Below, piece by piece: positions 1-64,000 of a DNA stretch of 64,000 nt. The stretch comes from a virus. The stretch covers positions 60,504-124,503 of IMG/VR virus record IMGVR_UViG_2716884766_000001; one strand, 5' to 3'. The position numbers and the translations under genes were made by a program. Under the pieces are notes generated by a model. The model saw only the letters and a program-made list of their open reading frames with translations, did not search any database and had not been told where the DNA came from. Numbering within the stretch: the first letter of the stretch is position 1; every line of letters begins with the position of its first letter.

Positions 1-118
1 AGAGCTCTGGATACTGCTCGATTAGATCCGTATCCAGTAGAAATTGGACGATTTCCACTGTGTCACACGGTGATAGCGTCCCGCTGTGATATTCTGCTAT
101 AATATCCTTATAGTTCAT
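1..118 (-). CDS. hypothetical protein, runs off the window start (MNYKDIIAEYHSGTLSPCDTVEIVQFLLDTDLIEQYPEL...)
   Basis: Manually translated; ATG at 118, 4 nt after the stop of the upstream ORF; frame open to the window edge. Confidence 0.55.
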   Translation of the reverse strand, partial: MNYKDIIAEYHSGTLSPCDTVEIVQFLLDTDLIEQYPEL

Positions 119-122
119 AGAA

Positions 123-284
123 TTAATAGTCTTCATGGTATTTATTCTTACTTTGAGACTTAATCCTCTTACTATTAGATATCATATCACCATAGCCACT
201 TCTCTCTAGATCCTCAATATCATTCATTTCTCTCATTTTCTGTGAGAATGACTCTTTTTTGTATCTTTTGCTACTTTTTCCCAT
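123..284 (-). CDS. small basic hypothetical protein, 53 aa (MGKSSKRYKKESFSQKMRE...)
   Basis: Manually translated; packs tightly between neighbouring minus-strand ORFs. Confidence 0.6.
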   Translation of the reverse strand: MGKSSKRYKKESFSQKMREMNDIEDLERSGYGDMISNSKRIKSQSKNKYHEDY

Positions 285-286
285 TC

Positions 287-586
287 CTATACTATTTGAG
301 ATAAAGTACCATTTCTTACCAGTTCATTAAATTTCTTCCCTAGTGAGAGATGTTGCTCCTTTACAAACTTTTCTATCTCTTTCACAAATTCTGAGAGGTT
401 CTCAGTATAGTTATAGAAATATTCAGTATCTCTACCTTGGAAGATTATTCCCACTTTCCCATCTTTTATTTGAATCTGGTTAATAGCTGTACTTATCTCA
501 GAAATGTCAAAAACGACATCTTTTACCACTTTCCGCGACTTTCTGCGTTTTGTAGCGGTTTTTACCTTTTTCGCAGTTTCTGCCAT
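287..586 (-). CDS. hypothetical protein with Lys/Arg-rich N-terminus
   Basis: ORF track; AAAGGA RBS and TATAAT just upstream. Confidence 0.75.
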   Translation of the reverse strand: MAETAKKVKTATKRRKSRKVVKDVVFDISEISTAINQIQIKDGKVGIIFQGRDTEYFYNYTENLSEFVKEIEKFVKEQHLSLGKKFNELVRNGTLSQIV

Positions 587-611
587 GTTCCTTTGTTTTT
601 GTTATATTCTA

Positions 612-670
612 ATTATATCAGAGATTCTCGGAGAAAATACCAAAAGTGGACAGTTTTATTTCTGGCACAC
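612..670 (-). promoter_or_regulatory. early-type promoter: inverted box GTGTGCCAG-N-CTGTCCAC, 28 nt spacer, TATAAT
   Basis: Same architecture and spacing as 6158-6215. Confidence 0.65.
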
Positions 671-792
671 TCTCGCTTGACTTTCGAGTGACCGCAGGCT
701 AAGACAGCAATTCCTCCGCACATTCTGGAGGTATTCTGTACATATTCTAAGGTCACTCTATTCTCACTCTAGTTCTCTCAGATACATTTATT

Positions 793-999
793 TTAACATT
801 TAATTAAACTACGATTTATAGTCCCATGCTCTGAATAAGTAGAAGCATCGTCCAACAAAACAGTTAAGTTCTTGAAAGGACCATAGAATCTGTTAGAGTT
901 ATCATAACTCCAAAAGTGCCCCTTCCGCGTGTTCTTCGTAACTATGGTCACTGATCCCTTTGAGGTTGAGATCACTGTCTTCGATGCTTGATTCCACAT
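793..999 (-). CDS. hypothetical protein (MWNQASKTV...)
   Basis: ORF track 793..1050; ATG at 999 preferred; overlaps the upstream ORF by 98 nt. Confidence 0.45.
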   Translation of the reverse strand: MWNQASKTVISTSKGSVTIVTKNTRKGHFWSYDNSNRFYGPFKNLTVLLDDASTYSEHGTINRSLIKC

Positions 1000-1225
1000 A
1001 GGATTTAATAAGTTTAACTGATGACCAGAGATGACGATAGATACAAACATTGACTTGTCTGTCTCTACTACTCTCTGTTCCCTCTATTGTTAAAGTGAAG
1101 TATGATGTTGGTGTATGCTTATGTAGATGATTAGGTGTTGCTATACAAATACAATTTACATAGCCTCTATACCCATCTACCTCTACTAAATCCCCTTGCT
1201 TGAACTGTAGTGGCATAGCATCCAT
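902..1225 (-). CDS. hypothetical protein
   Basis: ORF track; late-promoter-like CTAAATA just upstream. Confidence 0.6.
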   Translation of the reverse strand: MDAMPLQFKQGDLVEVDGYRGYVNCICIATPNHLHKHTPTSYFTLTIEGTESSRDRQVNVCIYRHLWSSVKLIKSYVESSIEDSDLNLKGISDHSYEEHAEGALLEL

Positions 1226-1255
1226 ATCAATACTGACTCTATTTAGATTGGGTGC

Positions 1256-1313
1256 GAGAAAACAAAACGGTCTGGATACACACAGTTAAAGTATCCAAGT
1301 GGTTTGTTTTCCC
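1256..1313 (-). ncRNA. structured leader or small RNA (two-part hairpin)
   Basis: GGGAAAACAAAC..UUGGAUAC-loop-GUAUCCAG..GUUUUGUUUUCUC; starts ~7 nt after TATAAT (1321-1326); G-U pairs favour the minus strand. Confidence 0.45.
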
Positions 1314-1345
1314 TGAGTATATTATAGTCTGTTAGTGTGTATGTG

Positions 1346-1915
1346 TCAACCCATGTGTGATGGTTTATTATCTGTCCATGATAATGGTATATTGTCCATG
1401 TTTACTGTTAAATTAAATGATAATACTGTTCTACGTTGTTCACTTGTGTGTGGATGTGTATAGTGGTGTAAGAAACTAGGAAATAGAATAAGGTCACCTT
1501 CCTCTACCTCTGGTTCATATGTTAACTGCTCTCCTGTAATGAAGTGGTCGTATGGTGCGATGAAGTTAGTAGGTCTATGATACTTGGAGTTGTACTCAAT
1601 GTATAATACTGCTGAGTATCCACCATGTCCATGATTATGTGTTGGATGATACATGTATGGGAGTGCTCGTTCATACCATGCTCTTACAATACGTGGATCA
1701 CAATTATAGTCATGTGCGAACCAACTTAGTTCATCATGTAGTATATCTGATATGTCATTGATATAATTATTGTCACCACGATAGTCAGAGAGTACTTGTT
1801 CGTCTCCCTGTACCATGTCCAGTGTGTCTATGTGTCTCAATAGCCTTTGTTTCTTCTGTTCCCACCAACTACACTTGTAGTGTGTCAGTGGTATATGAAA
1901 CATGTTTATATCCAT
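1346..1915 (-). CDS. 2OG-Fe(II) oxygenase-like protein (TIGR02466-like)
   Basis: HxH (HNH), YSAVLY, GDLILFPSFLHH, RTVLSFN motifs. Confidence 0.8.
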   Translation of the reverse strand: MDINMFHIPLTHYKCSWWEQKKQRLLRHIDTLDMVQGDEQVLSDYRGDNNYINDISDILHDELSWFAHDYNCDPRIVRAWYERALPYMYHPTHNHGHGGYSAVLYIEYNSKYHRPTNFIAPYDHFITGEQLTYEPEVEEGDLILFPSFLHHYTHPHTSEQRRTVLSFNLTVNMDNIPLSWTDNKPSHMG

Positions 1916-3186
1916 GCTGTTGCGGGTTTACCATGCTTGAAGATAGTATCAACTGTGCGTTGTACTCTCTTTGCTGTTGCCTTACCATAGTTATTATATA
2001 CAGGTATACTTATGAACCCTGTTGGTTTGTTGTAGTTATGGTATGCTCTAGGTCTCAATGTACCATTGCTGATATTGTTTCTATCCTGTGTGTCAAGTCG
2101 AATTACACGTCCGATAGTCTGTGCCATTTCAACTGTCGATAGGTTACGTAACAGTACAACATTAGTCAGACCAGATACATTGATACCTTCTGACAATATA
2201 CTGTAATGAAACAGTACGAACTTCTGACCAGTAGCACTGAATGTGTCCAACTGTGTGAAGAACTGACTACGTGATACCTTCTTACCATTGATGATAGCAC
2301 CATGCTTAGATGTAATAGTCATGACATTATAGTCTGCTTGACGTAGATCACGGAATAGATCTGTGAATGCCATCATAGCATTGATAATACGTGCTGACGG
2401 TGCTGATACTAATACTCTCTCAGCATCATCAGCATTAATGACTCTTAATACTGTCTCAGCATCAATGTCTGCTACCTCTTCACGTGTCCTTACAGTGTCC
2501 ACTGTGTGTACATTTACTGTCGGAGGAAGTATAGCACCACAATCAAGTAATTCATCTGCTGATACTGTGATTAGATTATTACCATATACATCCTCATTGT
2601 TCATGCCACGTTCATGTTTAGCACTCATTTTAGGTGTAGCAGTGAAGAAGTACTTACGTCTGCTCTGCTGTGACACAATAGATGTAGCCTCAAAAAAATT
2701 GCGTTGCGTAGTGTTGTGTGCTTCGTCACAATAGAAAGTGTCTACGAAGAACTGGTTATTTGCTATCTTGTGAAGACTATGATATGTAGTGAATAGTATT
2801 ACATGAGCACCGAATGTATGTGCTGAAGATACGAACCTCATGATGTCATCCTGTGAGGTCACAGAATAGAATGGAGAGTCACCACTGTGTACACTACCAA
2901 TCTTGTAGTTAGATACACTGTTAAGTATCTCATTGAACTCATTAGCAAGTTGTAGTGCTAACATAATACGTGGAGCAGCAACTACAGTAAGTGTAGGATA
3001 GTCACTCTGAACTAACTGAGTACGTAAGTCCTCAATCATACAAATAGTCTTACCACCACCTGTAGGAATATACACTGTGCCATGCTCATTGTTGTATAGA
3101 GCGTCGATAGTGCGTTCTTGATGTGGTCTGAGTGATAACATAGTTGCTTCGTTGTTATCACTATTATAATGTAATTTGATAGTCAA
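1906..3186 (-). CDS. SF2 helicase/ATPase (ResIII-like, DEAH)
   Basis: LRPHQ Q-motif, PTGGGKT Walker A, DEAH, TATP, SEGIN, QTIGRVIR; probable start ATG at 3141. Confidence 0.85.
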   Translation of the reverse strand: MTIKLHYNSDNNEATMLSLRPHQERTIDALYNNEHGTVYIPTGGGKTICMIEDLRTQLVQSDYPTLTVVAAPRIMLALQLANEFNEILNSVSNYKIGSVHSGDSPFYSVTSQDDIMRFVSSAHTFGAHVILFTTYHSLHKIANNQFFVDTFYCDEAHNTTQRNFFEATSIVSQQSRRKYFFTATPKMSAKHERGMNNEDVYGNNLITVSADELLDCGAILPPTVNVHTVDTVRTREEVADIDAETVLRVINADDAERVLVSAPSARIINAMMAFTDLFRDLRQADYNVMTITSKHGAIINGKKVSRSQFFTQLDTFSATGQKFVLFHYSILSEGINVSGLTNVVLLRNLSTVEMAQTIGRVIRLDTQDRNNISNGTLRPRAYHNYNKPTGFISIPVYNNYGKATAKRVQRTVDTIFKHGKPATAWI

Positions 3187-3205
3187 TTCATGTAATAGTG
3201 TACAG

Positions 3206-3667
3206 TTATTCTATTGTCACAACCCCTTCGTAGATTGCCCTGTTAGCAATATATCTCTCCCATGCTCTAGCATCTATCTCCCATGGTTCATCCCAATACT
3301 TAGTGAAGGGAGATACTATTTGCTTATGCCATGTGCTACTACCGTCTCTCTTCTGTCCCCACTCTCCCTTGACACGTTGTTTCACGTGTACCATTTCATG
3401 TGCGAGTGTGACTAGGTAGTCCCATTTACTGAGACCATTATGTATTTGTATCTCAAAGAATCGTGGACGTGTAGCACTGTCCAGACATAGCATCTGTCCG
3501 TACAAGCACTCTCTCTTTAATCCCTTGGTTACAATATGGAAGTCCAGTTTATACCGTTTACCGATATATTTGTCCACGAACCAATCAATGAAGGAGTCTG
3601 TGATAGTGACTCTGCGATGATAACCCGAATAGAAGATAGAATGAGACATGACCAGTGTAAAAACCAA
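3206..3667 (-). CDS. zincin-like metallopeptidase
   Basis: LAHEMVHVKQ (HEXXH) plus downstream PWEIDA; probable start ATG at 3649. Confidence 0.75.
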   Translation of the reverse strand: MVFTLVMSHSIFYSGYHRRVTITDSFIDWFVDKYIGKRYKLDFHIVTKGLKRECLYGQMLCLDSATRPRFFEIQIHNGLSKWDYLVTLAHEMVHVKQRVKGEWGQKRDGSSTWHKQIVSPFTKYWDEPWEIDARAWERYIANRAIYEGVVTIE

Positions 3668-3700
3668 ATGAGTGAAACGACGAAAGCTAATTTCATATAT

Positions 3701-3850
3701 CTAAGCATACTCCCCCTTCAATATAACTAACTTCTTGTATAGTTCAACCCCATCAATGTCCTTGGGTTCCTCTGCTTCCATCATTAGACCAAGCAGATAG
3801 TCTATTTCGTCAGGTGCTAGTGGGTTCCTGATTACCATAGGTGTGATCAT
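3701..3850 (-). CDS. hypothetical protein, 49 aa (MITPMVIRNPLAPDEIDYLLGLMM...)
   Basis: Manually translated; fills the gap downstream of the MTase. Confidence 0.5.
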   Translation of the reverse strand: MITPMVIRNPLAPDEIDYLLGLMMEAEEPKDIDGVELYKKLVILKGEYA

Positions 3851-3865
3851 AATAAAAATCCGTTG

Positions 3866-4753
3866 TTAGTTTAATTGTAACGTATTAAAGTCCAGTGGTG
3901 TGAACTCAGTGGGCACTTCAGCAACTGAACACCTCTCCTCTGCTATTCTAACATACTCTGGTTCTTTTTCAATACCTATGAATGAACGTTCAGTAGGTAG
4001 AGCAGCAACACCAGTAGTTCCTGATCCGCAGAATGGATCCAGTATAGTTCCCTTCTCAGGGCAGTATATCTTGACTAACCACTCCATCAATGCTACTGGT
4101 TTAACAGTAGGATGGTTGTTGTTGTCTCCCTTCTCCTTACGTGTAGCACGTGGAGCATAGAAATACTTCTGGTGTGGTGCCTGTACCTCACCAACTATAT
4201 TACTTGGGTATCTGCCTTTTGGATTAGCATCCTTAGTACCAAACTCCTTCTGTGTGCCTGTTGTCTTACCATCCTTACCGAATGTCCTACGCTTGACACC
4301 TCCTGCTACCCACCCTGTTGGTGGTTTACCATCCCAAGGTACACGTGCGTCCTCTATATTGATCTTACCTACACCATACTTGGCATAGTTCTTCTCAATA
4401 CTACCTTCACATGGTTTCTGTGCTACCACAATAGGTTCATGTGCGGGTTTGAGTCTGTTAGTCTTAGGCATCTTGGTAGTTACCATCCACATGATCTGAT
4501 CTTTGATCTCAAATCCTGCGTCCTCTACGTTCACTGCCATCCTATGATATAGTTGTGGACTACAAAATGATAGCAGGAAAGCACCAGGTTTCAGTGTCCT
4601 GTATACTTCTTGCCATAGTTCTTTTGTAGGTACACTGTAGTCCCAGTGTTCCATACCCATACCATATGGAGGGTCAGTGATACAACAATCGAATGACATG
4701 TCATCCCAACTGTCCAAAGCTTCTAGAGCATCACTTGAAGAAATTAAATACAT
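3866..4753 (-). CDS. DNA amino-methyltransferase (N6-A/N4-C, beta class)
   Basis: TDPPY motif IV near the N-terminus; HPTVKP and DPFCGSGTT motif I near the C-terminus; start at MYLISS. Confidence 0.9.
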   Translation of the reverse strand: MYLISSSDALEALDSWDDMSFDCCITDPPYGMGMEHWDYSVPTKELWQEVYRTLKPGAFLLSFCSPQLYHRMAVNVEDAGFEIKDQIMWMVTTKMPKTNRLKPAHEPIVVAQKPCEGSIEKNYAKYGVGKINIEDARVPWDGKPPTGWVAGGVKRRTFGKDGKTTGTQKEFGTKDANPKGRYPSNIVGEVQAPHQKYFYAPRATRKEKGDNNNHPTVKPVALMEWLVKIYCPEKGTILDPFCGSGTTGVAALPTERSFIGIEKEPEYVRIAEERCSVAEVPTEFTPLDFNTLQLN

Positions 4754-5297
4754 TCTGTTCGCATGTAGGTCTGTCCTTATGTGTAAAGTAATCAGTATAC
4801 TCTGCTGTACCACTCTGTGTGTACATCTCTCTCAGGTAGAAATCAAATCCTCTCTCGTCTTGCCACTCTGGTAGTGCCTGATAACGAACGAGTACATCTT
4901 TCATCTCTAATAACATTCTATCATATAATTCTCTTTTGTCCAAGGTGAGTACGTCATCACCCCAAAACAATGTAGTCTCGTTGTACTTCTTACTTGTGAA
5001 TACATACAGACCTCCTGCGTGTGGTCTACCACTGTTATACATTGGTTTAGCATTCTGACTACTCTTACACTCTAAGTTGATAGTACCCCATCGTGTAGGT
5101 ATTTCATAGTCAGGGAAGTTTTGAGTACCATTAGGTTGATAGGTATAGACTATACCATATTCATCTAGCATCTCACCCACTCTCTTTTCATGGTCATCAC
5201 CATTTGCCCAAGGCAGATTCTTGAGTTTAGTCAAGAGATCTGCCATCCTATTAGCATCAAGTAATGGAGATACGAAACCTATATCATTTAGTTTCAT
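4731..5297 (-). CDS. putative PD-(D/E)XK endonuclease (restriction-enzyme-like)
   Basis: QPNGTQNFPD...INLECKSS catalytic pattern; overlaps the MTase start by 23 nt. Confidence 0.6.
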   Translation of the reverse strand: MKLNDIGFVSPLLDANRMADLLTKLKNLPWANGDDHEKRVGEMLDEYGIVYTYQPNGTQNFPDYEIPTRWGTINLECKSSQNAKPMYNSGRPHAGGLYVFTSKKYNETTLFWGDDVLTLDKRELYDRMLLEMKDVLVRYQALPEWQDERGFDFYLREMYTQSGTAEYTDYFTHKDRPTCEQNVFNFFK

Positions 5298-5554
5298 GAG
5301 TATGGACTCACTATTGTATCGCCCTTACGAGGATATGCTGCTACCTCTGGGTCTGGGTCTAACCACTTGACATACTCTCTGTCTTCAATACAACAATCTA
5401 GTTGTGCTTGACTATCAAGATAATACATGTCGTAGTATCTCTTCTGTATGTCATTGAACTTTTGGATACGGAAGTCAGGTGCTCCGTTCTCTTCTAACAA
5501 TCCCTTCTGTACAAAACGATAGGGATATCTCTCTAGAATTACTTCTGTCTTCAT
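5294..5554 (-). CDS. cyanophage hypothetical protein
   Basis: ORF track; ATGA-coupled to both neighbours. Confidence 0.75.
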   Translation of the reverse strand: MKTEVILERYPYRFVQKGLLEENGAPDFRIQKFNDIQKRYYDMYYLDSQAQLDCCIEDREYVKWLDPDPEVAAYPRKGDTIVSPYS

Positions 5555-5694
5555 GATTTGTTGTCCTCGTTGAATGGTGAATTGAAATACTTGCGGTTAG
5601 CAATATACAACACTGCTAGTGCTGTGATGATGCCGAAGAATCCGATGATAAGAATCGGACTCTGTGGGAAATCGTATGTTGGAATGTTGTTCAT
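5551..5694 (-). CDS. small membrane protein, 47 aa (MNNIPTYDFPQSPILIIGFFGIITALAVLYIANRKYFNSPFNEDNKS)
   Basis: Manually translated; one hydrophobic helix; ATGA overlap with the next gene. Confidence 0.65.
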   Translation of the reverse strand: MNNIPTYDFPQSPILIIGFFGIITALAVLYIANRKYFNSPFNEDNKS

Positions 5695-5700
5695 TTGGAA

Positions 5701-6132
5701 TTACCTCATGTATAAGTGACCACCTGTCCAATTAATCTTGTCAGGGTTGTGTAAGAACTCTCTGTCCTTGATGATTCTCATGTCAAATCTGACATGTTTG
5801 GCAGGGTTCTGCCATGATGCTGCTTTGTATACCTCACCAGTTTTCTTGTCAATGAATGCGTGTACTGAACCATTTCTGAATCTGTTGTCGTCTTCATCAA
5901 ATGTTTGGTATACAATCTTGTAGTACTTCTTACCTTCGATTGCTTTCCATGTGTAGAGATATCTTGCGTCTCTAGTCTTGATCTCTCTTAGTTTATCAAG
6001 AGCATGGTCTGTGTATCTGTCATCAGCAACCATTCTCTGATATGAGTCAACCTGTTCGTTGTAGAAGTTATCATTGAGAGCAGTAATGTAGTCTGCTGTC
6101 CATTCTTTAACTCTGTCTTGTAAGTTAGGCAT
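5701..6132 (-). CDS. phage early hypothetical protein
   Basis: KYYKIV...SVHAFIDKKTGEVYKAASWQNPAK motif; AAGGAG RBS before MPNLQ. Confidence 0.8.
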   Translation of the reverse strand: MPNLQDRVKEWTADYITALNDNFYNEQVDSYQRMVADDRYTDHALDKLREIKTRDARYLYTWKAIEGKKYYKIVYQTFDEDDNRFRNGSVHAFIDKKTGEVYKAASWQNPAKHVRFDMRIIKDREFLHNPDKINWTGGHLYMR

Positions 6133-6157
6133 GTGCTCCTTTGTTTTGTATATCCTA

Positions 6158-6215
6158 ATTATAGAGCCATGTGGTACGAATAGTGAAAATAGTGGACACT
6201 TTTTTAACTGTCCAC
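6158..6215 (-). promoter_or_regulatory. early-type promoter: inverted box GTGGACAG-N8-GTGTCCAC, 28 nt spacer, TATAAT
   Basis: Same architecture as 612-670. Confidence 0.65.
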
Positions 6216-6220
6216 TCGTG

Positions 6221-7156
6221 TCACATATCAAATGGCAACTTCGTAGGTATAGCCTTAAGCCTCTTTTGGATCAGTGATCCGTAATCTTCATGGAGCTCAC
6301 ACCCGATATAACTGCGATCATGTTGCTTAGCCACCATAGCTGTAGTTCCTGATCCCATAAATGGATCCAGAATTACGTCGCCTTTCCTGCTTCCTGCTAA
6401 TATACATGGTTCAATCAAATCAGGAGGGAAACAAGCAAAGTGTGCTCCCTTGTATGGTTTGTTGGTTATGCTCCAAACATCTCGTTTATTTTTCCGTTCA
6501 TAAGACTTGGTAAGACCACTATGAGGTTGAAGGCCAGTGCCAGGATTGTGATACTTACCCGCATCGCGGTTCCTTGTTCCCCAGTCTTGCTTGACTGGTT
6601 CTTTAATTGCTTCATTGTCATAATAATACTTTTTGTTCTTTGATAGCAGGAAGATATACTCATGTGACTTGGTACACCTGTCCTTAACTGACTCTGGCAT
6701 AGGATTTGGTTTATGCCATATAATATCCTGTCTAAGATACCATCCATCTGCCCGCAATGCGAAAGCGAGCATCCATGGTATACCTATCAGGTCTTTCTCT
6801 TTCAATCCATCTAACTTATTTGCTCTCCTATTACACTGTGTAGGTAGGTCTTGTGATGTTCTACTTACTGTTTGTTTAGGTAATCCACCTGTGCCTGGTC
6901 TGTAATTATAATAGCTATCACCTATGTTCAACCACAGTACACCATCATCCTTGAGTACATCACGTACCTCACGAAATACTTCTACTAGGTTGTTAACGAA
7001 CTCTTCTGGTGTTTCTTCCTGTCCTATTTGATTTGCTTCACCACCATAGTCACGTAGTCCATAGTAAGGAGGAGAGGTGACACACATTTGAGCACTGCCA
7101 CGTGGAAACTGTTTGAGTGTCTCTTTACAGTCTCCAAATAATATAAGATCTACCAT
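6221..7156 (-). CDS. DNA methyltransferase, probably N4-cytosine (beta class)
   Basis: VTSPPYY motif IV, WHKPNPMPES, HFACFP, DPFMGSGTT. Confidence 0.9.
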   Translation of the reverse strand: MVDLILFGDCKETLKQFPRGSAQMCVTSPPYYGLRDYGGEANQIGQEETPEEFVNNLVEVFREVRDVLKDDGVLWLNIGDSYYNYRPGTGGLPKQTVSRTSQDLPTQCNRRANKLDGLKEKDLIGIPWMLAFALRADGWYLRQDIIWHKPNPMPESVKDRCTKSHEYIFLLSKNKKYYYDNEAIKEPVKQDWGTRNRDAGKYHNPGTGLQPHSGLTKSYERKNKRDVWSITNKPYKGAHFACFPPDLIEPCILAGSRKGDVILDPFMGSGTTAMVAKQHDRSYIGCELHEDYGSLIQKRLKAIPTKLPFDM

Positions 7157-7404
7157 ATCTCTTCGTCATCCGTCCATGTGTACCTGTAGCATTCTTCATC
7201 CTCCCAGTCAAATTCTGCCTTGTCATACTGCATCATGCGATATCCCTGCTCAGATCCAGCCCTGATATTGCTGTCTCCTTCATTCATAGACCACACCCAT
7301 TGTAACCACTCTGTGATTTCATGGTCTGGGAGTGTCTCCATCATATGATCTAATAGAAATTCAAACTGAGCACGGTTGAGGTGCTTACGTTTAATCCTTG
7401 GCAC
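7150..7404 (-). CDS. hypothetical protein
   Basis: ORF track; short overlaps with both neighbours. Confidence 0.65.
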   Translation of the reverse strand: MPRIKRKHLNRAQFEFLLDHMMETLPDHEITEWLQWVWSMNEGDSNIRAGSEQGYRMMQYDKAEFDWEDEECYRYTWTDDEEIW

Positions 7405-8071
7405 GTCGTTCTTTCAATAGTATTTGTTTATTGACCCACATATTGACATAATCATTTAATGACTCTTCAATATTGATATCATCTAACCAGAATTCTACCA
7501 CATATCCTGAGTGTAGCAACTTTAGTTTACCTGTCCGTTGTACGAGATATGGTTGTCCTGCTTTTACGATGTCCCCATCATACCACATATCTTGCGTTGC
7601 GACAAGTAGTCTGTCAGTACGGTCAAATATTATATCTGCGTCTATCTTATGTACTGTCCTATTATAGTATCCTATATCCTTATCAGGATCAGGACCTATA
7701 CAAATAGCACTGGCATTATCAGTCAGTGCTGTCAGTCTGGTCATACCAGCCATCTTAAAATTTAGATATGTACCTGGCTTATTGATTAATGCGTGTGGTA
7801 CTCCTGCTGTCTCACTCATCCATACACCACTAGGAAATAACAGACACCTGTTGTGTAGGTAAAACTTATCTAAGTATGCTTCAGCTGGCATGTCAGAATC
7901 CAGCCCTGAGACATTATTATTCTTATATACTCTATCTCTTACATCTTTAGGAATAGGTATCACCTTACCTTCAGGGTCATCACCGATGAACTTGAATCCT
8001 TTTTCTACGTTGTAATAATATAATATGGTAACACCATGACCTGAGTCTTGGATTACTTTTTCACTATGCAC
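7391..8071 (-). CDS. hypothetical protein, paralogue of 8064..8825
   Basis: Shared blocks HG.....GxDP, HxRxxLF, KMxGxTRLT, CxGP, YxxEF. Confidence 0.75.
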   Translation of the reverse strand: MHSEKVIQDSGHGVTILYYYNVEKGFKFIGDDPEGKVIPIPKDVRDRVYKNNNVSGLDSDMPAEAYLDKFYLHNRCLLFPSGVWMSETAGVPHALINKPGTYLNFKMAGMTRLTALTDNASAICIGPDPDKDIGYYNRTVHKIDADIIFDRTDRLLVATQDMWYDGDIVKAGQPYLVQRTGKLKLLHSGYVVEFWLDDINIEESLNDYVNMWVNKQILLKERRAKD

Positions 8072-8825
8072 TAAATCCCTCTGCGTATCCGTCCCATTTA
8101 TATTCTTTAGGCACTCTGTCTACGAACTCAATCAATCCATCCTCAAACTGTTGTAACCATGCTCTTCCTGCTTCAGCTGCGTTAACTTCATTAGTAGTGA
8201 ACTCAATGAGATATGTAGGCTTAGTTACATTGAATGATTGCCAGTCAGTCACTGTGCATTTGAATGCGAAGTGCTTCTTCAATAGAAATCCTTGAATGTA
8301 ACAGTCTTCTGTTGGTACTATTATACTTCCTTCTGTCTCTGGTTTAAATCTACCACTCTCTGCCCAATAATATACTTTTCTCTGATAGTTCTTAGCATCT
8401 ACAGGTCCAACACACACTGAGGATCCATCTTTGACCATGCTTGTGAGTCTAGTTACACCTGGCATTTTATATCCAGAGTGACTACCCGCATGATGTAATA
8501 GACTGTGGTTAGGCATATTTAATGCGTCTGCCTTCCAGTCTGAGGTGAATAGTATAGATCTATGGTGAATGATAGCATCATCATAACCATACTTACGTAG
8601 CAATGCTTCGTTCTCAGCCACCTTACCACTAGGATTCTTCTCTATCCAGTCAGCTAACACATCGAAATCAGGTTTCACCTCTGTTATGTCAGGGTCATTA
8701 CCAAATATCTTTTTGCCTAGTCTAGCACTCACACATGATAATATTTCAAACCCATGCTGTTCGATTTTCTTACCGAACCCATGAGCAGCGATGTCATATG
8801 ATTTGTTCTCAGTTATGTCAAACAT
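8064..8825 (-). CDS. hypothetical protein, paralogue of 7391..8071
   Basis: Shared blocks with the downstream ORF. Confidence 0.75.
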   Translation of the reverse strand: MFDITENKSYDIAAHGFGKKIEQHGFEILSCVSARLGKKIFGNDPDITEVKPDFDVLADWIEKNPSGKVAENEALLRKYGYDDAIIHHRSILFTSDWKADALNMPNHSLLHHAGSHSGYKMPGVTRLTSMVKDGSSVCVGPVDAKNYQRKVYYWAESGRFKPETEGSIIVPTEDCYIQGFLLKKHFAFKCTVTDWQSFNVTKPTYLIEFTTNEVNAAEAGRAWLQQFEDGLIEFVDRVPKEYKWDGYAEGFSA

Positions 8826-9274
8826 TATTCAGTCAAGTTTTCAAATTGGAAGTCGAAGTCGTCTTCATGGAATATAGTTGTAATCCTAGTCTCTGTGAGT
8901 AGTGGATCGAAGTGATTAGCAGTCTGTTTGTGCATCTCTGTTAGATGTGTCTCTAACTCTGTAGCTGTACATGTCTGCTCTTGATTCTTTATAGTATTAC
9001 ACTGAGTCAGCTGACTTGAGCTGTCTCCCTCTCTATTCTTCTGTAATAATACAGCATCGAATGCTAGTTTTGCTATCTGTAACCTGATTGGTTCAGTAGG
9101 ATTTAGATTCCATGCATCAATTAATAGATCATCTGGTTGAGTTGATAACTCACTACAGTTGATTGATACATGTATTTGTTGAGCATCATCATCAACTTCA
9201 GTTATGGTGAACTTCACTGAGTCCGCACCTAATATTTTGAATTGAGGCTCTTGTGTTACGTCTGATTGTGCCAT
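8825..9274 (-). CDS. hypothetical protein (possible tail-fibre assembly factor)
   Basis: ORF track; directly follows the adhesin gene. Confidence 0.6.
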   Translation of the reverse strand: MAQSDVTQEPQFKILGADSVKFTITEVDDDAQQIHVSINCSELSTQPDDLLIDAWNLNPTEPIRLQIAKLAFDAVLLQKNREGDSSSQLTQCNTIKNQEQTCTATELETHLTEMHKQTANHFDPLLTETRITTIFHEDDFDFQFENLTE

Positions 9275-9279
9275 TGTTG

Positions 9280-10203
9280 TTAGTTTGCTGAACGACCTCT
9301 ACGGTCACCTGTTGCTACCCACGAGTATATGTAGGACGCTCCATCTATATATCTCCCTGAGACACCATTCTGACCTGAGTTACCACCTGAAGCATCCTGA
9401 CCAGGATTACCACCTTTGGCTCCTGAGTTGGATCCACATCCATTTCCTGCTCCACCATTACCACCTGAGTTGTAGGAACCATTGTTCCCACCATTATTAC
9501 CACCTGAGCCAGCAGGGATACCAGCTCCACCACCACCTCCACCGCCATTAGCGGGGTTGTAATTATATCCTGTTCCCTGTTGGTAACAGTTCTTACCACA
9601 GTTAAAATTATAATAGTATGTACCTACACACTGTCCGTTCTGACCTCCACGGCCACCACCGCCACCTCCCCACATGTTTCCATTGTTCTCAATGAATACA
9701 CCTGTACGAGTATACAATGCTGTACCACCTGCAGATCCACCACTTCCTACATTTCCTGCGTTACCACCACGTCCTGCTATTCTAGCACCACTGTTAACCT
9801 TGATGTACACACGTGACTGACCACCAAAGTTACCTATGTTGATGCCAGGATTACCTCCTGCGTTACCAGTGACATGTATCACACCACGTATTCTATCGTT
9901 ATTATTATATGTCCTGCCCAGTGAAGGAGAGACATAACCACTTGTAGTCAGCCATGTGTTTAAATTAAATGTGGAGGTTCGTGTACCACTGAGAGTTACA
10001 TAGAATGTAAATACATTCTCTGTGTCGTGCCACTTTCTCCATGAGCCACCAGATTTAACCCATGCTTGTTTGACTGTACGCCATGAATTACTGTGTTTGA
10101 CTGACAGTTGGTCAACCCAACGCCATGTACCACCAGATTTTATGCGTGAATGATATTTTGGACTGAGATAGTTTGCTATCCCTGCGTCATAAGGTAATCC
10201 CAT
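9280..10203 (-). CDS. glycine-rich tail-fibre adhesin, T2/T6 gp38-like
   Basis: IAGRGGNAG...GGTAL...IENNGNMWGGGGGG polyglycine motifs; Trp-rich N-terminus; follows the long fibre gene. Confidence 0.65.
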   Translation of the reverse strand: MGLPYDAGIANYLSPKYHSRIKSGGTWRWVDQLSVKHSNSWRTVKQAWVKSGGSWRKWHDTENVFTFYVTLSGTRTSTFNLNTWLTTSGYVSPSLGRTYNNNDRIRGVIHVTGNAGGNPGINIGNFGGQSRVYIKVNSGARIAGRGGNAGNVGSGGSAGGTALYTRTGVFIENNGNMWGGGGGGRGGQNGQCVGTYYYNFNCGKNCYQQGTGYNYNPANGGGGGGGAGIPAGSGGNNGGNNGSYNSGGNGGAGNGCGSNSGAKGGNPGQDASGGNSGQNGVSGRYIDGASYIYSWVATGDRRGRSAN

Positions 10204-10205
10204 AA

Positions 10206-13200
10206 TTAATATCTATACCATATATCTCCATTATTACCACCACTAGGGTTGTTAGTAGAGATTGTACGTGCTCCGTATGCGTTGGATCCTGATCCAATAG
10301 TTAGTGTCAATACACCAGTTGATGCGTTCAATGATATACTTGAACCACCTGATACTGACAGTGATCTAACACCTGTGTTAGAAATACTTATACTGTTAGC
10401 ACCATTGCTAACACTGATACCATTACCAGCTGATATATTTGCTAGTGCGAATCCACTTGACGAACCTATAAGTAACTGACCGTTAGATATGGTTGAGGTG
10501 TTTATACCTGTACCACCGTATGCTCTGTTAATTATACTTGCTGTCCAAGTACCTGTACTAATAGTACCTATTGTACTCAATGATGACGCTGAAGTCAAGT
10601 TGCTGAGTGTGTCTATAGCACCCTCGATAGTTGCTTCTGTTGTAGCATCTATACTATCAATACCTTTAAGTGAGCAACTACCACCACTGTCTGAGATAAC
10701 ATTAGTTGAGCCGACTGTTAAGTCACCACCACTAATAGTCAAGTCACCAGTCAGTGAGAAGTTATTTCTTATGGTTGTAGTACCACTGGTAGAACCAAGG
10801 TTTAAGCTAGTTGCTGCTCCACCTATGTTTAGTGTGGATGCTGTGCTGTTGATTAGGTTGAATGTGCTCTGGTTAGTTGTGATGTCACCACCATTGACTG
10901 CTACGTCAGATGATGCTGTAATATTATTTGTGACTGACAGTGTGCCACCTAGTGTGGTAGCCCCTGAGTTTACATTAAGTGTACCTGTTGACTGTATGTC
11001 CAGTCCAAGCCCACTCTTCAACTGCATGTCACCAGTTGCATCAGAGTTACCTGACCCACCTGTAATAGTAATATTACCTGTGTCTGTTAGTCCATGCTTG
11101 ACCCAATAGTTACCATCCCAGTACCATCCTGTGTACTCACCACGTGTAGGTAGTTCTTTTAGTTTCCAGTCACCATCGTTGGCTGAACCTGAGCCTGGTG
11201 AGTTAGCAACAACGTCAATGTTTTTACTTCTTTCACCAGTCTTACCAATAGTAATATCAGCACAAGTGACTCTATCATTGATTGTAGTCTCACCCTGTAC
11301 AAGGAACTTACCTTTAAATTCTGTTGTTAGAGTATTACTCTCAATGGTTATCTTATCCCTGACGATTATCTCATCAAATGTAGGACGTAAGTTTGCTGTC
11401 TCACCAACAACTGATAACACTGGAGTGTCTAGTGATTCTTCCTCACCTGTAACTGAGCTGATCTTGGTGTTACCTATGAATAGGTCACCATTACTGTTCA
11501 GTCCAGAGTAGAATGCGATACCACCCTCTTCCTTCTGTGACTGTGCTAATAGTATCTCATCACTTGTAAGAACTCTGTTCTGTACTGAAGGTAGACCAGT
11601 TGAATAGTTACCTGGTCCGAAACCAACGTATTCAAATGTGTGGTTACCAGATCTTAAGATACTAGGTCGTCTAACTTCTAGGTCTGTACCACCTGTACTG
11701 TTTAGTGGTATCATTCTGACTGCTAGGTCTAGTTCTTCTGCGTCACCATCTCTAGCCTCTAGTGTGATGTAGTTAGCAGTCGCTGAGTCAGCTGAAGCAT
11801 AGTTTGTATAGTTATTCTTCTGCTCCATGATAAACTCTGAGGTTATCTCTCTTGTAATAGAACGAGAGAGATCCTCAGTACCACCACCATCAGTCGTAGT
11901 AACAAGTCCAACAATAGTATTAGATGCCACTGAAGTTGCTAACAATGGATCTTCTGTTGGGTTGTCCTTATCTAACTGTGGATATAGGTTGTTAATATTC
12001 TGAGAGAACGCAAAGTTACTGAGGTTACCGTTGGATGGGCTGATCTTACCATTTAACATGGTTAGATAGTAGATACCATTTTGAGCACCTGACTGTAGTG
12101 TTTGTACCTTCTCAATATCGTAGATATAATATACTTTCTCGTATGACTGACCAGTAGCAACGTTTCTGGGCTGAATAATATAACCGTTGATTGGGTCTCT
12201 TGATAGAACTGAGCTGTCTACAACATATCTGAATCTATATGTCCTGTCTCTAGATGACCTGTTGTCAGGTATCCTCATCATATATGATGCACCAGTGAAT
12301 AGTGACGTTGCATAAAATGCTTCATTACCTAGATGATAGTGTACACCATAGGATGAGTTACTACTTGTTGCTGCTGTGATTCTTACATACCAACATCCTA
12401 GCTGATCATCAAACTGTAGTGGATGATTAGGGTCACCTGGTACAAAATTTTGTGTAGTTATATTTGTGAAATCATTGTCAGATACACTGCTGCTACCTGT
12501 TGGTGTGACATTAGCATAGTATATTTGAGGTGTTGATCCATTGATCAATGACACATATAATACATCATTGATACGAGCACCAAGGTTGTAACCTTGTAGT
12601 TTATATGGAGGTTTAGTTGCCTCTGAGTTATATCCATAGAGATATAATCTGGTGTCTACTGCTCCAATATATGACCACGTGACTCCTCCATCAGATGCCG
12701 AACCTGAAACGTGTGTGGGAGCTGTGCTACCAGTAGTACCACCAACAGCAGTATAATACGCATTGCCATTGTAAATAACACTTGTTCCTGCAGATACTGT
12801 GGTGCTTCCTCCCCATGTTGGTTTGGGTGTGCCCACTGTCCTGCTGCTATTATATTTTATTTTTTGTACGTCTAGGGCTATGTAACCAACAGGTATCTCA
12901 TCTATACTACCACTGTAGACTACAGAACCACTGGTATTTGATCCACGATAACCTCTGTTCAGTGTGATAGTACCATTAGTTGCTACACTCTCAATCATAT
13001 ATGATTCAGTAGCATCAATAGCACCAATACGAATGAATTGGTTAGCGACCAGTCCATGACTAGAATTTAGTGGACTAGGTGTGACTGTCTTATTATTAAG
13101 ATTAGCAGTAAATGTATATCCTGCTACTGCTGTGTATGTACGAGCTAACTTCTTAGGAGGTATAATATGTGTGACCTTACCCGCCTTGTCCTGCGTAAAT

Positions 13201-14723
13201 GGTAAAGTCTTAAATCCTTTCGCTCTTAGAGCTGTTGATCCGAAGTTAGAGTTAGAGTTGGTAATTGACTGGTCGCCACCGCTAAGGGCAACGAAATGAT
13301 CAGCAAAACCAACAGCGAAAACAGAAACTGCCTGAATAACTGCGTCATTAGAGCATTTAACGTGGAAGTTTCGGTAGCTCGGTCTGTATATACTGTCGCC
13401 ATCTGTATGATTACCTTGTATGTACGTTGAACCATCCCATTTGATGAACGCATTGTCATCTTTCTGCAGTGATACTCCAGTGAACTGAGCAACAACCATA
13501 GATTTGAAACCAGTTGACTTACTACCATCAGCATGCATACCACATGTACCCCACGTTGAACGTAGAGATATGTTGAATATGTATGGTGACGCTGAGTCAA
13601 CGTTGTCAATCTCAACTCGTACTGTAGAACCAGTAGCAGTTGGGTTGTTAGCAGGAGCAGCCTGATTGGGATCCTTTATTATGTATCTGAAGGTTGTTGT
13701 GGTTGGTACTTCTGTAATAAAATATGAACCGTTAAATCTACCAGCCACAGCCCCTGAGACACCTTCGATCTGAACTGGGGTTCCGTTAGAAAATCCATGT
13801 GGTGTTGTGGTTGTTACCTCTGCTGTTGTAGTATACACACCACTGTTGATGTAGTCTGTGACTATACTACTGATAGTAATAGGACCTGAGGTATTAGGAC
13901 CTACAATTCTATTTTCCTCAACTCTCTTCTGGAACTCGTCTGCTGCGACAACACCAGTAGTGTCAGGGATATCATCAAATGCCTTCGCTACCTTCTGGTA
14001 GTATAGGTCTAAGTCAGTGATAGTAAGAGCATTACCAGCTGTGTCGTTGACACTGCTCAGAATATTTTTACCATCAGCATATTCAAAGCAACACAATTTG
14101 TGATGAGAATATGTTGGAGGTGTTGATGCACTGGGCTGAGCTGGGTCAGTATATACACCTGTCTTAGGACCATCAAAGAATGAGAACTGCCAGAAATAAC
14201 ATCCACCAGTTACACGAAATATTGCTGCTCTGTCGATTGCTCCTGCTGTTGGATCAGGAACATATAATGGTCTTAGCTTAGTCTTTCTAAGATCCATACC
14301 CACGAGGGATGTACCTCTTGGGATGATGATACCACCCTCTACACTATTAAATTTGTATAGTATATTGTCAGGGTTAGGTGTACCATCAGAATTTTGTAAG
14401 TCTAGGTCTGTGCTAGAGTTTAGTATGGGTATATCATCGTCTACAAATGCCTGTCCAGATGTATTAGTACCTGGTCTGTTGTCTAGTACATAATCAGAGG
14501 GATATAATACTATCGTAAATGACTCGAAAGCATCGTTGAACTGTCCAGTACGATATGAGAATCGTGCTGACTCAACCAGTGCTCTTTGAATTGACTTGAA
14601 TGGTCTGTTAGGACTATTACCTCTATTATCAAAAGAATCCGAAGCATCAAAATCGTCAGGGTTGACGTAGATACAACGGCCTGTCTTCGAGGTAAAGACA
14701 TTCTTTAGTCTTGTTAGTGCCAT
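10206..14723 (-). CDS. long tail fibre / virion structural protein, 1505 aa
   Basis: G/S/T-rich beta repeats; N-terminus typical of cyanomyophage fibres (YVNPDDFDASDSFDNRGNS...RPFKSIQRA); C-terminal PSGGNNGDIWYRY. Confidence 0.8.
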   Translation of the reverse strand: MALTRLKNVFTSKTGRCIYVNPDDFDASDSFDNRGNSPNRPFKSIQRALVESARFSYRTGQFNDAFESFTIVLYPSDYVLDNRPGTNTSGQAFVDDDIPILNSSTDLDLQNSDGTPNPDNILYKFNSVEGGIIIPRGTSLVGMDLRKTKLRPLYVPDPTAGAIDRAAIFRVTGGCYFWQFSFFDGPKTGVYTDPAQPSASTPPTYSHHKLCCFEYADGKNILSSVNDTAGNALTITDLDLYYQKVAKAFDDIPDTTGVVAADEFQKRVEENRIVGPNTSGPITISSIVTDYINSGVYTTTAEVTTTTPHGFSNGTPVQIEGVSGAVAGRFNGSYFITEVPTTTTFRYIIKDPNQAAPANNPTATGSTVRVEIDNVDSASPYIFNISLRSTWGTCGMHADGSKSTGFKSMVVAQFTGVSLQKDDNAFIKWDGSTYIQGNHTDGDSIYRPSYRNFHVKCSNDAVIQAVSVFAVGFADHFVALSGGDQSITNSNSNFGSTALRAKGFKTLPFTQDKAGKVTHIIPPKKLARTYTAVAGYTFTANLNNKTVTPSPLNSSHGLVANQFIRIGAIDATESYMIESVATNGTITLNRGYRGSNTSGSVVYSGSIDEIPVGYIALDVQKIKYNSSRTVGTPKPTWGGSTTVSAGTSVIYNGNAYYTAVGGTTGSTAPTHVSGSASDGGVTWSYIGAVDTRLYLYGYNSEATKPPYKLQGYNLGARINDVLYVSLINGSTPQIYYANVTPTGSSSVSDNDFTNITTQNFVPGDPNHPLQFDDQLGCWYVRITAATSSNSSYGVHYHLGNEAFYATSLFTGASYMMRIPDNRSSRDRTYRFRYVVDSSVLSRDPINGYIIQPRNVATGQSYEKVYYIYDIEKVQTLQSGAQNGIYYLTMLNGKISPSNGNLSNFAFSQNINNLYPQLDKDNPTEDPLLATSVASNTIVGLVTTTDGGGTEDLSRSITREITSEFIMEQKNNYTNYASADSATANYITLEARDGDAEELDLAVRMIPLNSTGGTDLEVRRPSILRSGNHTFEYVGFGPGNYSTGLPSVQNRVLTSDEILLAQSQKEEGGIAFYSGLNSNGDLFIGNTKISSVTGEEESLDTPVLSVVGETANLRPTFDEIIVRDKITIESNTLTTEFKGKFLVQGETTINDRVTCADITIGKTGERSKNIDVVANSPGSGSANDGDWKLKELPTRGEYTGWYWDGNYWVKHGLTDTGNITITGGSGNSDATGDMQLKSGLGLDIQSTGTLNVNSGATTLGGTLSVTNNITASSDVAVNGGDITTNQSTFNLINSTASTLNIGGAATSLNLGSTSGTTTIRNNFSLTGDLTISGGDLTVGSTNVISDSGGSCSLKGIDSIDATTEATIEGAIDTLSNLTSASSLSTIGTISTGTWTASIINRAYGGTGINTSTISNGQLLIGSSSGFALANISAGNGISVSNGANSISISNTGVRSLSVSGGSSISLNASTGVLTLTIGSGSNAYGARTISTNNPSGGNNGDIWYRY

Positions 14724-14727
14724 TTAA

Positions 14728-15723
14728 TTAACTAATAGTTACGCTTTCTTCAAATCCTATAAAATTAAATGCTACGCCAGCTGATGCACTCACGTATAGA
14801 TTCTGCCACTGTTCAAGTACCAGACCTGTCAAACTCACTTCAGAATTGTTTGGAATTGGGTATGATTTTAAGATCTTGTTCTGATCATTACTGTATGCTA
14901 CGGAAGCAATAATAACTTCTGGTTGAGTAGCAGTCGTCATCTTCCACTCAGCAGTCACGTTAGTACCACTGGTATTACTAGAGTTATACAGTGTTACAGT
15001 TGATAATGAGGGTAACCACTCATAACCTCTTGATGAGATTGATAGTTGTCCTGCTCCACCGATACCAGACACCCTTTGTAGTGTTGGCTCAGTATAATAC
15101 TGTGACTTCACGTTGTTAAACAGTGAGTCATTTTGGAATAACAGTGTACCTGTGAGTCTGTCATAGAATACAACTCTACCACTGGTTCCAACATATGAGT
15201 CAGTAATAGTTCCACTACCACCACCAGCTCCTGCTATTGTCAATGTAGCAGCTGTCACTGGCCATGATCCAACAGGTAACTCATACCATACTTTAAGGTT
15301 AGAAGCGTCCCATGCTATACATTTTGCTGTCTGAGTTCCAGTCAAACTACCACCAGTGATAGTAAGTGTTTCACCTGGTACATATGCTGTACCATTGTGA
15401 CCTGAGATAATAACATATGATGATGTTACCTTATCATTAGGAGCGAAACTAAACTCTGAGAAGTTAGATACAGTAGGAGACTGTGAGCCAGGAGCAGCGA
15501 ATTGAATTGCTTCTGTGTAGTCTTGGATAGCAACATCTACAGTTGCTGTAGCACCAGTCGTATTCATCATCCTAAGTGAACCACTTGTAAGTGTAGCACT
15601 AGGAGTTGTGTACATAGGAAAATCAGCACGAACTAGACCATTTGGGTTAGCTGACTGGTCAACGTATGCATGTGAATATTTTGTTGTAGCGGACTGATAG
15701 GACGCTAGTACACCGTTTGCCAT
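14728..15723 (-). CDS. virion structural protein (tail-fibre module)
   Basis: S/T/G-rich; lies within the late operon. Confidence 0.65.
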   Translation of the reverse strand: MANGVLASYQSATTKYSHAYVDQSANPNGLVRADFPMYTTPSATLTSGSLRMMNTTGATATVDVAIQDYTEAIQFAAPGSQSPTVSNFSEFSFAPNDKVTSSYVIISGHNGTAYVPGETLTITGGSLTGTQTAKCIAWDASNLKVWYELPVGSWPVTAATLTIAGAGGGSGTITDSYVGTSGRVVFYDRLTGTLLFQNDSLFNNVKSQYYTEPTLQRVSGIGGAGQLSISSRGYEWLPSLSTVTLYNSSNTSGTNVTAEWKMTTATQPEVIIASVAYSNDQNKILKSYPIPNNSEVSLTGLVLEQWQNLYVSASAGVAFNFIGFEESVTIS

Positions 15724-15727
15724 TTAT

Positions 15728-17491
15728 TTAAGAATATGCGTGGAAAATAACTTTTGTTCTGCTTGTAGCAGAGATAGTATCAGCAGTAATAGTCTGTACT
15801 GCACCGTTTAAGTCAGTTAACTTTAGACGTTTAGCATATATAGCACCGCCTATTTTGTTGACTGGATCTGTTTCAGTAACATAGAAGTCACCATCAACAT
15901 TACTATCACCTGTGACATCTAATCGTTTAGCAGGAGTCTTAGCGATACCCACATTACCATTAGAGTCAATCATCATCTCAGTGGTTCCATCAAATTTGTT
16001 GAACCTGATAGGAGTAGCATCTAATCTCCTTTGGAGTACAAATGCTGAGGAATCACCACCAATAAGTTGACCACCTGTAAAGTATATATCTCCTCCGACT
16101 TCGAGCTTATATGCTGTGGGAGTTATATCTATACCTACACGATCATTTGTGTCATCTAATATGAATGTACCATCATCAAAGTTGACTGATCCAGTAGTAA
16201 CTAGGTTACTAACCGCACCGATCTGACTGATTAGACTGAGGTTACCTGTGTGGATAATCTCGTTCTTTGTCTCTGTAGATGAACCATAATCATATTGTCT
16301 ATACTGTAGTGCTCCACCAGATGTCGTAAACTCGATAGCAGCAGTAGTATAGTCTTGTCCTCCTGCGTCAATAGTAACAGATGAGAGAGCACCATTAACT
16401 ACAACTGGAGTAACAAGTGCATCAGAACCATCACCAGTGATGACTGCTGTCATTGCCTTAGATATATTAGCACCTGGATTGACGATAGTAAATCCTGAGA
16501 CAGCACCGTTTGTAATATTAACTACTACAGAGGGCATTGTATAACCGATACTCGCTATTCTCATACCATATGAGTAATTGGTAGATGAGTAGTCTGTATC
16601 TCTATCATAATATGCTAAATCAAGATACCTTGATGCTGAATCAGTTGAGACTGCTAAGTCACCAGCTAATTTACCTGCATTGGTATCTTGACTTGTGTCA
16701 AAAAACTTTAACTTCTTGTATGTACCAGTACTACTGATCTGATTAAGTGTGATGTCATCAGTAGCAGTTGTAGTAGCATTGATAGTTACTGGGTTGTTCG
16801 CAGTTAGATTTGCGTTCAACGTTGTAACAGCAGCAACTGTTAGTGTATCAGTATTGTCAGATCCTATGGTTGAGTTACCATCAACCTGTAAGTCACCAGA
16901 TAATGTGAGGTTAACACCTGTCAAATCACCTGAGAATATAGGAGATACCAGTGTCTTACTGGTTAGAGTCTGAGTAGATGATGTAGTTACTATAGTATCA
17001 ATGTCAACTCCTGCATCAGGGAAGACAAATGTTCTAGTAGTACCTGTGGGTAATTGAGTGGCAGAAAATTTTATTATCTTACTGTTGTCCGAACTGTTGG
17101 GTACAGTGAACACCGAGTCATTGATAGCAATGGTAGAGTTGAATCTAATTAATCCAGTACCTAGTGCCTGTAGTGTCAGGTCTAAGTTGGAGTCTGCAGA
17201 GTCTCTAGCAGATAGAACTAATGAAGTAGATTGCTTTTCAAGCAATAGTTTAGAGTCACCAAGTGATATACCTAGTTCTCCTTGAGTTGTTGAATACAGC
17301 CCTGTCGCTGTCTTCTGATCGAATGCCAAGCCAGGTTGGTTCTGTGATCCACCAGGCACTGCCTTAAAAATGGATCCTACTTCGCTCTTTTTATTTGTAT
17401 CTACTGGGTCAGAATTATCAAGCAACAGAAGGGTATCTGAAGGTGATACTGTAGTCAGTAGAGTCAGGTCTGATATCTTACGAGTTGCCAC
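15728..17491 (-). CDS. tail-fibre-like structural protein
   Basis: GTG start; KISDLT N-terminus; IDSNGNVGI and LDVTG fibre repeats. Confidence 0.75.
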   Translation of the reverse strand: MATRKISDLTLLTTVSPSDTLLLLDNSDPVDTNKKSEVGSIFKAVPGGSQNQPGLAFDQKTATGLYSTTQGELGISLGDSKLLLEKQSTSLVLSARDSADSNLDLTLQALGTGLIRFNSTIAINDSVFTVPNSSDNSKIIKFSATQLPTGTTRTFVFPDAGVDIDTIVTTSSTQTLTSKTLVSPIFSGDLTGVNLTLSGDLQVDGNSTIGSDNTDTLTVAAVTTLNANLTANNPVTINATTTATDDITLNQISSTGTYKKLKFFDTSQDTNAGKLAGDLAVSTDSASRYLDLAYYDRDTDYSSTNYSYGMRIASIGYTMPSVVVNITNGAVSGFTIVNPGANISKAMTAVITGDGSDALVTPVVVNGALSSVTIDAGGQDYTTAAIEFTTSGGALQYRQYDYGSSTETKNEIIHTGNLSLISQIGAVSNLVTTGSVNFDDGTFILDDTNDRVGIDITPTAYKLEVGGDIYFTGGQLIGGDSSAFVLQRRLDATPIRFNKFDGTTEMMIDSNGNVGIAKTPAKRLDVTGDSNVDGDFYVTETDPVNKIGGAIYAKRLKLTDLNGAVQTITADTISATSRTKVIFHAYS

Positions 17492-17516
17492 ACGTACCCT
17501 ACATTAAGTTCTCCAT

Positions 17517-17942
17517 TTATTTATACGCTTTATCAAAGATAAAAGGTCCGTAACGACTGCCCCATGTCTGTTTCCCATCTTTATCGTATCCTCTGTCCAC
17601 CACTGTGTACTTATCTTTCTCTAATATTGCTTCAGATCTGAGGTATCCACCGTTAACCCATGGACTTTTGAAGTTACGTCCGATATACTTATCACCATCC
17701 TTGATGAAGTGTATATCTGCTACTGGATTAAGAGCTATGATCTCTCCATCTCTCTCTATTATCTCTATCTCCTTACGTCTATACTCCTCATTATTATATT
17801 TGTATCGTTGATGTGATAGGAACTTTGTACCCTCTGTCCTCTCATGTGTCAGTAGTACATGAGCATAGTAAGACGGCCAACTGGATGCTTGTCCCCAGTT
17901 GTTATACTCTCCCTCAAACCACTCAAGAAATTCTTCAAGCAT
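17517..17942 (-). CDS. cpeT: CpcT/CpeT-like (T-type) bilin lyase
   Basis: GEYNNWGQA..P..YAHV...H, YR, VDRGYD..GKQTWGS..GPFIF motifs. Confidence 0.75.
   Translation of the reverse strand: MLEEFLEWFEGEYNNWGQASSWPSYYAHVLLTHERTEGTKFLSHQRYKYNNEEYRRKEIEIIERDGEIIALNPVADIHFIKDGDKYIGRNFKSPWVNGGYLRSEAILEKDKYTVVDRGYDKDGKQTWGSRYGPFIFDKAYK
17518..17525 (-). promoter_or_regulatory. T4-type late promoter TATAAATA for the tail-fibre operon
   Basis: Exact gp55 consensus 26 nt before the GTG start. Confidence 0.75.
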
Positions 17943-18465
17943 TGAACTTGATTGCTAACGTAAATCTATACAATGGAGCAGCAAACGATTGCTGTCGTGC
18001 TGCGTGTGGTATAGTGCTGTCAAATATAATTATTCTACCAGGCTTATATGGTGTACAAAATTCTATTTCTTGTGCGTCATCACCTAACAGTATAGTTTCA
18101 CCACCCCACTCATGCTTCCACTCTCTATTCATATAGTATAGCAGAGTCTTATCTCCTTTGCGTGAACTGTCCACGTGTACATCAGGACTCTCACTGTGTA
18201 TACCACAGTTGATGTATGCTGTCTCCACATTCGCAGGAACATAGTCATCGAGGAACCCTGCGATACCATCAGTAAAGAAGTTCTCTACCACCCATTTCTG
18301 ATCCACATATGCTACTGGTTTCTGTGTCTTTATATCTTGTATGTCATACTTATTGCTGCCTACCAATCTATATGGCAGTGAACATGCTTCTACATATAGG
18401 TTAATCTGTTGCTGTAGAGGTATCAGATCATCAATGATAACTACCTCACCATTAGATAGTTTCAT
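17935..18465 (-). CDS. 2OG-Fe(II) oxygenase
   Basis: HVD, TLLYY, WGGET, PGRIIIFD..IPH, RFTLAIKF. Confidence 0.85.
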   Translation of the reverse strand: MKLSNGEVVIIDDLIPLQQQINLYVEACSLPYRLVGSNKYDIQDIKTQKPVAYVDQKWVVENFFTDGIAGFLDDYVPANVETAYINCGIHSESPDVHVDSSRKGDKTLLYYMNREWKHEWGGETILLGDDAQEIEFCTPYKPGRIIIFDSTIPHAARQQSFAAPLYRFTLAIKFNA

Positions 18466-19025
18466 CGGAACTTTAAATTAAATCCTATGCTGATACGATC
18501 TTCGTTAGTATTATTCTTCTCCACTTTGTGTCTAAGATGAGCAGGGAAGATTAAGCATCGACCTGGTGTAGGATGAAACCATACTGAATCATGGATCGTT
18601 AGATCCTCTTTGATCTCATCATCTATCTTCCAGTTATATCTGAATCTTGCGTTCTCATCTTCAAATACTATATCACCACAATTCATAGGTGCTTGTAAAT
18701 ACAAGACACCAGAAAAATCCACACCCGCATGAATGTGGGAATAATTATAGTCGCCAGGTCTATTGACACTTGCCCACATTGATTGAACAGTAAATGGGGC
18801 TTCACTTATCTCTCGTAACGAGTGAGCAATATGTGCGTATATTAATAGAAAATGCTCTAAGAATGATTGATCTTCGTGTAGTGTATATTTCGAGTGCCAC
18901 CCACATGATGAGGAGTTAGCGTCATGCTCTCCTGTCCTATAATATTCTTTGACCCAATTTAATAGTTTGGGTTTAACATCAAACTCACTGTGTAATAGTG
19001 GTGTCGGAAATAACGAAACGATCAT
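18462..19025 (-). CDS. 2OG-Fe(II) oxygenase-like protein (TIGR02466-like)
   Basis: YNYSHIH, FSGVLY, IFPAHLRHKV, RISIGFN. Confidence 0.85.
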   Translation of the reverse strand: MIVSLFPTPLLHSEFDVKPKLLNWVKEYYRTGEHDANSSSCGWHSKYTLHEDQSFLEHFLLIYAHIAHSLREISEAPFTVQSMWASVNRPGDYNYSHIHAGVDFSGVLYLQAPMNCGDIVFEDENARFRYNWKIDDEIKEDLTIHDSVWFHPTPGRCLIFPAHLRHKVEKNNTNEDRISIGFNLKFR

Positions 19026-19150
19026 TCTTTAGTCTTCTTCAATCTCTTACGAATCATTTTAGCATAGAGTCTCTCAGCGAGAGACCAGTGCTCTTTGTCT
19101 TTAATAATTTTCTTGGCGGTTTTTCGGATGTCTTTCTCCGAGTCTAGCAT
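19022..19150 (-). CDS. small basic protein, 42 aa (MLDSEKDIRKTAKKIIKDKEHWSLAERLYAKMIRKRLKKTKE)
   Basis: Manually translated; TAATG and ATGA couplings on either side. Confidence 0.65.
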   Translation of the reverse strand: MLDSEKDIRKTAKKIIKDKEHWSLAERLYAKMIRKRLKKTKE

Positions 19151-19452
19151 TAGTATCGTTTTGGTATTTTGTGATATGGTGAATCATCTTCATTGTCATC
19201 ATATAAGTCGTCGTTGATATCCTCTAGGAGAATATCCAACTCAAATCCCTCTTCTAAAAGGTATGAACTACCTCTATATAGGTCTTCATTTGTGAAATGA
19301 GGTTTCTCTTCAGCAGTAACAACACTCTTTATATTGTCAGGAGTGTCATCTTCATCGAATGAGAATGGGATGCCATTTATAAAGTATACCTTACAAACCC
19401 CCACTCCGTCAATGGTACGGAACTCTTTGTATAGTTGGGTTATCTCTTCCAT
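19150..19452 (-). CDS. acidic hypothetical protein
   Basis: ORF track. Confidence 0.7.
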   Translation of the reverse strand: MEEITQLYKEFRTIDGVGVCKVYFINGIPFSFDEDDTPDNIKSVVTAEEKPHFTNEDLYRGSSYLLEEGFELDILLEDINDDLYDDNEDDSPYHKIPKRY

Positions 19453-20177
19453 AAAAAATCAAAAGGGCATTTGTTTTCTTCTTCCTCTTCTTTCCTCAAT
19501 CTTTCTTTGATGAGGTTCCACGAGTAGTTTTTGTGCCAGTCTTTGAGCCACAAGCTTTGTAGTTGTCGCTTAAGCACTTTTTTAGGGATGGATCGCTTTT
19601 CAAGTGTGAATTTGACATCTCTTGTTCTTTGGCTAGAGAATCTAACATAGCAAAGCGGGGATCCTTTTTCGAGCCAGATGTTTGAGTCATAGTTCTTGAT
19701 TGTAAATCCTAAATTAATAGGTCTTGTCCAAACTGATAGTGGGAAAGTGCCAGACACTACGTCTAGTCCTCTCCTTGTCATGTCGGGATGTTGGAACTGT
19801 TCAATCCATACGTCACTGTCCTCTGTCCAAAAACAATAACCTTGTTTGAATTGTATCTCTGGGTGTTCTCCCTCTGTCCAACCATCACCAAGCATGACAT
19901 ACTCATCGAACACATCTTGTCCAAGATTAGTCTCTAAGTATTGTTCGGCAGATTTATATAGGAGACCAAGTGGGAAGCATTGCTTCATCACCCATGTGTT
20001 CCTGTAATATTCTTTAAAGGCAGGGCACTTAGAATGTCTATACTCTGGGTATCCTTTGAGGGCAGGAGTTGGTGCCTCAAAGTAATCATCAGCGAAGAAA
20101 TCGAGTTCCCCTTCATCAAGGAAACTCTCTTCACTTCCACCCATTACATAGTTGTAAAATATTTTTTTAGTCTTCAT
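19440..20177 (-). CDS. hypothetical protein
   Basis: ORF track; KCPAF and KCPF motifs. Confidence 0.7.
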
Positions 20178-20592
20178 CTAACGCTTTGTCGATGTCAGCA
20201 TCGAGTTGTGCTTGTTTCTCTGCCCTCGCTGTTGTTTGTTCAGCGAATGACTTACTGACCTTTCTCTTGTTAACCTTACGTGGTTTTCCTGCTTTGTTCT
20301 CTTTGATGATCGTGATAGCATCACCTACGGTGACTATCTCTCCTGCCTGTTCATCTCGTATTTCTACGCTGAAGCATTCCTCAAGGAACATCACCAACTC
20401 AACTGTATCCAGTGAGTCTAGTCCAAGGTCATCATTTATTTTGCTGTCCCAGTTAATAGGTTCAACATTTCTTTCACCAAGAGTCTCAGCAATAGCGAGT
20501 GATGCTACTTCTAATAGCACCTCGTCTGTTACTGGTTTAGGGGCATTACGTAAGATGTCTTTGATCTTTAGGTACGTAACTGAATGTGACAT
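20167..20592 (-). CDS. acpP: acyl carrier protein with N- and C-terminal extensions
   Basis: [40 protein letters not shown] with the phosphopantetheine Ser motif. Confidence 0.8.
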
Positions 20593-20594
20593 AA

Positions 20595-20768
20595 TTAATA
20601 CTTGTACGATACTTCATTTACTTCGCACGTTGCTCTGACAAATTCTAGTACCCTCATGAATTGATCAGAATCATCACATACCAGTTTCTCAACTTGTGAT
20701 TGGTCACTGATAATAGTAAATGTACGTGCAGGGATATCCACCTCACACTGTTTTAAGAAGTCTTCCAT
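20595..20768 (-). CDS. hypothetical protein, 57 aa ([22 protein letters not shown]...)
   Basis: Manually translated; GGAG RBS; fills the gap. Confidence 0.65.
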
Positions 20769-21037
20769 GGGTCTCCAAAATCACTATCCTTATGATAAGG
20801 CAGTGGGTAAGCATTTGGGGTTGACATTGTGCCACTATGACATCTGGCATACTTGATGATGTCATCAGCATAGTGTTTGATGTCCTCCAGATCAGCATGA
20901 ATCTCTTTATAGATCTTCATAGCATTCTTCTGGTTGGGTATCCCCTTAACTTTCTCCTCTATGTAGTTTGCTTTCTCTGCGTTAATAAAGTCAACGAGAG
21001 TTTTAGCCTGACTAGAAGAAATTGTCATACCAAACAT
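20753..21037 (-). CDS. hypothetical protein
   Basis: ORF track; AAGGA RBS and sigma70 promoter upstream. Confidence 0.7.
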   Translation of the reverse strand: MFGMTISSSQAKTLVDFINAEKANYIEEKVKGIPNQKNAMKIYKEIHADLEDIKHYADDIIKYARCHSGTMSTPNAYPLPYHKDSDFGDPWKTS

Positions 21038-21051
21038 GTGTTTGTTCCTTT

Positions 21052-21080
21052 ACTATAGTACATTCAAGTCAGAATGTCAA
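21052..21080 (-). promoter_or_regulatory. sigma70-type early promoter TTGACA-N17-TATAGT
   Basis: Near-consensus hexamers with 17-nt spacer. Confidence 0.75.
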
Positions 21081-21997
21081 TTAAGGTATATTCCGTTATT
21101 ACAGGTAATTCTAAATTCAGAACCAGATGCACTCATCTGCACAGTCCCCTGTGCTTGTAATCTAAAATCGGTTGTGTTTATTTTTGCGTCTGATCCCTTT
21201 GTATCGAGTTCCCACCCTGTACCGTAACTCTTGTTTACGTCCATTCCAGAGGGTGCTCCACCCTCGATACATTCAATACCTTCGCCATGAGTAGTAGTTT
21301 TCATACTACCTTGGACTTCTGTAAAACTGTTTCTGCCAACTTTGTTATAGTGGCACCCATCGACATTGAAACGAAGATCACCCGCTGATTCTATAGCGAA
21401 CGTTCCTCCTTCTTTATTCATTCTGATCACACGGTTACCATTGATAATCTCTGTCAACTGACCGCCATCCTCCATGTTTAATTTCTTGAAGGTGCATTTC
21501 TCGTTGATAGAGTTAGCTATCATTCTGAGTTCATTAGCAACATTGATACCAAGATTAGATGAGGAATCTATCATCATAGTTCCACCAACCTTTAATTGGT
21601 ACTCACCATTTACTCTGTCATATCTGTTTCCCTCTACCTCTGTGTGTAAGTCTCCTTCCACATTAAGGTGAGCGTCACCGATAACCTGAATAATAAGTTT
21701 GTCCTGTTTTTTATCTTTACCGACCTTCAGGGTGGTCGTTGCTTCACTATTTAGGTTTAAATCTCTTGAACTGATGACATATGTGTCTTTTTCTTCGTCC
21801 ATTTCGATCAAAGAACCAGTCTTACCATTGATTAATCTGATTCTTTCACCGTCTTCTGTATTGTCAAACTCCAGTACATGACCAGCTGAGGTCACTGTTA
21901 TCCAGTTCTTTGGATAGTTGGTGATATGTTGAGGATTTTCATTCTCCTGCTGATCACCTTGAAATAGATTTACGTTGCTTGTATCTTGTCTAGCCAT
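21077..21997 (-). CDS. gp5 C-terminal-like baseplate spike protein (beta-helix)
   Basis: YPKN..TSAGHVLEFDNT..GERI and VxG repeats of the T4 gp5 C-terminal region. Confidence 0.7.
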   Translation of the reverse strand: MARQDTSNVNLFQGDQQENENPQHITNYPKNWITVTSAGHVLEFDNTEDGERIRLINGKTGSLIEMDEEKDTYVISSRDLNLNSEATTTLKVGKDKKQDKLIIQVIGDAHLNVEGDLHTEVEGNRYDRVNGEYQLKVGGTMMIDSSSNLGINVANELRMIANSINEKCTFKKLNMEDGGQLTEIINGNRVIRMNKEGGTFAIESAGDLRFNVDGCHYNKVGRNSFTEVQGSMKTTTHGEGIECIEGGAPSGMDVNKSYGTGWELDTKGSDAKINTTDFRLQAQGTVQMSASGSEFRITCNNGIYLN

Positions 21998-24518
21998 TTG
22001 GATGTCCTACGCAGTCAATATATGATTGAGACTCAAAGATCTCGCTGAACTTACTTGGACCTACGTACTGGTATGTAGGTATGATTCTAGCACCATATCC
22101 GTTTGGATCTTCAATCACTGGTCTCATGAATCCTATAGTTTTAGTAGTAATAATAGGTGTCAGTAACCTACCCTGTGTGTCAACTGAAACAGTACCGATC
22201 TCTTCATCACCAACTTTGATCTTAGGATCTTCATATCCTTTACCCACGTTAGTTATGTCAATAGTATCAAGGACTGGTATGATGTCATCGCAATTAGCAT
22301 ATAACGCTGTTGCGTTCTCAGGTATAGCAAGGTCAAAGAATACTTGATCAGGATTTAATTCAAACATATATGTGCCACCTGATGTCTGTAGTTTTAGACC
22401 AGATGGAACATATGCGTTCTTGTCTAGTGTAGCAAGAGCAACTTTGTTAGTATTATTATAGTTGAAGTCCATAATCTGTAGAATGCCTTCGTTTGGATCA
22501 CCATCTGCTTCCTGATAGAAAATGATATCACCTGGCTCTGCGTAATCATTTAACTCTACATTGTCTATGAGGAAGAACTTCTGTTCTTTCGGGCAGTATG
22601 TGTTGTCTGGATCTAATCCATAACCTATACCTGGTTTGTCAACTCTTATCTTCTCAATACTTCCGTTCTTGATGATAGGTGTAAGTTTAGCACCTGTACC
22701 CTCTGGTTCGTTACAAGTGAACATTGCTCTTACTCTAGCAGTTGTGTTGATGTTGGATCCTTTATTCCTCATCAATACACCAACCATGGAACCTATGTCA
22801 TCAATGATAGGTAATGCCTTAATAATACTTGTGGACTGTGCATTGTCAAAAATTAATTCTGGGAAGCAAGGTTTCTTACGTGTGTTTTCTGGTGAGCAAT
22901 TAACAGTATCGTAGTTGATAGTACCATCTGAAGCACGTATAGGATATACACTGTCAAATTTCTCTACTAAGCTCTTACCCTTCTCAAATGACCTATCAGT
23001 CACACCTGTGCCAGGTGCTCCAACTTCTGCGAACTCACCACTCCTAGTGTTAAATGCTTTCTTAACAGGTTTGCCATTCTCATACGAAGTGACTGGAACC
23101 CAACCACGTGAGTTCGGCTTACCTGAGCCAACTACCTGAGTCTTACCACTCTTCAATGCACCCTTTGCTGCATCACTGTACTGACTAATCTGTTTCTTTT
23201 GCTTATCTGCCTCACCTTCCTTACCTCCTGCTCCTGTCTCGAATGTAGATAATCCAAGAGCACAAGATAGGTCACCATCACAAACCATGTCGATTAATTC
23301 AAGAACTTTGTTAGCGATACCTTGAATTAGATCTGCTGCTCCTTTAATAGCACTTATCGCACCCTTAAGAATACCCAAGGCAGTATCAATACCAGCCATG
23401 AGTTTTTCCATGAGACCACCAAATAGCTCTTGGAATAGATCTTGAACTAAACATAACGCAGCATCAAGCACTTGACTGAGAAGATCCATCAACAGTCCAC
23501 CGATGACATCAAGCATCTCCTCAAATATTTGTTTGAATAGACAGTCAATGAGATCTCCTATATCCTTGAGTTTATCAACAGTAGGATCTAATAAATCTGG
23601 ATCAGGATTCTTGATGTCATTAATTTCTTTCTCGATCTCTTTCTGAACCTCCTTCATTATGGTTCCTTTGACGTTACTCAGAACACCACCCATGAATCCC
23701 TGCATTCTGTTCTGCATCAATTCTATTTCATCAGCTACGTCTGCTATATCACCAGTCTGTTTGTCAATGAACTCACCTATCTCATTCTGTTCTATACCTC
23801 TAGCAAACTTTAAGAACTCAGCAGTAGCACCCTTCATCTTTACGTCAGCAGGAGTACCACACTTACCATTACCTACATGTACTGTATACTTCTTTCTCTT
23901 GTCTGCTGCTTTCTGGGCATCTGTTTGTTGGGATGCCTTACCACGTTCATTGACAGTAGATACAGTCTTCTTATCATCACTACCTCCCTGTTCTTCTTCT
24001 CCTCCTATGTTTGTATTATTACCGTTCTTGTCTTTCTCTGTTGTATCAGCAGTACCACCAGGTGTACTACCACCATCCCCATGTAGTTTTGGATTGTAGT
24101 CTGGGGCAAATATCTGTTGATAACCTCTATTCTTATCTGTTGGTTCCTTCGAGTATGTTCCTTCTGGGTTCTGGTCACTAATACTACCCATAATAATAGG
24201 TATCTGTGCCGATGCACCATCCATAAAGAATCCAACTACCCAACTGGTAACCTGTAACTGTTGAACAGAACCCATACCACTTCTTTGAGCATATACTACA
24301 GGCATCACACAAGATGCCCATGGCAAGTCTGCTGTAGGTAGAATTGTTTTATCTGGGTTATGATACCCAACTATCCTTACCTTAACCTTTCCTGTATAAT
24401 CGTAATCTTTTGCGTTCGCACCAGTATACTCTGGATCAGACCCATCGTTTTCGATTTGTCCGATCCACCAATTCATTCCATCTTTACCGATGGCGTGTGC
24501 AGCACTCTCTATGTTCAT
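21990..24518 (-). CDS. gp5: baseplate hub subunit gp5, N-terminal OB-fold part
   Basis: WWIGQIE...KVRIVGYH..LPTADLPWA...WVVGFFMDG..AQIPIIMGS. Confidence 0.8.
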   Translation of the reverse strand: MNIESAAHAIGKDGMNWWIGQIENDGSDPEYTGANAKDYDYTGKVKVRIVGYHNPDKTILPTADLPWASCVMPVVYAQRSGMGSVQQLQVTSWVVGFFMDGASAQIPIIMGSISDQNPEGTYSKEPTDKNRGYQQIFAPDYNPKLHGDGGSTPGGTADTTEKDKNGNNTNIGGEEEQGGSDDKKTVSTVNERGKASQQTDAQKAADKRKKYTVHVGNGKCGTPADVKMKGATAEFLKFARGIEQNEIGEFIDKQTGDIADVADEIELMQNRMQGFMGGVLSNVKGTIMKEVQKEIEKEINDIKNPDPDLLDPTVDKLKDIGDLIDCLFKQIFEEMLDVIGGLLMDLLSQVLDAALCLVQDLFQELFGGLMEKLMAGIDTALGILKGAISAIKGAADLIQGIANKVLELIDMVCDGDLSCALGLSTFETGAGGKEGEADKQKKQISQYSDAAKGALKSGKTQVVGSGKPNSRGWVPVTSYENGKPVKKAFNTRSGEFAEVGAPGTGVTDRSFEKGKSLVEKFDSVYPIRASDGTINYDTVNCSPENTRKKPCFPELIFDNAQSTSIIKALPIIDDIGSMVGVLMRNKGSNINTTARVRAMFTCNEPEGTGAKLTPIIKNGSIEKIRVDKPGIGYGLDPDNTYCPKEQKFFLIDNVELNDYAEPGDIIFYQEADGDPNEGILQIMDFNYNNTNKVALATLDKNAYVPSGLKLQTSGGTYMFELNPDQVFFDLAIPENATALYANCDDIIPVLDTIDITNVGKGYEDPKIKVGDEEIGTVSVDTQGRLLTPIITTKTIGFMRPVIEDPNGYGARIIPTYQYVGPSKFSEIFESQSYIDCVGHPNG

Positions 24519-25798
24519 CCTAAGTTATCCCTGTACAGAGTTACTCTAGTAGACATCATGTCTCTCTCAGATAAGAATTGTCTGTATATCTTGCCTACTA
24601 TGTATTTACCACTAATGACAGGTTCCTTTTTACCAGTTCTTGCATTGTACTTATTGACTTGAACAACCTGTCCGATCTTTAGATCTTGCATGCCCTCATA
24701 TTCAAAGGTAGCAGACTGATTAAAAAATAGTTGATTCCTTATCATAGACTGTGAAAGTTGTTTTGTCAAGTCTTGTGTGTATGTACCCTCTGTGTACATA
24801 GCAGTATCTAAAACCTTAGACATAATTCTAGTAGGTCTACCACCAGTCTCCTCACTACCAAATCTTTCGTAGAAGCTTGGCAATTCTCTTGGGTTTAACT
24901 TCTTCATTGTTGGATAGAAGTCCTTGATAAAGAAGGGTATCTCTTCATACTTAAAGTCCTTCATGTTTAAAGTAAAGGTTGTACTAGCATAACTACCTAG
25001 ATTGATACCACGAAACAAATCACTGGTCTCACTGACACTAAATCCAAAGATGTGTATATCCTTCATCTCTTCATCATCCCCATCCTCATTATCTGGAGCA
25101 TAGTTGACATTTATATCTCTTGATGGTGCTTGCTGAGTTAAAGCATCCATAGATCTGAAGAAATAACCGTCAACATTTTCATAGAACAGATATCCCGCAC
25201 TCTTTTTACCACTACCACCTTCCTCTATTGATCTCCAAGCTAACCAACTAATAATTGTATAAGGATCCCAGTATGGACTCACGAATGACAATTTAGTTGT
25301 GGATTTATCCACTACAAGTGGTCTGCTAGATGCTAGATCTTTCTTTAACAGTTCATCTACCATCTCATTTGTAAACTGTCCTCCACCTTTACCAAATCTC
25401 CTTGATATCTTTGTAGCACTATTTCTTACCGCATCTATACTGATACAGTATAAGGTTGCTTGTGACTGTTTACCATCTTTTATCATACGATCTTTAATAT
25501 CATATACAACTAATGATTGTTTTATCACATTACCTTCCATACCCTCACTAAGAGAGTCATCTGTCCATATCAGTTCGACTGGATCCATACCTACCAGAGA
25601 ATCCAACACTCCACTTCCACTATCATTAATCTTTAACATGATAAGGAGGTTTGACTTGGTGATGTCCTCAATATAATGTAACTCTATCAAGTGATTAGAT
25701 GATAGAGAAACAACAAGGAATCCCTGATCACCAGACTCCTCACTCTTGGTAGAGATACCTATATCAAGTTGAATTAATCGGAAATTAGTTTGCTTCAT
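24515..25798 (-). CDS. baseplate hub protein (gp27-like)
   Basis: YLFYENVDGYFFRSMD, SGKYIV motifs; position upstream of gp5. Confidence 0.6.
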   Translation of the reverse strand: MKQTNFRLIQLDIGISTKSEESGDQGFLVVSLSSNHLIELHYIEDITKSNLLIMLKINDSGSGVLDSLVGMDPVELIWTDDSLSEGMEGNVIKQSLVVYDIKDRMIKDGKQSQATLYCISIDAVRNSATKISRRFGKGGGQFTNEMVDELLKKDLASSRPLVVDKSTTKLSFVSPYWDPYTIISWLAWRSIEEGGSGKKSAGYLFYENVDGYFFRSMDALTQQAPSRDINVNYAPDNEDGDDEEMKDIHIFGFSVSETSDLFRGINLGSYASTTFTLNMKDFKYEEIPFFIKDFYPTMKKLNPRELPSFYERFGSEETGGRPTRIMSKVLDTAMYTEGTYTQDLTKQLSQSMIRNQLFFNQSATFEYEGMQDLKIGQVVQVNKYNARTGKKEPVISGKYIVGKIYRQFLSERDMMSTRVTLYRDNLG

Positions 25799-27339
25799 AC
25801 TACATCATGTGGGGTTTGACCACCGTCTACTGCTGTTATGTTGGCAAGAAGATACTTACTGACTTCTAGTTCAGTGGGTGCGACTGCTGCCTTCATGTCC
25901 ATAGTTATACCATTACCCATAGCCATTTTTGATGTCAGTGCCTTTACCTTAGATGTAAACTCATCTTCTTGGTTCTGATCCATAGTATCAGGGACTACGA
26001 GAGTATTCAGCTCTGCCATTGATACTTCATTTAACTCAATAACTTGATTGGTCAAACTGTTGATGTCTTGATCATTTGTCTGAGCACCAATATCAGCCTT
26101 AAATACTCCACCTAAAATCTGGTTTAGTATACTAGCACCCTTATTGATTATTTTACCAGCTGTTGTACTCTTGAATATGCTCTTAGCAGACTCAGCTATA
26201 TTTGTGATAGCAGTTTTAGTCTGATCATAATGAGTATTTGCTGAAGCATATATCTTATCTGGAGGTGAACCATCTAGAGAAGGTCCTCCAGTTCCATTTA
26301 ACATCTCAATCAATCTATCATTCTGCATTCTACGGTTTTGTATTCCCGTAACAGCAGCACCCATAGGAGTGTCTCCAGATACTTTATGATCCTTGTCCTT
26401 AGCAAGTCCCATTAAGTTTGTGATAGTAGAGAAGAATCCACCACCAGCTATGAGTTGTTCTTTCTTACTCTCAACGTTCTTGGTAGACTCACTTGACTCA
26501 CTACCCATGTCAGGTTTCGGTAAGTCGAATGCGTCAGTAATATTGCTTATCTGTGACTTTGCTGCCATAAACTCTGGTGAGTCAGGCATATTCAAAGCAC
26601 TTAATAATCCACCTAGACCAGCTGCCACTGCTTTCAATGGTAATCCCATAGCAGCTGCTAGAGCAGTCTTATACTTATCAAGTCCAAGATCTCCCGCAAA
26701 TTCAGAAGCGACGTTAGAATCACCATCAAGTCCTAAATCCTCAAGTGGCGTGATACCACCTGATTTTTTCTGCTTTTGAGGTTGCAGAGAATTGAACATA
26801 GGACTAGCAGTAGCACCTGGAACATATCCACCTTTTGCTAGTTTAGTATCAGGTGTCTGACTAGGAGTGGTAGTTAGATCCTTACCAGTATTGCTAGGAG
26901 GTTGTATTTTAGTTTCACCATCCTTACCTGGCGGACCAGGTTGACCATCGACTCCATCTGTACCATCTTCTCCATCTCTACCCTCTACAATTTCTTCTTC
27001 ATCCTCTTCATCCATGCCATCATCAAGATCAATCGGTGCATCGAGATCCATTATTGGCAATGATGCAGGATTGATGAAGTTAGCAAACTTCCTCATCGTG
27101 GTCTGAGCTTTGAGTATCTCATAACCATTAGCTAAATCTTGTTTTATTCCACCTTTTCTAGAATCATCTCTATTATCTGCCTCTATCATTGACTGAATAT
27201 TTTCTGCCAATAGGAAGTCCTTATACTTGTCCTCCTTCATCATAGTGTGAAGCATCGCATTGCGATCTTCAAAGAGATTGGTCAGATCACTCAGTATTAC
27301 ATGTACATCTTCTAAAGTGGGAAACTCTTTACTATCCAT
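25795..27339 (-). CDS. tail/baseplate hub-associated protein with short collagen-like GXY repeat
   Basis: GRDGEDGTDGVDGQPGPPGKDGE; LAKGG motif; lies in the tail operon. Confidence 0.55.
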   Translation of the reverse strand: MDSKEFPTLEDVHVILSDLTNLFEDRNAMLHTMMKEDKYKDFLLAENIQSMIEADNRDDSRKGGIKQDLANGYEILKAQTTMRKFANFINPASLPIMDLDAPIDLDDGMDEEDEEEIVEGRDGEDGTDGVDGQPGPPGKDGETKIQPPSNTGKDLTTTPSQTPDTKLAKGGYVPGATASPMFNSLQPQKQKKSGGITPLEDLGLDGDSNVASEFAGDLGLDKYKTALAAAMGLPLKAVAAGLGGLLSALNMPDSPEFMAAKSQISNITDAFDLPKPDMGSESSESTKNVESKKEQLIAGGGFFSTITNLMGLAKDKDHKVSGDTPMGAAVTGIQNRRMQNDRLIEMLNGTGGPSLDGSPPDKIYASANTHYDQTKTAITNIAESAKSIFKSTTAGKIINKGASILNQILGGVFKADIGAQTNDQDINSLTNQVIELNEVSMAELNTLVVPDTMDQNQEDEFTSKVKALTSKMAMGNGITMDMKAAVAPTELEVSKYLLANITAVDGGQTPHDVV

Positions 27340-28247
27340 TATAACGCACCATATTTACCTGAGAATGGACTAACACCCAATACCACCTTTCTCTCTACCT
27401 TCTTCTCTATGACTCTATTAACAGGGAAGGGGACGGGATTATAATATGGGAGTGGAACGAACATTAATTGTGGTTTTGTGACAGCAACAGTTGAGTTTTC
27501 ATTAGGTATCAGTCCTGATGCCTTAGCAGGAGAGAAAGAAGCACCTCCCATTGCTCCGTTACTACTTGGCCACTTAACTGTATTAGTTAATGGATAACCG
27601 TAACTGGGACCTCCTGTACCCTCCTCTGATGGAGGTTCAAAGTTACCTAACTTTATTAGAGGTGCGAATGGAAGTGGATCTCCTGCTCCACCATATCTAG
27701 TTGAGTCTTTCTTATCATCGTATTCAAAGTGCAAATGAGGACCTGTAGAATTACCTGCACCAGGATCTCCCTTAGCACCACCAGTCTTTGCGAGAACCTC
27801 TCCCGCTAAAAATTCCCCAGATTTTTTTACGAAGGAACTTAAATGAGCAATACGCATTTGTATTCCAGTATTAGGTAGCCATACGTCCATCATGTTACCA
27901 TAACCACCATATCTTCCTGCTGCCAATATCTCACCACCTTCAGAAAAACCTACGGGTGTACCTGTGGGAGTAGCAACGTCCACACCACCATGAGGTCTTG
28001 TTCTATTCTCTGTTGAACCATAGTAATCAGTGATGTTAAAATTAGATACCATTGTTTTATCACCCTGTATGGTTGTGGTAGCAGTATCAGCAGTGTTAAC
28101 AGCAGAGCTAGCAATTTGTGTAACCATGTCTGGTTGAGCCATCACTGGTCTCTTCAATATATTCATAATCAATCCAGCTATAGGATTAGCAGCTGTAAAT
28201 GCTCTCCTTGCTGTGCCAATCAGTTTATTTGTAATCTTTTTTACCAT
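27339..28247 (-). CDS. M23 family peptidoglycan peptidase (virion-associated)
   Basis: HGGVD, GYGN, AHL, GNSTGPHLHFE. Confidence 0.85.
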   Translation of the reverse strand: MVKKITNKLIGTARRAFTAANPIAGLIMNILKRPVMAQPDMVTQIASSAVNTADTATTTIQGDKTMVSNFNITDYYGSTENRTRPHGGVDVATPTGTPVGFSEGGEILAAGRYGGYGNMMDVWLPNTGIQMRIAHLSSFVKKSGEFLAGEVLAKTGGAKGDPGAGNSTGPHLHFEYDDKKDSTRYGGAGDPLPFAPLIKLGNFEPPSEEGTGGPSYGYPLTNTVKWPSSNGAMGGASFSPAKASGLIPNENSTVAVTKPQLMFVPLPYYNPVPFPVNRVIEKKVERKVVLGVSPFSGKYGAL

Positions 28248-29583
28248 TGAAAATCTTTGGAATCACACCGCCAGGAAATAGTCCACCTAACTTATTTGCT
28301 TCTGATAATACTTTTTGTGTGTCTGAACTAGGAGTTGGTAGTGTAGTAAGGAATCCTTTAGTGATGCCAAGCATCATAGCACCTACTTCCTTGAATAGAC
28401 TAGACATTACCTTACCCATCTTAGAGTGAGGTATAACCAGTTCTCCTTCACCACCTTCACCGATTAACGCTTTAGTAGGACGTGTGACTTGTCCACCTTC
28501 TGAGAAAGGGAGTACTCCCTTCTGACTCTTGCCACTATAAGTGCCAGTATTTTCATCAAATGCTGCGTATGGATCTTGTCCACTAAGAACTTGAACAAGT
28601 TCAAATATTGTCAATCCCCATCCCGCAATCTGTGAGACAACTTGAGCGATAGCTGGAACAGCAGCACCTACACCAGTGACAGATGCAGGAGCAGTTCCTA
28701 GAGTTGTTGCGTCAGCACCCATGTCTAGAGCAGCAAGAGCAGTGCCGAGCCATCCTTTCCAACCACCTATTTTCTGATAACGAACCATATCATTAGCTGA
28801 CAGTGCCATACTTGCTACTGGAATTGCTCGTCCAGAACCTTTCGCCATAACTTTGGAAAGGTTCTTGAACATCTTAGAGTTCTTTAGAGTTTTAACTACT
28901 GACTTCGCATTATCAACCATCATTGGTGCTTTCTTCCACAAGTCTTTTATCCTCTTGATGCCACCGTCCATCATGGCACCGCTGACATTTTTGACTCTAG
29001 TAGCACCTCCAACTATTTTCTTCTTCAAGAAACTTCCTGCACTGGTTAATTTCTTACCCGCATAGTTGATGCCCTGCATCCCTTTTTTTGCTATCCACTT
29101 TCCACCTTGTTTTACTTTATTTCCAGCTGCTATACCTTTATCTTTTATCTTATTTCCAATTCTTGCTATATTTCTAGGATTAAGAAACTTAAGCGGACCT
29201 CTATATACTGCTTTCTTTCCTAAAGCAGGTGCACCACCAAGTCTTAATGCTCTCGCTCTTATACCACGAGCAAATCTACCTATCTTACTGCCCTTACCGA
29301 AACTTTTAAACCTAAGTCTCTTCTTTTTCTTAAGGAATCTTCTATTTCTGGGTATACCAAAACCACCACCATCACCACCGTCTGCGTCTCTATCCCTCTT
29401 TCTTCCACCAACTACAACTCTTTGCTGTAGCAAGTTCGTCATTATGAAGAACTTCTTTCTATTCCTGAGATAGTCGATGTACTCCATCTCAGTGTCGAGC
29501 ATATTCTTGGCTGTACGAGTCATCTTACCTGATACAGGTAAGAGTTTAACTCCTAACATCTTAGAGATAGCACGACGATTCAT
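28225..29583 (-). CDS. tape-measure-like / baseplate hub protein
   Basis: Basic Gly/Lys/Ala-rich helical region; FSEGGQVTRPTKALIGEGGEGELVIP motif seen in tape measures. Confidence 0.6.
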   Translation of the reverse strand: MNRRAISKMLGVKLLPVSGKMTRTAKNMLDTEMEYIDYLRNRKKFFIMTNLLQQRVVVGGRKRDRDADGGDGGGFGIPRNRRFLKKKKRLRFKSFGKGSKIGRFARGIRARALRLGGAPALGKKAVYRGPLKFLNPRNIARIGNKIKDKGIAAGNKVKQGGKWIAKKGMQGINYAGKKLTSAGSFLKKKIVGGATRVKNVSGAMMDGGIKRIKDLWKKAPMMVDNAKSVVKTLKNSKMFKNLSKVMAKGSGRAIPVASMALSANDMVRYQKIGGWKGWLGTALAALDMGADATTLGTAPASVTGVGAAVPAIAQVVSQIAGWGLTIFELVQVLSGQDPYAAFDENTGTYSGKSQKGVLPFSEGGQVTRPTKALIGEGGEGELVIPHSKMGKVMSSLFKEVGAMMLGITKGFLTTLPTPSSDTQKVLSEANKLGGLFPGGVIPKIFNGKKDYK

Positions 29584-29786
29584 CTTCTCTTACGTGATTG
29601 ACGTTCCTTTTCTATACGTTCCCTTTCATCGTTTAACCACTTAGAAAGCATATTGACGTAAATGTCACGCTCCCAAGGGATCATATTCTCTATGTCACTC
29701 AAGGTATATTTATGGTGTTGAACCAAGGCAAAATTCGTCTGATAGAACCTTGCTAACCCTTCTTGGAATAGGGCTATCCGAAAAAA
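29580..29786 (-). CDS. gp51: gp51-like baseplate hub assembly chaperone; no AUG ahead of the conserved core; probable -1 frameshift extension of gp26
   Basis: Manual translation FYQTNFALVQHHKYTLSDIENMIPWERDIYVNML; frame open from the T TTT TTC heptamer. Confidence 0.75.
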   Translation of the reverse strand, partial: FFRIALFQEGLARFYQTNFALVQHHKYTLSDIENMIPWERDIYVNMLSKWLNDERERIEKERQSRKRR

Positions 29787-30472
29787 TTGACTAATCCTTC
29801 GATGACACTAGAAGTTTTGACACCTGTGTTAGGATTAGTAACTGTAAGCTCATGGCGAAGAGTAGGCATAGTATCAAAGAACTTTTGGATACTTTCAAAC
29901 TGATCAGTAGTAAGTTGCTCAAGCCAGTCTTGAGCCTCTTTAGGTGTGAACGATCCACAATCTTCTTCTCCTTGGTAAACTCTGTCGATGCATGTAGATA
30001 CCAATTCATATGGATCTACCTCTTCCTCAGTGAAATTAATCTTTGTAAAGTATTCTAGGTTAGGATACTTCATCACCACTGTCACACTCTCGTTAACTTT
30101 GATTGTATTGTTATGTCCTTCTGGGAAGTTAACCTTAATCTGATCAACGGGAATAGTCACGGGGACTTTCGTCTTTGGATCATCTTCACATGGTACTTCT
30201 ATTTCAATGGTTTCTTGAATAGACCTACCACGTAGTTGTAAAAAGATATACTCAACGTCAAAGATAGACAAGTCATCCATCTTAAATCTAGTATTGATAC
30301 AACTCTTAAATATAGTCTTTATTGCTTCTAGTATCTGTGAGGTATTGTTTTCCTCTAATGCTAGGATCAGAACCTTCTGTTCTTTAACTAAAAAGGGGCG
30401 ATATTTTAGTTTCTTTTTGGTTGATGGTACTACCAACTCATACGTTGGCGTAACAAGTTCAGGTAATGGCAT
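29774..30472 (-). CDS. gp26: baseplate hub assembly chaperone gp26
   Basis: MPLP..TPTYEL..PS..K.KYRPFLVKEQK.L...DVEYIFLQLR..S...FFDTMP...IEGL.NFF. Confidence 0.85.
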   Translation of the reverse strand: MPLPELVTPTYELVVPSTKKKLKYRPFLVKEQKVLILALEENNTSQILEAIKTIFKSCINTRFKMDDLSIFDVEYIFLQLRGRSIQETIEIEVPCEDDPKTKVPVTIPVDQIKVNFPEGHNNTIKVNESVTVVMKYPNLEYFTKINFTEEEVDPYELVSTCIDRVYQGEEDCGSFTPKEAQDWLEQLTTDQFESIQKFFDTMPTLRHELTVTNPNTGVKTSSVIEGLVNFFG

Positions 30473-30499
30473 AATAAGTTAGTCAGTATATATTATATA

Positions 30500-31192
30500 T
30501 CAAGCTTCTACAGAGATACTTTTTGAGCCAGCATCTAGTAATTCAGAGTACTCATAGTACATACCTACGCTTAGTTTAACAACTCCTGATCCACCAGAAC
30601 TATATGGTATAGATGAAACCATATATGGATAAGAGTTAATTAGTTTTACTGTCCACACATGGTACTGCTCGTTTGAATTATTTGTTGTTACTGCCCCTCC
30701 TGCTTGTGGATCATACTTTTCAAACTTCTTGATTATAGTATCACATACGTATGACTTATAGTAGTGCTGTACATATGCTCTGTCATATACTCTACCTTGA
30801 GCAACAAAGTCTATGTTAGCAGGATTACCTGTTATAAAATCTTGCCATCCTCTGAAAAATTTATATGCTTCTGACTGAATATCAAGTATAAACGACATAT
30901 CCATCTCATTGAACACCTTTGCCATAGCTGGTTTCATGTTGATACCTTTATGTATTCCCTTGACATCCTGAGACACCATTGATACACCTGGTATCTGGAT
31001 CTCGTTTGCCATATCAACCATCAACTTATTAAAGGAGTTGTTTTTGACTCCATATGATTCTAACCACTTAGCTAATTCGCCATTGACTCCCGCAGGATCA
31101 ATACCGAACTGCAGATCATATTGGTTAGTAGAGGACGGACCTCCACTGAACTTTAGATCAGTTAAAAATTTTGTAACGCTCTTCAGTGCCAT
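30500..31192 (-). CDS. tail-tube initiator-like protein (gp54/gp19 fold)
   Basis: IQIPG, FFRGWQD, VKLINSYP, VKLSVGMYYE; position in the baseplate cluster. Confidence 0.6.
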   Translation of the reverse strand: MALKSVTKFLTDLKFSGGPSSTNQYDLQFGIDPAGVNGELAKWLESYGVKNNSFNKLMVDMANEIQIPGVSMVSQDVKGIHKGINMKPAMAKVFNEMDMSFILDIQSEAYKFFRGWQDFITGNPANIDFVAQGRVYDRAYVQHYYKSYVCDTIIKKFEKYDPQAGGAVTTNNSNEQYHVWTVKLINSYPYMVSSIPYSSGGSGVVKLSVGMYYEYSELLDAGSKSISVEA

Positions 31193-31226
31193 AAATACAC
31201 TACATGGGGTGGTATTTTTATTTATG
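31190..31226. promoter_or_regulatory. pair of crossed late promoters (CATAAATA on each strand)
   Basis: +31190-31197 and -31226-31219; each overlaps the opposite gene's start codon. Confidence 0.55.
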
Positions 31227-31697
31227 TCTCTAAAACAAGGAAAGTTCAAACCCAAGAACTATAAGAAATATAAAGGGGATCCAACTAACGTATTTTACAG
31301 GTCTGGTTGGGAACTTAAGTTCATGAACTGGTGTGATAGTGACAGATCAGTGCTTAGTTGGTCATCGGAAGAGATAATAATTCCATACAAATGTCCTACC
31401 GATAACAGAGTACACAGGTATTTCCCAGACTTCTGGGTTAAGATACAGGAGTCAACAGGAGTTAAACAGTATCTTGTAGAGGTCAAACCTCTAAAACAGA
31501 CACAAGTACCCAAACCTCAGAAACGTCAAACCCAAAGGTATCTAACGGAGGTTATGACCTATGCTAAAAACGATGCAAAGTGGAGGGCAGCTCAGGAATT
31601 CTGCGACGACAGAGGATGGAAGTTCAGACTCATCACAGAACGAGAACTCAGAATTAACTACACTGCTCCTAAACCTAAAAGGAAGCAAGGTAAGTAG
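31224..31697 (+). CDS. gp4: head completion nuclease gp4
   Basis: GKFKPKN.KKYKGDPTN..YRS.WE..FM.WCD...WSSEE...HRYFPDF...EVKP..QT. Confidence 0.9.
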   Translation: MSLKQGKFKPKNYKKYKGDPTNVFYRSGWELKFMNWCDSDRSVLSWSSEEIIIPYKCPTDNRVHRYFPDFWVKIQESTGVKQYLVEVKPLKQTQVPKPQKRQTQRYLTEVMTYAKNDAKWRAAQEFCDDRGWKFRLITERELRINYTAPKPKRKQGK

Positions 31698-32055
31698 AGG
31701 TCAACTGAGAGAAAAAATATTTGAAGCACTCTACGACAATGCCACAGAACAACCAGAGGTAGGTAAGTGGTATTTCTTTGAATATGACCCGAAATGGAAA
31801 GATATATTAAAGGTATGGGATGAGTACCCATTAATAAAACTCATGGAAATTAAAAGCGATAGACTACTTGGTGCGAATATACATTACCTTAAACCAAGAG
31901 CTAGGTTAGGGTCACTAAATAGTCAGGAAGCCCCTATGTCTACGCTTCACTACTATATACCTAAGAATGCCGACAACCTTTTCTTCGAGGTCGGTGAAGA
32001 AGATGTCGCAGCAATGAGTCAATTACCACTAGAAAAATTTCATAGACAGAGATGA
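31561..32055 (+). CDS. gp2: DNA end protector gp2-like protein (start uncertain)
   Basis: GKWYFFEYDPK.K..L..WDEYPL...GANIHYL. Confidence 0.7.
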   Translation: MLKTMQSGGQLRNSATTEDGSSDSSQNENSELTTLLLNLKGSKVSRGQLREKIFEALYDNATEQPEVGKWYFFEYDPKWKDILKVWDEYPLIKLMEIKSDRLLGANIHYLKPRARLGSLNSQEAPMSTLHYYIPKNADNLFFEVGEEDVAAMSQLPLEKFHRQR

Positions 32056-33266
32056 ATAAATATAAAAAAATCTATGGAAGTGGAGCATCCTATCCAGTAG
32101 GAGTGTCTAATATTAGATATGCATCCTACTTAGAGATAACAAAATATAAGTATAACTCAGGATTGAAAGCAGCCTATGACAATGGTCAGAGAGACGTTGC
32201 TGCTTCATTTGGTCAGAACTCTATTGTTCAGGCTGCTAGAAAAGTTGTTAATGAATCAGGTAAAGGATTATTTGGAGGTCTTGATGAGACTGACTATGAC
32301 CTATCCAAATTAAATGCTGATATAATAAAGGATATAAAGGAAAGCGATGCTTTCAATAAAGAAGAGAGAAAACAGATAAGAAAAAACATAGCAAACGGAG
32401 ACTATAGTCATATATTTAAAGATGGCAATGAAATTACATTACAAAATGGTGATGTAATTAAAAACGCAGAACAATTACAAGCAATTAAAAGGGAAGCAAA
32501 GTCAGCAATAGGTCAAGAGTCTGCTATCTTTAACTTACCCATGCCTCAAGAGTTTAGTTACAACTACAGTGCTGACTGGTCTAATGAGTTCAAGATGGGA
32601 ACCATGGCTAGACTCATGGATGACTTCGCAGGAGGTCTAGGTCAGATGGTTACAACAGGAGCATTCTCGGTAGGAACTGAACTAGCAAATATAACAGGAA
32701 AACTTGCTGTAGGAGGTTTTGCTGAAGGTGCTGGCTTTGATGGAGGAAGATTTGAAAATGTGATTGGAGCAGCATTTAAAGGAGCAACTAACCCACTAGG
32801 TAGTACTGACGCATTAGATATTAATAGAATGTTAGGACTGGCTGGACTAGCACCTAATGAGAATGCTATTAACTTCTTTAAGAAGATGCAGAACAGAAAG
32901 TTCACTGTATCATTTGACTTCTTTGCTCGTAGTCCAGAGGAAGGAACTAATATAGATGAGATCATATACGCATTCAAAGGAGGAATGCATCCATCAGCAA
33001 GTCAAAAAGGAACTGGTGGAGTTCTTGGTTTCCCAGACTTATTCGTTCTTAAACCAATGTTTGTTGAAGCAGATCAGACTAAGATTAGACATCCAATGAT
33101 GCCTAAGTCTAAGATGTGTGCTTTGACTGACCTACAGATAAATACTACACCATCAAATAACTTTGTAACAACCAAAGATGGTAAGATCCCATTACAGTCA
33201 GTTACAATGATGTTTGAAGAGATAACAGCAATGACTCAATCAGATATAAAGGCAGGAGATTTCTAA
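32052..33266 (+). CDS. gp48: baseplate tail-tube cap gp48
   Basis: LPMP..YSADW, RKFTVSFDFFARSPEE, CALTDLQIN, FEEI. Confidence 0.75.
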   Translation: MNKYKKIYGSGASYPVGVSNIRYASYLEITKYKYNSGLKAAYDNGQRDVAASFGQNSIVQAARKVVNESGKGLFGGLDETDYDLSKLNADIIKDIKESDAFNKEERKQIRKNIANGDYSHIFKDGNEITLQNGDVIKNAEQLQAIKREAKSAIGQESAIFNLPMPQEFSYNYSADWSNEFKMGTMARLMDDFAGGLGQMVTTGAFSVGTELANITGKLAVGGFAEGAGFDGGRFENVIGAAFKGATNPLGSTDALDINRMLGLAGLAPNENAINFFKKMQNRKFTVSFDFFARSPEEGTNIDEIIYAFKGGMHPSASQKGTGGVLGFPDLFVLKPMFVEADQTKIRHPMMPKSKMCALTDLQINTTPSNNFVTTKDGKIPLQSVTMMFEEITAMTQSDIKAGDF

Positions 33267-33892
33267 TGTTATTTCAAAGAGGACCTAATGTCCTATACAA
33301 CTATACAGATAAACACCTAGATCCCAAGGTTTATACCGCAGCAAATCTATGGAGAAGGAATGACATCAAAGATGATTATCTTTCTTCTCTTGTCCTTATG
33401 GATGAATATCTAATAAGATCTGGTGACACTCCTGAGTCAGTATCATTTGACTTCTATGGGAGAGTAGATTTTGGGTGGTGTATAATGGTAGCAAATGATA
33501 TTACTAGCTATCATGACCAGTGGCCAAGAACATCTACAGCATTGAGTGACTATGTTTATGCTAAGTATGAAAATCCTGCTGCTGTGATGATGTATGAAAC
33601 TACTGAAGTTACAGATGCTTTAGGTCGTAAGATTGTTAAAGCAGGACTCAGAGTTCCATCTAACTATCAGGTCACATACTATGATGGCACAGCGTCTGCG
33701 GGTGTAACTGTCAATCCAGTATCACCAGTGACATACTATCAATATGAAGAGAGATTGAATAGTGAGAAAGAAAAAATAAACGTAATAAAACCCGCCTACA
33801 TAGAGGAGTTCGTAAGAGTTTACGTCTCGTCTCTACATCGGGCGGGTTCAACCGTTATTGGTCAGAGTAAAGCTGATATTAAAATAGACTAA
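33266..33892 (+). CDS. gp53: baseplate wedge subunit gp53
   Basis: YLIRSGDTPESVSFDFYG...W.I..ANDI...WP; YQYEERLN..K..I. Confidence 0.85.
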   Translation: MLFQRGPNVLYNYTDKHLDPKVYTAANLWRRNDIKDDYLSSLVLMDEYLIRSGDTPESVSFDFYGRVDFGWCIMVANDITSYHDQWPRTSTALSDYVYAKYENPAAVMMYETTEVTDALGRKIVKAGLRVPSNYQVTYYDGTASAGVTVNPVSPVTYYQYEERLNSEKEKINVIKPAYIEEFVRVYVSSLHRAGSTVIGQSKADIKID

Positions 33893-34689
33893 GGATTAAA
33901 TCCTACACCAGGATCAAAGTCACCAAAGTCGACAGTTCCCTGTGTCTCAGGTGTGTCGATGGTATAAGTAAATCCATCATCTATTCCTGTAGGAAAGTCA
34001 TAAGATAGACCATCTAATCTATCCATATCGCCACCGACTCTTTCACTAGAGAAGGTGGTTTTGTGGTCTTCATCGAAGATTTTTAATCCTGCGTCTGTTA
34101 ACACATGATCGTACATCTTAGTGAATACCTTTGGAGGTATGGTACAAATATGAGCACCATTCCAGAATGCGAGTGTAACCTTAGCAACGTCACGAATAGA
34201 TGCTGCTAATACCTCAGTATAGATACCATGCTTCTTGTAGATATCAACTATAGAACGAACAACTTCTACACCTGAGTGAGAGTTATCTTCTAGTCTACCA
34301 ACGAAAGGTGAGACATATGCTGCCCCTGCCTTTGCTGCTAGGATTGCTTGTGCTGTGCTGAATATAAGTGTTACGTTTACTCTAATTAATTCTTTTGAAA
34401 GAGTGTGACAAGCAAGGAGTCCGTCTGGTGTACACGGAACCTTGATTGTCGCACAGTCACCAAACTTTGCTTTCAATCTACGACCTTCGTTGATCATAGT
34501 TTCAGCATTGCCTACGACTTCCATAGAGATATCACCGATTCCCATGTCCTTGAGTTTTTGGTACACCTTTTCTGGGTGTCTGCCACTCTTCATAATAAGG
34601 GTAGGGTTGGTTGTTACACCATCAATAAGACCTGTTTCGTATGCGTCTTTAATCGCCCATACGTCAGCGGAATCAATGAAGATCTTCAT
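33889..34689 (-). CDS. talC: transaldolase TalC with acidic C-terminal extension
   Basis: GVTTNPTL, IKVP, NVTLIFS, YVSPFVGR, LAASIR. Confidence 0.95.
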   Translation of the reverse strand: MKIFIDSADVWAIKDAYETGLIDGVTTNPTLIMKSGRHPEKVYQKLKDMGIGDISMEVVGNAETMINEGRRLKAKFGDCATIKVPCTPDGLLACHTLSKELIRVNVTLIFSTAQAILAAKAGAAYVSPFVGRLEDNSHSGVEVVRSIVDIYKKHGIYTEVLAASIRDVAKVTLAFWNGAHICTIPPKVFTKMYDHVLTDAGLKIFDEDHKTTFSSERVGGDMDRLDGLSYDFPTGIDDGFTYTIDTPETQGTVDFGDFDPGVGFNP

Positions 34690-34691
34690 AG

Positions 34692-35597
34692 TTATTCGTT
34701 AGCAAGTTTAGCAAAGTAGGATAATGCGTCATCTTCTTCTTCTACTGGAGCAGATGCCGACTTGAAGGATGGAGCTGCGGATGCTGCTATCTCAGTAGCA
34801 CCTTTTACCTCTCTATATTTTCCTTCTGACTCATCTTCCAACTCAGCGTCTGGTATTCTGCGAGTTGGTTGAGTACTAAGAACTGTCTGTAGACGAGTAT
34901 CTAACTCTTCAAAAGTTTTAAACTTATCAGGAGCAGTAAAGTCAGTAAGACTATACTGTTGCTTCCAAAGAGTTTCTAACTCTGAATCACTAAATCCCTT
35001 AAGTGTGCTTGGTTCAGCAAACTCAGACTTGTCGTAGTTCCAATAACCTTCTACCTTTCTGATCTTCACCTTGAAGTCAGCACCCTTCCAGAAATCGAAT
35101 GGGTTGATAGGGGTCTCATCAGCAAATGCAGGTTGCATTGCTTCGGTAAGTTTGTCAAAAATTTTCTTACCATACTTATAAAGGAATACTCTTCCTTCGT
35201 TCTGTGGATTAGCAGGGTCTTGTAAGACGTAGATATTACTGTAGTAAGATAACTTACGTTTTTGCTTACGAGCAATTTCTTTGTCAGCGTCACTACCGCT
35301 ATTCCATAATGTCCTATTAAGATCCGATACTGGATCCTTCTTGCCTAAAGTTGTGAGAGAGTTCTCAATATACCATCCACCAGGACCTTGGAAGGCATGA
35401 CTCCAAACTTGTGCCCATGGAAGGTCTTCTCCATCGGGTGCGGGTAGGAATCTGATTACTGCGTAACCATTGCCCGCTTTGTCTACTTCTGGTTTCCAAA
35501 GACGCTCGTCGGCACCTCTGACCTCGGTCTTGTTTAGTGACTCTGCCTTAGAAAGCAGATCAGTATAACTTGACTTTTTAAGTGAAGCAAAAGACAT
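34692..35597 (-). CDS. gp32: single-stranded DNA-binding protein gp32
   Basis: DKAGNGYAVIRFLP, WYIENS, YGKKIFDK, NYDKSEF, acidic tail. Confidence 0.97.
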   Translation of the reverse strand: MSFASLKKSSYTDLLSKAESLNKTEVRGADERLWKPEVDKAGNGYAVIRFLPAPDGEDLPWAQVWSHAFQGPGGWYIENSLTTLGKKDPVSDLNRTLWNSGSDADKEIARKQKRKLSYYSNIYVLQDPANPQNEGRVFLYKYGKKIFDKLTEAMQPAFADETPINPFDFWKGADFKVKIRKVEGYWNYDKSEFAEPSTLKGFSDSELETLWKQQYSLTDFTAPDKFKTFEELDTRLQTVLSTQPTRRIPDAELEDESEGKYREVKGATEIAASAAPSFKSASAPVEEEDDALSYFAKLANE

Positions 35598-35641
35598 TGT
35601 ATTCTCCGTATTGTTTGTATTGTACTGTGTAGTCGTACGTT

Positions 35642-36418
<777 letters not shown>

Positions 36419-36426
<8 letters not shown>

Positions 36427-36616
36427 AAATTCCGTAAGGTGTCAAATCATATTTTACCTTGGCAATGCCTTCATGTTTTTCACGTTTGGGTTGTCCTATC
36501 TTTGCTAGGATATCACCAGGTATTTTCTTTTTGGTTATGTCGTAAGGTATGGGTGCGTTTGCTACACATACCCTAACACATTCCCATTCTTCTTCAGTTA
36601 GTTCAATGTGGGTCAT
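36419..36616 (-). CDS. hypothetical protein
   Basis: ORF track. Confidence 0.65.
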
Positions 36617-36677
36617 AATAACGAATGAGTGCTGCTGTTGCTACAATGAGAACAACAACAATAATAGTAGCGATCAC
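36603..36677 (-). CDS. 24-aa membrane peptide (MIATIIVVVLIVATAALIRYYDPH)
   Basis: GTGA overlap with the upstream stop; hydrophobic. Confidence 0.45.
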   Translation of the reverse strand: MIATIIVVVLIVATAALIRYYDPH

Positions 36678-37000
36678 TTTGCTGCCTCCAATTCTTCGAT
36701 CATTTTTTCTACCTGTTCCTTCAACTGGTTGTAGAAGGTGGTATTTACATGCTCAGGTTTCATACCTAACAATGTTGCTGCTTCACGAACCTGTGCCAGA
36801 ATACGTTTTGCTTCTGGTCTGTCAGATAGAGTGACACGCATAAACATTGTCTGTTGTAAGTCTATGAGTTCTAACAGTTTGATCAGTTGTTGAATCTTCT
36901 GGTCTACTGTCAGTATAATCCCCATACGATTGATGTCAACGTATAGGTCTTGCATTCTTTTTAATTCGTCCTGAACTACGTCAGACTCGAAGAATTTCAT
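36674..37000 (-). CDS. conserved cyanobacterial/cyanophage protein (DUF1825-like)
   Basis: FFESDVVQ.E...R.TLSD.P.A motif. Confidence 0.7.
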   Translation of the reverse strand: MKFFESDVVQDELKRMQDLYVDINRMGIILTVDQKIQQLIKLLELIDLQQTMFMRVTLSDRPEAKRILAQVREAATLLGMKPEHVNTTFYNQLKEQVEKMIEELEAAK

Positions 37001-37566
37001 AGGTAGAGCTCCTTGAGTATTTTACGGTGCTTATCGGTAGATGTCTTTAGTAAAGGTTCATACTTCGTGATCTTAGATTTAGCATCTTGCCAAACTGGAT
37101 CTGTAGCAGTCACACTTTTACAGAACTCAAACATCTTTTCCATTATAACCACCGACTCTAATTGTATTTTACCACCCATCCACAATTTAATCAAGGTCGG
37201 GTGTGGTTTGCCAATGAATAGGTCATTAAAGTCATTACATGACTCTTTCATTATACGTGCGTCGCTCTGGAAAATATATGATAAGGACTGTAGTTTTCTT
37301 ATATAGTCGAGATAGTTCTTTTCTCCATTGGCGGTCATCGCACCAATCCACTCACTATTCTCTTGTACAAAATTTGCCAGATAGAATCTTGCTAACTCCT
37401 CCTCATTATATTTACGTGATAGTTTTATAAAGAAATATTTGTCCTTCCTCTTGTCATATGTTTCTTGCTTTGCCTTAGCGAATTGATTCCTTCCGAAATC
37501 GTAGGTTTTAGTCTTAAAATGATTACGCATGGCAAGATACATGCGATAAGCATCATAACCCTTCAC
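36997..37566 (-). CDS. gp59: helicase loader gp59
   Basis: Y.MYLAM.NHF...YD, KRKDKYFF.KLS; position next to gp33. Confidence 0.85.
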   Translation of the reverse strand: MKGYDAYRMYLAMRNHFKTKTYDFGRNQFAKAKQETYDKRKDKYFFIKLSRKYNEEELARFYLANFVQENSEWIGAMTANGEKNYLDYIRKLQSLSYIFQSDARIMKESCNDFNDLFIGKPHPTLIKLWMGGKIQLESVVIMEKMFEFCKSVTATDPVWQDAKSKITKYEPLLKTSTDKHRKILKELYL

Positions 37567-37823
37567 AGTGCTAAAAATCCTCTGCTCCCCTTCTTGATGA
37601 AATTTAACTTTTGTGCTTCGTACTTAAGCTTCTCCTTAAGTGGTTTGTTGATTAATTTATTTACCCCTTCTATCTCAATAGATTTCTCTTCGCAATACAT
37701 TACTATTGCTTCAATATAATTAAGTGATCCATCTTTGACGATGTTCTCAATCTCAAGCGAAAACTTGCTCGCAGTCATAAAATTTTCCTCTAGGGCATCA
37801 TTTAGTTTTTTACCAGTCGCCAT
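37563..37823 (-). CDS. gp33: late transcription coactivator gp33
   Basis: FS.EIE...YIEAIV.YCE...KPLKEKLK.EA..LN. Confidence 0.9.
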   Translation of the reverse strand: MATGKKLNDALEENFMTASKFSLEIENIVKDGSLNYIEAIVMYCEEKSIEIEGVNKLINKPLKEKLKYEAQKLNFIKKGSRGFLAL

Positions 37824-38478
37824 GTTGATCCTTGTAGTAGTCTATGTACTCTTTTAGTTTGGGTACGTACGTTAGAATGTCTTTCTTGACAAAGACTTGT
37901 GGAGTTCCAGTTTCCACAGCGATGATGGTTACAAGTTGTTTTACCTTTAAACCTGTAAGTTCTTGAAACATTATAGCATAAGCGGTTTCTTGTGAGAAGT
38001 AATCTTGTATCCACTCCTCACGCTTGAACTTAGTTGACGTTTTAAAATCTATAATCGCTAGTTCGTTATCATATTCAGCAATACAGTCGACTCGTCCTGC
38101 GAGTTTCAGTGTGTGAGAATATAGAGATTCTTCTAGTGCGTGTATATTATTTATCTTGTCAATATAAGGTCGTATTTGGTGGAACAATCCTAATGATAGC
38201 ACGTCATCCCTGTATCTGTCTAGGGGTTTGTTACTTAAATAATCTTCTGCTAACTTATGACATTTGTTGCCACGTGTAGTCGCACGTTTAGATATAGCAT
38301 TAGCTTCTTCCTCTCCTACCTTACGTCTCCATTCCATGATGGATTTTTTCTTCTTCTCACCAATGACAGTTGTGACGGAAGGGTAGGCATTACCCTCAAC
38401 GAAGTAACGTCTACCCTTCTCTGTTGTCTTTGCTTTTAAGTTTGGAAAATTATGTATATTAAGATGCTTAAAGTCCAA
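37810..38478 (-). CDS. PD-(D/E)XK exonuclease (T4-like cyanophage core)
   Basis: YPSVTTV, RG..CH, AGRVDCI, IIDFKTS, Q.TAY. Confidence 0.85.
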   Translation of the reverse strand: MDFKHLNIHNFPNLKAKTTEKGRRYFVEGNAYPSVTTVIGEKKKKSIMEWRRKVGEEEANAISKRATTRGNKCHKLAEDYLSNKPLDRYRDDVLSLGLFHQIRPYIDKINNIHALEESLYSHTLKLAGRVDCIAEYDNELAIIDFKTSTKFKREEWIQDYFSQETAYAIMFQELTGLKVKQLVTIIAVETGTPQVFVKKDILTYVPKLKEYIDYYKDQHGDW

Positions 38479-39214
38479 GATTCAATTTATTAATGAGATA
38501 AGATTTCACCAAACCAGATCGGATGATATCCTGTATCCCAAACTCTACCATTTCAAATTCATCCATACCTTGAATGATCTTCATGAAGTCTAGAATACCG
38601 TTCCTCTCGTTTGTTTTGACAAGATCAGTTTGTGCTGCGTCACCCGCAAAGATAATCTTTGTGTTGACACCTAATCTAGTTATAATACTATCTAACTCGT
38701 GGAAATTCAAGTTCTGTGATTCATCTACCAATACGATAGAGTTGTCCAGTGTTGTACCACGTAAGAAAGATGTAGACCAGAATGAGATAGTCTCTTGTGC
38801 TTTTAGATTAGCATATAGCATATCAAAGCTAGCATCATCAGGCATCTTAAACATATAACGTACCATGTTCTGATATGGTATCTGATATAGTTCTGCCTTG
38901 TCATCATGGTCACCAGGTAAGAATCCAATCTCTCTGGTAGGCACTAATGATCTGACAATATAAAGTTTATCATAAGATGATTGCTCGTTAAGGATCTCTT
39001 GTAGTGCTAGGTACATACCTATAAAGGTTTTTCCTGTACCCGCTGCTCCATATAGATAGAGATTCTTTTGCTTAGAGAACGCATCAAAAACTTTCTCCTG
39101 ACTTGGAGTCAGAGGTTTTATCTGAGTTAGATATCCTGAGTTGATGGGTTTGCGTTTCATTTGTCTTCTGGTCAATCCAACCATAGAAGGTTGTTTCTTT
39201 TCTTTAACTGGCAT
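38468..39214 (-). CDS. phoH: PhoH family ATPase
   Basis: GAAGTGKT, REIGFLPG, FLRGTT, DESQN, GD..QTDL, RSGLVK. Confidence 0.95.
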   Translation of the reverse strand: MPVKEKKQPSMVGLTRRQMKRKPINSGYLTQIKPLTPSQEKVFDAFSKQKNLYLYGAAGTGKTFIGMYLALQEILNEQSSYDKLYIVRSLVPTREIGFLPGDHDDKAELYQIPYQNMVRYMFKMPDDASFDMLYANLKAQETISFWSTSFLRGTTLDNSIVLVDESQNLNFHELDSIITRLGVNTKIIFAGDAAQTDLVKTNERNGILDFMKIIQGMDEFEMVEFGIQDIIRSGLVKSYLINKLNLGL

Positions 39215-39217
39215 AGA

Positions 39218-39457
39218 CTAAGGAGCCTCGAATTTAGCGTAAGGATGATGTTTTTTGACATTACGAAGTCGGTCTTTGAAACCATCAGGTAGCTTGTCCT
39301 GATAATCTCCAACTCCAGAGACTGCATCGCAGACTCCTGCGTTCCAATCTTTATCCCAGTCGGGATTGCTGTCTCTCCACTCTTCGTATTGAGCAAGAGT
39401 CATTTGGAGTTCTCTCATCTCTCCTGTTTTTAAGTTTTTAACTGGGTAAATTGCCAT
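39218..39457 (-). CDS. cyanophage hypothetical protein
   Basis: MAIYPVKNLKTGE...; TAATG-coupled to thyX. Confidence 0.75.
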   Translation of the reverse strand: MAIYPVKNLKTGEMRELQMTLAQYEEWRDSNPDWDKDWNAGVCDAVSGVGDYQDKLPDGFKDRLRNVKKHHPYAKFEAP

Positions 39458-40107
39458 TATGTTGTCCAATCAAGTGCTTCTGATACTGTAGGGAATTGTT
39501 TTATGAACACCTTACGACATGCTTCAGCAATGTCCATGTGTTCTTTTTGTGTCCCATGAGCACTTCTTAAATTTATATAGTGAACCCACGATCTACATGA
39601 TCCCGTCATATAGAGTTTAGTAGGAGTTGCTAACGGGAGTACAAATCTAGCACACTCTTTAGCGACACCTGACCGAATAAGTTCATTATATAAGTCTATT
39701 CCCTCAGCAAAATACTTTGCTATGACCTTTTGTAGTCTATCTCTCTCCTCTGGTTCTATATCATCTATACTGTTCTGTCTGTTCTTATCGTCCTGTCTTC
39801 TCAAGTCTGGTATGGGTATCTCACCCAATAGGTTAGTGTTAGCATATCGCTGACTAAACTCTTGAAACGTAAATGACCTGTGTCTCAATATCTGTGCTGC
39901 TAGACCTCTAGTGGTTGTAATCTCTAGTGTCATAGTTGCTTGCTCAAATACTGACCAGTGTTCATGCTGAATACAGTATTTAAGTAATCCTGCCACTTTA
40001 GGGTTTTCCTGATTATTGGGGTTGGATACTCTTGCGATGAACCCCATAGTCTTTTCAGCATCAGGAGTTATTGATATCAATTTGACTGGTGTCGGTCTCA
40101 GTTTCAT
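39457..40107 (-). CDS. thyX: flavin-dependent thymidylate synthase
   Basis: HWSVFE, QILRHRSFTFQEFSQRY, ECARFVLP. Confidence 0.95.
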   Translation of the reverse strand: MKLRPTPVKLISITPDAEKTMGFIARVSNPNNQENPKVAGLLKYCIQHEHWSVFEQATMTLEITTTRGLAAQILRHRSFTFQEFSQRYANTNLLGEIPIPDLRRQDDKNRQNSIDDIEPEERDRLQKVIAKYFAEGIDLYNELIRSGVAKECARFVLPLATPTKLYMTGSCRSWVHYINLRSAHGTQKEHMDIAEACRKVFIKQFPTVSEALDWTT

Positions 40108-40199
40108 TACGTTGGTTTGATGTATGTTGATAAAGTGCCTCGAAGATCTCGTCTGCTAAATCGTCGATATCCTCTGTTTCTGACTTGAAGTCAAACAAG

Positions 40200-40529
40200 T
40201 CATTTTTTCTTTTTTGTAGCTCCTTTATTTGATGCGTCAATGTATTTGTTGGCATCGAAGAGTTTTGCTGTGATTTGTCCACCTGTGTACTCTATACTTT
40301 TTAAACTGCCCTTACCGAGGGAGTCATAGTAACAATCAAAGATATTGACCTTAAGACCAATAATAATATCATGATGCTCGACTCCATCCGTCATGTAAGT
40401 GACGATATATGAATTACGAGGAAGTTTAGGATTGTCAGCGAGTTTCTTATCGCAATCAATCTCTAGAACGACTATACCATACTTATCTTGTTTTTCTGGT
40501 ACATCGTCATTCTTTGCCCAAACGGTCAT
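40200..40529 (-). CDS. hypothetical protein
   Basis: ORF track; ATGA coupling. Confidence 0.75.
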   Translation of the reverse strand: MTVWAKNDDVPEKQDKYGIVVLEIDCDKKLADNPKLPRNSYIVTYMTDGVEHHDIIIGLKVNIFDCYYDSLGKGSLKSIEYTGGQITAKLFDANKYIDASNKGATKKKK

Positions 40530-40996
40530 CCTCTATTGCCCCACTCAATTTGAGGGAAAGCTTCAGCAACAACTGCTTTGGTCACTCTATACTTAGATTG
40601 AAGATTCTTGTTACAGGCAAGAACGAATAAATCTGCTTCATCTTCCTGTAGACCTTCTAGGAGTTGTATAAACAACTTCTCTCTATGCATTGATGTTAGA
40701 GTCTCATCACCACCTTTAAAAAAGCGATAAAACCCCTTATATTCATGATCTAGTCGAGTATGCTCAGTTCCTGCGGGTGCTTCATTTCTTTTAAATGGTA
40801 CATCACCCTCTGGAAGAGAGAATTTCAAAGATTCATCAAAATTGATGATTAGGACTGATCTGAGTCCATTGTTGTTGTATTGTTGTAATAATGCTATCTT
40901 CTCTTTCTTTGTTTTAGCGGAAGAGACCTGTTGTATAATTTCAGTCAACAACGCATCATTTGGTAATTTTTTTGCCATAATAATGTTACCTATCAA
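40526..40996 (-). CDS. conserved T4-like phage hypothetical protein
   Basis: LPEGDVP, RE.LFIQLLEGL...EA motif. Confidence 0.8.
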   Translation of the reverse strand: MIGNIIMAKKLPNDALLTEIIQQVSSAKTKKEKIALLQQYNNNGLRSVLIINFDESLKFSLPEGDVPFKRNEAPAGTEHTRLDHEYKGFYRFFKGGDETLTSMHREKLFIQLLEGLQEDEADLFVLACNKNLQSKYRVTKAVVAEAFPQIEWGNRG

Positions 40997-41008
40997 GTCA
41001 GTATACTA

Positions 41009-41260
41009 CTAATCCTCATCTTCGTCAAGTAGTAGGTCATCATCCATGAATTTAACTGCTAGCAGTTCTTCATTTACATATGATCCATTACCATCCAAAA
41101 ACTCAGGATGTAGGTTATCTAGTTGACGCTTATATGTGTTTTGGTCAACGGTACCTCTATATATCCATCCTATTATACCGCCCAATCCAAAGGCGAATAT
41201 GGTGCTAACACTAGCAACCCAGATCATTAAGTTAGTTTCCATGTCTCTCCGTGATGTCAA
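41009..41260 (-). CDS. membrane hypothetical protein
   Basis: TM helix followed by HPEFLD.NG motif. Confidence 0.7.
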   Translation of the reverse strand: MTSRRDMETNLMIWVASVSTIFAFGLGGIIGWIYRGTVDQNTYKRQLDNLHPEFLDGNGSYVNEELLAVKFMDDDLLLDEDED

Positions 41261-41435
41261 ATTTTATTCTTAATCGACACCTCCACTTAAAGAAAGGGAG
41301 GGTCAAATCAAAGTCGAAATTACTCTTCTTTACCCTCCTTGCTCTTGGGAGCATTAGCTCTATGCCTTTATTTAGCGATGGATTTTTTCCTCCTGCCTGG
41401 TCGGTGCTCCCACTCGTATCTTTTGGCATCATCAA
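41232..41435 (-). CDS. hypothetical protein (start uncertain)
   Basis: ORF track; LNKGIELMLPR motif. Confidence 0.5.
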   Translation of the reverse strand: MMMPKDTSGSTDQAGGKNPSLNKGIELMLPRARRVKKSNFDFDLTLPFFKWRCRLRIKFDITERHGN

Positions 41436-41733
41436 TAATTCCTCTCAAGTATTTTACAATTTTCCTCGCTTCTGGTTTGCTAAGGAAGTGGTACGCTTCA
41501 CGAAGTTGCGTATGTTCTGAATCTTTACCGCCCTTGATGTACTCCTCAAGGTCGTGTGCGGTGTCTTCTATCGCCTTAGCGGTAGTTGACTCCAAAAACT
41601 CTAATGTCGACTTCCTAGTCGCTTTAGAGTGGGTTAGGAGTGGGTATAGTTTGAACAGGAACCTCTTCTCCAGTATTGCTACGTCAAGTGCTCTTTCAGC
41701 AAGTTCGTAGACATCATCAATCTGTTTAGACAA
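41368..41733 (-). CDS. cyanophage hypothetical protein
   Basis: L.EYIKGG....QLREAY...KPEARKI motif; TTG start. Confidence 0.75.
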   Translation of the reverse strand: MSKQIDDVYELAERALDVAILEKRFLFKLYPLLTHSKATRKSTLEFLESTTAKAIEDTAHDLEEYIKGGKDSEHTQLREAYHFLSKPEARKIVKYLRGIIDDAKRYEWEHRPGRRKKSIAK

Positions 41734-41962
41734 AGTTGTGCTCTCTTAAGTATTTTACTGTGTCGGTACAACCACCGAGTTTTTTACCATTACATGTGAC
41801 TTGGGGAAATGTTGCCCCAGTGCCAAATTCCTCGTAAAACTCTTGTCGGTTGAAGTCCGTATCCAGATCATATACCACATATTGTAATTTGGCAAGCTCT
41901 AAGACTTGTTTGATGCGAGTGCAGAATGGGCACCCACCTTTTGAGTAGACAGTAAAGTTCAT
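41726..41962 (-). CDS. nrdC: glutaredoxin
   Basis: CPFC, TFPQV, GGCTD. Confidence 0.9.
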   Translation of the reverse strand: MNFTVYSKGGCPFCTRIKQVLELAKLQYVVYDLDTDFNRQEFYEEFGTGATFPQVTCNGKKLGGCTDTVKYLREHNFV

Positions 41963-42531
41963 TGAGGTACTTCGTAATTAAACCAACCAGTAGCTATATA
42001 TTTCTCTTCGATCTCAGATATCTGTCCTTTGTGAACATGTGTCCACGCAGCAGGCCAGATTGCTATTCTACCAACAATCGCTTCCATGGTAAACCCTTGC
42101 TCAAGGAACATTGTTCCTCCATCTGAGCAATTATTTAGAAATACGCTCCATGCCAAGGCACGTGTTGTTTGCGGATTCGGATAATTAGTGAAATTGGTCG
42201 TTTCATGATGCCACAACTTAAAACCGCCTTTTGGTTTATAGTGCTGTAGGTTGAAACTGTCGTGTAACGAAAATCGGTCAGTATGTTGTAAATTTTTATG
42301 TTCTTTCTCGTATTTCTCAAATGCCTTTACTAGGGCACTGTAGATAATCCTATGAGTCAAACTGGACTCTGAAAATCGCGTATATACGTCTGTAGAGTCC
42401 TTTAACTCAGGATCGACAAAACCATACCCTATCTGTCCCGCTTCTTTGTCGGGATGTTTGTTAAAATATTGAATTATGACATTACAATCATCAGCGGTCA
42501 AAATGTCATCATATATGCCGATAAAGTTCAT
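41959..42531 (-). CDS. 2OG-Fe(II) oxygenase (prolyl-hydroxylase-like)
   Basis: WHHE, GGT.F, WPAAWTHVHKG, KYIATGW. Confidence 0.85.
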   Translation of the reverse strand: MNFIGIYDDILTADDCNVIIQYFNKHPDKEAGQIGYGFVDPELKDSTDVYTRFSESSLTHRIIYSALVKAFEKYEKEHKNLQHTDRFSLHDSFNLQHYKPKGGFKLWHHETTNFTNYPNPQTTRALAWSVFLNNCSDGGTMFLEQGFTMEAIVGRIAIWPAAWTHVHKGQISEIEEKYIATGWFNYEVPQ

Positions 42532-42759
42532 TTAGTCATCATATACTAGACACTCAGGTTCATCTGGGTGTAAATCACAAAATAGCTCTAGAGCATTTGG
42601 GTCGTGATGATCTCCTGCTTCGATCTCATCTTTGTGGTGTTCAGCGTACTCTTGTAACTCTACCAACTCAGTTTTAAAGTGTCTTCTAGCAGCACTAGAA
42701 ACTGTTGGATCGTTTACGTGGTCTAAGTCATACTGAATGTGTTCTTCGATAGTTTTCAT
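42532..42759 (-). CDS. cp12: Calvin cycle inhibitor CP12
   Basis: C-terminal LELFCDLHPDEPECLVYDD; GAGG RBS before MKTIEEHI. Confidence 0.92.
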   Translation of the reverse strand: MKTIEEHIQYDLDHVNDPTVSSAARRHFKTELVELQEYAEHHKDEIEAGDHHDPNALELFCDLHPDEPECLVYDD

Positions 42760-42790
42760 CTTTGTAACCTCGTGTACACTACTATTTATT

Positions 42791-42860
42791 GAAAAAACCC
42801 TGTGGGCAAAAAATACCCGAAATATTTTTTCCACTTTTCTGGGCACAGAAAGTCGGATTT
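42791..42860. repeat. ~70-bp A/T-tract intergenic element, copy 1
   Basis: Gap-free similarity to 52341-52410; core AAAAAATACCCGAAA..TTTTTTCCACTTTT. Confidence 0.8.
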
Positions 42861-42875
42861 CCCTCAGTATAGCAT

Positions 42876-42907
42876 AAAAAAAGACCCCCTGTAAATAGGA
42901 GGTCTTT
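42876..42907 (-). terminator. rho-independent terminator after psbA
   Basis: AAAGACCTCCT-loop-AGGGGGTCTTT followed by a U-tract. Confidence 0.8.
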
Positions 42908-42925
42908 GATCTCGAACAAATATAT

Positions 42926-44020
42926 TTATCCGATTGATGGAGCAGTTAATGCTACTTCTGTTGTCTCAGCAGATGCTAAGTCAAGTGGGAAGTTGTGAGC
43001 ATTACGCTCGTGCATTACTTCCATACCTAGGTTTGCTCTGTTTAGAACGTCTCCCCATGTAGGGATAACTTTACCATTAACATCAACAACTGATTGGTTG
43101 AAGTTAAATCCGTTCAAGTTGAATGCCATTGTACAGATACCCATAGAGGTTAACCATACACATACAACTGGGAACACTGCTAGGAAGAAGTGAAGACTTC
43201 TTGAGTTGTTGAAAGAAGCATACTGGAAGATAAGACGACCAAAGTAACCGTGTGCTGCTACTATGTTGTATGTTTCTTCTTCTTGTCCAAACTTGTAACC
43301 ATAGTTCTGTGACTCTTCTTCAGTTGTCTCTTTGATTAGAGATGAAGTAACTAAAGAACCGTGCATTGCTGAGAATAAAGATCCTCCGAACATACCTGCG
43401 ACACCTGCCATATGGAAGGGGTGCATAAGAATGTTATGCTCTGCTTGGAACACGAACATGAAGTTGAACGTACCTGAGATACCTAAAGGCATACCATCTG
43501 AGAAAGATCCCTGACCAAATGGGTACACTAGGAATACAGCAAAAGCTGCTGATACAGGTGCTGAATATGCTACACATATCCAAGGTCTCATACCTAATCT
43601 GTATGATAATTCCCATTGTCTTCCCATGTATGCTGAGATACCAATTAGGAAGTGGAAGATTACCAACTGGTAAGGACCACCATTATATAACCATTCGTCT
43701 ACAGTTGCTGCTTCCCAGATAGGGTAGAAGTGTAGACCGATAGCGTTTGAAGATGGAACTACAGCACCAGAGATGATGTTGTTACCATATAAGAAAGAAC
43801 CCGCTACTGGTTCTCTGATTCCGTCGATATCGACTGGAGGTGCTGCTATGAAAGCAACGATGAAACATGCTGCTGCTGCGAGTAAGCATGGAATCATGAT
43901 TACACCAAACCAACCAACATAAAGTCTGTTGTCTGTGGATGTAACCCACTCGCAGAATTCAGGCCACCCTGCTAGGAGACCACCGCTTCTACGTGCGGTT
44001 CTGTTTGAAAGAGTTGTCAT
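42926..44020 (-). CDS. psbA: photosystem II D1 protein (no intron)
   Basis: Full D1 sequence (NRLYVGWFG...[13 protein letters not shown]). Confidence 0.99.
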
Positions 44021-44195
44021 TAGTAAGACGTTTTAAGTAGGGCATCAAGGGTAGATGCGAAACTTATTTCCAGTAATCCCTCACTACTGGATATGAAAGA
44101 CGAAGTATTATACTGCCTATAGGTCTTGGTTTGAGAGCAGTTGGTAGTCAGGGTTACGATTGTTTCGAGTCCTTCCTAATGGTGAGGAAATCCTC
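44021..44195 (-). ncRNA. structured psbA 5' leader, probably PhotoRC-II-type RNA
   Basis: Hairpins (TCCAGTA/TACTGGA, GCATC/GATGC, GTGAGGA/TCCTCAC) between promoter and psbA; such leaders are described for cyanophage psbA. Confidence 0.5.
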
Positions 44196-44203
44196 ACTTC
44201 AGT

Positions 44204-44237
44204 TATTTATATTACGATATCTTTACACAAAAGTCAA
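44204..44237 (-). promoter_or_regulatory. overlapping early (TTGACT-N17-TAATAT) and late (TATAAATA) psbA promoters
   Basis: Both consensus elements read directly. Confidence 0.7.
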
Positions 44238-44250
44238 TCAGTATATATAC

Positions 44251-44367
44251 CTATTCTTCAAATTCTTCACCCATCGCCATCTTCATCATCACAACTGCGA
44301 CAGAAGTGATCACAACAGTTCCTGCTGTGATCTCTAAGAACATAGGGATGATGTGTGCTGCGTTCAT
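44251..44367 (-). CDS. 38-aa membrane peptide (MNAAHIIPMFLEITAGTVVITSVAVVMMKMAMGEEFEE)
   Basis: Manually translated; tight packing. Confidence 0.55.
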   Translation of the reverse strand: MNAAHIIPMFLEITAGTVVITSVAVVMMKMAMGEEFEE

Positions 44368-44368
44368 C

Positions 44369-44656
44369 TTACATACCCTGCCAGAATGTATCGCCCACTG
44401 GTTGTAAATTTCTTGATAGGAAGTATAATCCTAGGTTACATACGAACCAGTTAATATTAACAATCCATGTCTCTCTCCATAGGTACTTCCTATTTGTCTG
44501 TACGATATACATGTGTCTCTCGTTCAGTTCAGTTGAAGGTGTGAGTGGTCTGAACTTCAACCACTGCTCTAGTCCTAGTGCGATAACAAATCCAATAGCA
44601 TAGATGTAGAAGACAAAGTTAAGTAAACTTGATGCTGATAGTAGTAGTGGAATCAT
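44369..44656 (-). CDS. membrane hypothetical protein
   Basis: ORF track; two hydrophobic segments. Confidence 0.7.
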   Translation of the reverse strand: MIPLLLSASSLLNFVFYIYAIGFVIALGLEQWLKFRPLTPSTELNERHMYIVQTNRKYLWRETWIVNINWFVCNLGLYFLSRNLQPVGDTFWQGM

Positions 44657-45030
44657 CCGACCTCCTGTAATTTTTGTGCGACTGTTTGTTTTTGTATTGG
44701 TGCTACGTCATTTAATCCGTTAGCATCAAACCATGGTGCGGTCTCCCAGTCAAAACCATCACCGAATGTATTATCTGCCTCTGCTACGTACCAGTGACAT
44801 GCTGCGTCTGGTACATCTACAGCACACTTCTCCCAATCATCTGACCATTGTGGTACTTGAACCCAGATGACAGGTTCCTTATCCATAGCGTGTGTGATCT
44901 GTGGAAAAGCTAGAGACAACGATACGACAGATACTATTGCCCAAAAGAATGTGGGTATGTACCTGACGCTCATTGGTCTTTTATATACTTCCATGACATC
45001 GTGGTAAGATTGTGACATTAGATCGCTCAT
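44653..45030 (-). CDS. membrane-anchored/exported hypothetical protein
   Basis: ORF track; TM segment then CAVDVPDAACHWY. Confidence 0.7.
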   Translation of the reverse strand: MSDLMSQSYHDVMEVYKRPMSVRYIPTFFWAIVSVVSLSLAFPQITHAMDKEPVIWVQVPQWSDDWEKCAVDVPDAACHWYVAEADNTFGDGFDWETAPWFDANGLNDVAPIQKQTVAQKLQEVG

Positions 45031-45122
45031 ATTATTCCTAGTGATCCTGCTGCTGTCCCTACGACAACAAAAAATCCGAACTCAATTAATGAGTAGTACG
45101 GATTAAACATTAAGTTTTTCAT
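45027..45122 (-). CDS. 31-aa membrane peptide (MKNLMFNPYYSLIEFGFFVVVGTAAGSLGII)
   Basis: ATGA overlaps at both ends. Confidence 0.55.
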   Translation of the reverse strand: MKNLMFNPYYSLIEFGFFVVVGTAAGSLGII

Positions 45123-45193
45123 ACATATGCGATGCTACCTACACCTGTCACGATGTAAAGGGTAACGATTGTTGTGAATAGAATGTGATACAT
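45119..45193 (-). CDS. 24-aa membrane peptide (MYHILFTTIVTLYIVTGVGSIAYV)
   Basis: TAATG/ATGA couplings; GGAG RBS. Confidence 0.55.
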   Translation of the reverse strand: MYHILFTTIVTLYIVTGVGSIAYV

Positions 45194-45366
45194 TATGCTC
45201 CTTGGTATACTGGTGTCATTACTCCACCACCTTCATCGTCATCGTCATCGTCACCACTGATGGCACGAAGGAATAACTCAAGAAATACTATGGCACCTAC
45301 TGGATAGAGACACCATAGTATTGCTTGGAAGGGAGTGATAGCATTGTCTGCTACTAACTCGGTCAT
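45193..45366 (-). CDS. 57-aa membrane protein with poly-Asp tail (…DDDDDDEGGGVMTPVYQGA)
   Basis: TAATG coupling to hli; TM helix. Confidence 0.65.
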   Translation of the reverse strand: MTELVADNAITPFQAILWCLYPVGAIVFLELFLRAISGDDDDDDEGGGVMTPVYQGA

Positions 45367-45491
45367 TAGACGAAACCTGGTATGAGTTGTCCTGTTGTTA
45401 AATAAGCACCGATCCCTGCGATGATGCCTAGCATTGCTAATCTACCGTTAAGTTTCTCGGCAACGATCTTTTCCTTTTCGATATCTTTCAT
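45366..45491 (-). CDS. hli: high-light-inducible protein, 41 aa
   Basis: AEKLNGRLAMLG...TGQLIPGFV. Confidence 0.9.
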   Translation of the reverse strand: MKDIEKEKIVAEKLNGRLAMLGIIAGIGAYLTTGQLIPGFV

Positions 45492-45598
45492 TAGAATATA
45501 CCTGGAATGATTTGACCTGTTGTTACGTAAGCACCTACTGCTGCTACGAAGCCAAGCATTGCTGCCCAACCATTAAATCTTTCTGCTTCTGGAGTCAT
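45491..45598 (-). CDS. hli: high-light-inducible protein, 35 aa
   Basis: MTPEAERFNGWAAMLGFVAAVGAYVTTGQIIPGIF (manually translated). Confidence 0.92.
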   Translation of the reverse strand: MTPEAERFNGWAAMLGFVAAVGAYVTTGQIIPGIF

Positions 45599-45622
45599 TG
45601 TTTTTTACCTGTTAGAATTGTT

Positions 45623-45742
45623 TTAGAATAAACCTGGTGCTATCCATCCGAATAGACCGTAGTTGATAGTGCCGATCACTAGACCGAGCATTGCGAGACG
45701 ACCATTAAGTCTCTCTGCGTACTTCCAGTAATTATTTTCCAT
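45623..45742 (-). CDS. hli: high-light-inducible protein, 39 aa
   Basis: AERLNGRLAMLG. Confidence 0.9.
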   Translation of the reverse strand: MENNYWKYAERLNGRLAMLGLVIGTINYGLFGWIAPGLF

Positions 45743-45939
45743 TAGAAAATACCTGGTATGATTTGTCCTGTAGTGATGTAAGCACCGATGAGTGCCACAA
45801 AACCAACCATTGCCCAACGACCATTAACTTTCTCAGCATTCTGAGGGTAACCTTCGTAAGACACAGACTCATCAATGTAAGGACGTGTCTCGGATGGGAA
45901 CATGTTTTGTCTGCCACCTGATTCAGTTGTAGTTGTCAT
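45742..45939 (-). CDS. hli: high-light-inducible protein, 65 aa
   Basis: MTTTTESGGRQNMF...AEKVNGRWAMVG...TGQIIPGIF. Confidence 0.92.
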   Translation of the reverse strand: MTTTTESGGRQNMFPSETRPYIDESVSYEGYPQNAEKVNGRWAMVGFVALIGAYITTGQIIPGIF

Positions 45940-45948
45940 TGAAATTAG

Positions 45949-45999
45949 TTTGTAAAGAACTGTAACAATATTATATATACAAGTATTAAGTTTTGTCAA
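45949..45999 (-). promoter_or_regulatory. hli operon promoter TTGACA-N18-TATAAT followed by HLR1-like direct repeat GTTACAGT-TC-TTTACAAA
   Basis: Read directly; HLR1 consensus (G/T)TTACA(T/A)(T/A)-N2-repeat. Confidence 0.65.
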
Positions 46000-46106
46000 G
46001 TACCGTGTGCCAGTTGTGTGACAGTCTTACGATTTCTTTATGATTGCTATAGGTTTTGCTTATCAGTGTAAAGGTTTATATATAGTGCAAGGTAAATTAT
46101 ACCATC

Positions 46107-46601
46107 ATGAAGAAGTTTTTAATACTCGGTATGGTAGCAGGACTCGGTTCTCCTGCTTTTGCGGACGTAACACATAGAATGCAGTCCAGTGTACAGTTGC
46201 AGACTAACGCAGCAGCAACACAAGTCTCAAGAATCGGATCAACATATAGTGTGTCAGGTTCTGGCGTGTCTACAGACGTAGGTGGCGGTGGATCTGCTGA
46301 TCTAAACGTTGGTGGTCTAGGAACTCTAACTGATGGTGTAGGACAAGGTTCTATTGCTACTGCTACTCACACTGCAGGTACAGCGTTCTCATTCTCTCAA
46401 TCATTCATTGAAGGTGACGCTATACAAACTACTGCTCCAAGTTTAGGTGCGGTTAGTGCTTACTCAGATCAGACATCTACTGGTGTAGGTAGTGGAACTG
46501 GTACAGGTACAGTGACCTCAGCACATGCTGTAACAGCAGTTGGTGGAGGAAGTGGTACTCTAACTACAGGTCAGTTTGTAACTGAATTAACAATAGACTA
46601 G
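46107..46601 (+). CDS. secreted Gly/Ser/Thr-rich protein
   Basis: Signal peptide ending SPAFA-D; beta-rich. Confidence 0.75.
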   Translation: MKKFLILGMVAGLGSPAFADVTHRMQSSVQLQTNAAATQVSRIGSTYSVSGSGVSTDVGGGGSADLNVGGLGTLTDGVGQGSIATATHTAGTAFSFSQSFIEGDAIQTTAPSLGAVSAYSDQTSTGVGSGTGTGTVTSAHAVTAVGGGSGTLTTGQFVTELTID

Positions 46602-46608
46602 ATGGGCG

Positions 46609-47055
46609 ATGCGTATCAGACTTTTGTTATGTACGCTAGCCGTTGGGTGGGTTAGTCCTACCCTCGCTGTCCCCGTGGTGCCAAATTTTACACAGGGCAG
46701 TATGACTTCGGTGACAACCCAGACTGTCACTACAAATGAGACCATAAATAGTATGGATTATGCAACAGGCTGGACTTATTCGGTCAGTGGCTCAGGAGTA
46801 GAGGTAGAACAGGGTACAACAATATCACCTGACGTGACAACTACACAAACTAATACCAATAATGGTGTGACTTCAACATGGACTGGACTAGATTTATCAA
46901 CATCAAACAAACCAAATTGGAAGCAATCCGAAGCAGGTGCAGCGTTCCAATTCACAGAGCATTACAGTGGACCAGGTCTTCAGACTCACACGATAATACA
47001 GAGAGAAACCACCGTCCAAAGCGTCACAGAAAGCACAAGTATATTCTCAAACTGA
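46609..47055 (+). CDS. secreted Thr-rich protein
   Basis: Signal peptide ending PTLA-VPVVPNF. Confidence 0.75.
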   Translation: MRIRLLLCTLAVGWVSPTLAVPVVPNFTQGSMTSVTTQTVTTNETINSMDYATGWTYSVSGSGVEVEQGTTISPDVTTTQTNTNNGVTSTWTGLDLSTSNKPNWKQSEAGAAFQFTEHYSGPGLQTHTIIQRETTVQSVTESTSIFSN

Positions 47056-47726
47056 TCTTAGGATTATCACTCCTACCTACAGTACCTATTGCTAGGGCGA
47101 CTGATGTGGGTGGTGTATCAGCGACAGCAAATCCAGTCGCGAATAGTTCAGGCTCAGTTACCAACCAGGCAATACAAGTTTTACAAGGTCCGTACATCAC
47201 CAACACATATGGTGATGGTATTCAGTGTCAAGGGGCTACCATGAACCTTACTCCATATGTCACCAGAACAGGAACGTGGCAAGATCCTTACGAGGCTTGG
47301 TTCAACGATCCAGTCTACAACATGGCAGATAACAACGATGATAACATACCAGATAGCCCTGGTGAGATACTCTACTACGTTCCTACACGTACTGGGCAGA
47401 AGTCTACGCAGAATATAAACATAGGTCTATCAATGACCATCTCTATACCATTAGATAAGAAAGCAATGCAGCAGTGTAAAGAGTCTGTTGCCTTACATAA
47501 TGAGTATCGTACTCAGGTCATAGCAAATAAACGCCTTGACTTTGAGATAGCTAGGTTAAAAAATTGTGGACAGATGAAAAAGGAGGGCATAGTATTCCAT
47601 CCAAACTCACCATACTATAGTGTATGTGCTGACGTTATGTTAATCAATCCACCTGGTGTAGTAGGTGAACACAATCATTCTATTTCTTCAAAGGAGGTAG
47701 ACCTTTCGATTGGCGATATTGATTAG
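46878..47726 (+). CDS. exported hypothetical protein (true start probably later)
   Basis: Signal-like segment then GGVSATANP...QCQG...RLKNCG...CADV. Confidence 0.7.
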   Translation: MDWTRFINIKQTKLEAIRSRCSVPIHRALQWTRSSDSHDNTERNHRPKRHRKHKYILKLILGLSLLPTVPIARATDVGGVSATANPVANSSGSVTNQAIQVLQGPYITNTYGDGIQCQGATMNLTPYVTRTGTWQDPYEAWFNDPVYNMADNNDDNIPDSPGEILYYVPTRTGQKSTQNINIGLSMTISIPLDKKAMQQCKESVALHNEYRTQVIANKRLDFEIARLKNCGQMKKEGIVFHPNSPYYSVCADVMLINPPGVVGEHNHSISSKEVDLSIGDID

Positions 47727-48420
47727 TTTTTATATCCATTCTTGTTAACTTGGTAGGTGTCTTGCCTACCTTTTTTTGTATCGTAGTCCATATCTTTTTA
47801 ATCACAGGTCGTATGACTCTGATTAGTAATGGTGTCGCAGCAGCACCCGCTGTAGCAACCACAGCTAGTGCGGTCACCGTTGACACCTGATTTATAGGTG
47901 GTATATACTTCTCCACTGGTGAGGTAGGTTCGTACAATGTCACACAGGTAGTACCCTGTAGTTCATGACCTACAACCTTCTCATCACCTGACTGTGTTAC
48001 ATCACCCACTCTTAGTTGAGCAGGACCTGGACATGGTGTCTCTTCAGTGAGTCCACCTGTATCAGGTGTCTCTGGAGCACCTGGTGGGTCAGGTGGTGGT
48101 TGTACTGGAGGAGGTGGTGTCTCTACATATATGTTTAAATCTTCTGGAGTATAGTCCATCGCATCATACGTTGGATAGTCTCCATCACAAAGAACCCTCG
48201 TCCCATTGGAGTCATCCTCCTTTAGGTTGGGGGTTTCTCTATTGTCTGCTGCGTCTGGATGAAACTTGACACAACCAGGCAAGTCAACAACAGGAGAACC
48301 TATGTTTAATATGAATGGTACTGTCTGTGTTGCGGGTGGTAGTGAATATATCTGTGGTACTTCTATCCTAAAGACATTGACATCACCCACACCTACATTA
48401 TTAATCTGTGGTATCGACAT
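47680..48420 (-). CDS. Pro-rich membrane-anchored hypothetical protein
   Basis: ORF track; Cys pairs and C-terminal TM helix. Confidence 0.7.
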   Translation of the reverse strand: MSIPQINNVGVGDVNVFRIEVPQIYSLPPATQTVPFILNIGSPVVDLPGCVKFHPDAADNRETPNLKEDDSNGTRVLCDGDYPTYDAMDYTPEDLNIYVETPPPPVQPPPDPPGAPETPDTGGLTEETPCPGPAQLRVGDVTQSGDEKVVGHELQGTTCVTLYEPTSPVEKYIPPINQVSTVTALAVVATAGAAATPLLIRVIRPVIKKIWTTIQKKVGKTPTKLTRMDIKTNQYRQSKGLPPLKK

Positions 48421-48871
48421 ACGTTCCTTGGTTCCTACGTATCTCTTTTAGTTCCTCGAAGTTCTTATTCTTTTTACCACCATCGTATGCCCAAGCATAC
48501 CCTTCGTCTATCATTTTTTCGTTAAGGGACACAGTTGCATCCCCGATATAAAGCCACCCAAGAAGACGACCATATTTACCGACCCCACCATCAAGTTCAG
48601 TCCTAATAATAAGGTCATCGTCACCGTCAATAGCACCTTCGAGGTGGTCTTTAATCCATTCAGTCGCGTCCAGACCGAGTGCTTTTTCTTCAAGATTTCT
48701 TGTCCTCTTCTCAGGTGTGTCGACCCCTGCCACTCTCACTCTTTCTTTCTTGTAGAGATCGAACCCAAGGTCTATAGTAACATCTATTGTATCACCATCT
48801 ACTACTTTGTCAATGCTGATCACTCGAAAGTTGTAACAACTCTTCCTGCTCGGTGGTGTCATTGCTCCCAT
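48401..48871 (-). CDS. staphylococcal-nuclease-like (SNase) protein
   Basis: KVVDGDTID, RVRVAGVDTPE, GKYGRLLG, LNEKMIDEGYA. Confidence 0.85.
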   Translation of the reverse strand: MGAMTPPSRKSCYNFRVISIDKVVDGDTIDVTIDLGFDLYKKERVRVAGVDTPEKRTRNLEEKALGLDATEWIKDHLEGAIDGDDDLIIRTELDGGVGKYGRLLGWLYIGDATVSLNEKMIDEGYAWAYDGGKKNKNFEELKEIRRNQGTYVDTTD

Positions 48872-49070
48872 GATTAAACTCCATTAATGCTTTATATATG
48901 TCATCTTCTATGCCCTCTGTCTTGACTTTGTTACGTTCGTACTGAACGTTCTGTCTTGCCCACGTCATGAGTGTTTGATAGTCCTGCATGATGTCAGCAT
49001 GAGCAGGAGGATCAGTGACAGGTGCTGTACACCCGACCAGTATGATAGGTAGTAGTATAAATTTAGTCAT
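48810..49070 (-). CDS. putative lipoprotein
   Basis: Lipobox LVGC after a hydrophobic signal. Confidence 0.6.
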   Translation of the reverse strand: MTKFILLPIILVGCTAPVTDPPAHADIMQDYQTLMTWARQNVQYERNKVKTEGIEDDIYKALMEFNHGSNDTTEQEELLQLSSDQH

Positions 49071-49155
49071 CGTAAGTTAGTATAGCATAGATCACAAAGA
49101 TTACTGCCACGCAAAGCGTGAAGACCATGATGTTTACGCTATGTACAACGGTCAT
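49063..49155 (-). CDS. 30-aa membrane peptide (MTVVHSVNIMVFTLCVAVIFVIYAILTYDD)
   Basis: ATGA coupling; AGGAG RBS. Confidence 0.5.
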   Translation of the reverse strand: MTVVHSVNIMVFTLCVAVIFVIYAILTYDD

Positions 49156-49625
49156 TCTCCTAGTGTATGGATGACAGGTTTCTCGTTCTTAAGTATATTA
49201 TATAGCTCCATGTTCTCTGCTGTGGATACTGGATAGAACTCAGCGTTGGGATCGAACCCATCGTATCTGGTTGCTTGATTGATAACTATAGATCCACTCT
49301 CTCCTGACACTGACCTATGGAATGTACCACGTGGTATAAACAAAGCACCACTGTGTACATTAAGGTGTACTATATGATAGGGGCACTTCCAATCTCTGTT
49401 GACTAACTCAAAGGTTCTCTCACCCTGTATCACTCTGTTAACATCGTCTTGGAAACTATGGATGTAGAACTGTTTACCTCCTACACAATCAGGTGGAGGT
49501 GATGTAGCAGCACCTGTGTGTACCACGAGGTCACTAGCATTTGATTCTTCTACACTTATATCATAAAAGATAACATCGTCTGTCTCTCTGAACACACGAT
49601 GTCTTCTGAATTGTATGTCGCTCAC
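49152..49625 (-). CDS. cupin-fold protein
   Basis: FYIHSFQDD.NRV..G.R.FEL, IPRGTFHRS; GTG start. Confidence 0.7.
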   Translation of the reverse strand: MSDIQFRRHRVFRETDDVIFYDISVEESNASDLVVHTGAATSPPPDCVGGKQFYIHSFQDDVNRVIQGERTFELVNRDWKCPYHIVHLNVHSGALFIPRGTFHRSVSGESGSIVINQATRYDGFDPNAEFYPVSTAENMELYNILKNEKPVIHTLGE

Positions 49626-49747
49626 TTTTTCTTGAACTTATTATCTATTGCTATCTTAGCATAGTATAACAAAATAATCCACACTGTAAAGAACACACCG
49701 TCCCACCAGCCTAGTTCTTCCCATGCCCATTTCAAAAATTCAAACAT
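49622..49747 (-). CDS. 41-aa membrane peptide (MFEFLKWAWEELGWWDGVFFTVWIILLYYAK...)
   Basis: TAATG/GTGA couplings. Confidence 0.6.
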   Translation of the reverse strand: MFEFLKWAWEELGWWDGVFFTVWIILLYYAKIAIDNKFKKK

Positions 49748-50049
49748 TAGTCTCGTTGCCTCCAGTCATCTGACCTGTTATCGTTGCGGAACCACTCTGC
49801 TATATCGTCTGCTCCACTGAAACCCTTTTTGTGTTTCCTTGGATCTGGGTCTCCTATATCCAAGTACTTAAGAAAAGTTGAGTCAGGATCCGTTGCTAAT
49901 CTTCTTGCTTGATTCAGCATACCTCTTGCTGATGTGTTACGTTTAGATAATTTTTGTGCCCAAATCATATCGTCAATGCTGACTTCTGTTCCTGCTGCTA
50001 TGGATTTGCAGATACCTTCAAGACGAAGGCGGTATGCTGTAGATAACAT
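49747..50049 (-). CDS. cyanophage/Prochlorococcus-type hypothetical protein
   Basis: MLST.YRLRLE.IC..I...EV...DMIWA.KL, DWRQRD. Confidence 0.75.
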   Translation of the reverse strand: MLSTAYRLRLEGICKSIAAGTEVSIDDMIWAQKLSKRNTSARGMLNQARRLATDPDSTFLKYLDIGDPDPRKHKKGFSGADDIAEWFRNDNRSDDWRQRD

Positions 50050-50075
50050 GTATTAATATATTGTATTACATCTAC

Positions 50076-50408
50076 TTATACACTTAAGATTGCCTTCATA
50101 ATGAAATCCTTTGACAGGACAGGGTTTCCAAACATTTCTAGTTGAATATCTTCTGCGTCTACAAACATATCGTCCTTGTTCTTACGACAATGGTGCCAAT
50201 AGTATGTACCATCCTCTCTTTCATAGAAGTAACTGGTGTTATGTGAGTCCAAACAAAACAAGGCAACGACCTGTGGGTACGTTACCTTGCGATTTGGATC
50301 TGGTCTACATGATTTACCCATGTCGGCATACATTGGTCTTGCTCCACTCCCATGAGGAGTGGGTAAGTTTCTGCCATGGTCTCCGAATAAATCGTATCCT
50401 TTACTCAA
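50076..50408 (-). CDS. hypothetical protein
   Basis: ORF track; TTG start overlapping the petE end. Confidence 0.65.
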   Translation of the reverse strand: MSKGYDLFGDHGRNLPTPHGSGARPMYADMGKSCRPDPNRKVTYPQVVALFCLDSHNTSYFYEREDGTYYWHHCRKNKDDMFVDAEDIQLEMFGNPVLSKDFIMKAILSV

Positions 50409-50757
50409 CGTGTATGACTCCTATCATTCCTGCTCCTGCGTGTGGATCACACTGGAACCTATAATCTCCTGCCTTATCGAAGGTTACATCAAACGATTCG
50501 CCAGGAGCAAATGCTAAGTCAGAGTGTGAATACTCTGGATGGTCTGCTACCATCATATTATGTGGAGGTAGTTCGTTATTCCTAAACGTAACTGTATCTC
50601 CTACAGCTATTGTTAATTCACATGGTTCAAAGACGAGCATCCCTTCATTGCCCATCAATATTTCGACAGCGTATGCTGTGCTGCCCCAGAAGAAACAGAA
50701 GACAAGTAGTACACAGACTACCACACATCTCTTGCTCCAATTTAAAAACTCTTTCAT
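50401..50757 (-). CDS. petE: plastocyanin
   Basis: Signal peptide; PHN and C-DPH-AGAGM copper ligands. Confidence 0.93.
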   Translation of the reverse strand: MKEFLNWSKRCVVVCVLLVFCFFWGSTAYAVEILMGNEGMLVFEPCELTIAVGDTVTFRNNELPPHNMMVADHPEYSHSDLAFAPGESFDVTFDKAGDYRFQCDPHAGAGMIGVIHVE

Positions 50758-50797
50758 TAGTAAGTAAATATACTCATAGTATATAGTAGCACAAGAA

Positions 50798-50828
50798 CAA
50801 AAAAATAGGGACTCTATGGTGAGTCCCT
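50798..50828 (-). terminator. putative terminator
   Basis: AGGGACTC-loop-GAGTCCCT followed by a U-tract. Confidence 0.6.
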
Positions 50829-50870
50829 TACATTTACTTTAAAATTTCCGTACAAACCTTGCGACATATG

Positions 50871-51074
50871 TTATCCGTACAATCTATCATACAGGAAAAG
50901 TATTCGTCGATTAGTTCGTCTTGTGTGAGACTGTCGTCGTCGTGATGAATCCATTCTGCCATTTGATTGCTTGACATTCGCATGTTGTCCTCCGTTAAAG
51001 TTGAAACATAATGAAGAGACCTTTACTTCATCTTGTTGCTCCTTAATTCTACCATTATCTAGGTTCCCTAACAT
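50871..51074 (-). CDS. hypothetical protein
   Basis: ORF track only. Confidence 0.45.
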   Translation of the reverse strand: MLGNLDNGRIKEQQDEVKVSSLCFNFNGGQHANVKQSNGRMDSSRRRQSHTRRTNRRILFLYDRLYG

Positions 51075-51083
51075 ATAGGTACT

Positions 51084-51746
51084 TTATCCTTTGTTAAACA
51101 TGGTGTTGAAGAACACTTGCCAAGCACCTATAGCAGCACTGCCATCGAGTTCGTCAAACATATACATGTTAAGACGGAAAGCAAAGTTAGCCTCAACTAT
51201 GATAGCATTCTGCTGTGACACAGTGAGTGGTAGGTTGTCTAGTATCTCACGATACTTTGCTTTGTATGCTTTCTTATCCTCGATGTCAAACTTATAGAAG
51301 TCAAGACCCTGCTCTAGATTCATTGCCTTCTCTGCTATGGTCTTCAGTATCTGACCACCAGATAGATCACCAAGGTAACGAGTGTAGTGGTGACCCACTA
51401 GCAACTCTTCTTCACACTCCATGATGCGATTGACATATGATTGACATGAATCACTTGGTTTAATCTTCATGAACCAGTCATCACCATAGAAATACTTAAG
51501 GTCTTTCTCTAATGCTCTAGTTCTACTGAGTTCTTTCAACTCTTGTAGAGGACCTAGCACAGGTGACATAGCATGGGTGTCCATGCGTTCTTCCAAGGCA
51601 CGATAGACATAGTAGAAGTCTGCTACAAGTTTCCTGTAACTCTCCTCCTTGACACACCCACCGAGGAAACTCTTCACGAATGAAGTGTTCTCAGCAGCAG
51701 AGTGTGACTTCTTGGTTCCTTCTTTTATATCTTTAGAGAATGTCAT
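51084..51746 (-). CDS. ho1: heme oxygenase
   Basis: KEGTKKSHSAAEN, HHYTRYLGDLSGGQIL, EANFAFRLN. Confidence 0.95.
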   Translation of the reverse strand: MTFSKDIKEGTKKSHSAAENTSFVKSFLGGCVKEESYRKLVADFYYVYRALEERMDTHAMSPVLGPLQELKELSRTRALEKDLKYFYGDDWFMKIKPSDSCQSYVNRIMECEEELLVGHHYTRYLGDLSGGQILKTIAEKAMNLEQGLDFYKFDIEDKKAYKAKYREILDNLPLTVSQQNAIIVEANFAFRLNMYMFDELDGSAAIGAWQVFFNTMFNKG

Positions 51747-52102
51747 TTAGTAGGTGGTGTAGCAGGAACAATCTTCAATGGCATCTGTTCAATCTTAATT
51801 GTCTGAACAGTTCCACCGCCAGTAGATCCTTCGGTCTTGTCTTTCTTCTTGCTTGAAGTCTGAACACCAAAGGTAGCTAAAGTTCCTGTGAAGACCGAAG
51901 CTATAAAGGTCGGATCAATTTTCTGCTCTTGTACATAGCCAGGTATCTCGACGTAGTTCAATGTTAATATCCCTGCCGACCAGGTGAGTACCGCAAGTCT
52001 GACGATGGTAGATAGGAATGCTAGTTGCTCTTCCTTATCCTCAGCATGCTCTTTTAGTTTACCGAGGAGACCTTTCTTCTCCTCCTTCTTTACTTCTGCC
52101 AT
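51743..52102 (-). CDS. two-TM membrane protein
   Basis: IDPTFIASVFTGTLATFGV motif. Confidence 0.7.
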   Translation of the reverse strand: MAEVKKEEKKGLLGKLKEHAEDKEEQLAFLSTIVRLAVLTWSAGILTLNYVEIPGYVQEQKIDPTFIASVFTGTLATFGVQTSSKKKDKTEGSTGGGTVQTIKIEQMPLKIVPATPPTK

Positions 52103-52106
52103 GTTC

Positions 52107-52310
52107 TTAGAATGGTAACGCAGGACCAGTTAGATCAGGAATAGCATTCTGGATGCCACCACCTATGTCAGGCATAACTGATTCCATTACTTTTGATTTG
52201 ATGTTATCTACGATAGCATCTTTTCTGATGAATACGTATCCACCAACGCCAACGACTCCTAGTGCTACTACACCAGAGAAGATAGCGATTCCGTTAATAA
52301 TTTTTTGCAT
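52107..52310 (-). CDS. membrane-anchored hypothetical protein
   Basis: MQKIINGIAIFSG...; one TM helix. Confidence 0.7.
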   Translation of the reverse strand: MQKIINGIAIFSGVVALGVVGVGGYVFIRKDAIVDNIKSKVMESVMPDIGGGIQNAIPDLTGPALPF

Positions 52311-52340
52311 AATAATTAAGTCAGTCTATTATATAGTCTA

Positions 52341-52410
52341 GAAAAATCATAGGGGTAAAAAAATACCCGAAAATTTTTTTCCACTTTTTTGGTAACTAAA
52401 AAGTCAATTT
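52341..52410. repeat. ~70-bp A/T-tract intergenic element, copy 2
   Basis: Similar to 42791-42860. Confidence 0.8.
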
Positions 52411-52583
52411 AGATTATACTTTGTCTTACAATATTCTACGACACCATCAACATTATCATGTGTATCACACCACATGTCCGCACAATCATACACCTCTCTT
52501 GGTGATCTGTTTATAAAGGATGCCATCAGTTTTCTCAATACATTCTGACGGAGGTGTTGCTTTGAAGGTGTCCAGTCTTTCAT
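52404..52583 (-). CDS. hypothetical protein, 59 aa (MKDWTPSKQHLRQNVLRKLM...)
   Basis: Manually translated; ATGA coupling. Confidence 0.6.
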   Translation of the reverse strand: MKDWTPSKQHLRQNVLRKLMASFINRSPREVYDCADMWCDTHDNVDGVVEYCKTKYNLN

Positions 52584-52813
52584 CTTACTACCATGTCCTG
52601 TTCGTAATATTTATTGGGCGACCTTTCTATTCTACTAGGCATTGTGATAATGTCAATGGTTTCCTCGAACCATCTGTTCATTGACTTAGCCATAGCACGA
52701 TAAGATGTGCCAACGTAAAGTTGTCCCGCTACAACAGCAACAGTTGCTGCTCCCCAGAACATATAATAGAACCTAGACTTCAGTTGATGCCTGATTCCGT
52801 CACTCTTTTTCAT
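52580..52813 (-). CDS. membrane hypothetical protein
   Basis: ORF track. Confidence 0.7.
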   Translation of the reverse strand: MKKSDGIRHQLKSRFYYMFWGAATVAVVAGQLYVGTSYRAMAKSMNRWFEETIDIITMPSRIERSPNKYYEQDMVVR

Positions 52814-53124
52814 AGTTTAGGTAGTTTTTCTAACACTTGTTGTGTGATGTCATCTATAATGTTGACATCTATGTCCATGAACGGTGGGATAATACCTAGG
52901 ATTCTAAGTAGTCCGTCAATGAATAGTGCGAGCACAGTGAACCCCAGTATCATAGAGATAACTGTAGCGTCTCTGTTGTGCTTTGCCATTGATGCCTCAT
53001 CAATAGCTCTTGCTTCTGACACAGCAGCAGCAATGAGAGCATTGACCTCTTCCTTAGTATAGGTATCTCTTTGAGATTTGTATGCGTCGGATAAAGGTAT
53101 GTTCTGTATGAGTTTGTTAACCAT
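52810..53124 (-). CDS. membrane hypothetical protein
   Basis: HNRDATVISMILGF...DGLLRILGIIPPFM. Confidence 0.7.
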   Translation of the reverse strand: MVNKLIQNIPLSDAYKSQRDTYTKEEVNALIAAAVSEARAIDEASMAKHNRDATVISMILGFTVLALFIDGLLRILGIIPPFMDIDVNIIDDITQQVLEKLPKL

Positions 53125-53164
53125 TCTAGTATAGGATGTAGTCTAGTCTACCCTACCATGAATG

Positions 53165-53941
53165 TTATGTCAAGTACATTGCTGTCCTTGCTCCGACAAT
53201 ACTTGGCCAGTCTTCTGCGATGGCAGCATTGACGTAGGTCATATGGGTAGTAGCAAGGGCAGTCTGACCTGAGTCGATCAGTTCTTTTTGTATCATGGTG
53301 TACTTTCCACCACCCTTTATTGTATCATATTTAGTTAAGTCATCAGCAGAAAACGATTCTGATTCGGTTTTCCACACAGGATATGTTAGTCCCTTTGGTT
53401 CTTCGTATATGTATCCGTCTCTAATAACATAGCTTGGAGACCATAATCTGTAGAAGGAATCGAACTCATCAATCATAGATTGTACCTTTGCCCAACCCTT
53501 TACTGGTTCCTTGATGAACAGTAGATGCTCACCAAAATAACTCTCCTTAATTACCTTGTAGTCTGGGAAGACAGTGCTTGCTGTACCCTTATCAGTAGAT
53601 GGTATTCGGAAACCCTTGAACCATTTGTTCACCACTGTACCTCGCATGTCCTGATAGAACACACAGTCTCCAAACATGATCACAGTAGGTTGTGTAGACC
53701 TACGCATAATCTCTGAGTATATAACATCTGAGTTCTTAAACGCACCAAGAGACCTAGAGTAGACAGCATCGTTGTCTAAACACCACTGCTTCACGTACCT
53801 CATCTGCTCACCATGCCTAGCAGTATCATGTACTGTAGGTTTGATGCCAGGAAATCCAGTAGCAAATGTTTTTAATGATGTGACACCAGTAGCAAGTTCA
53901 CTGGCACTGTTAGTGTCAATTATTATATGTACGTTCCACAT
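53165..53941 (-). CDS. hypothetical protein (late promoter upstream)
   Basis: ORF track; CATAAATA at 53961-53968. Confidence 0.7.
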   Translation of the reverse strand: MWNVHIIIDTNSASELATGVTSLKTFATGFPGIKPTVHDTARHGEQMRYVKQWCLDNDAVYSRSLGAFKNSDVIYSEIMRRSTQPTVIMFGDCVFYQDMRGTVVNKWFKGFRIPSTDKGTASTVFPDYKVIKESYFGEHLLFIKEPVKGWAKVQSMIDEFDSFYRLWSPSYVIRDGYIYEEPKGLTYPVWKTESESFSADDLTKYDTIKGGGKYTMIQKELIDSGQTALATTHMTYVNAAIAEDWPSIVGARTAMYLT

Positions 53942-53963
53942 TGTGTTGAGAGTTTATTTTTAT

Positions 53964-54134
53964 TTATGCTCCGTCGTCATGATCCCACAGATGCCTTAGA
54001 TCCTCTGGGTTTTGAGGTACCATCAGCACTTTAGATCCATCTTCCTTCGCTAGGAGTATAGGTTCACCCTGCTCTACTCTATCAAGATATGATTTCTCAT
54101 TCATCTTGAGTTGCTTCTCTGTAATTTCAATCAT
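53964..54134 (-). CDS. 56-aa protein, Phd/YefM-like fold suspected
   Basis: MIEITEKQLKMNEKSYLDRVEQGEPILLAKEDGSKVLMVP; ATGA coupling. Confidence 0.55.
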   Translation of the reverse strand: MIEITEKQLKMNEKSYLDRVEQGEPILLAKEDGSKVLMVPQNPEDLRHLWDHDDGA

Positions 54135-54322
54135 TTTTGTAGAGTTACTTTCCAGTTGTACTTATAAAAGACTATGTTCAGTTGAACCCACTTAGCATAT
54201 GTTACCCCACGGTAACAGAGCAGAGCAAATACTTTCTCTGGGTTGTGCTTTTCTGGGTCATACTCAGGTAAGGTATGTCCCTCCCACCTGATCTTAAACA
54301 TTTTCTTAATCTCCTGTAACAA
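54131..54322 (-). CDS. small protein with YRG motif (DUF4278-like)
   Basis: LLCYRGVTY; probable start at MFKIRW after the CAGGAG RBS. Confidence 0.6.
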   Translation of the reverse strand: MLQEIKKMFKIRWEGHTLPEYDPEKHNPEKVFALLCYRGVTYAKWVQLNIVFYKYNWKVTLQK

Positions 54323-54350
54323 TTTTATTTATTTGTTAGGAGATGTTCAC

Positions 54351-54388
54351 ATTGTACCATAAAAAAAGAGGGTGTCAAGCACCCTCTG
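54351..54388 (-). terminator. terminator with embedded sigma70 promoter (TTGACA-N16-TACAAT)
   Basis: AGAGGGTG-CTTGA-CACCCTCT followed by a U-tract. Confidence 0.7.
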
Positions 54389-54431
54389 TAAGTTCCGAAT
54401 TGTAGAGACCGCACGAAAGGTCTCACCTTAT

Positions 54432-54788
54432 TTAGAATGTGTACTTAGCACCAACTTTAACACCGTATGCGTTGTCAGCAGTCTCATCTGTTTGAACAGA
54501 TAACTCACCGTAAGCACCGATTGCGTCTGTAAGAGCAAGTGATCCACCAACGTAACCAATGAAGTCTGTTGAAGACTCACCGTTGTCTGGAGAATCTACG
54601 ATAGGACCACCAGATACATACCAGTTCTCACCTTCGTAACCGATCTGTAGTTCTGTTGATAGACCTGTGTAGTCATCACCTGAGTAAGACTGTACTGTTT
54701 CTACATTCACATAAGGACCAGCAAATGCTGCACCAGCTAGAAGGAATGGAGATGCTGCCACTGCAGCGATTGTTGATTTAATAGACAT
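54432..54788 (-). CDS. small outer-membrane beta-barrel / porin-like protein
   Basis: Signal peptide AAFA-GPYVNVE; alternating beta strands; terminal YGVKVGAKYTF. Confidence 0.75.
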   Translation of the reverse strand: MSIKSTIAAVAASPFLLAGAAFAGPYVNVETVQSYSGDDYTGLSTELQIGYEGENWYVSGGPIVDSPDNGESSTDFIGYVGGSLALTDAIGAYGELSVQTDETADNAYGVKVGAKYTF

Positions 54789-54799
54789 GAATTTTGTTA

Positions 54800-54900
54800 T
54801 AGTCTCTCGCAAGGGAAAACCCCTGCGGATGGAAATACCTTCGACAAAAGTATCTTACATCACGTAGGGGCACGATCTTTCGATCCCTGTGTTATGTAAT
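54800..54900 (-). ncRNA. structured 5' leader of the porin-like gene
   Basis: Hairpins GAUC-GAAA-GAUC and CGCAGGGG-UUUU-CCCUUGCG; CTAAATA late promoter upstream. Confidence 0.4.
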
Positions 54901-54941
54901 GTTATTTAGTATACAATATCTTTGGGATCATGTCAAGGTCC

Positions 54942-55637
54942 TCATGCCACAACAACATCTGTCACACGATATGTCTCTCCAAAATTTCTCTCTGCGGGTT
55001 CCTTAAGAACAAAATGATCAAACAAATCACCACACATATGAGTGTGTGTAAGGTAGTTCTCTCCCTCGAATGGTATAATAGGACACTTATCATACATGCC
55101 TTTGATCATGGTGTAAGGATAGTATGCCATCTCTTTTGATCGAGTCAACCCTTTGGGTCTCCTGTCTGTCCACACGTTCACATATAATTTACAGTCATCA
55201 TGGCTTGCCATGTCTGACCATGCTACATTACCATCCCATATTACAGTCTTACCCTCTGCTCCATATGAATAGACACACTCCGTAGGTTTGATGTCACCAT
55301 AGGTCATGTTACTGATACATGTAGCACCCTTATCAAGAGTCATGTTGATACATGCTGACCACTTAGGGTGTGTGATCTGTGGATCTCTTTCATCCTTATC
55401 AAAGTGAAAGGGATCAAAACTATTACCGTTCTCTGATTTGTATACCCAATACTCCATACCTTTATAGTCACCAGTAAGGAAAGCATAGTACCACTGGTGT
55501 AGATACTCTTCAATAAAATTCCTTGGAGCATCGTCCTTACCTAACCAATAGTTCTTACGACCTATCGAGTTACAGTTGTGCTGTAAGGTACAGTTCACAT
55601 TAGGTGTATGTACATCTAGATATGATCTAATTAACAT
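54942..55637 (-). CDS. hypothetical protein, possibly degenerate 2OG-Fe(II) oxygenase fold
   Basis: EYW..., FHFDKDE, P..S motifs. Confidence 0.55.
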   Translation of the reverse strand: MLIRSYLDVHTPNVNCTLQHNCNSIGRKNYWLGKDDAPRNFIEEYLHQWYYAFLTGDYKGMEYWVYKSENGNSFDPFHFDKDERDPQITHPKWSACINMTLDKGATCISNMTYGDIKPTECVYSYGAEGKTVIWDGNVAWSDMASHDDCKLYVNVWTDRRPKGLTRSKEMAYYPYTMIKGMYDKCPIIPFEGENYLTHTHMCGDLFDHFVLKEPAERNFGETYRVTDVVVA

Positions 55638-55803
55638 CCCTCACTGTTCCTGTTGGTTCAGACTCAACCATAGTTTGATATTGTATGCGTGTCATGTCCC
55701 ATGCCATGTCCTTTACCTTTCTCTCCGCTGCCTTCTCATCGTCAGCATCTACTCTGACCCACGTCCTGTAGGTACAGACAGTTTCTACATCGTACTGTTT
55801 CAT
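55627..55803 (-). CDS. hypothetical protein, 58 aa (MKQYDVETVCTYRTWVRVDADDE...)
   Basis: Manually translated; ATGA coupling. Confidence 0.6.
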   Translation of the reverse strand: MKQYDVETVCTYRTWVRVDADDEKAAERKVKDMAWDMTRIQYQTMVESEPTGTVRDVN

Positions 55804-56015
55804 CCTTGATCCTTGAGTAAAAAATGTTTCTTAATCACTGTGATCTGATCCTCATACTTAGCGATCATGTTTAACTCTTCTTCGATTGCTTCCATGACGT
55901 TGGAGTGTTCACCAATACCAACAGGGTTAGCTAAGTAAACTTCTACATTCATTTTGTGCTTCTGTATATCTCCTTGAGCATGAGCAAGAAGAGCACTCAC
56001 CATTTGGTTTCTCAT
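55800..56015 (-). CDS. conserved phage hypothetical protein
   Basis: H..NVEVYL.NPVGIGEH...EAIE.E. Confidence 0.8.
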   Translation of the reverse strand: MRNQMVSALLAHAQGDIQKHKMNVEVYLANPVGIGEHSNVMEAIEEELNMIAKYEDQITVIKKHFLLKDQG

Positions 56016-56485
56016 TTTTTAATATCTATAAAGATTAGTTCTAGGTCACCATCGGATACATTGTATGCCTCATGTGTTACGTCTTGGACATCCCACACTC
56101 CATACTCACCTGACCTCCATGGTTTCTTCTCTCCATCCCACACCATGTAACAGCATTTGTCACAGGGTACGACGAGAGGTATGTGTATCCTTCTATATCT
56201 ATCAGGGTAGACAGGAGGATCACGATGCTTAGGTAGTTTAGTTCCTGCGTAGAACATAGCACCTGTAGCAAATAGTACTTCATCCTTAGATAGAATGTCA
56301 ATGACCTTCTTATCATCTATTAATGATGTACGTACACCAGAGAATGCTTTACCTGTACCCTTCAACCAACACATACCTATGGGTTGGTTCGAGTATCCCT
56401 CAGCAGTAGGAGCATTTTTATAGGGTAGTTCAGTTGTCATACCCCACTCGTATATGATGTCTAACTCTTTAGTTGTCAGCATCAA
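56012..56485 (-). CDS. Asp/Asn beta-hydroxylase-like 2OG-Fe(II) oxygenase
   Basis: LPKHRD, RIHIPL, W..GE, HEAYN, IFID. Confidence 0.75.
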   Translation of the reverse strand: MMLTTKELDIIYEWGMTTELPYKNAPTAEGYSNQPIGMCWLKGTGKAFSGVRTSLIDDKKVIDILSKDEVLFATGAMFYAGTKLPKHRDPPVYPDRYRRIHIPLVVPCDKCCYMVWDGEKKPWRSGEYGVWDVQDVTHEAYNVSDGDLELIFIDIKK

Positions 56486-56924
56486 AATAATCCTTACGCA
56501 TATACCTACCTAGTATATTATTATTATAGTATTTTGGCAAGCCATCTACTGACTCGGTGAGCACGTTGTTGAGGAAGAGCTGTCGGGTCTCTTCATAGTT
56601 GACTCTTCCGAGGGTCTTGTGGACTGAGAGGATTTCTCTTCTGAAATTCTCTCTGCCCAGATCTTTAATGTCTCGTTTAAGCTCCTCAGAGCTTCCAAAG
56701 TATCGCTTCCAGTCTGATTCAGAAGTGACTCTACGCTTTCCTCCTTTGGGTTTTCTTTTTTGCCAGAAATATTTTCTTCCGATATATTGTTTGCCCGTGC
56801 TGAGATTTGTAATGCGGTAGACGAAACCGAAGAGATCATTAATATCGTCAGAAGTGAAAGCTGAACCTTTGTAGTACCAGGGATTTTCATAATCAATCGG
56901 GGTATCCATCGTCATCATCTTCAC
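56469..56924 (-). CDS. GIY-YIG nuclease family protein (start uncertain)
   Basis: GFVYRITNLSTGKQYIGRK...Y.GSS...E...YYN. Confidence 0.8.
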   Translation of the reverse strand: MKMMTMDTPIDYENPWYYKGSAFTSDDINDLFGFVYRITNLSTGKQYIGRKYFWQKRKPKGGKRRVTSESDWKRYFGSSEELKRDIKDLGRENFRREILSVHKTLGRVNYEETRQLFLNNVLTESVDGLPKYYNNNILGRYMRKDYFDADN

Positions 56925-57042
56925 CTACATAATAACCATCTTCATCTCGATACTTATCGACATCAGAATATACCTCTACCTTTAGTTCTGCTAGTACTTC
57001 TTCAAGTTGTTCAAGCAGTTGCTTGAGTCTGTTTCGCTGCAT
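56893..57042 (-). CDS. acidic protein, 49 aa (MQRNRLKQLLEQLEEVLAELKVEVYSDVDKY...DDDDGYPD)
   Basis: Manually translated. Confidence 0.65.
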   Translation of the reverse strand: MQRNRLKQLLEQLEEVLAELKVEVYSDVDKYRDEDGYYVGEDDDDGYPD

Positions 57043-57076
57043 AAAAAAATCCCCGACTACTATATGTAGCGGGGAA
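57043..57076 (-). terminator. terminator of the riboswitch operon
   Basis: TCCCCG.CTAC-loop-GTAG.CGGGGA followed by a U-tract. Confidence 0.7.
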
Positions 57077-57081
57077 TACTT

Positions 57082-57174
57082 TTAAGCATTCTTCTCTTTG
57101 TAGAGAAGCATAGTCTCAGCATAGATTAGTGATAGGAAAACTACTGAAGCAGCAGAGATCCATAGTACTTCCAT
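57082..57174 (-). CDS. 30-aa membrane peptide (MEVLWISAASVVFLSLIYAETMLLYKEKNA)
   Basis: TAATG coupling to the DUF4278 peptide. Confidence 0.6.
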   Translation of the reverse strand: MEVLWISAASVVFLSLIYAETMLLYKEKNA

Positions 57175-57281
57175 TACTTAGCGTGAGCAATGCCACGATA
57201 GGTAAGTTCGACCTCTTTTTGCTGCTGAGCTTTCTTGTTGTTGGTGTCGTACTTAACACCACGATAAGTGACTTGTGCCAT
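57174..57281 (-). CDS. DUF4278-type peptide, 35 aa (MAQVTYRGVKYDTNNKKAQQQKEVELTYRGIAHAK)
   Basis: Two YRG motifs; CAGGAG RBS; follows the riboswitch. Confidence 0.85.
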   Translation of the reverse strand: MAQVTYRGVKYDTNNKKAQQQKEVELTYRGIAHAK

Positions 57282-57316
57282 GAGATTTTCTCCTGAAATA
57301 GTAGGGGTTTTTAATC

Positions 57317-57363
57317 CCGTTCCTTCAGTCGGCTTTTGCGTCCCCCTGCCAGAGGGATGAACG
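57317..57363 (-). ncRNA. glutamine riboswitch aptamer (Downstream-peptide type), proximal copy
   Basis: CGUUCA-UCCCUC-loop-GGGGGA-CGCAAAAGCCGACUGAAGGAACGG upstream of a YRG peptide. Confidence 0.8.
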
Positions 57364-57365
57364 AT

Positions 57366-57594
57366 CCGTTCCGAGTCGGCTTACTTGCGTCCTATGATGT
57401 AAGCATCACATTCACCTTCAACTTTCGTACGAAGGTAATCAATAAGGTACTCGTGTGCGTCAGAGTTGAGACTCTTATCACTAAGGATCTCTATTCTGTT
57501 GCGGTTCCAGTCTGCACACGACATATCCCAGTGGAATGAGTTGTGTTCAGATAGAAGTGTTGCGAGTAGTGCTACTTCAATCATTGGATGAACG
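57366..57594 (-). ncRNA. glutamine riboswitch aptamer, distal copy, split by an ORF in P2
   Basis: 5' half CGUUCAUCC at 57594-57586; 3' half GGACGCAAGUAAGCCGACUCGGAACGG at 57392-57366. Confidence 0.7.
57381..57584 (-). CDS. 67-aa hypothetical protein nested inside the riboswitch aptamer
   Basis: MIEVALLATLLSEHNSFHWDMSCADW...CDAYIIGRK. Confidence 0.7.
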   Translation of the reverse strand: MIEVALLATLLSEHNSFHWDMSCADWNRNRIEILSDKSLNSDAHEYLIDYLRTKVEGECDAYIIGRK

Positions 57595-57642
57595 TAAAGG
57601 TATGTTAGCATACCTACACATATTTAGCAACTTTATGTTACC

Positions 57643-58236
57643 TTAACCTTGTACGGATAACCACTCCACCCATCCAGTACATATATACTTCTCATGTTTT
57701 TTTGATATCTCTCCTACATGCTTGTGCGTGAAAGTCGCAGGGAATACTACAGTCTTACCCTTCTCTGCGTGGATAGTGAACCCATCATTGTTCACCATAA
57801 TAGTACCACCATCAGGCACGTCGTTGAGATAAGTTATGTAAACTAACACCCGACTCATCACTGCTGACTCAGCATCTATATGTGGGAAGTAATATCCCTC
57901 ACCAGGTTGATAGTATTGTATCTGTGGTAAGACTTTGATCCCTATAGGTGGTGGTAGCTTGAAGTGCTCCCAGTAATCTGAGTAGCAGTCAGTTACGAAG
58001 TCCATGTAGTCACGTAGACCCCAGACATCATCACCCATCTCTCCGTTCCAGATGTCCTCGAATGGCATCTCTGTACTCTTCTTCTTATCAGGTTGTGGTT
58101 TACCCTGTGGGCAATCTATACTACCTACCCTACCTTCCTTAGTAAAACCTTGACGATCTGCTTCTTTATAAAACTCTATTAATTTATCACATTGTTCTGG
58201 GTCACCCCAGTACTCTCTAATATATTGATCATTCAT
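57643..58236 (-). CDS. 2OG-Fe(II) oxygenase (prolyl-hydroxylase-like)
   Basis: HID, YLNDV.DGGT, FPATFTHKH.G, KYICTGW. Confidence 0.85.
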   Translation of the reverse strand: MNDQYIREYWGDPEQCDKLIEFYKEADRQGFTKEGRVGSIDCPQGKPQPDKKKSTEMPFEDIWNGEMGDDVWGLRDYMDFVTDCYSDYWEHFKLPPPIGIKVLPQIQYYQPGEGYYFPHIDAESAVMSRVLVYITYLNDVPDGGTIMVNNDGFTIHAEKGKTVVFPATFTHKHVGEISKKHEKYICTGWVEWLSVQG

Positions 58237-58462
58237 ATCGTTTGAAGAACTCTTTCAATGTGGTCTGATGACCTGACTCTCTACTAGGTGGTTCCTTGAT
58301 CCCCTTCATCCTCTTGTAATCGTTGTGCATCGCTTGGAGTAACCATGCCTGTGCTAATTGTTGGGGTCCCTCTTTCAACAACTGGATTTGAAATTTCGAT
58401 AGACCAGCCTTCATCTCCAAATACTCCTGTCTCCACAACGTGTGGGGTTGTTGGTTCGTCAT
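58229..58462 (-). CDS. cyanophage hypothetical protein
   Basis: WR.EY..MK..LSK.QI.LL.EGP..L.QAW.L.AM..DY motif. Confidence 0.7.
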   Translation of the reverse strand: MTNQQPHTLWRQEYLEMKAGLSKFQIQLLKEGPQQLAQAWLLQAMHNDYKRMKGIKEPPSRESGHQTTLKEFFKRYE

Positions 58463-58685
58463 GTTCTTCCCAATGTTTCTTGAGTGCCTCTGCCTGACGG
58501 TCTATGTCACGCATGTTATTATATATTTTAACATCAATCCAAAAATTTTTCAACCACTCGATAGCACCGAGCAATAAAAAAGAGATGGGAAACTTTTGTT
58601 TCTTAGCCCATCTCTTTGCCTTCATGTACCAAGGAATAGTACCTGATCCTATTAGTAATGTTTTTTCAAACTTTATCTTAGGCAT
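58284..58685 (-). CDS. hypothetical protein
   Basis: TGATG coupling to nrdB; C-terminus overlaps the next gene by 179 nt. Confidence 0.65.
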   Translation of the reverse strand: MPKIKFEKTLLIGSGTIPWYMKAKRWAKKQKFPISFLLLGAIEWLKNFWIDVKIYNNMRDIDRQAEALKKHWEEHDEPTTPHVVETGVFGDEGWSIEISNPVVERGTPTISTGMVTPSDAQRLQEDEGDQGTT

Positions 58686-59833
58686 CAGAGTTTAAATCCT
58701 GCGAAACTATTCTTCTTAACATCTTGTTTGATACCTCCTACTACATAAGACTCTATTTCTGTCTCTTGTGGAGCGTTCTGCTGCCCTTTGGAGTTAAGCC
58801 AGTGCTCTGTCCATGGCAGTGGGTTGTTGCGGATAGGAATATCATAGAGTGGATCTAATCCTAATGCTCTGAGTCTCCTGTTAGCAATGAACTCCACGTA
58901 TTTGTGTAGTAGTTTAGCATTGAGTCCGATCATACTACCATTAGAAAACAGATAGTCTGCCCAATCCTTCTCTTCATCTACACAGTTACGGAACATGTCT
59001 AGGACATTTTCCCTTTCCTCATTTGCGATATCAACCATTGTGGGGTCGTCTCCTTCTTGCCATTTCTTGAGGATTTGTTGAGTAAGTGTAAGATGCTGGC
59101 TTTCATCTCTGGAGATGAGAGAGATAATTTTAGCTGATCCTTCCATAAGTTTGAGTTCACCAAACGCAAACGAGCAAGCGAAGGATACATAGAACCTAAT
59201 GCCCTCAAGAATGTTAACGTTGACGATGGCACGGTAGAGTAGTCTCTTGAGTTCTTTGAGTTCATAGGAGGAGGTGTAGGTTTCTTTGTGACCATCTTTG
59301 TATAGGTTACTGGTACCCCAGTTCTGAGCAGCATTGATCAGATTATTATATGCTTTCGTTACCGATTCAGCACGTGCTATTATCTTATCATCGTCTAAGA
59401 TTTTGTCAAAGACATCACTAGGATCTGAGTACACGTTCTTAATAATATATGTATAAGATCTACTGTGTATCATCTCCATAAACTCCCACACCAACATGGC
59501 AGACTCTAGTTCTGGTAGGGAAACATAAGGAATGAATGCCATGCCTGGTCCTCTACCTTGAACTGAGTCCAGTAGTATCTGGTACTTAAGGTTGGAAGTA
59601 AATATATGCTTTTGCTGATCAGATAGTGTCTGATAGTCAGACCTATCCTTTTGTAAGGAGACCTCCTCTGGTCTCCAGAAATATCCTAACTGTTGCTGTG
59701 TTAGTTTATCAAATACAGGGTACTTGTACTTGTCGTATCGTTGTACTCCTAATGGTTTACCAAAGAACATGTGTTGTTTATTGGTATCAACGTCCTCAGT
59801 ATTGAAGACAGTCATTCCATCGGGGATTGCCAT
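58685..59833 (-). CDS. nrdB: ribonucleotide reductase class Ia beta subunit
   Basis: FWRPEEV, LDSVQGR, E.IHSRSY, LEGIRFYVSF, RDE..H, APQETE. Confidence 0.97.
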   Translation of the reverse strand: MAIPDGMTVFNTEDVDTNKQHMFFGKPLGVQRYDKYKYPVFDKLTQQQLGYFWRPEEVSLQKDRSDYQTLSDQQKHIFTSNLKYQILLDSVQGRGPGMAFIPYVSLPELESAMLVWEFMEMIHSRSYTYIIKNVYSDPSDVFDKILDDDKIIARAESVTKAYNNLINAAQNWGTSNLYKDGHKETYTSSYELKELKRLLYRAIVNVNILEGIRFYVSFACSFAFGELKLMEGSAKIISLISRDESQHLTLTQQILKKWQEGDDPTMVDIANEERENVLDMFRNCVDEEKDWADYLFSNGSMIGLNAKLLHKYVEFIANRRLRALGLDPLYDIPIRNNPLPWTEHWLNSKGQQNAPQETEIESYVVGGIKQDVKKNSFAGFKL

Positions 59834-59840
59834 TTCGTTA

Positions 59841-62147
59841 TTAGATTGAACATGATTCGCACTCTTCTTCATTCGACTCCATAATATCTGTTAGTAAACT
59901 ATTGAGATCAGTGTGTGCTACTTCCGCAATAGGTTCCTCTGCATCTTTCTTAGCATCATACGTGTTCTGATAGTATGATGTCTTCCACCCATACTTGTAG
60001 GTGGTCAACCAGTCTTGTGCCATGACAGAGGTTGGCACTTCATTATCTGGATAGTTCTCAGGATTATAACTCCAGTTGCCTGATATACCTTGGTCAAAGA
60101 ACTTTTGCATGACAGCAATAACTTTGATGTACCCTTCATTACTTGGCATATCCCACAACAATGTGTAGTTACTTTTTAGATATGGAAAACCTGGAACAAC
60201 TTGCTTAAGAGGTCCTTTCTTTGACTTCTTAATGGACACGTAATCTCTTGGTGGTTCGACTCCGTTGGTTGCGTTAGACACAATGGAACTACTTTCTGAT
60301 GGCATCTGTGCGGACAATGTTGAGTGCCTAAGACCGTGGGTCTTGATGTCATTGCGTAAAGTATCCCAATCATAGTTCAATACGTTTGGTACGATGTCGT
60401 CTACGTCCTGCTTGTACGTGTCAATAGGAAGTAGCCCGTCTGAATATTTAGTATGATCAAAGTATTCACATGCCCCCTTCTCTTGTGCTATCTGATTGGA
60501 TGCTTTGAGTAGGTAGTATTGGAATGCTTCAGACAAATCATGTACTAATTTCCATGCTTCTGGGTCATCATACTTAACTTTATTCTTAGCAATATAATGT
60601 GCTAACCCTATGTACCCTACCCCCAGTGATCTACGTGCCAGTGTGCTGCGTCTGGCAGCAGCTACAGGGTACTGTTGATAGTCTATCAGTTCTTCTAGTC
60701 CTCTGACAGATAGGTCACATAGATCTTCTAGTTGATCTAGTTGTGTGATCTTACCTACGTTGATAGCAGACAGTATACACAATGCTATCTCTCCTCCTGC
60801 GTCATCAATGTGATCAATAGGGTCAGTAGGTAGAGTGATCTCCTGACATAGGTTAGACATACTTACCTTGTCTTTGAATGAACTGTGACTATTACAGTGG
60901 TCTATGTTCATCAGATAGATACGACCTGTCTCTGATCTCTCCTTGAGTAGATCAAGGATCAGTTCTTGTGCGTCAATAGTCTTCCTAGGTATGCTTGTGT
61001 CATTCTCATACCTTACATAGAGTTCATCAAAGTATTCTGTACCGAAGGCATCGTATAAACCTGGTACATCATGAGGAGAGAACAGTGAGATCTCTCCTGC
61101 CTCAATGAATCTCTGATAGAATAGTTCACTGAGTTGAATACTGTAGTCAAGCTTCCTTACTCTGTTGTCTTGCGTCCCTTTGTTGTTCTTGAGAACAATG
61201 ATGTCTTCAATTTCTTGATGCCAGATCGGAAAGTGTACAGTGGCTGACCCTCCTCTGATACCGTTTTGCGTACAGCATCTAACAGTTGCCTCGAACTTTT
61301 TAAGGAAGGGGATAACACCTGTGTGTTGTACTTCTCCACCCCTGATTTTACTGTTGATGCCACGGATTCTGCCCGCGTTAATCCCAATACCAGCCCTCTG
61401 TGAGACATATTTGCCAATAGCCATATCACTGCTAAAGATACTATCGAGGGTGTCATCAATATCAACCAGAACACAAGATGCAAATTGACGAATGGGTGTC
61501 CTGACCCCTCCCATGATGGGGGTGGGGATGTTGATTTTGTGTGTGCTGATTGCGTTGTAGTAGCGTCTGACATAATCGAGTCTTGTTTCTATTGGATAGT
61601 TTGCGAAGAGTGTAGCAGCGATCATAATATACATCTGCTGCGGTGATTCATAGTGTTCACCAGTGCTTCTGTCTTGGACTAAATACTTATCAACAACCTG
61701 TCGCAGTCCTGCGTAGGTAAATAAGTAATCTCTTTCATGCTCGACGAAACTGTTAATCCTGTCCCACTCCTCTTCACTATAGCGGTTCACGATAGTTCCA
61801 TCGTATACTCCTTTGTCAATACACCCCTTGACGTGCTCCAAAAGCGGGGGAAGTATCTCTGGGTGTCCATGTACTGCTTTCCGAAGTCCGAATAGCAATA
61901 ACCTAGCAGCAACGTATTGATAGTTAGGATGTTCTTCACTGATAAGATCACTTGCTGATCTAATTAAGATCTCTTGAATATCATTAGATGTAATACCATC
62001 ACAGAACTGTAGTCCTGATTGTATTTCTACCTGTGATGCTGATACTCCTGCGAGTCCTTCTACTGCGAACTCTACCATCTTATGTACCTTTTCAAGATTG
62101 AGTTCCTCTTGGGTTCCATCTCTCTTGAGTACGTTTATGCTGCTCAT
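59841..62147 (-). CDS. nrdA: ribonucleotide reductase class Ia alpha subunit (no intein or intron)
   Basis: ATP cone, PTPIM, SCVL, SNLCQEI, K.SYY, C-terminal CESC. Confidence 0.98.
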   Translation of the reverse strand: MSSINVLKRDGTQEELNLEKVHKMVEFAVEGLAGVSASQVEIQSGLQFCDGITSNDIQEILIRSASDLISEEHPNYQYVAARLLLFGLRKAVHGHPEILPPLLEHVKGCIDKGVYDGTIVNRYSEEEWDRINSFVEHERDYLFTYAGLRQVVDKYLVQDRSTGEHYESPQQMYIMIAATLFANYPIETRLDYVRRYYNAISTHKINIPTPIMGGVRTPIRQFASCVLVDIDDTLDSIFSSDMAIGKYVSQRAGIGINAGRIRGINSKIRGGEVQHTGVIPFLKKFEATVRCCTQNGIRGGSATVHFPIWHQEIEDIIVLKNNKGTQDNRVRKLDYSIQLSELFYQRFIEAGEISLFSPHDVPGLYDAFGTEYFDELYVRYENDTSIPRKTIDAQELILDLLKERSETGRIYLMNIDHCNSHSSFKDKVSMSNLCQEITLPTDPIDHIDDAGGEIALCILSAINVGKITQLDQLEDLCDLSVRGLEELIDYQQYPVAAARRSTLARRSLGVGYIGLAHYIAKNKVKYDDPEAWKLVHDLSEAFQYYLLKASNQIAQEKGACEYFDHTKYSDGLLPIDTYKQDVDDIVPNVLNYDWDTLRNDIKTHGLRHSTLSAQMPSESSSIVSNATNGVEPPRDYVSIKKSKKGPLKQVVPGFPYLKSNYTLLWDMPSNEGYIKVIAVMQKFFDQGISGNWSYNPENYPDNEVPTSVMAQDWLTTYKYGWKTSYYQNTYDAKKDAEEPIAEVAHTDLNSLLTDIMESNEEECESCSI

Positions 62148-63133
62148 ATTTTTTTCCAGTTGTTTAATTTTAATTTTGCTTGTAGTCCTTGATAGATGTT
62201 TGATTCTATCACACTTTGTGGATCAATGCCACTGTTGAACATGTCATTTATATCTTTGTCATCAATACCTGACGGCCAGATGACTACCTTATCTCCTCTG
62301 TCAATGGTGGACTCGATTCGGTTGACGATTTCTCTGTTACGAGGTTCGTTATCATAAACCCAAATATAATCGCTCCAACCAAACGACCTAGGATCAAGGT
62401 CAGACCCAGCCATCGCAACCGAGTTGTCCAAGAAGAGCGAGTCGAAGGGTCCTTCGACAATAAAGATAGGTTTGCTTTCATTGATTTTGTCTAGTCCGTA
62501 TATTTTGGGAGCATCTTTCTCCAACATGACTGTAATGTATCTCATCTGTGTAGGGTTATGGAATGCCCTGCCTTGAAATCCCATGAGGTTTCCGTCCTTA
62601 TCATTCAAGGGAATGATAATACGTTCCTCGTCATGCTTAGTAGATTTGAATGTTTGCTTGTGTGTATTTGTCCACACCTTGAAGTTAGGACAATAATATA
62701 ACTCATCTAATTTGTCAAGAGGAAGACCTCTTCCCATGACGTATGCTAAAGCCAAGTGAGAATTATTTAGAGAAGAAAGTGGTTCAAGATGTATGCGTCT
62801 TTTGAATGTTGGTTTATCAAAATTAAACTTAGGTTTTGACACACTTCTGTGCTTACCTGTCAACCCTGCCTTGTACTTTTCCATCACATACATGTCGTAC
62901 TGAGTAGGGAACTGTTCCTTCAAGAAGTTACCGAAGCTCCTACCAACACCACAGTTGTGACATTTATATACTAGATCATTTTTGACAGTAAAAAAATAAC
63001 CTCTCGCTTTGTTCTTATACTTCTGTGAGTCACCACAGTAAGGACAGCGGAAGTTATAGGTTCCTTTATTCTTCTTTTTAAATTGGTCTAGCGAACCAGA
63101 TATATTAAATACGAACTGATTGTCTATCGACAT
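62144..63133 (-). CDS. gp61: DNA primase gp61
   Basis: RCPYCGDS...CHNC zinc finger, FQGR, VEGPFDS, DNEPRN, KDINDM. Confidence 0.95.
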   Translation of the reverse strand: MSIDNQFVFNISGSLDQFKKKNKGTYNFRCPYCGDSQKYKNKARGYFFTVKNDLVYKCHNCGVGRSFGNFLKEQFPTQYDMYVMEKYKAGLTGKHRSVSKPKFNFDKPTFKRRIHLEPLSSLNNSHLALAYVMGRGLPLDKLDELYYCPNFKVWTNTHKQTFKSTKHDEERIIIPLNDKDGNLMGFQGRAFHNPTQMRYITVMLEKDAPKIYGLDKINESKPIFIVEGPFDSLFLDNSVAMAGSDLDPRSFGWSDYIWVYDNEPRNREIVNRIESTIDRGDKVVIWPSGIDDKDINDMFNSGIDPQSVIESNIYQGLQAKLKLNNWKKI

Positions 63134-63518
63134 CTACTAAGGATACACTGTGTACCATGTTAGCAGTGTTTGATTGATCTGTCAACGGTCTGATAAACCT
63201 CTGCCCCACTGGACTTACGAGGAATGATATGATAGTGAGACCCCCTGCGATACTCCACATCTTCTTCTCCATCATCCTGAGTCTGTCATCTACCTTACGT
63301 ATATCTCTCTCGCATCCTTTCTTTATTGCTATTGTTTCTCTATTGAAATCCTTATTAAGAGTCTCTAACTTCTCAAACAACACACCATCAATACGATCCT
63401 GCTTCTCTAACTTCTCGTTATGTACAGCAAGAAGCTGACCCATCTTCTGAGAGTTCTCAGACAGTGAGTCAACAACTCTTTCGAGTCTTTCTATTATGGC
63501 AGTGTTAATGTTTTCCAT
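63105..63518 (-). CDS. coiled-coil membrane-anchored hypothetical protein
   Basis: ORF track; LAVH.EK motif; TM segment. Confidence 0.7.
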   Translation of the reverse strand: MENINTAIIERLERVVDSLSENSQKMGQLLAVHNEKLEKQDRIDGVLFEKLETLNKDFNRETIAIKKGCERDIRKVDDRLRMMEKKMWSIAGGLTIISFLVSPVGQRFIRPLTDQSNTANMVHSVSLVDVDRQSVRI

Positions 63519-63537
63519 AATAGTTATTTATTACTAT

Positions 63538-64000
63538 TTAAAAATAGAACCTCCAAATGCCATCGCACTTGATCCCATGACCCTGTAAGGTGATGCGATT
63601 GTCGTCTGGCATACACTTATATCTAGCGGGAGCTATCTGATGTACGATATGACCTGTGAAATATACTAGGTTCTTCTCTATATACTCCTCGAACAGTGGT
63701 TCGTGATCCATCCTCTTAAGTTCTGCTGTACCAGAGTTGAAACATATCTCACCCTTGAGTCCAGACTTACTATACTTATAGCTTCCATTGTCATAGAGGA
63801 ACTTGTTCTTCAGCTGACTGTTCTTGTCATCGTTGTGTTGGAAGTTAAAGTTATCTATGAAGTCCTGATCCATGTCCACCCAGTCCCAGATGTACAGTCC
63901 ACCACCATACTTAGGCATCTCTAGTGCCAGAGTAAAGTTCAGTGTATTCTCTAGGTCATACTCCTTGAACGTCTTCCAGTAGTAGTTGTGCTCCTTGTAC
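63538..64000 (-). CDS. 2OG-Fe(II) oxygenase-like protein, N-terminus outside the window
   Basis: FTLALEMP..GGGL...HQIAP...RITLQGHG; frame open to the window edge. Confidence 0.6.
   Translation of the reverse strand, partial: YKEHNYYWKTFKEYDLENTLNFTLALEMPKYGGGLYIWDWVDMDQDFIDNFNFQHNDDKNSQLKNKFLYDNGSYKYSKSGLKGEICFNSGTAELKRMDHEPLFEEYIEKNLVYFTGHIVHQIAPARYKCMPDDNRITLQGHGIKCDGIWRFYF

Follow-up and report, generated by a model that had tools for sequence, protein, structure and literature searches.

Tail assembly chaperones of lambda and of the T4-like phages

Xu, Hendrix and Duda reportedly described in 2004 that a -1 frameshift is conserved in the genes of tail assembly chaperones, and the slippery heptamer of the lambda G/GT pair is G_GGA_AAG. 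For the T4-like phages, the 2022 study of Vladimirov and colleagues is said to name gp26 and gp51. As given in the Pseudomonas phage Adele paper (PMC12846349), that study (Vladimirov, Gautam and Davidson, Virology 2022) described short and long TAC forms in T4-like phages, with -1 slip sites of the poly-T type located in their TAC-N genes, and as given in the PRFect paper (PMC10885494), it found some T4-like phages to contain a short gene together with a longer fused gene and no frameshift. As far as the two citing papers describe the study, both descriptions match the present findings point for point. The observation made here is genuine and typical of this group of phages, and such frameshifts have been on record for T4-like phages since 2022. 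Because of that record, what the locus described here offers is not a discovery but support from a further clade and guidance for annotation. No direct report surfaced in the literature search, and the prior work is known through the citing papers.

In T4, gp26 (208 aa) and gp51 (249 aa) are hub assembly chaperones, and gp51 is needed for assembly and is absent from the particle (Leiman et al. 2010, PMC3004832). Both T4 proteins were found to match PF12322 along the gp26-like length (E 9e-64 for gp26 and 4e-52 for gp51), and they are divergently transcribed paralogues of approximately 20% identity. The first-pass annotation had contrasted T4 gp26 and gp51 as separate genes, which is correct of the genes; they are not unrelated, however, as they share PF12322. 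T4 gp51 was found to match PF12322 over residues 1-201 and phrog_150 over positions 13-280, as well as phrog_634, and only gp51 continues into a C-terminal segment of approximately 45 aa, which T4 gp26 does not contain. T4 gp51 thus consists of a gp26-like domain and the C-terminal segment that was also found in the locus described below, and it is the contiguous natural counterpart of the fusion proposed here.

The gp26 gene and its neighbours

The window (the whole stretch of viral DNA that was analysed, 64,000 nucleotides of a T4-like cyanophage) was found to contain a gp26 gene on the minus strand (30472..29774) encoding a short form of 232 aa. This product is assigned as a baseplate hub assembly chaperone, and it would supply the N-terminal unit of the chaperone pair. 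Its residues 9-231 matched PF12322 T4_baseplate over profile positions 2-218 of 219 (E 3e-63), a full-length match like those of both T4 proteins, and it matched PHROG 150 'baseplate hub' (phrog_150) at E 4e-73 over profile positions 5-232 of 282. When 52 gp26 homologues were scanned against Pfam (E <= 5), PF12322 was the sole TAC family found, and NCBIfam contained no model for gp26 or for the -1 extension. The genome holding the window contains a single PF12322 gene, so that a long form could arise here only via recoding.

Upstream of gp26, a tail-tube-fold protein of 251 aa (30500..31255, minus strand) was found to match PF23849 Phage_TTP_2 (E 5e-12) and phrog_45 tail tube (E 1e-23), and it is a conserved neighbour that was also found in KVP40, phiN3 and phiAS5. 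Downstream, the gp26 locus is adjoined by a gene (27339..29583, minus strand) whose product is large and basic and contains an M23 peptidase domain (E 2.5e-14). The description of this next gene as tape-measure-like, made at the first pass, was borne out in part, by weak tape measure family matches, but the 452-aa downstream ORF showed no similarity to T4 gp29 by BLASTP. The position of gp26 between a tube-fold gene and a possibly tape-measure-like gene would be that of lambda G/GT, whereas in T4 the genes 27 and 28 lie between gene 51 and the tape measure gene 29.

The AF2 model of gp26 had a pLDDT of 85. In an exhaustive structural alignment (VIA-align) of gp26 residues 1-91, the best three structures were 3klu (YqbN, Z 7.3), 3fgx (Z 7.2) and 2ob9 (Z 6.9), with 84-85 residues aligned in each, scores which are middling (Z < 8) and which were followed by the next structure at Z 4.3. 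YqbN is presumably a member of the XkdN-like chaperone family. The third structure, 2ob9, is the tail assembly chaperone of HK97, and the predicted fold of gp26 residues 1-91 resembles it over 84 of 104 residues, whereas the sequence identity between the two is 12%. A Foldseek search of the gp26 model against the PDB returned nothing at E <= 0.001, and a profile search of PDB sequences with gp26 returned chance-level matches only.

The slippery heptamer

The 3′ end of gp26 was found to read AAT TTT TTC GGA TAG, in which the slippery heptamer T_TTT_TTC (29786-29780, minus strand) stands in the X_XXY_YYZ phase, followed by one sense codon and by the 0-frame stop TAG (29774..29776, minus strand). 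Its coordinates, sequence and phase were as the first-pass annotation had described them. The AT-rich window contained 37 TTTTTTM sequences against 22 expected, and the heptamer by itself is not beyond chance; its significance comes from its conservation among relatives.

A total of 80 IMG/VR loci and three isolate genomes (P-HM1, S-PM2 and Syn9) with gp26 identities of 37-94% were compared. An in-phase TTTTTTC or TTTTTTA heptamer was found in 83 of 83 loci (82 complete homologous loci and the window), followed in each by one sense codon before the stop, except for the locus L053, which was found to contain three sense codons. This locus was left out of the entropy analysis, which was made on 75 unique sequences. 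All 75 contained the stop exactly one codon past the heptamer (TAG in 69 and TAA in 6), and an invariant A at the third position of -1 codon 2 (ATA or GTA) keeps the 0-frame stop in place.

Among the same 75 sequences, zero entropy was found at six positions, including the wobble T of the codon that precedes the heptamer, whereas the adjacent 0-frame third positions had entropies of 1.0-1.9 bits. The preceding codon was GAT, AGT, AAT, GCT or TCT, and it therefore encodes any of four amino acids (D, S, N or A) despite its fixed wobble T. The A-site codon was limited to TTC or TTA, and the seventh base is used in both frames, as it also supplies the C of CGN or the A of AGN for the next conserved Arg or Ser. 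Upstream of the heptamer, the entropies at the first, second and third codon positions of the 0 frame were 1.04/0.67/1.56, and in the first 8 codons downstream those of the -1 frame were 0.65/0.36/1.36. The codon periodicity thus follows the 0 frame as far as the heptamer and the -1 frame past it, with the change exactly at the heptamer.

The same arrangement of an in-phase T-run heptamer and a -1-frame gp51-like segment was found in KVP40 (Vibrio), phiAS5 (Aeromonas), phiN3 (Sinorhizobium) and Melnitz (Methylophilales), whose heptamers were TTTTTTC or TTTTTTT, with T_TTT_TTT present in phiN3 and Melnitz. The fixed phase, the fixed run length and a seventh base that is always C or A, except for the T of the two distant phages phiN3 and Melnitz, fit tandem tRNA slippage by the ribosome.

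A conserved element that is a homopolymer (T6, with T7 in phiN3 and T8 in Melnitz), lengthened by the invariant preceding T, could also be a site of transcriptional slippage, in which RNA polymerase would add one U on the T6 run and some of the mRNAs would encode the fusion in-frame. The protein would be identical to the product of a ribosomal slip, and the two are not separable by sequence alone. Efficient polymerase slippage is established for runs of approximately 8-9. Six T are short for it, the run was exactly 6 in the 75 unique sequences with no drift to longer runs, the base after the run was just C or A as tandem tRNA re-pairing predicts, and where hairpins lie 5 nt downstream of the heptamer they have the classic spacing of a ribosomal stimulator. 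Slippage by the polymerase is therefore considered improbable, and a programmed -1 ribosomal frameshift at U_UUU_UUC (29786-29780), by which two proteins would be produced from one gene, is considered very likely on the strength of the conserved sequence pattern.

The -1 reading frame

From C29780 onward, the -1 frame translates as RIALFQEGLARFYQTNF... and it was found to extend for 66 codons (29580..29780, minus strand) up to a stop at 29582-29580; this stop and the start codon of the next gene share the sequence ATGA. The 66-aa extension matched PHROG 634 'baseplate hub assembly catalyst' (gp51) at E 2e-25, in agreement with the gp51-like sequence that the first pass had placed in a -1 frame open to 29580. 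It also matched phrog_150 at positions 236-278 (E 7.5e-8), whereas gp26 itself covers positions 5-232 of that profile; phrog_150 thus spans parts of both gp26 and the extension, which indicates that some members of the family contain both in one polypeptide. By hhalign, the extension profile was aligned to residues 205-245 of T4 gp51 with a probability of 82% and E 1e-5. The predicted long form thus carries a gp51-type C-terminal segment (NF..L....YSL..I..M.P.ER), and the homology of this segment with the C-terminus of T4 gp51 is shown.

The long form would comprise 231 + 66 = 297 aa with the predicted junction ...GLVNFF|RIALFQEG. Its predicted tryptic peptide across the fusion junction is TSSVIEGLVNFFR, followed by IALFQEGLAR, and that of the short form is TSSVIEGLVNFFG.

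Read back from the heptamer, the -1 frame meets a stop within a few codons in the window and at 2-27 codons across the homologues. In the window, the first TTG in this frame is codon 18 and the first ATG is codon 32, which lies within the conserved MIPWER core, so that the late AUG preceded only by TTG codons was located as first noted. Among the homologues the first -1 start codon wanders from codon 3 to codon 32, and for the window's clade it is codon 18 (TTG) or codon 32 (ATG). The pattern R-I/V-A/G-L-F/S-H/Q-E/D was found to be conserved from -1 codon 1 onward, well upstream of any start in the window's clade, and the variability was highest at the -1-frame third positions starting with the first codon. 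Coding in the -1 frame therefore begins at its first codon. The alignment of gp26 3′ ends across cyanomyophages that the first pass had proposed as a check gave a conserved heptamer, a -1 phase and no conserved gp51 start in all those sampled.

These observations bear on a reading of the locus as two independent genes, in which gp26 and a small gp51 of 35-60 aa, translated from an ATG or TTG within the -1 frame, would be produced with no fusion. This is how the GenBank annotations of deposited genomes list gp51, separately and with ATG or TTG starts, and -1 codon 18 or 19 often encodes Met or Leu. The annotated gp51 starts, however, vary between phages. Moreover, codons 1-17 show conservation of the protein sequence together with variable third positions, although no start lies upstream of them and a stop closes the frame directly ahead of the heptamer. 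The sole ATG of the window's clade lies inside the conserved MIPWER core, and T4 contains the segment fused to a gp26-like domain. Two independent genes are on these grounds very improbable, and the fusion of gp26 and the gp51-like segment by a -1 frameshift is preferred. In some lineages with an ATG 3-9 codons past the heptamer, a free small gp51 could additionally be made from that codon.

The frame change would also be seen if one long gene had been split, either by a sequencing error in the homopolymer or by a frameshift mutation that arose recently, and the next gene of the same assembly does seem to contain one extra base in a homopolymer run. The same frame layout was found, however, in 82 independent metagenomic or isolate sequences and in four distant phage groups, and the 0-frame stop is conserved one codon past the site. 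The chance that the split is an artefact or a pseudogene is accordingly negligible, and sequencing error was rejected as the source of the gp26/gp51 frame change on the basis of the layout in the 82 sequences and the four distant groups.

Hairpins downstream of the heptamer

A candidate hairpin UAGCCCU-9nt-AGGGUUA (29776-29754, minus strand) starts 3 nt after the heptamer of the window. Its sequence was present as in the first-pass annotation, but its stability (-9.1 kcal/mol) did not exceed that of shuffled sequences (z = -0.23, with equal folding in 80 of 200 shuffles), and it ranked at the 8th percentile of the local 32-nt windows. It is a possible stimulator, not a demonstrated one. In approximately 60% of the lineages a hairpin was found after a 5-nt spacer from the heptamer, whereas approximately 40% contained no hairpin within 32 nt of it. 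The weak hairpin of the window and the lineages devoid of one make the role of a stimulator uncertain.

The Prochlorococcus-phage clade was found to contain GCCCUC-6nt-GAGGGC after a 5-nt spacer, which ranked in the top 1% of the local 32-nt windows. Part of the TTTTTTA group contained an 8-bp stem, likewise after a 5-nt spacer, in which GGACUAUC/GAUAGUCU covaries with GGGCUCUC/GAGAGCCU. The cells of this stem were paired in 73% of cases, versus at most 44% (<=44%) when the partners were slid, and double changes were found in ten cells, a number reached by 0 of 500 shuffles.

The hairpins at or near the same spot use three pairing registers that differ between clades. It is tentatively suggested that the slip site has stayed fixed and the downstream stimulator has repeatedly been replaced. 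As the stimulator would have been turned over at a fixed slip site, the short:long ratio may perhaps be tuned by lineage, and the weak hairpin and the lack of any possible independent start would place the window's clade at the low-efficiency end.

Proposed mechanism and function

At U_UUU_UUC, most ribosomes would translate one more codon after the heptamer and stop, yielding gp26 (232 aa), whereas a minority would move back by one base with tRNA-Phe in both the P and the A sites. The slipped ribosomes would read CGG AUA GCC... and add 66 residues, yielding the 297-aa gp26-gp51 fusion. At the variant U_UUU_UUA, the tandem slippage would be by tRNA-Phe and tRNA-Leu. We infer the ribosomal nature of the slippage and its efficiency, by which the fusion would be the minor product. 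The first-pass proposal of gp26 and a fusion of approximately 300 aa is supported by the predicted length of 297 aa, the conserved site, the switch of frame and the absence of a conserved start.

Like lambda G/GT, the locus would give two products with a common N-terminus by way of an X_XXY_YYZ heptamer, which lies close to where the first ORF ends. It differs from lambda in having no sequence similarity, in its heptamer U_UUU_UUC, in the larger gp26 (232 aa) with an added beta-rich domain and in an extension of only 66 aa. It differs from T4 in that T4 contains two genes and no frameshift. The assignment of gp26/gp51 as a G/GT-type chaperone pair, which the first pass had put forward as an equivalence, is well supported, also by the middling fold resemblance of gp26 residues 1-91 to 2ob9.

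Homology with T4 gp26 and gp51 and analogy with lambda G/GT point to a chaperone role, in which both forms would act as assembly chaperones of the tail hub and tape measure, in unequal amounts, and would not remain in the finished virion. Binding to the tape-measure-like protein would presumably be the task of the shared N-terminal part, and recruitment of a tube-fold protein that of the extension.

The short and long forms of T4, encoded by two paralogous genes, are what a frameshift fusion predicts, and under the frameshift reading T4 itself would be the derived two-gene case. The T4 superfamily would thereby join the general rule that in long-tailed phages a single locus yields two tail chaperones, one short and one long. 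The finding also corrects a routine annotation error: in the genomes of cyanophages and other T4-like phages, 'gp51' is entered as a tiny ORF whose start is chosen arbitrarily, whereas the real product is very probably the gp26-gp51 fusion.

The downstream gene

In the window assembly, the gene downstream of gp26 was found to be split at an A6 run (28237-28242) into two ORFs that overlap by 23 nt, of 452 aa and 302 aa. At this position A5 or a non-homopolymer sequence was present in seven relatives with identities of up to 99%, and the split is most simply explained by a one-base homopolymer error or a recent mutation. A continuous downstream reading frame was found in the 18 relatives examined, with a single ORF of 745 aa in L172.

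Position of the gp26 stop codon

The 0-frame stop codon of gp26, the candidate short form of the tail assembly chaperone, was found exactly one codon past the proposed frameshift heptamer (T_TTT_TTC in the window) in all 75 unique sequences analysed (29774-29779 in the window and the homologous positions of loci L004-L083 of its relatives), L053, the only locus with a different 0-frame stop position, being excluded from this set. The overlapping -1 codon was either ATA or GTA, and its invariant third-position A fixes the 0-frame stop; this constancy suggests that the stop position itself is under selection, and it could matter for the efficiency of frameshifting or for the C-terminus of gp26.

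Annotation of gp51 in related phages

In the deposited genomes, 'gp51' is annotated as a free ORF of 40-57 aa starting at any available ATG or TTG. Such ORFs were annotated at position 3220 in L001 and L002, 3271 in L003, 2822 in L084, 2768 in L085, 2714 in L087 and 2750 in L088, and in all seven loci the conserved codons 5′ of the annotated start were left without annotation.

In Salmonella phage SeSz-1 (Ackermannviridae; L086 2700-2900), the gp26 3′ end was found to be GAG ATT TTC ATT TAA, and no X_XXY_YYZ heptamer was present there. The gp51-like motif (..SYF.M....HGYS..E.S.MPW..) was also found in the -1 frame, where the record has no annotation, and is directly preceded by GTG-ATG. This segment would be either reached by a non-canonical slip on U_UUC or made by independent initiation. 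The T4 record (L089 3803-4090) annotates 26′ (95 aa), an internal in-frame product of gene 26, which would possibly bring the related hub chaperones made by T4 to three.

Downstream gene and source assembly

The next gene after gp26/gp51, a tape-measure-like/M23 gene (27339-29583, minus strand), was found in pieces of 452 aa and 302 aa, split by one extra A (GGTAAAAAAGAT) in an A-run at 28237-28242 (minus strand). Relatives up to 99% identical contained GGTAAAAAGAT or GGCAAGAAGAT at this place, and their gene is one uninterrupted ORF (about 745 aa); the extra A probably arose by recent mutation or by misassembly of the homopolymer and does not point to recoding.

The window corresponds to contig C3:60504-124503 of assembly G000 (1.6 Mb, 32 contigs, with a completeness score of 95% as a cellular genome). 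The contig that carries the phage sequence is 167 kb or longer, and its presence in this assembly may reflect infection of a single cell, co-assembly from a culture or a binning artefact. On the same contig, the sheath and gp19 tube genes lie at about 166-168 kb.

Follow-up and report, generated by a model that had tools for sequence, protein, structure and literature searches.

A relative of the Prochlorococcus phages P-HM1 and P-HM2, itself a T4-like Prochlorococcus myovirus, carries a complete gene of 67 codons inside the P2 loop of a predicted glutamine riboswitch. Sequence comparison indicates that this RNA consists of two interlocked cores, and we assign a probability of roughly 0.5 to the reading that it senses glutamine, encloses the nested gene and controls both this gene and a downstream peptide gene. 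The parts of the element in the window, meaning the whole stretch of 64,000 nucleotides analyzed here, are listed in Table 1. Upstream, nrdA, nrdB and a 2OG-Fe(II) oxygenase gene lie on the same strand.

The sequence motifs were recovered where the original prediction, made from the letters alone, had placed them, all on the minus strand; these include the CTAAATA promoter-like motif and the hairpin upstream of the element. A similar promoter-like motif is found at most 45 nt upstream in 169 of 183 homologous elements, and the 5' hairpin has a mean energy of -6.9 kcal/mol, compared with -1.7 for shuffled sequences. The predicted closing terminator can be read from the sequence as a stem with a U-tract, but is missing from the list of a simple terminator scan of the window. 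As a correction to the earlier description, a further conserved ORF of 30 codons precedes this terminator.

Table 1 Parts of the element, in window positions; the last column gives the basis or a remark.
Feature	Position	Strand	Basis or remark
CTAAATA, T4-late-type promoter-like motif	57621..57627	-	consensus match only
5' hairpin, probably at the transcript start	57598..57615	-	hairpin kept while sequence varies
Outer core, whole span	57594-57317	-
Outer core, P1a 5' strand (C1-C5) and A6	57589..57594	-	pairs with 57322-57318
Distal 5' half	57594-57586	-	sequence
P2a 5' arm, includes start codon of nested gene	57580..57588	-	covariation, folding model
Nested gene, 67 codons	57381..57584	-	ATG at 57584, TAA ending at 57381; PHROG 6471
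P2a 3' arm, codons Ile63-Ile64-Gly65	57390..57398	-	codon bias at Ile63
Outer J2/3: G22, C23 (57387), E-loop 5' strand	57382..57389	-	5DDP match except 23-60 swap
Distal 3' half	57392-57366	-	sequence
Shared P3, 5' strand	57374..57381	-	length and inner-end pair covary with 57334-57327
Inner permuted core: 2-nt J3/1, P1b hairpin, 3-nt loop starting with G60 (57366)	57359..57373	-
Proximal unit, compact	57363-57317	-	sequence, Rfam
P2b, compact in the window	57341..57357	-
Inner J2/3 with C23 (57338), without E-loop	57335..57340	-
Shared P3, 3' strand	57327..57334	-	covaries with 5' strand
Outer core: E-loop 3' strand and G54, P1a 3' strand, G60 (57317)	57317..57326	-
Shine-Dalgarno of downstream peptide gene	57290..57294	-	sequence
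35-aa DUF4278 (IF17-like, YRG) peptide gene	57174..57281	-	Pfam PF14105
30-codon hydrophobic ORF overlapping the YRG stop, before terminator	57082..57174	-	conserved in 32 fetched loci; no family
Bulged GC stem and U-tract, probable terminator	57041..57075	-	read from sequence and Rfam-search alignment

A conserved gene in the P2 loop

Homologues were sought by the RNA junction instead of the protein, which yielded 186 distinct complete elements. Eighty of these carry ORFs in both P2 loops (slots a and b), 58 in the second only and 27, the type of the window, in the first only; 19 are without an ORF and two have a long non-coding loop. In most homologues, P2b thus holds a second ORF, of 49–69 codons. 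The same aptamer halves flank the ORF in 78 of 80 homologues on viral contigs (the other two are cut by contig ends), in 8/8 isolate phages first examined and in four more, and none of 200 shuffled windows reproduced the pattern. The start codon of every nested ORF is ATG, placed at +9 to +21 and in nearly every case at +10/+11, that is 10–11 nt after C1. Every one encodes at least two cysteines, and their N-terminus is on average hydrophobic.

Judged by its sequence variation, the looped-out ORF is a real gene under purifying selection, as the original prediction of a complete reading frame in P2 would imply. It fills PHROG 6471 (E 3e-28) and has 848 protein homologues, with 73% identity to the counterparts in P-HM1, P-HM2 and MED4-213; isolate annotations list it as T4-GC 429 and syn9 gp196, and the P-HM2 orthologue is PHM2_179. 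Among 73 alleles, dN/dS is 0.11 against the window and 0.14 across all pairs, third codon positions are the most variable, and start, stop and frame are conserved. An upstream in-frame ATG giving 76 aa was rejected as the true start, being found in 13/108 homologues. Gene callers often stretch the protein to 76–94 aa via starts in the 5' hairpin (P0001-P0120); the conserved start is that of the 67-aa form only. A weak match to a protein of the podovirus P-GSP1 (E 0.1) was likewise discarded, as the aptamer halves are absent there.

The predicted structure of the nested protein (pLDDT 84) comprises a hydrophobic helix (residues 2–13) and a helical hairpin (23–52), and Cys23 and Cys59 are invariant. 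The product is probably an exported or membrane-anchored disulfide protein. With regard to function, Pfam gave no family, a comparison with the PDB gave no structural match, and matches in BFVD and the Atlas were uncharacterised phage proteins only. Between the protein families of slot a and slot b, any relationship is weak at best (hhalign probability 61%, E 8e-5).

The YRG (DUF4278-type) peptide expected downstream was confirmed by a match to Pfam PF14105 (30.4 bits, cut-off 25.3), and such an ORF follows 148 of the 186 elements. A Shine-Dalgarno-like motif stands before 91% of the homologous YRG ORFs versus 0% of the nested ORFs of slot a. In P-HM2, the orthologue of the nested gene, a second nested gene and the YRG gene (PHM2_179-181) are transcribed during infection, as middle class in the light and late in the dark, whereas the flanking genes on both sides remain middle class (PMC5082946 S2 Table). 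This common shift in timing class, unlike that of the flanks, supports a single transcription unit at the transcript level.

Pairing of the start codon across the nested gene

The burial of the start codon in stem P2, the central claim of the original prediction, was borne out by conservation and covariation across the ORF. No variation was seen in pairs 1–2 of P2a, and pair 3 can form in 52/52 distinct ends (39 C-G, 11 U-A, 2 U-G; 0/1000 shuffles), with a double change in at least three places on the ORF tree; these covariation counts share ancestry and represent neither independent events nor probabilities. Pairs 3–5 of P2b behave in a like manner. In slot a, pairing involves a mean of 2.8 of the 3 AUG bases, versus 1.3 with control segments from the ORF interior. 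At Ile63, where the third codon base lies opposite the G of the start codon, 73/73 alleles use ATC or ATT and 0/73 use ATA; among interior Ile codons, ATA is the commonest (136/217). The codon after Ile63 faces an unpaired position and is free to vary. These patterns support selection on the AUG-burying P2a pairing at the RNA level. In a ligand-free folding model, P2a closes across the ORF with a probability of about 0.9.

The end of the gene is also part of the aptamer. As had been claimed for the final codons, outer J2/3 doubles as codons Arg66 and Lys67 plus the first two bases of the stop codon, which in the window lies inside the E-loop strand. In most elements, the stop codon is part of a core or P3 strand; divergent phages have it ahead of the 3' arm.

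Proposed mode of regulation

We propose that a short middle/late operon begins with a type 1 glutamine riboswitch specific to phages, which is built from two interlocked cores and holds the first gene of the operon in its interior. A ribosome starting at the nested AUG and stopping in the E-loop strand would melt P2a, J2/3 and the start of P3, so that the folded sensor and the translated gene would exclude each other; this mutual exclusion, anticipated in the original prediction, follows from the geometry. The nested gene, being without a Shine-Dalgarno motif, would be loaded on nascent or unfolded RNA, and its AUG would be accessible only before synthesis of the 3' arm, about 190 nt further on, or as long as ribosomes keep the RNA open. 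High glutamine would close P1a and the 23-60 pair, lock the fold and thereby lower the output of the nested gene; whether glutamine indeed switches this gene off we regard as an even call. The folding model has P2a closed without ligand, so that repression of the nested gene may not depend on glutamine at all. The switch can do without this gene, as elements lacking an ORF are common.

The same closure at G59/G60 would reset access to the Shine-Dalgarno sequence of the IF17-like peptide, in either direction. A CC able to pair with this downstream motif can instead be bound by G59/G60, which hints at an OFF switch. In folding comparisons, the motif was more open without ligand in 53 of 112 leaders and less open in 5, and equally accessible in both states in 54, including the closest relative of the window (L001). 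In the host leader of gifB from Synechocystis, downstream control is ON (PMC6212724). The helix of the putative expression platform, a 3' hairpin, showed no covariation above control (3.35 vs 3.34), so that the downstream peptide could be switched with either polarity. DUF4278 is part of IF17, the glutamine-synthetase inactivating factor (PMC6212724). On this model, the nitrogen state of the infected cell would set the output of two phage proteins, one small and exported or membrane-bound, the other a probable inhibitor of glutamine synthetase. A more far-reaching version, which we hold only tentatively, is a two-site, possibly cooperative riboswitch with one permuted core, in which both P2 loops are swappable gene cassettes and glutamine binding would directly shut the inner genes and switch the IF17-like gene oppositely, so that cyanophages would possess a nitrogen switch made of RNA only, with opposite outputs.

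Alternatively, the nested ORF could be a passenger in a tolerant loop, translated from nascent RNA at any glutamine level, with the switch controlling only the downstream IF17-like peptide and the P2 pairing kept solely to preserve the aptamer. We consider this possible but rather improbable. Crystal constructs replaced the P2 loop with a tetraloop, compact loops are common, P2a closes without ligand in the folding model, and the constant position of the AUG could stem from a single inherited insertion. However, the AUG pairing is kept in both slots across families of less than 40% identity, synonymous sites are constrained for it, and any translation of the ORF would still wreck the outer core.

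Another reading takes translation as a second input: ribosomes on the nested ORF would hold the sensor open, and the downstream peptide would read glutamine together with translation capacity, in an attenuation-like manner. The location of most stop codons inside core or P3 strands and the fact that mutual exclusion acts in both directions would fit. This reading is nevertheless unlikely, given that conservation extends to the protein sequence, including two invariant cysteines, that the stop precedes the 3' arm in divergent phages, and that no run of sensor codons was seen (the glutamine content of the nested ORFs is 2.1%, with none in the ORF of the window).

Two interlocked cores on a shared P3

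Comparison of the elements indicates that the two units interlock. P1 and the 23-60 pair are each formed by the distal 5' half together with the proximal 3' half; the segments between these halves fold into a single P3, shared by both units, and a second core that is circularly permuted. The E-loop is split, with its 5' strand in unit 1 only and its 3' strand in unit 2 only. The two P3 strands change length together (5/5 or 8/8), with 97.8% matching versus 52.3% in shuffled pairs, and the pair at the inner end is compensated as U-A, G-C or A-U; in the window, P3 consists of 6 pairs with two C-A mismatches. The bases at position 23 in unit 1 and position 60 behind unit 2 are Watson-Crick partners in 278/278 elements (187 C-G, 91 G-C; C23(57387)-G60(57317) in the window); the search patterns prescribed the former base and left its partners free, and the G23 set may derive from few events. 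Of the 91 G23 elements, only 2 allow the 23-60 pair within unit 1. Watson-Crick pairing of the converse, inner pair was seen in 270/278. Cross-unit pairing occurs together with an ORF in P2a in 21 G23 elements.

P2 and P3 covary; P1 is nearly invariant, which is compatible with the junction but no proof by covariation. In folding calculations, the interlocked model is lower in energy in 185 of 186 elements, with a probability of 0.75–0.85 for P1b and of 0 for P1 within a unit; P1a and P3 are not populated in the ligand-free model.

By all structural features that can be tested on the sequence, the outer core is a type 1 glutamine riboswitch, with glutamine as the predicted ligand. It equals the crystallised junction (5DDP construct), E-loop included, except for three paired swaps (5-55, 7-20 and 23-60), and contains the junction nucleotides C1, G22, G54, C58 and G59. 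The circularly permuted inner core has a hairpin for P1 and the same pocket bases, but no E-loop. In an Rfam search, the proximal unit was assigned to RF01739 (Glutamine/glnA) with 33.9 bits, just under the gathering threshold of 35, so that no match is reported at the locus at that threshold. The ORF-bearing core is too long for this model; natural ORF-less relatives reach 38–43 bits over both units, where Rfam aligns one aptamer and skips 48 nt in L3. The annotated glnA element of S-CREM1 spans 99 nt. The sole above-threshold Rfam match in the window is a PhotoRC-II RNA (RF01717, 69.9 bits) at 44156-44056 (-).

The original prediction had labelled the element a Downstream-peptide RNA. This type 2 glutamine riboswitch (RF01704) has a related 5' motif and precedes YRG peptides in picocyanobacteria, but its 3' stem is not formed here, with nine non-standard positions, and the score of 19 bits against a gathering threshold of 33 led us to reject it in favor of RF01739.

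It is very improbable that the fold is real but serves another ligand, or acts without ligand by stabilising or processing the RNA. The inner core without E-loop and the compact unit just under the Rfam cut-off would be in line with such a role. Against it, the 23-60 pair, described as ligand-induced (PMC6212724, PMC5393176), covaries, the junction nucleotides equal those of the crystal RNA, and a DUF4278 gene lies downstream as in hosts. Finally, two independent side-by-side aptamers, each with its own P1, P3 and 23-60 pair, as first proposed, can practically be dismissed: each unit does hold both halves and in C23 elements either pairing gives C-G at 23-60, but the halves pair across units and not within, the within-unit 23-60 pair fails in 89/91 G23 elements, only one half of the E-loop is present per unit, P3 strands of 5 nt are unable to form a local helix, and the folding model gives within-unit P1 no probability.

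Relation to known RNAs

The phage element shares with type 1 glutamine riboswitches (glnA, RF01739; gifB leader, PMC6212724; 5DDP, via PMC5393176) the three-way junction, the E-loop, G22/G54/C58/G59, the long-range 23-60 pair and a downstream DUF4278 gene. It differs by its two interlocked cores on a shared P3, one of them permuted and without E-loop, by C23-G60 in place of G23-C60, by a P2 loop that accommodates a complete gene, with aptamer nucleotides serving as the start and stop of this gene, and by its occurrence in phage contigs only. Tandem glnA RNAs likewise contain two motif copies in a row (PMC2864571; review PMC10265488). The 2010 alignment includes such phage-type sequences, and in its tandem glnA rows the compact first unit is aligned as one aptamer with a local P3 and the ORF-bearing unit lies in the flank (PMC2864571); the passages on tandem glnA in both articles mention neither an interlock nor a nested ORF. 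Tandem glnA RNAs and phage glutamine riboswitches have already been published. A search of the open literature turned up no account of genes nested in this way, nor of interlocked cores.

Riboswitches are assumed to precede (or follow) the genes under their control; in this element, a gene lies within the aptamer itself. With the interlock, the "tandem glnA" RNAs from marine metagenomes can be read in a new way, and the failure of Rfam to detect ORF-bearing elements is explained. The arrangement also points to phage control of host nitrogen assimilation via the IF17-like peptide. Competition between translation and RNA structure is also a feature of ribosome-mediated attenuators with leader peptides, and group I introns similarly carry ORFs in peripheral loops, looped out of a structured RNA. 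In contrast to both, the RNA described here is a predicted metabolite aptamer and the ORF encodes a conserved folded protein without sensor codons; unlike for group I introns, no sign of splicing was seen at the element.

Distribution and possible exchange of loops

A pattern search for the C23 variant found the element solely in phage-like contigs. This search gave 11 matches in a genome collection, none of them in a cyanobacterial chromosome; ten look like misbinned phage contigs, and one (Streptomyces) is without both outer halves. Two contigs of about 190 kb within assemblies labelled Synechococcus (MAG) and Nonlabens (L212, L217) are cyanophage-like and probably misbinned or contaminating.

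Among isolates, both loops contain ORFs in P-HM2, P-SSM4 and syn9, one loop does in P-SSM2, and none in S-PM2 and S-CREM1; the estuarine S-CREM1 (L225) also provides an isolate example of the G23-C60 variant. Like the C23 elements, G23-C60 variants (L227-L346) have nested ORFs, with their own two-cysteine families. The content of the second loop differs among phages with an identical or near-identical first ORF (L022 vs L024, L004 vs L009, L050 vs L059), for which recombination through the shared flanks would be the simplest reading. One compact P2 hairpin (UUCGCUAUU...AAUAGCGAA) occupies slot a in some phages and slot b in others (L150, L178, L189, L196, L223 (S-PM2) and L225 (S-CREM1)); its presence in both slots suggests exchange between them. 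A second P2 loop with a 61-nt non-coding insert closed by a stem (L035:2223-2312) is intermediate between compact and ORF-bearing forms. In P-SSM4 (L083), the element lies immediately 3' of pstS and of another structured RNA (file 79 of the 2010 supplement), which is probably manA; manA also adjoins the element in L165.
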